DNA of 14,235 nucleotides from assembly GCA_031372065.1 (NCBI GenBank), contig JANMKN010000392.1:1-14235 (forward strand). The letters are read 5' to 3'. The notes under the pieces are model-generated. The model saw only the letters and a list, made by a program, of their open reading frames with translations. It made no database searches and was not told where the DNA came from. A program made the position numbers and the translations under genes. This DNA is from Abditibacteriaceae bacterium (GTDB taxonomy: Bacteria > Armatimonadota > Abditibacteriia > Abditibacteriales > Abditibacteriaceae). Below are positions 1-14,235 of this stretch, one piece after another; within the stretch, counting starts at the first letter, position 1; every line of letters begins with the position of its first letter.

Positions 1-491
1 GACAAGAGCAAGCACAACTCCGCTTCGGCGACCATCGCTGTGAGCGCGGCTAAAGTGTCATTGTCGCCAAAGCGAATTTCTTCAACTGCGACGGTATCGT
101 TTTCGTTGACAATGGGCACAACGCCCCACTCAAAAAGCTGCGTCATAGTGTGGCGCGCATTCAAAAAGCGCCGCCGGTCTGCGATGTCGCTGCGTGTTAA
201 TAAAAGCTGCGCGACGTGCAAATTTTCCTGATTAAAAGCACGGCGATAAGCGCGCATCAGCAAACTTTGCCCGACAGCGGCGGCGGCCTGTTTTTCCGGC
301 AAGCGCACGGCGCGCTCGCGCTTCATGGTGTCGAGGCCAATGCGCACCGCGCCAGAAGTCACAATCACCACGCGCGTGCCATTTTCGTGCAACTGCGCCA
401 CTTGTCGCGCTAAATTCGCGATGTAATTTTCATCAACCGCACCCTCCCGAATCAACGTGCTGGTGCCGATTTTAACGACGATAGTTTTCAT
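1..491 (-). CDS. proB: glutamate 5-kinase (5' part; runs off window start)
   Basis: Not in the ORF track. Manual translation from ATG at 491: MKTIVVKIGTSTL...VVIVTSGAVRIG...EKQAAAAVGQSLLM...AQLLLTRSDIADRRRFLNARHTM...VPIVNENDTVAVEEIRFGDNDTLAA. These are canonical ProB motifs, and obg-proB is a common gene order. Confidence 0.97.
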   Translation of the reverse strand, partial: MKTIVVKIGTSTLIREGAVDENYIANLARQVAQLHENGTRVVIVTSGAVRIGLDTMKRERAVRLPEKQAAAAVGQSLLMRAYRRAFNQENLHVAQLLLTRSDIADRRRFLNARHTMTQLFEWGVVPIVNENDTVAVEEIRFGDNDTLAALTAMVAEAELCLLL

Positions 492-498
492 GTGTTAA

Positions 499-612
499 GC
501 ACAAAGACACAAAGGAAGCACTCAGAAGATTAAAGAATCACAAACGCGCTCATTTCAAGCCGCTTTTTGTCTTCTTTTATTTCCTTTGTGTCTTTGTGCC
601 TTTGTGTTTAAT
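499..612. repeat. intergenic inverted 8-mer short-repeat element
   Basis: Perfect 19-bp inverted repeat GCACAAAGACACAAAGGAA (499-517) / TTCCTTTGTGTCTTTGTGC (581-599). CTTTGTGY occurs x3 at 584-607. Confidence 0.85.
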
Positions 613-619
613 CTTGAAT

Positions 620-1933
620 TTACTCCTCAAATTCAAACGACATCGTGCCGACGTGAATGGTATCGCCGGGGTTGACGCCGGCTGCTTTGAGTTGCTCGAT
701 AACGCCGTGGCGTTCCAGCAAGCGATGAACGTGCAAAACCGCCTCGTGATTTTCCAAATCAAAGCGCGTCAAAAGCCGTTCGAGCATTCCACCTTCGGCT
801 TCCCATTCGCTCAAGCCGTCGGCAAAACGGGCGCTTTCTTTGATGGAAAATGGTTTGTCCACTTGCACACGCGTGACTTGCACCGGCGGCAGTTGATCCA
901 TCTCTTCGCGTTCGGCGCGGGCCGTTTCGACTAATTGCCAGACGCGTTCTAAAAGCGGAGAAACGCCCTCGCCTGTCGCGGCGGAAATTTCAAAAATTTC
1001 GCAGCCGCGCGCCAATAATTTTTCGATGACTTTATCGGTTGCGCGCTCGGCGTCCTCGTTGCCGGGCAGCGTGTCCATTTTGGTGAGCGCCACCAATTGC
1101 GGACGCTCTGCGAGTTCTTCGTTCCACAACTTGAGTTCGCGGTTGATGCTCGCATAATGGCGCCACAGCGATTGGCTGCCTTCGAGATATTGCCCAGCGT
1201 CCAACAAATGAATGAAAACCGGCGCGCGTTCGATATGCTTCAAAAACTGATGCCCCAAACCCGCGCCTGCACTGGCGCCACGAATTAATCCGGGAATGTC
1301 GGCGACAATAAACTGGCGGCTTTCATCCAAACTCACTACGCCAAGATTGGGAATCAAAGTCGTAAACGGGTAATCGGCGATTTTCGGTTTGGCCGCCGAA
1401 ATAGCAGAAATCAGCGTGCTTTTTCCCGCGTTGGGCAGGCCGATTAAAGCGACATCGGCCAGCAGTTTCAGCGACAATTTCAAACGATGTTCTTCGCCCG
1501 GAATGCCTTTTTCGGCAAAGCGCGGCGCATGGCGCACGCTGGACGAAAAATGCACATTGCCGCGTCCGCCGCCCCCGCCGTGCGCGCCGATGTAGGTTTG
1601 CCCCGGTTGCAACAAATCGGCGAGCAACTGCCCGGTTTCATCGTCGAAAATCTGCGTGCCGAGTGGCAACGGAATCACAACATCGGCGCCGTCGGCGCCT
1701 TTGCAGCGCGAGCCTTGACCATGCAAGCCGCGCCCGCCCTTGTGGTGGCGGTGGCGCGAAAGTTCGAGCAACGTTTTGCGATGGGGGTCAGCCTGCAAAA
1801 TTACATTGCCGCCGTTGCCTCCATCGCCGCCCGATGGCCCGCCTTGCGGCACATATTTCTCACGGCGAAACGCGACAATACCATCGCCGCCCCCGCCGCC
1901 TTTCACTTCAATTACTGCTTCATCAATAAACAT
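620..1933 (-). CDS. obg: GTPase Obg/CgtA with C-terminal OCT (DUF1967) domain
   Basis: MFIDEAVIEVKGGGGGDGIVAFRREKYVPQGGPSGGDGG; G1 GLPNAGKS, G2 YPFTT, G3 DIPG, G4 TKMD; C-terminal L..AGV.PGDTIHVG..FEF. Start reassigned to ATG at 1933. Confidence 0.98.
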   Translation of the reverse strand: MFIDEAVIEVKGGGGGDGIVAFRREKYVPQGGPSGGDGGNGGNVILQADPHRKTLLELSRHRHHKGGRGLHGQGSRCKGADGADVVIPLPLGTQIFDDETGQLLADLLQPGQTYIGAHGGGGGRGNVHFSSSVRHAPRFAEKGIPGEEHRLKLSLKLLADVALIGLPNAGKSTLISAISAAKPKIADYPFTTLIPNLGVVSLDESRQFIVADIPGLIRGASAGAGLGHQFLKHIERAPVFIHLLDAGQYLEGSQSLWRHYASINRELKLWNEELAERPQLVALTKMDTLPGNEDAERATDKVIEKLLARGCEIFEISAATGEGVSPLLERVWQLVETARAEREEMDQLPPVQVTRVQVDKPFSIKESARFADGLSEWEAEGGMLERLLTRFDLENHEAVLHVHRLLERHGVIEQLKAAGVNPGDTIHVGTMSFEFEE

Positions 1934-1939
1934 AAGCGC

Positions 1940-1945
1940 ACTGTA
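1940..1945 (-). promoter_or_regulatory. candidate -10 element (TACAGT) for a leaderless obg transcript
   Basis: TAnnnT hexamer 6 nt upstream of the obg ATG; no Shine-Dalgarno sequence there. Confidence 0.35.
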
Positions 1946-2029
1946 ACTTAGCCCGAACCGCAGATTGCCGCAAATCACACGAGCAAAAAGGAAGGATGAA
2001 TTCACCCTTCCTTTTCAAAATTCTCGGCT

Positions 2030-2563
2030 TTAGCGCAAAATCGAGGCGCCAAAAACGAATTGTTCGACGAGAGAACTAAATTCAGCGGCGGCGGCGCTGA
2101 TGAACGAAGAAATAATATCGTTCAATTCATCTTCGTTCAAACCTGCGAGTGGACGCTGATGGCGCAGGAAAACGCCATCGTTGCTAACCGCGAATGCAGC
2201 ATTGACCACGCGCATATTGGATTCGAGCAACGCACGATAAAAAGCCAGCAAGTTTTGCGCGGGCAACGGGCCAAGGCGCATCACGGCTTCAATGTAATCT
2301 ATTTCGTCATCTTCCTCTTCGGCGCGTTTAAGGCGCAAGACAACGGATGCCGGTTGCGCTGGCACAATCCACAATCCAGAATCGGATTTGTAGGCCTGCA
2401 CTACATCCAAACCGCGCGCGCGTAGCACGTCGGTTATCACATCGTGGTAAATTTCGAGCGCATCTGGTGGCAGTTCTGTCTCGGTGGCGCGTGAATCAGG
2501 CATAAAGAAGTGGGCGGCGCTCTTTTTATCGTCTTTTAAATCATCTTTTTTGACCATTATCAT
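2030..2563 (-). CDS. YbjN/CesT (T3SS-chaperone-like fold) protein
   Basis: Acidic 177-aa protein with ...LGPLPAQNLLAFYRALLESN...AAFAVSNDGVFLRHQRPLAGLNEDEL, typical of YbjN-like domains. ATG 2563 overlaps the upstream TGA (ATGA), with a GAGGTG RBS. Confidence 0.75.
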   Translation of the reverse strand: MIMVKKDDLKDDKKSAAHFFMPDSRATETELPPDALEIYHDVITDVLRARGLDVVQAYKSDSGLWIVPAQPASVVLRLKRAEEEDDEIDYIEAVMRLGPLPAQNLLAFYRALLESNMRVVNAAFAVSNDGVFLRHQRPLAGLNEDELNDIISSFISAAAAEFSSLVEQFVFGASILR

Positions 2564-3735
2564 GCAAGCACCTCGTTTTTGGACTGTTCGGCTTGAACAC
2601 GATCTGCCTGAAGTTCTTCGCTTTGTGACAGCGCGCATTTACTGTTGGATTGCAAGGTGTTGGCTTTTAAATTACCCAAAACCGTGCCACAATGACCGCA
2701 GCACAACCAGCTTGAACAAAGCAACCAACTTTCCGACCCGTTTAAAAAGCCGCAGTCAGCGCAATAAAGGCGTGCTTCTAAGTCGTCAAGTTGTGGCTGC
2801 AAAACTTGCAACGCTTCCAAAATATAATGCATCGGCAACGCGAAACGAATGCCTTCTTCGGGACGGCCCCACAAATTGACGCCGATGACATCGCCATCTT
2901 TGGTGAGCAACGGCCCGCCGGAGTGTCCGGCATGAATGGTGGTGTCGGTTTGGATGTAATGCACGCCGCCAATAATACGATCCAGACTGCTGACAATACC
3001 GCGTGAAACGCTACCCACGAGATCGGTTTGCATGGGCGTGCCAATGGCGTAAACCGGCTGTCCGATGGACAAAGGCACATGGTTGTGCAACGTAAAAAAA
3101 TCATCGCGTGGCGGGCCTTGCACAAAAGCATAATCCAAAGCCGTATCGGAAAACAAAATGCGTCCTTCGTTTTCTGTGCCATCTTCGAAACGCATACAAA
3201 CTGTTTCACTGTCTTCAACCACATGGCGCGCCGTTAGCACCAAACCAGAAGGATCAATAACGAGGCCACTGCCATGCCCATCGGCCAGTTTGACCAGCAC
3301 TGTGGCGCGACAAGCGTGCAAAAGCATATCTTCGAGTGAGGCAAAGACTGGCGTTTTTGTTTTCGGCGTAGCATTTGGAGAAGTAAGGCGTTTCATTACG
3401 GTTTTTGCGAGAGGAGCAGTGGCTTTTTCGGCAGCAGGAGCGCCGTTTTTGCGCGATGTCACGCTGCGTAGTTGGATGGCATCGTCCAAATTTTGAACTC
3501 CGGTAGGTGGAGGCAAACATTGCACGCCTACGGCATCTAAGGCCGCTGCTACACGCCGCACAGTTTGGGCGCTGTGTTTTTGATACCCACAGCGTTTCAA
3601 CAAGCCCCGTAAGGTGGTTTGCTGACCAGTTTTGTGGCTGCTTGTTACTTCGTGTGCAATGTGTTGAGCAACTTCGCTCAAGTCGTTATGGGCCAGTTTA
3701 CTGGGAGGTTTGGTCTTTTGTTTGGGCGCAGCCAT
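2560..3735 (-). CDS. cytoplasmic trypsin-like (S1C/Trypsin_2) serine protease with an N-terminal extra domain and a C-terminal Cys-rich zinc ribbon; no PDZ domain
   Basis: GHGSGLVI, VLTARHVV (His), LDYAFV (Asp), IQTDTTIHAGHSGGPL (Ser); YCADCG...CCGHCG. AGGAG RBS before ATG 3735; no signal peptide. Confidence 0.9.
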   Translation of the reverse strand: MAAPKQKTKPPSKLAHNDLSEVAQHIAHEVTSSHKTGQQTTLRGLLKRCGYQKHSAQTVRRVAAALDAVGVQCLPPPTGVQNLDDAIQLRSVTSRKNGAPAAEKATAPLAKTVMKRLTSPNATPKTKTPVFASLEDMLLHACRATVLVKLADGHGSGLVIDPSGLVLTARHVVEDSETVCMRFEDGTENEGRILFSDTALDYAFVQGPPRDDFFTLHNHVPLSIGQPVYAIGTPMQTDLVGSVSRGIVSSLDRIIGGVHYIQTDTTIHAGHSGGPLLTKDGDVIGVNLWGRPEEGIRFALPMHYILEALQVLQPQLDDLEARLYCADCGFLNGSESWLLCSSWLCCGHCGTVLGNLKANTLQSNSKCALSQSEELQADRVQAEQSKNEVLA

Positions 3736-3783
3736 GAGAAATATGCTCCTGTCGAAGAACACTCAGCAAAAGCCGCGCCGAAA

Positions 3784-3850
3784 GGCAGTGGGCAGTGGGC
3801 AGCGGTCGGTGGGCAGTGGGCAGAAAGAGAGAATGCTTTCTGTCCATTGT
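3784..3850. repeat. 7-mer tandem repeat (GGCAGTG x5-6) with short inverted arm
   Basis: ggcagtg ggcagtg ggcagcg gtcggtg ggcagtg ggcag at 3784-3823; GGGCAGAAAG pairs with CTTTCTGTCC (3836-3845). Confidence 0.85.
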
Positions 3851-3852
3851 CA

Positions 3853-5265
3853 TCAGCCGCGCCCATAAACGTCTTCGACGCGCACGATATCGTCTTCATC
3901 CAAATACGAGCCGGACTGCACTTCGATAAGATGCAAAGGAATGCGTCCGGGGTTGTGCAAGCGGTGCATGGCTCCAAGCGGAATGTAGATAGATTCGTTT
4001 TCGGTAACTAAACGCACATCCGCATTGACCGTCACTTCGGCAGTGCCACTGACGACAATCCAATGCTCGGCGCGGTGATGGTGCATTTGCAGCGACAGTT
4101 TCTCGCCGGGATTAACCGTAATGCGCTTAACCTGAAAACGTTCACCGCGTTCAACGCCTTCGTAGCTGCCCCACGGGCGATAAACGTGGCGATGCGTTTG
4201 ATGCTCGAAGCGCTTTTCTTTGGCAAGCCATTCGACGACTTTTTTCACATCCTGCGCGTGGTCTTTGTGCGCGACGAGAACCGCATCGGTGGTTTCGGCG
4301 ATGATTAAATCTTCAACGCCGACAGTCGCAACAAAACGCCGGTCGGCGTTGATATAGCAATTGCGCGTTTGATAAGTGAAGGTTTCGCCACGCGTGACAT
4401 TGCCGTTTTCGTCTTTGGCTTGCTGCTCCCACAGTGCGCTCCACGAACCGACATCGCTCCAGCCAATATCCGAGGGCACCACCGCAGCGTGCGCGGTTTT
4501 TTCCATCACGGCGTAGTCAATGGAAAGCGAGGGACACGCCGCAAAACTTTCTTCGTGCAAGCGATAAAAATCGAGATCGCTATAAGCCTTGGTCAACGCT
4601 TCGCGGCAGGCCGACAGAATTTCGGGATGGAACGTTTCGATTTCTTGCAGCAGTTGTTGCACAGGAAAGACAAACATTCCACTGTTCCAAAAATAGTCGC
4701 CCGATGCCAAATAGCCCTGCGCCGTGTCGCTGTCGGGTTTTTCGACGAAGCGCGCCACTTGATACGCGCCATTTTTATTTAAGGCGGCGCCGCGCTGAAT
4801 GTAGCCGTAGCCGGTTTCGGGAGCGGCGGGCACGATACCAAATGTGGCAAGATGGCCGTTTTGTGCCACTTCAACGGCTTGTTGCACGCATTCGTGAAAC
4901 GCGGGCACGTTGGCGATAACATGATCGGAAGCCAACACCAAAAGCAGCGCTTCGGGGTCGCGTTCCGCCAAATACAACGCGGCGACGACAATCGCGGGCG
5001 CGGTGTTGCGGCCTATCGGTTCGAGCATTAAAACCTGCGGCGTTACATCAATTTCGCGCATTTGCTCGGCCACCAAAAAACGATGTTCGTGGTTGCAAAC
5101 CATAAGCGGCGCGGCCAAATTGGGCAAACCTTCCAAACGCAGCAAGGTTTCTTGCAACAAACTGCGCTCGGACGTGAGAGCAAGCAATTGTTTGGGATAC
5201 GCCGTGCGCGAAAGCGGCCACAGACGCGAACCGCTGCCGCCGCTAAGAATAACCGGATGAATCAT
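3853..5265 (-). CDS. manC: mannose-1-phosphate guanylyltransferase / mannose-6-phosphate isomerase
   Basis: PVILSGGSGSRLWPLSR, YPKQ, EPIGRNTAPA, WNSGMF, SIDYAVME, GWSDVGSW; C-terminal cupin RPWG...LSLQMHHHRAEHW...EVQSGSYL.EDDIVR. GGAGG RBS. Confidence 0.97.
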   Translation of the reverse strand: MIHPVILSGGSGSRLWPLSRTAYPKQLLALTSERSLLQETLLRLEGLPNLAAPLMVCNHEHRFLVAEQMREIDVTPQVLMLEPIGRNTAPAIVVAALYLAERDPEALLLVLASDHVIANVPAFHECVQQAVEVAQNGHLATFGIVPAAPETGYGYIQRGAALNKNGAYQVARFVEKPDSDTAQGYLASGDYFWNSGMFVFPVQQLLQEIETFHPEILSACREALTKAYSDLDFYRLHEESFAACPSLSIDYAVMEKTAHAAVVPSDIGWSDVGSWSALWEQQAKDENGNVTRGETFTYQTRNCYINADRRFVATVGVEDLIIAETTDAVLVAHKDHAQDVKKVVEWLAKEKRFEHQTHRHVYRPWGSYEGVERGERFQVKRITVNPGEKLSLQMHHHRAEHWIVVSGTAEVTVNADVRLVTENESIYIPLGAMHRLHNPGRIPLHLIEVQSGSYLDEDDIVRVEDVYGRG

Positions 5266-5390
5266 GAAGCCTCCACAGGCAAATTTAAATTATGGATTTT
5301 GAACAAAACACGCCCTTTTGAGACGCTTTAGATGATAACTGATTGCCCTTCGCACGGGCTAAGCGCCGATAAAACGGATTATGCCATTTT

Positions 5391-6275
5391 TCAAAGCGCT
5401 TCGATTTTCCCACTTTGCGCCGCGCGCTCGGTGGCATTCAACAGCGCCATGATTTCCAGCGTGTCTTCGATAGAAACTGGCGTTTCGCCGGTGCGGAAAA
5501 ATCGTTCGATTACAATCAGAAAATCGCTGTAAGCGCGCGTCATATCGGCGACAAAGGGCACCACACGTTTGGCGTCTCGCAGCGAGCCGCCATAAACATA
5601 GGTGCCGTGATTGAGTTCAACGAGACCACACCTTTTATCAGCATAAGAAACAGTCGCCATGAGGCCCATTTCGTCTTGTATGACCCGCACCATCTGTGCG
5701 CCGTTGCCAAGCGAACGTTGCAACATTTCAAAAGTGTGAACGCCATACCAAACAATTGAACTGCCAGACGGCGCCTCGCCGAGCGGCCCGAAGGCATGAA
5801 CAAATTGCGGCGCGGGCATTTCTTGGCACGCGGCGCCCAATTGTGGCACGAAACGCAGCGAGGAAGCTGAGAAAAATCGCGTATTTTTCGCCTGCGCCAA
5901 TCCGATAATCGCATGACCGTTTTTGATATTATCGGCCAATGGTTTATCGAGGAAAATTGGTTTGCCTAAACCGGCGCAACACGAAAAATAATCCAAGTGA
6001 TAAGCCGGATCGTTGATTTCCAGCATCAGCGCATCGCAATTTTGAACGGCTTCGTCGAAATCCGTCGTTACTTTGATGCCCCAATTTTCCAGCGTTGCTT
6101 GCCGTTGGTTCAGGCCTTCTTCGTCTTGAAACGGCGTTTCAAAGCGCAAGCACGAAACGGCGCGCAAACCTCCGACTTTTTGATCGGGCGCGCAGTCGGG
6201 CGCCTGCATTCGCCGCGCGAATTCAATTGTGTGACTCGTATCAAGGCCAATGATTCCAACGCGAATAGGTTGCAT
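5391..6275 (-). CDS. Gfo/Idh/MocA family NAD(P)-dependent oxidoreductase
   Basis: IRVGIIGLDTSH, GKPIFLDKPLA, FSASSLRF, WYGVHTFE motifs; AAGGA RBS. Confidence 0.9.
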   Translation of the reverse strand: MQPIRVGIIGLDTSHTIEFARRMQAPDCAPDQKVGGLRAVSCLRFETPFQDEEGLNQRQATLENWGIKVTTDFDEAVQNCDALMLEINDPAYHLDYFSCCAGLGKPIFLDKPLADNIKNGHAIIGLAQAKNTRFFSASSLRFVPQLGAACQEMPAPQFVHAFGPLGEAPSGSSIVWYGVHTFEMLQRSLGNGAQMVRVIQDEMGLMATVSYADKRCGLVELNHGTYVYGGSLRDAKRVVPFVADMTRAYSDFLIVIERFFRTGETPVSIEDTLEIMALLNATERAAQSGKIEAL

Positions 6276-6370
6276 CTCTTCCTTTGTTTTGAAGGCCGCT
6301 CAATTACCTTAAAGAATGCCAAAATTTATTCTAAAGCGCCATTTCGTTTTATGCGTTGTCCAAAATTTCT

Positions 6371-7720
6371 ATGAAAAATTGGATTTCTTTTTTCGCTTCT
6401 ATGACACTGTTTTTCACTTCGCCCGCTGTTTTCGCCGCTGACAAAATCGAACGCGCCGTGATGGCGGATTCGCTGGATATTGCGCCGGTTTGGGCCGCAC
6501 ATCCGGTGGGTTTTTCTCTGCTGACTCGCGCGCCATTTCAATTCGTGGCGTTTTACGATGACAAGCGCCAACTAACGGTTGCACAGCGCAAATTGGACGA
6601 GCGAAAATGGATGTTCACCAAGCTGCCCGTTGTCACCGGCTGGGACAGCCACAACTACATCGCAATGGCGCTGGACGACGATGGTTTTTTGCATCTGAGC
6701 GGTGATATGCACGCTGTGCCACTGAAGTATTTTCGCACCGCCAAACCGTTGGATGCTTCGACTTTTGAACGCCTCGATAAAATGGTCGGCACCGAAGAAA
6801 ACCGTGTCACTTATCCCATTTTTTTGCGGGGCGCACAAAACGAACTCTTGTTCATGTATCGCGATGGCAGCAGCGGCAATGGCAATCAGATTTTCAATGT
6901 TTGCGATGTGAAAACCAAAAGTTGGAAGCGCCTTTTAGACAAGCCATTGACCGATGGACAAGGCGAGCGCAACGCCTATTTTGAAGGCCCGAAAAAAGGC
7001 CCGGATGGTTATTTTCATCTGGCGTGGGTGTGGCGCGAAACGCCGGATGCTTCGACCAATCACGACCTCAGTTATGCGCGCAGCAAAGATTTAATTCACT
7101 GGAAAAACGGCACCGGAAAGTCGCTGCCTTTGCCGATTAAATTGGACGATGGCGCGACAGTTGACCCCGTGCCGCAAAAAGGCGGCATCATCAATGGCAA
7201 CACCAAAATTGGCTTCGACGACAAAGGCCGCGTGACGATTAGCTATCACAAAAACGACGCGGCGGGCCACACGCAGCCGTGGACAGCGCGCCTCGAAAAC
7301 GGTGCGTGGAAACTTTATCAAATCACCGATTGGCCCTATCATTGGGATTTTGCTGGCGGTGGTTCGCTGAGTTTCGGCATCAGCCTTGGTCCTGTCACCA
7401 AAGAAGCCGATGGCAGCCTCACGCAAAGCTATCGGCACATCGAATTTGGCAGCGGAACATGGCTGCTCGACGCCAATACTTTGCGCGCCGTTGGCAAAGT
7501 GCAAAAGCAAAACACGCCGCCGGAACTCGGCAAAATCGAAGGCAAATTTGAAGGCTTAAAAGTAAAAACAGCGGGCGATTCCGGCACGAGCGACAAACCC
7601 AACCAGCGTTACATTTTGCGCTGGGAAACTCTCGACGCCAATCGCGACCAACCGCGTGAAGGTGCTTTGCCAGAACCTTCGATGCTGCGTTTATACGCGG
7701 TCAAAACCGAAACGGAGTAG
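6371..7720 (+). CDS. secreted BNR-4 repeat beta-propeller protein, PL25 (ulvan lyase)-like polysaccharide lyase
   Basis: Sec signal MKNWISFFASMTLFFTSPAVFA-A; WDSHN...LHLSGDMH, VTYP...YRDG, Asp-box YARSKDLIHW. Confidence 0.8.
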   Translation: MKNWISFFASMTLFFTSPAVFAADKIERAVMADSLDIAPVWAAHPVGFSLLTRAPFQFVAFYDDKRQLTVAQRKLDERKWMFTKLPVVTGWDSHNYIAMALDDDGFLHLSGDMHAVPLKYFRTAKPLDASTFERLDKMVGTEENRVTYPIFLRGAQNELLFMYRDGSSGNGNQIFNVCDVKTKSWKRLLDKPLTDGQGERNAYFEGPKKGPDGYFHLAWVWRETPDASTNHDLSYARSKDLIHWKNGTGKSLPLPIKLDDGATVDPVPQKGGIINGNTKIGFDDKGRVTISYHKNDAAGHTQPWTARLENGAWKLYQITDWPYHWDFAGGGSLSFGISLGPVTKEADGSLTQSYRHIEFGSGTWLLDANTLRAVGKVQKQNTPPELGKIEGKFEGLKVKTAGDSGTSDKPNQRYILRWETLDANRDQPREGALPEPSMLRLYAVKTETE

Positions 7721-7721
7721 G

Positions 7722-7895
7722 CAGGGCAATCGCATGAAAATTTTTCGCGTGTGAGTGACCCAAACAGGAAAGAAGTCAACCACACAACCTGTCTGGACTT
7801 GATGGACTTGCTTGAAAGCACTCTGATGAATCTCTCAATTTTATGCTTCCAGCACCAACATCCAGACTTTTATAATTTCTCATGCGATTGCCGTG
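7722..7895. mobile_element. 174-bp MITE-like element with ISAs1-type terminal inverted repeats
   Basis: CAGGGCAATCGCATGA (7722-7737) and TCATGCGATTGCCGTG (7880-7895): 16-bp inverted repeat with one mismatch. No credible ORF inside and no target-site duplication visible. Confidence 0.65.
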
Positions 7896-7922
7896 GCTTG
7901 AACACTGGAAAAGAGTCACACA

Positions 7923-8147
7923 TTAGGTAACTATAATATCTGGGCCACTTTCCAAAATTTCCGTCGCATGATTGGCATCTTCGGCGCTCACTTTAACCTC
8001 GACGTTGTAAAGCATATTCGCCCACGGAATCGCGACATATTCGTTGGCAATTAGGCATGGAATGCCCTCTGATTCCAATAGCGTTTTGGTTAAATGCGCT
8101 TCGATTGCGGTGGCGTAAGAAGCGACGACGACTAAATCGGCCATCAT
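7923..8147 (-). CDS. DUF2007 family small protein (putative signal-transducing, PII-like fold)
   Basis: MMADLVVVASYATAIEAHLTKTLLESEGIPCLIANE...VEVKVSAEDANHATEIL matches the DUF2007 pattern. Start is 8147 or 8144. Confidence 0.85.
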   Translation of the reverse strand: MMADLVVVASYATAIEAHLTKTLLESEGIPCLIANEYVAIPWANMLYNVEVKVSAEDANHATEILESGPDIIVT

Positions 8148-8208
8148 TAAAATTCGGGATAACCCGGCCCACCTGGGAATTTTTCGGGCTGTCCGGGGGC
8201 GAAATCTA

Positions 8209-9786
8209 TCACTTGTTTTTGCCCGCGAAAGTGTCTTGCAATTTCTTGATGTCCACATTTTGCACAGAAGTATTTTGGCTGGCTGCCAATGCCGCAGAGG
8301 TTCCGGCGGCGTGTCCGGCCATCATCCACACGCTTTCCAAGCGATAAGTGCAAAACGCGACGTGCGAATAACTGGCGGCGCCCGGCACGATTAAATTGCT
8401 GCATTCGGCGGCTTTGGGCACCAGCGCGCCATATGGAATTTGATAAGCCCAGCTAATGCGCCAAATACGGCCTTCGTTGGTGAATTCTGTTGGCGAAAGC
8501 GCCACGCGCTGCACATGATGGCAATCAATAAAATGCGAGGCCACGCCAATCGCGTCAACTTTACGACGCGGTGCCGCTTCATCTCCGACAATATCGTGTT
8601 GCGTGACGACAGTTTGTCCTTTCATGCGCCGCGCTTCGCGCACATATAGCTGATACGGGAAATGACCGTTGTCGGCGAATTCGTCTTTGTGAAAACCCCA
8701 ACTGCGCATTTCCTCGCGCACATTTTGCGGCACGCTTTCATCGTTGGCTAAAAAGAAAAGCAGGCCGAGCGTGTAATCTTTGTGGTCTTGAAAAATGATG
8801 TTGCGCTCGGCATAACTGCCATCGGGCCAGCCGAATTGCCCGCCAAAATGCCCCAGTGAAAAGATGGCGTTTTGTTTGTTGTTACATTCAAATTTGCCGT
8901 TGCGCCGCCCGTAAAATTCCAATAAATCGGTTAGTTTGACGCCTTCCTGCCTTGCCGCTTTTTCGCGCAGCCAGTTTTCGAGCAGGCGATAACGTTTGCG
9001 GTCATAATGATCCGGCGCGGCAATCGGCACTTTTTTGTCAGCATCTTGGGCACAACACAAACGAAAGTTGTAATTCATCGGCGCCGGATGCGCGGCGCCT
9101 TCTTTTAAATCTTTGGCCCACGCGCTGATGCCGGGCAGCAAATTGCCGTTTTCGTCGGTCGTTTTGGCGTGTCGCGCTTGTTTATCGAAGCGAACGCCTG
9201 CCGCGTCTTCGTTGTATTCATCGCGCGCTTCGCGGCCAAAGGTGTAACTCACGCCCGCGCGGGCCATTAAATCGCCTTCGTAGCCGGCGTCCACGAAAAC
9301 TTTGGCACCTAAAGTCGTGCCGTCATCCAAAACGATTTGTTTGATTTGTGCGCCGTCTTTGACGACTTTTTCGACGCGCTTTTCAAAAAGCAGCGTGACA
9401 TTGGCCTCGCGCAGCATTTGTGTGTAAACGCGCTCGGCAACCGACGATTCAAAATAAAATTCGGCCTTGTCCGTGCCGTAAAACTGGCCCAAACGCTCAT
9501 AAAACTCGCGCGCGATGCCGCCGAATGTCCATTTGAGCATATGCTCGCTTTCGGCAGTGTTGATGCCGCTGGTGCTGAGGCCGCCAATGTGTTTGGTCGG
9601 TTCAATCAGCAGCACTTTCGCGCCGCCGCGCGCCGCGGCAATGGCCGCCGCGATGCCGCACGGCACGCCGCCGTAAACGATGACATCGAAAGCGATTTCA
9701 GCGGCGAGAAGAGGCTGTTGTAACATGGGTAAGGCCAGCGAAAGAGAAGTCAGCGCCAGAAAATCGCGTCGCGATAAGGAAGACAT
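8209..9786 (-). CDS. Tat-exported FAD-dependent oxidoreductase (FAD_oxidored / PF12831-type)
   Basis: Tat signal MSSLSRRDFLAL...LLA-AE; FDVIVYGGVPCGIAAAIAAARGGAKVLLIE, FVDAGYEGDLMARAGV, LYVREARRM, SHVAFCTYRLE. Start reassigned to ATG at 9786. Confidence 0.9.
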   Translation of the reverse strand: MSSLSRRDFLALTSLSLALPMLQQPLLAAEIAFDVIVYGGVPCGIAAAIAAARGGAKVLLIEPTKHIGGLSTSGINTAESEHMLKWTFGGIAREFYERLGQFYGTDKAEFYFESSVAERVYTQMLREANVTLLFEKRVEKVVKDGAQIKQIVLDDGTTLGAKVFVDAGYEGDLMARAGVSYTFGREARDEYNEDAAGVRFDKQARHAKTTDENGNLLPGISAWAKDLKEGAAHPAPMNYNFRLCCAQDADKKVPIAAPDHYDRKRYRLLENWLREKAARQEGVKLTDLLEFYGRRNGKFECNNKQNAIFSLGHFGGQFGWPDGSYAERNIIFQDHKDYTLGLLFFLANDESVPQNVREEMRSWGFHKDEFADNGHFPYQLYVREARRMKGQTVVTQHDIVGDEAAPRRKVDAIGVASHFIDCHHVQRVALSPTEFTNEGRIWRISWAYQIPYGALVPKAAECSNLIVPGAASYSHVAFCTYRLESVWMMAGHAAGTSAALAASQNTSVQNVDIKKLQDTFAGKNK

Positions 9787-9822
9787 GGTTGTTATTGGAA
9801 ACGGATTTAAGCGCAGTGTTGC

Positions 9823-9831
9823 TGCTATACT
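9823..9831 (+). promoter_or_regulatory. extended -10 promoter (TGcTATACT) for the acc operon
   Basis: TGnTATACT ends 10 nt before ATG 9842 in a 55-bp divergent spacer; flanked by GCGCAG (9811-9816) / CTGCGC (9835-9840). Confidence 0.5.
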
Positions 9832-9841
9832 GCCCTGCGCC

Positions 9842-10306
9842 ATGAGCTTTTCTTCGAGTTTTTCTGTGCCCACAGTGCGCGCCATTGCAAAGTTGTTGGA
9901 CGAGGCGCAACTCAGCGAAATTGTCATCGAAACGGACGGCGCCCACGCGCCGCAGCGTCTTGTCGTGCGGCGCGAAGTCACAATGATTAGCAAGACTCCG
10001 TCTGGGGCGGTAGCGACTCCTACGGCGGAAGTTGCCACAGAAACGCCGCCCACAACCGACAGCAATTTAGTGATGGTGCCTTCGCCGACAGTCGGCTATT
10101 TTCATCACATGGAAAAACCTGTCGGCATGGGCGGTGCAGTGCGCGCCGGACAGACCATCGGCAATGTCGAAACGATGGGAATTCCCAACGATGTGGCCGC
10201 TTCGGTAGAAGGTCGCGTCGTTGAAATTTTGGTGGCCGAAGGGCAGGGCGTCGCCTTTGGTCAACCACTCTTCGTGATTGAAAAAGAATCGCCAAAGGAG
10301 TCGTAA
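9842..10306 (+). CDS. biotin carboxyl carrier protein (AccB)-like protein lacking the biotinylation lysine
   Basis: N-terminal IAKLLDEAQLSEIVIE, Ala/Pro/Thr linker, VPSPTVGYF...V..GQTIGNVETMGIPNDV.A...GRVVEILV..GQ.V.FGQPLFVI. This is the AccB architecture but with ETMG in place of EAMK. Confidence 0.88.
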   Translation: MSFSSSFSVPTVRAIAKLLDEAQLSEIVIETDGAHAPQRLVVRREVTMISKTPSGAVATPTAEVATETPPTTDSNLVMVPSPTVGYFHHMEKPVGMGGAVRAGQTIGNVETMGIPNDVAASVEGRVVEILVAEGQGVAFGQPLFVIEKESPKES

Positions 10307-10307
10307 G

Positions 10308-10859
10308 ATGCAATTTCAAAACGCGCAACGGCGCGGGCAATCGCTGGTTGGCATTTTGGTTTCGGTGTTTCTGATGATTGGCTTGGCCGTGTTTTTTCTG
10401 ATGCCGCGCGGTGGCAACGATGGCAAGCCCGGCAAAACTGTTCTGAAAAAGAGCATGGAACGGGCGCAAGATGTCGGCACGACCTCTTATGTTAGCCAAA
10501 TTCAGCAGGGCATTGACCAGATCAAATCGGATAACGACGGCAAACCGCCCGCTTCGCTGGAAGAACTCAAGCATTCTTTGAAAGATTATCCACCGGAAAT
10601 GTGGATTAATCCCGTTGATAAAAAACCGTTGCTTTACAATGCGGTAACAGGCACCATTTGCGAGGACAAAGGCACGGGTTGCCCGCCGGGCAGCGCGGCG
10701 CCTGTGGCGGCTCCGGTGGCACCGGGCGCCAACCCGGCGGCCCCCGGTTCAGCGCCTCCCTCTCCTTCTGGCCCCAGCAGTTCGGTTGGCCCCGGTGGTA
10801 TTCACATGAATATCCCCCAACCCGGCGCGGGCGCAGCGGATGCGATGAAAGACAATTAG
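10308..10859 (+). CDS. pilin/pseudopilin-like membrane-anchored protein with Pro/Ala-rich tail
   Basis: MQFQNAQRRG|QSLVGILVSVFLMIGLAVFFL (class III signal-like), helix, PPASLEEL...INPVDKKPLLY, Cys pair, low-complexity tail; AAGGAG RBS. Confidence 0.65.
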   Translation: MQFQNAQRRGQSLVGILVSVFLMIGLAVFFLMPRGGNDGKPGKTVLKKSMERAQDVGTTSYVSQIQQGIDQIKSDNDGKPPASLEELKHSLKDYPPEMWINPVDKKPLLYNAVTGTICEDKGTGCPPGSAAPVAAPVAPGANPAAPGSAPPSPSGPSSSVGPGGIHMNIPQPGAGAADAMKDN

Positions 10860-10931
10860 GTGGTGATGTGGTTGGGTGGTTAGGTTGTTGATTTAACCAC
10901 CCAACCACCCAACCAACCACCCAGCCATCTA
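10857..10931. repeat. inverted 8-mer short-repeat element
   Basis: taggtggt gatgtggt tgggtggt taggttgt facing aaccaccc aaccaccc aacc aaccaccc agccatct. Confidence 0.85.
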
Positions 10932-10935
10932 TATT

Positions 10936-12279
<1,344 letters not shown>

Positions 12280-12280
12280 G

Positions 12281-12355
12281 CAGTAGACGGTGGTCCGTGT
12301 TCAGTGAGCAGTAAATGCATTCTCTGACCACTGACCACCGATCCCTGACCACTGA
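12281..12355. repeat. inverted 7-mer short-repeat element (CTGACCA-type)
   Basis: Degenerate cagtaga cggtggt ccgtgtt cagtgag cagt facing ctgacca ctgacca ccgatcc ctgacca ctga. Confidence 0.8.
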
Positions 12356-12356
12356 A

Positions 12357-12764
12357 ATGGGCAAACGACGCAGCGGGCGAGAATTAGCTTTTCGTCTCTT
12401 ATTTCAAGCTGATGTGGGCAATTTAACGCTCGCCGAAGTCTTCTCGACGGGCCGCGAGGCCAGCGAAGCGACGGAAGAAGTTTGGCAATTCGCCACCGAA
12501 CTGGCGCGTGGTGCGTGGGAAAACCGTGCGGAAATAGACCCGATTATCACACGGTTTGCTTCCGGCTGGACGCTGGAGCGCATGGCGAATGCGGATCGCA
12601 ATCTTTTGCGTTTGGCGCTTTACGAAATCACGCAACGCGACGATATTCCGCAAAGCGTGAGCATCAACGAAGCCGTCGAACTCGCCAAAAAATACTCGAC
12701 AGCCGATTCCGCCAAATTCATCAACGGCATTTTAGGCTCCTTTGCCCGCGAAGGAGATAAATAG
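12357..12764 (+). CDS. nusB: transcription antitermination factor NusB
   Basis: MGKRRSGRELAFRLLFQ, WTLERMANADRNLLRLALYE, VSINEAVELAKKYS...KFINGILG. Confidence 0.97.
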   Translation: MGKRRSGRELAFRLLFQADVGNLTLAEVFSTGREASEATEEVWQFATELARGAWENRAEIDPIITRFASGWTLERMANADRNLLRLALYEITQRDDIPQSVSINEAVELAKKYSTADSAKFINGILGSFAREGDK

Positions 12765-12840
12765 AACGCAAATTTTCGGAAATCTTAATTAAAGACGATT
12801 CGCGTAAATTGGCGCTAAGTCGCGGAATTTGCGTTCTATT
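12760..12840. repeat. inverted repeat with internal degenerate 9-mer repeats
   Basis: Perfect 15-bp inverted repeat AATAGAACGCAAATT (12760-12774) / AATTTGCGTTCTATT (12826-12840); internal units resembling ATTCGCGTA. Confidence 0.75.
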
Positions 12841-12852
12841 AACATTGATACC

Positions 12853-13704
12853 ATGCAACTTCTTGATGGCAAAATCGCTTCGGCGGCAATTTACGAGCAA
12901 TTGCGCGAGCAAGTAGCGCAACTCAAAGAACGCGGCATCACGCCCGGACTCGGCACCATTTTAGTGGGCGATGACCCCGCCAGCGCGACTTATATCGGCG
13001 CCAAGCATCGCGCTTGCGAAGACATCGGCGTCGCTTCGATTCATCGCCAGTTGCCTGCCGCTATTTCGCAAGCAGAACTGCACGCCGAAATAGAAAACTT
13101 CAACAACGACGCGGCGGTGGACGCTTATATTATTCAACTGCCACTGCCCAAAGGCTTAAACGAAGAAGCGGCGCTTTTGGCGATGTCGCCCGACAAAGAC
13201 GCCGACGGTTTGCATCCTGTGAACTTGGGCCGCCTCGTGATGGGCGCATCTGGCCCGATTCCTTGCACGCCAGCGGGCATTGTCGAGCTTTTGGTGCATT
13301 ACGGCGTGCCGATTGAAGGGCGCCATGTAGTGATTGTCGGACGCGGCCTCACAATTGGCCGCCCGTTGGCCTTGCTTTTGGCTTTGAAGCGCCCGAACTG
13401 CAACGCGGCGGTCAGCGTGGTGCATACCGGCGTGAAAAATTTGGCCGATTACACGCGCCAAGCCGATATTATCGTGGCGGCAGCCGGTGCGCCCAATTTA
13501 ATCACGCCCGATATGATAAAACCCGGCGCGGCAGTAGTCGGCGGCGGCATCACGCGCGATGGCAGAAAAATTCTCTCGGATGTTGATGAAAGCGTCGGCG
13601 AAGTAGCCGGTTTCGTCACGCCGCGCATCGGCGGCGTCGGCCCGATGACCGTGGCGATGCTGCTTAAAAATACCGTTCTCGCCGCGCAAAAGCGAGTTTC
13701 CTGA
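12853..13704 (+). CDS. folD: bifunctional methylenetetrahydrofolate dehydrogenase/cyclohydrolase
   Basis: MQLLDGK, PGLGTILVGDDPASATY, IIQLPLP, KDADGLHP.NLGRL, PCTPAGI, TPRIGGVGPMTVAML. Confidence 0.97.
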   Translation: MQLLDGKIASAAIYEQLREQVAQLKERGITPGLGTILVGDDPASATYIGAKHRACEDIGVASIHRQLPAAISQAELHAEIENFNNDAAVDAYIIQLPLPKGLNEEAALLAMSPDKDADGLHPVNLGRLVMGASGPIPCTPAGIVELLVHYGVPIEGRHVVIVGRGLTIGRPLALLLALKRPNCNAAVSVVHTGVKNLADYTRQADIIVAAAGAPNLITPDMIKPGAAVVGGGITRDGRKILSDVDESVGEVAGFVTPRIGGVGPMTVAMLLKNTVLAAQKRVS

Positions 13705-13811
13705 GCGATGCGTGTAAGCGTTTCTTCACAGTAACAACCCTTTGTAAAGAAGCAAACTTGTTTGGCGACGAAGGAAATTCGCTTAAAATCAAGGAATTTT
13801 CCTTAAATCTA

Positions 13812-13893
13812 ACCCAAGTTGCTACTTATGGGTGGTGGCGATGGAGGTATAAGTCAAGAAACCAGCTTGCAGTAAGTAGGTAGCAACTTGGGT
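13812..13893. mobile_element. 82-bp MITE with IS630-type ends and TA target duplication
   Basis: TA|ACCCAAGTTGCTAC (13812-13825) ... GTAGCAACTTGGGT (13880-13893)|TA. The same end sequence occurs next to the transposase at 14068. Confidence 0.8.
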
Positions 13894-14066
13894 TAATTTT
13901 GCCTGCCGGAACCTTAATTCTATTCACCGGAACTCTAATTTGGCTCGCGGCAACCCTAATTCTCTTGGCGGGAACTCTAATTCTGTTCACCGGAACCTTA
14001 ATTTTGCCCACCGGAACCTTAATTCTGTTCACTGGAACTCTAATTTCTCCTACCGGAACCTTAATT
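13893..14066. repeat. 8 x 21-bp degenerate tandem repeat (YTAATT-N9-GGAACY)
   Basis: Units start at 13893, 13914, 13935, 13956, 13977, 13998, 14019 and 14040, with a partial unit at 14061; exact 21-bp period and no indels. Confidence 0.95.
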
Positions 14067-14067
14067 A

Positions 14068-14235
14068 ACCCAAGTTGCTACTGCCTCAAACGGTAGGATT
14101 TGATAGAGTGGGGTAAAGCCTCCTGAGTTTGATTCTGGCGTCTTGGTTTGTGAAGTGCCAGTTGATTTTGGCGGTGTTGGCATTTCGATTGTCCTGCCAG
14201 AGTTGGACGGCGTGTTGGACTTGTGGGCGAGTGAG
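14068..14235 (-). mobile_element. IS630-family insertion sequence, right end (continues beyond window)
   Basis: TA followed by terminal repeat ACCCAAGTTGCTAC (14068-14081), immediately downstream of the transposase stop codon. Confidence 0.8.
14086..14235 (-). CDS. IS630-family transposase, C-terminal 49 aa
   Basis: Manual translation LTRPQVQHAVQLWQDNRNANTAKINWHFTNQDARIKLRRLYPTLSNPTV* matches the IS630 C-terminal signature W..RN.....INW.FT..DARIKL.RLYP. Confidence 0.88.
   Translation of the reverse strand, partial: LTRPQVQHAVQLWQDNRNANTAKINWHFTNQDARIKLRRLYPTLSNPTV

Follow-up and report, generated by a model that had tools for sequence, protein, structure and literature searches.

The window analyzed here, a stretch of 14,235 nucleotides of DNA from an Abditibacteriaceae bacterium, contains in its accC operon a gene for a protein that is built like the biotin carrier BCCP but has no lysine to accept biotin. 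[quoted passage not shown] In ordinary bacteria, the C-terminal domain of one BCCP carries biotin between two active sites and also docks on a non-catalytic site of biotin carboxylase. The locus raises the question of what a carrier that cannot carry biotin does beside the gene for biotin carboxylase.

The gene occupies positions 9842 to 10306 on the plus strand, and its frame is intact, encoding 154 amino acids without stops. The product (P0001) is a BCCP paralogue, which we named AccB2. As the preliminary description of this DNA had stated, the codon at positions 10178 to 10180 is GGA, encoding Gly113. This residue lies inside the hairpin motif E110-T-M-G-I-P-N (positions 10169 to 10189, plus strand), and the sequence and the alignment to E. 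coli BCCP place it opposite the biotinylated Lys122. The only lysines of AccB2 are residues 17, 51, 92, 148, and 152, and none is in the hairpin. The thumb loop has a 5-residue deletion relative to E. coli BCCP, with His at position 92, and in a test for the conserved Tyr92 and Pro97 of functional BCCP, AccB2 lacked these features. Residues 79 to 146 matched Pfam Biotin_lipoyl with an E value of 6.7e-11, and AccB2 scored 67.2 bits against the BCCP family TIGR00531, below the curated cut-off of 115.2. With no lysine, no thumb, and a score under the family cut-off, AccB2 is not a functional BCCP.

The AlphaFold model of AccB2 (mean pLDDT, 83.6) has an N-terminal helix-strand-strand domain at residues 9 to 43 (positions 9866 to 9970, plus strand; helix 9-21, strands 26-31 and 38-43), a low-confidence linker, and a biotinyl-type domain. 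Its closest structural match was E. coli BCCP (1bdo), and its profile aligned with the N terminus of E. coli BCCP. In this three-part architecture and in its fold, AccB2 is like the bacterial AccB/BCCP proteins (E. coli; PDB 1BDO, 4HR7, and 8UXZ; TIGR00531). A lipoyl domain of a 2-oxo acid dehydrogenase was ruled out. In such domains, which are usually fused to an E2 core, a D-K-A type motif places Lys at the tip of the hairpin; the AccB2 hairpin has no lysine, and the best matches are BCCP.

The glycine codon was checked against sequence runs. No difference appeared along the stretch in a contig from run X1, which is possibly the source of the window itself. Run X2, obtained from another sample of the same study, gave a contig over positions 10092 to 10292, likewise with 0 differences, GGA codon included. 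The earlier judgment that a single sequencing error was unlikely was borne out: the second-sample contig has the same codon and not AAA or AAG, which ruled out a sequencing or assembly error. The lysine site of the three same-genus AccB2 orthologues is occupied by Ala, Gln, and Arg, so that none of these close relatives has Lys, and accB2 is not decaying. A pseudogene or decaying duplicate was ruled out by the open frame in 59 orthologues and by dN/dS values of at most 0.34.

It had been reasoned that a canonical accB must lie elsewhere, and it was found at C161:14923-15411, upstream of hom-thrC, where a lysine-bearing stand-alone carrier (AccB1) is encoded. The genome has six biotin/lipoyl-domain matches, and a motif scan of the genome located Met-Lys carriers in pyruvate carboxylase, in the stand-alone AccB1, and nowhere else. 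One accA, one accD, and one birA are present. Since AccB2 has no biotin site and the genome holds one stand-alone Met-Lys carrier and a single accA, accD, and birA, AccB1 must be the ACC carrier. Both AccB1 and AccB2 have kept the N-terminal domain.

Both copies were found in 56 of the 61 Armatimonadota genomes searched. AccB2 was seen without AccB1 in three genomes (G007, 92% complete; G030, 72%; G059, 80%), and AccB1 without AccB2 in two (G010, 63% complete; G017, 84%). All five are fragmented assemblies, and the single copies may reflect missing data. Most copies were classed by their neighboring genes: 42 AccB1 by hom, and 55 AccB2 by accC or orfX (an open reading frame downstream of accB2). 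In G032, where the two copies adjoin, position decided; 9 AccB1 and 3 AccB2 with no neighbor in the retrieved stretch were classed by score, and six further AccB1 were added from a profile search. In 11 pairs compared over the whole gene, dN/dS was 0.07 to 0.34 for accB2 and 0.09 to 0.34 for accB1. Thus accB2 is under purifying selection, as the preliminary description had suggested checking; the C-terminal domain of AccB2 evolves somewhat faster than that of AccB1.

The lysine site itself has not been lost uniformly. Ten residue types occur there among the 59 AccB2 orthologues, 20 of which have Lys, and the four species of this genus have Gly, Ala, Gln, and Arg. The idea that the lysine loss is fixed in the AccB2 family was rejected on these grounds. 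The expectation that the loss would be conserved in relatives held for the loss of Tyr92 and the thumb and for the docking residues, which are constant, but not for the lysine. Since the lysine site drifts while accB2 persists, the conserved thing is the gene and not the absence of lysine. Met-Lys is kept in 8 of the 59 AccB2, four of which have full thumb length, and some of the Met-Lys copies have sequences that could still allow biotinylation. Many more thumb-less AccB2 with Met-Lys (ESMK) were seen among pattern-selected loci, which were kept out of the frequency counts; this locus scan used a narrower AccB2 alignment, which favors Met-Lys copies, since the broad one varied too much.

The docking contacts of E. 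coli BCCP, as given in the supplement of PMC11160672, are Val88, Met121, Met123, Pro145, Glu147, and Phe148. According to the same paper, these contacts lie at a non-catalytic site on biotin carboxylase and AccD, and Pro145 and Glu147 are described as almost completely conserved (PMC11160672). At the six positions, the AccB2 of the window has kept V88, M121, and F148, with Ile at 123, Gly at 145, and Ala at 147. Val84 (positions 10091 to 10093, plus strand) corresponds to E. coli Val88, a biotin carboxylase contact at the non-catalytic docking site, and the motif G-V-A-F at residues 136 to 139 (positions 10247 to 10258, plus strand) corresponds to P145-V146-E147-F148, with Phe139 as the docking aromatic. 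Both assignments draw on conservation and on the predicted interface described below.

When the positions were scored in E. coli BCCP numbering across the Armatimonadota copies, AccB1 and AccB2 were seen, at the level of sequence, to have lost opposite surfaces. An aromatic residue at position 148 was present in 59 of 59 AccB2 and 0 of 58 AccB1, and all 56 two-copy genomes were complementary at this position, although the genomes are related and the trait counts are not independent events. Met-Lys with full thumb length was found in 58 of 58 AccB1. Tyr92 was kept in 57 of 58 AccB1 and in only 4 of 59 AccB2, being lost in 55 of 59. On the docking side, Val88 was present in 58 of 59 AccB2 and 29 of 52 AccB1 (the AccB1 of this genome included), Glu147 was present in 54 of 59 AccB2 and 26 of 52 AccB1, and Leu replaced Pro145 in 47 of 52 AccB1 and 0 of 59 AccB2. 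In AccB2, position 121 was hydrophobic in 59 of 59 and position 123 in 56 of 59; such hydrophobic flanks around a drifting lysine are what one would expect of contact residues. Conservation in AccB2 is highest at fold glycines and AccC-docking residues. A literature search turned up no publication describing a lysine-less BCCP in bacteria or a reciprocal loss of this kind; studies of subunit evolution could already mention bacterial cases.

The accD gene (G000:C319:24114-24896, minus strand) deserves mention as an observation of its own. Compared with E. coli AccD, its product appears to be shorter by about 12 N-terminal residues, with some uncertainty about the start; in E. coli, these residues fix AccD to the biotin carboxylase dimer. 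With a short AccD, ACC may be assembled here in another way than in the E. coli tube. The AccD residues in contact with Pro145 and Glu147 may then be absent, which would fit the losses of AccB2 at 145 and 147.

The split extends to Chloroflexota. In the locus scan, Ktedonobacter genomes had a lysine-less copy after efp and a Met-Lys, non-aromatic copy adjoining fabF. Among 71 evenly drawn Chloroflexota genomes, 45 had a match at an E value of 1e-12 and 26 had none. A first pass over the 45 and two further Ktedonobacteria gave 21 genomes with a pair, 13 with AccB1 only, 10 with one complete carrier, and 3 others, which had only thumb-less carriers of other enzymes. For the 13 AccB1-only genomes, the prediction was that an AccB2 had been overlooked; one was then found in 13 of 13, 7 after efp and 6 between accA and accC, all without Lys and with an aromatic residue at 148. 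In total, 34 genomes had the split pair and 10 had a single complete carrier in the efp/xseA slot. The Chloroflexota copies were classed by lysine and aromatic residue, which makes those two counts circular, but the neighbors and Val88 are free of this: AccB1 adjoined fabF in 32 of 34 genomes, and Val88 was present in 0 of 34 AccB1 and 34 of 34 AccB2. The 10 complete-carrier genomes had no second strong full-length match. Weak extra matches were seen in three single-carrier genomes (G074:C1, G099:C2, and G127:C46, with E values of 3e-11 or weaker) and in G123; other extra matches, which were inspected, were thumb-less Met-Lys carriers of other carboxylases.

In three other phyla, used as controls, 72 of 72 stand-alone carriers kept V88, Y92, P97, MK, and the aromatic residue at 148 in one protein; these came from 85 evenly drawn genomes centered on genomes named Gastranaerophilaceae, Rhodoferax, and Opitutaceae, the 3 center genomes having been found by a pattern that contained the docking motif. 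The remaining 13 genomes had no stand-alone match, and weak domain matches in long frames were omitted. An initial set of 132 canonical carriers was set aside in favor of this sample, as it was biased: AccB2-profile matches had been filtered for MK, thumb, and Tyr92.

In a quick tree built from all columns, AccB1 formed one branch with an SH-aLRT support of 97. When the trait columns were removed, 37 of the 38 AccB1 of both phyla still grouped (support of 86 in an unrooted tree of few columns), and AccB2 formed no resolved group, with 4 changes. The grouping of these sequences suggests that the AccB1 of both phyla share one old origin. The Atlas has a similar cluster from Vulcanimicrobiota. 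Three Gastranaerophilales-type loci (L176, L178, and L184) encode BCCP-like proteins by accC with Ile-Lys for Met-Lys and Ile at position 88; judging from these residues, they are possibly another carrier variant.

The preliminary description had proposed modeling a complex with AccC, and the prediction placed the AccB2 C-terminal domain on it. The score was 0.85, against 0.00 for the best of 3 controls; 116 of 157 solved complexes reached the mark, as did 2 of 215 mismatched pairs, but since a like complex has been solved (PDB 4HR7), the score shows likeness and may reflect memory. The runs agreed in 100% of contacts, and the pLDDT of the partner was at least 90. The predicted interface joins AccC residues 49-53 and 64-72 to Val84 and Ala138/Phe139 of AccB2, which is the known non-catalytic site, and the lowest-error contacts run from G-V-A-F (136-139) to AccC 49-52. 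AccB2 is thus predicted to bind AccC at the known docking patch. On the AccC side, the patch (residues 49-53 and 64-72, about positions 11080 to 11151) has kept Val49, Ile51, Pro53, and Ile72, and across 28 AccC proteins V/I49, I/V51, and P53 were each found in 28 and I72 in 25.

The gene context is also conserved. The accC gene for the biotin carboxylase of ACC (positions 10936 to 12279, plus strand) scored 684 bits against TIGR00514, with a cut-off of 626.5. It is followed on the same strand by the rest of the conserved gene run, nusB (positions 12315 to 12764) and folD (ending at position 13704), in the same gene order as in the named Armatimonadota loci, which read efp, membrane protein, accB2, orfX, accC, nusB, and folD. 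In 20 relatives, efp lies upstream of accB2. The preliminary description had placed the gene at the usual accB position in the accC operon; the slot is indeed that of accB, with efp upstream and accC-nusB-folD downstream, but orfX separates accB2 from accC. Single complete carriers of other phyla likewise come after efp and before accC, and therefore the ancestral accB site is taken by AccB2, and the copy that was displaced is AccB1. In one genome (L053, G032:C26:10800-16800), both paralogues stand in one run of efp, accB2, accC, nusB, and then accB1, a possible trace of the original duplication.

The intervening orfX (positions 10308 to 10859, plus strand) encodes a pseudopilin-like protein of 183 amino acids that has a type IV pilin-type leader, then a hydrophobic segment at the N terminus, and a tail rich in Pro. 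Pfam and NCBIfam searches gave no match to it, and among its Atlas matches are clusters containing N_methyl in 20% of members and T2SSG in 24%. It is kept downstream of accB2 and before accC in 53 genomes of Armatimonadota, and it probably has no part in the function of ACC. In many Armatimonadota, efp and accB2 flank a membrane protein of about 370 to 390 amino acids without a Pfam match (L032:1906-3081, minus strand; L117-L195), with 17 such ORFs upstream of accB2 in 16 genomes; it is absent from the window.

An extended -10-like box, TG-n-TATACT, is found at positions 9823 to 9831 (plus strand), ending 10 nucleotides before the accB2 start codon. A -10-type hexamer was present 6 to 10 nucleotides upstream of the accB2 start in 25 of 25 own-family orthologues and in the same placement at 77 of 18324 random ATG/GTG sites of the genome, the hexamer pattern having been chosen after the sequences had been seen. 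From its sequence and placement, the box is likely to serve the accB2 operon as a promoter, giving a transcript with a short leader or none. A generic promoter scan did not list it.

In E. coli, the N termini of BCCP were modeled as a central beta-barrel in which docked copies hold the moving copy (PMC11160672, section 8); the barrel is a model fitted to weak density (PMC11160672). On balance, we think it probable that in the present system the carrier has been subfunctionalised, with AccB2 as the docked anchor and AccB1 as the biotin arm, linked by a mixed N-terminal oligomer. Based on profiles, the structure model, orthologues, dN/dS, and the predicted complex, accB2, which lacks the lysine and the thumb, is proposed to encode the docking or anchor subunit of ACC. 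With Val84 and Phe139, AccB2 would rest on the docking patch of AccC, as predicted, and would co-assemble with AccB1 via the shared N-terminal domain, thereby tethering it. The biotinyl domain of AccB1 would travel between AccC and AccAD and would not stop at the docking site. As far as its residues alone can tell, AccB1 could not dock by itself, and both genes would be needed. We propose that because the docking face of AccB1 was lost, AccB2 became necessary, and a biotin-free protein has thus been kept phylum-wide in the accC operon. Several findings count against this division into anchor and arm. The AccB2 of the window has lost Pro145 and Glu147 and has Ile for Met123, Val88 is still present in 29 of 52 Armatimonadota AccB1, five genomes have one copy, and 8 of 59 AccB2 have Met-Lys. 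In addition, NMR of the plant proteins placed BADC contacts on the thumb side of the BCCP1 C-terminal domain (PMC11926652), a geometry that the anchor and arm model does not include.

On the other hand, AccB2 may be a negative regulator, a decoy on AccC or in the BCCP oligomer that lowers flux, as has been considered for plant BADC. The preliminary description had left the choice between a scaffold and an inhibitor of AccC; the sequence indeed has no biotin site, binding to AccC is predicted, and the scaffold is favored over the inhibitor because the true carrier has lost docking residues. A decoy would suit a protein that has no biotinylation site, is predicted to bind AccC, and has its own conserved promoter-like box in the accB2 family, and in vivo plant studies summarized in PMC11926652 suggested inhibition by BADC. 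However, a pure inhibitor leaves unexplained the loss of the aromatic residue at 148 in 92 of 92 true carriers (58 from Armatimonadota and 34 from Chloroflexota), a residue kept by 82 of 82 single carriers. The predicted AccB2 site is the non-catalytic one, and co-transcription with accC, as the gene order implies, suits a stoichiometric subunit. We consider a purely negative role rather unlikely, although anchoring and activity tuning by AccB2 could be compatible.

Less probable still is that AccB2 serves mainly as an adaptor for a PII-type regulator, a membrane protein, or neighboring ORFs, with AccB1 held in the complex otherwise. PII is bound by plant BADC and BCCP according to the plant literature consulted, and two neighbors are conserved around Armatimonadota accB2, the membrane protein in 16 genomes (17 ORFs) and the pseudopilin-like ORF in 53. 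Yet the Chloroflexota loci have the same split without those neighbors, and the top-conserved positions of AccB2 are fold glycines and AccC-docking residues, so that we give the adaptor role little credence. Even less can be said for AccB2 as a second, lineage-dependent carrier that is biotinylated where Met-Lys is kept and is a dispensable leftover elsewhere. Lys in 20 of 59 copies, Met-Lys in 8 of 59, and the many thumb-less ESMK copies of the locus scan would agree with such a carrier, but lysine-less copies have been kept in two phyla under purifying selection, and the site, with ten residue types overall and four within one genus, resembles a free surface position. The thumb Tyr and Pro are required for E. 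coli BCCP to function (Cronan 2001, as cited in PMC11926652), while Tyr92 is lost in 55 of 59 AccB2; we regard this reading as very improbable. That accB2 is a decaying duplicate or its glycine codon an assembly error has next to no chance of being right, since the faster evolution of the AccB2 C-terminal domain and the sub-cut-off TIGR00531 score are set against a frame open in 59 orthologues, a dN/dS of at most 0.34, and the same codon in a second sample.

Compared with E. coli BCCP, the proposed anchor AccB2 keeps V88, a hydrophobic residue at 121, and an aromatic residue at 148, but unlike E. coli BCCP, it lacks Lys122 and Tyr92 with the thumb, and the functions are apparently shared with a second, oppositely reduced gene. 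The nearest counterpart is found in plants. Just after the position equivalent to Glu147, plant BCCP1 has an aliphatic residue, and BADCs have an aromatic one. At the Glu147-equivalent position itself, which is Lys165+25, Arabidopsis BCCP1 carries Ser190 (PMC11926652), and this serine hints that the same reciprocal loss has occurred in the plant sequences. BADCs are non-biotinylated BCCP paralogues, described in PMC11926652 as unique to the plant enzyme. They associate with BCCP's N-terminal region and have been reported both as an inhibitor and as a "glue" for BC-BCCP, a matter in dispute (PMC11926652). Like BADC1-3 (biotin attachment domain-containing proteins) of the heteromeric ACCase of plant plastids, AccB2 is a BCCP paralogue without a biotinylation motif beside a true carrier in the same ACC system. 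Unlike plant BADC, it is bacterial, stands in the ancestral accB slot, is usually thumb-less, and has kept the Lys in a third of Armatimonadota. The earlier suggestion of a bacterial analogue of plant BADC is supported as an analogy, in that a motif-less paralogue coexists with a biotinylatable AccB1; by this comparison AccB2 is likely an analogue, and membership in the BADC family is not claimed. The sampled Cyanobacteriota had one complete carrier in 23 of 23, and therefore descent of BADC from the AccB2 family is not expected. Tentatively, and with our confidence falling a little short of even, we suggest that an ancient duplication common to Armatimonadota and much of Chloroflexota produced an obligate pair of anchor and arm, giving a five-subunit ACC, and that plant BADC/BCCP is a convergent repeat in which BADC restores a lost dock.

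The actinobacterial epsilon subunits AccE and PccE are small proteins that are unrelated to BCCP and act on the carboxyltransferase side. They are described as non-catalytic and required for assembly of the acyl-CoA carboxylase holoenzyme (PMC11926652; PMC13118682), and AccB2, proposed as a non-catalytic assembly subunit, is likened to them by description only. In Chloroflexus aurantiacus ACC, a BC-BCCP fusion is biotinylated on Lys553 (PDB 8HZ4; PMC11077971), and a BCCP-linked beta-barrel organizes the complex (PMC11077971). This enzyme is likewise a Chloroflexota system with more than one BCCP-type domain; unlike AccB2, its extra carrier is fused to BC and biotinylated, and the account of the complex in PMC11077971, in the parts consulted, describes no lysine-less stand-alone paralogue.

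A dummy carrier of the BADC type is thus not confined to plants and occurs in nearly every sampled Armatimonadota genome and in many Chloroflexota. The residues supply a rationale for it, in that the dummy retains docking residues no longer present in the working carrier. Whether it is a scaffold or an inhibitor can be tested on four or five small proteins from bacteria and with single substitutions, and the same test suggests itself for plant BCCP and BADC. The two paralogues separate the docking surface of BCCP from its catalytic surface, which is impossible in single-carrier models like E. coli. Annotation pipelines call both genes accB, or accB2 hypothetical.

Other proteins with BCCP-like domains were encountered in the searches. 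P0002, P0003, and P0004 have, by eye, a TIR-like N-terminal part and two to four tandem BCCP-like domains, some of which have no lysine. P0006, a protein of 233 amino acids, has an N-terminal BCCP domain followed by two tandem lysine-less biotinyl-type domains; a search started from it for Fusobacteria-like lysine-less carriers found nothing.

The window has further features outside the accB2 gene. Upstream of obg, an ORF on the minus strand (positions 2030 to 2560) encodes a YbjN/CesT-type chaperone-like protein, and the adjoining minus-strand ORF (positions 2560 to 3762) encodes a trypsin-like protease with a C-terminal zinc-ribbon-like motif. Between orfX and accC, positions 10859 to 10927 contain hairpin-like short repeats of the GGTT and AACC types, with arms of 21 to 22 nucleotides that are 86 to 90% complementary, and similar 7-nucleotide repeats occur at positions 3784 to 3823 and 12324 to 12355. 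At positions 13805 to 14082, a 21-nucleotide unit is repeated in 7.7 copies (positions 13906 to 14066) between perfect 19-nucleotide inverted repeats. A third copy of the 19-nucleotide repeat is found at position 13810, and 8 other partial matches occur in the genome; from its sequence, the array looks like a small non-autonomous repeat element.
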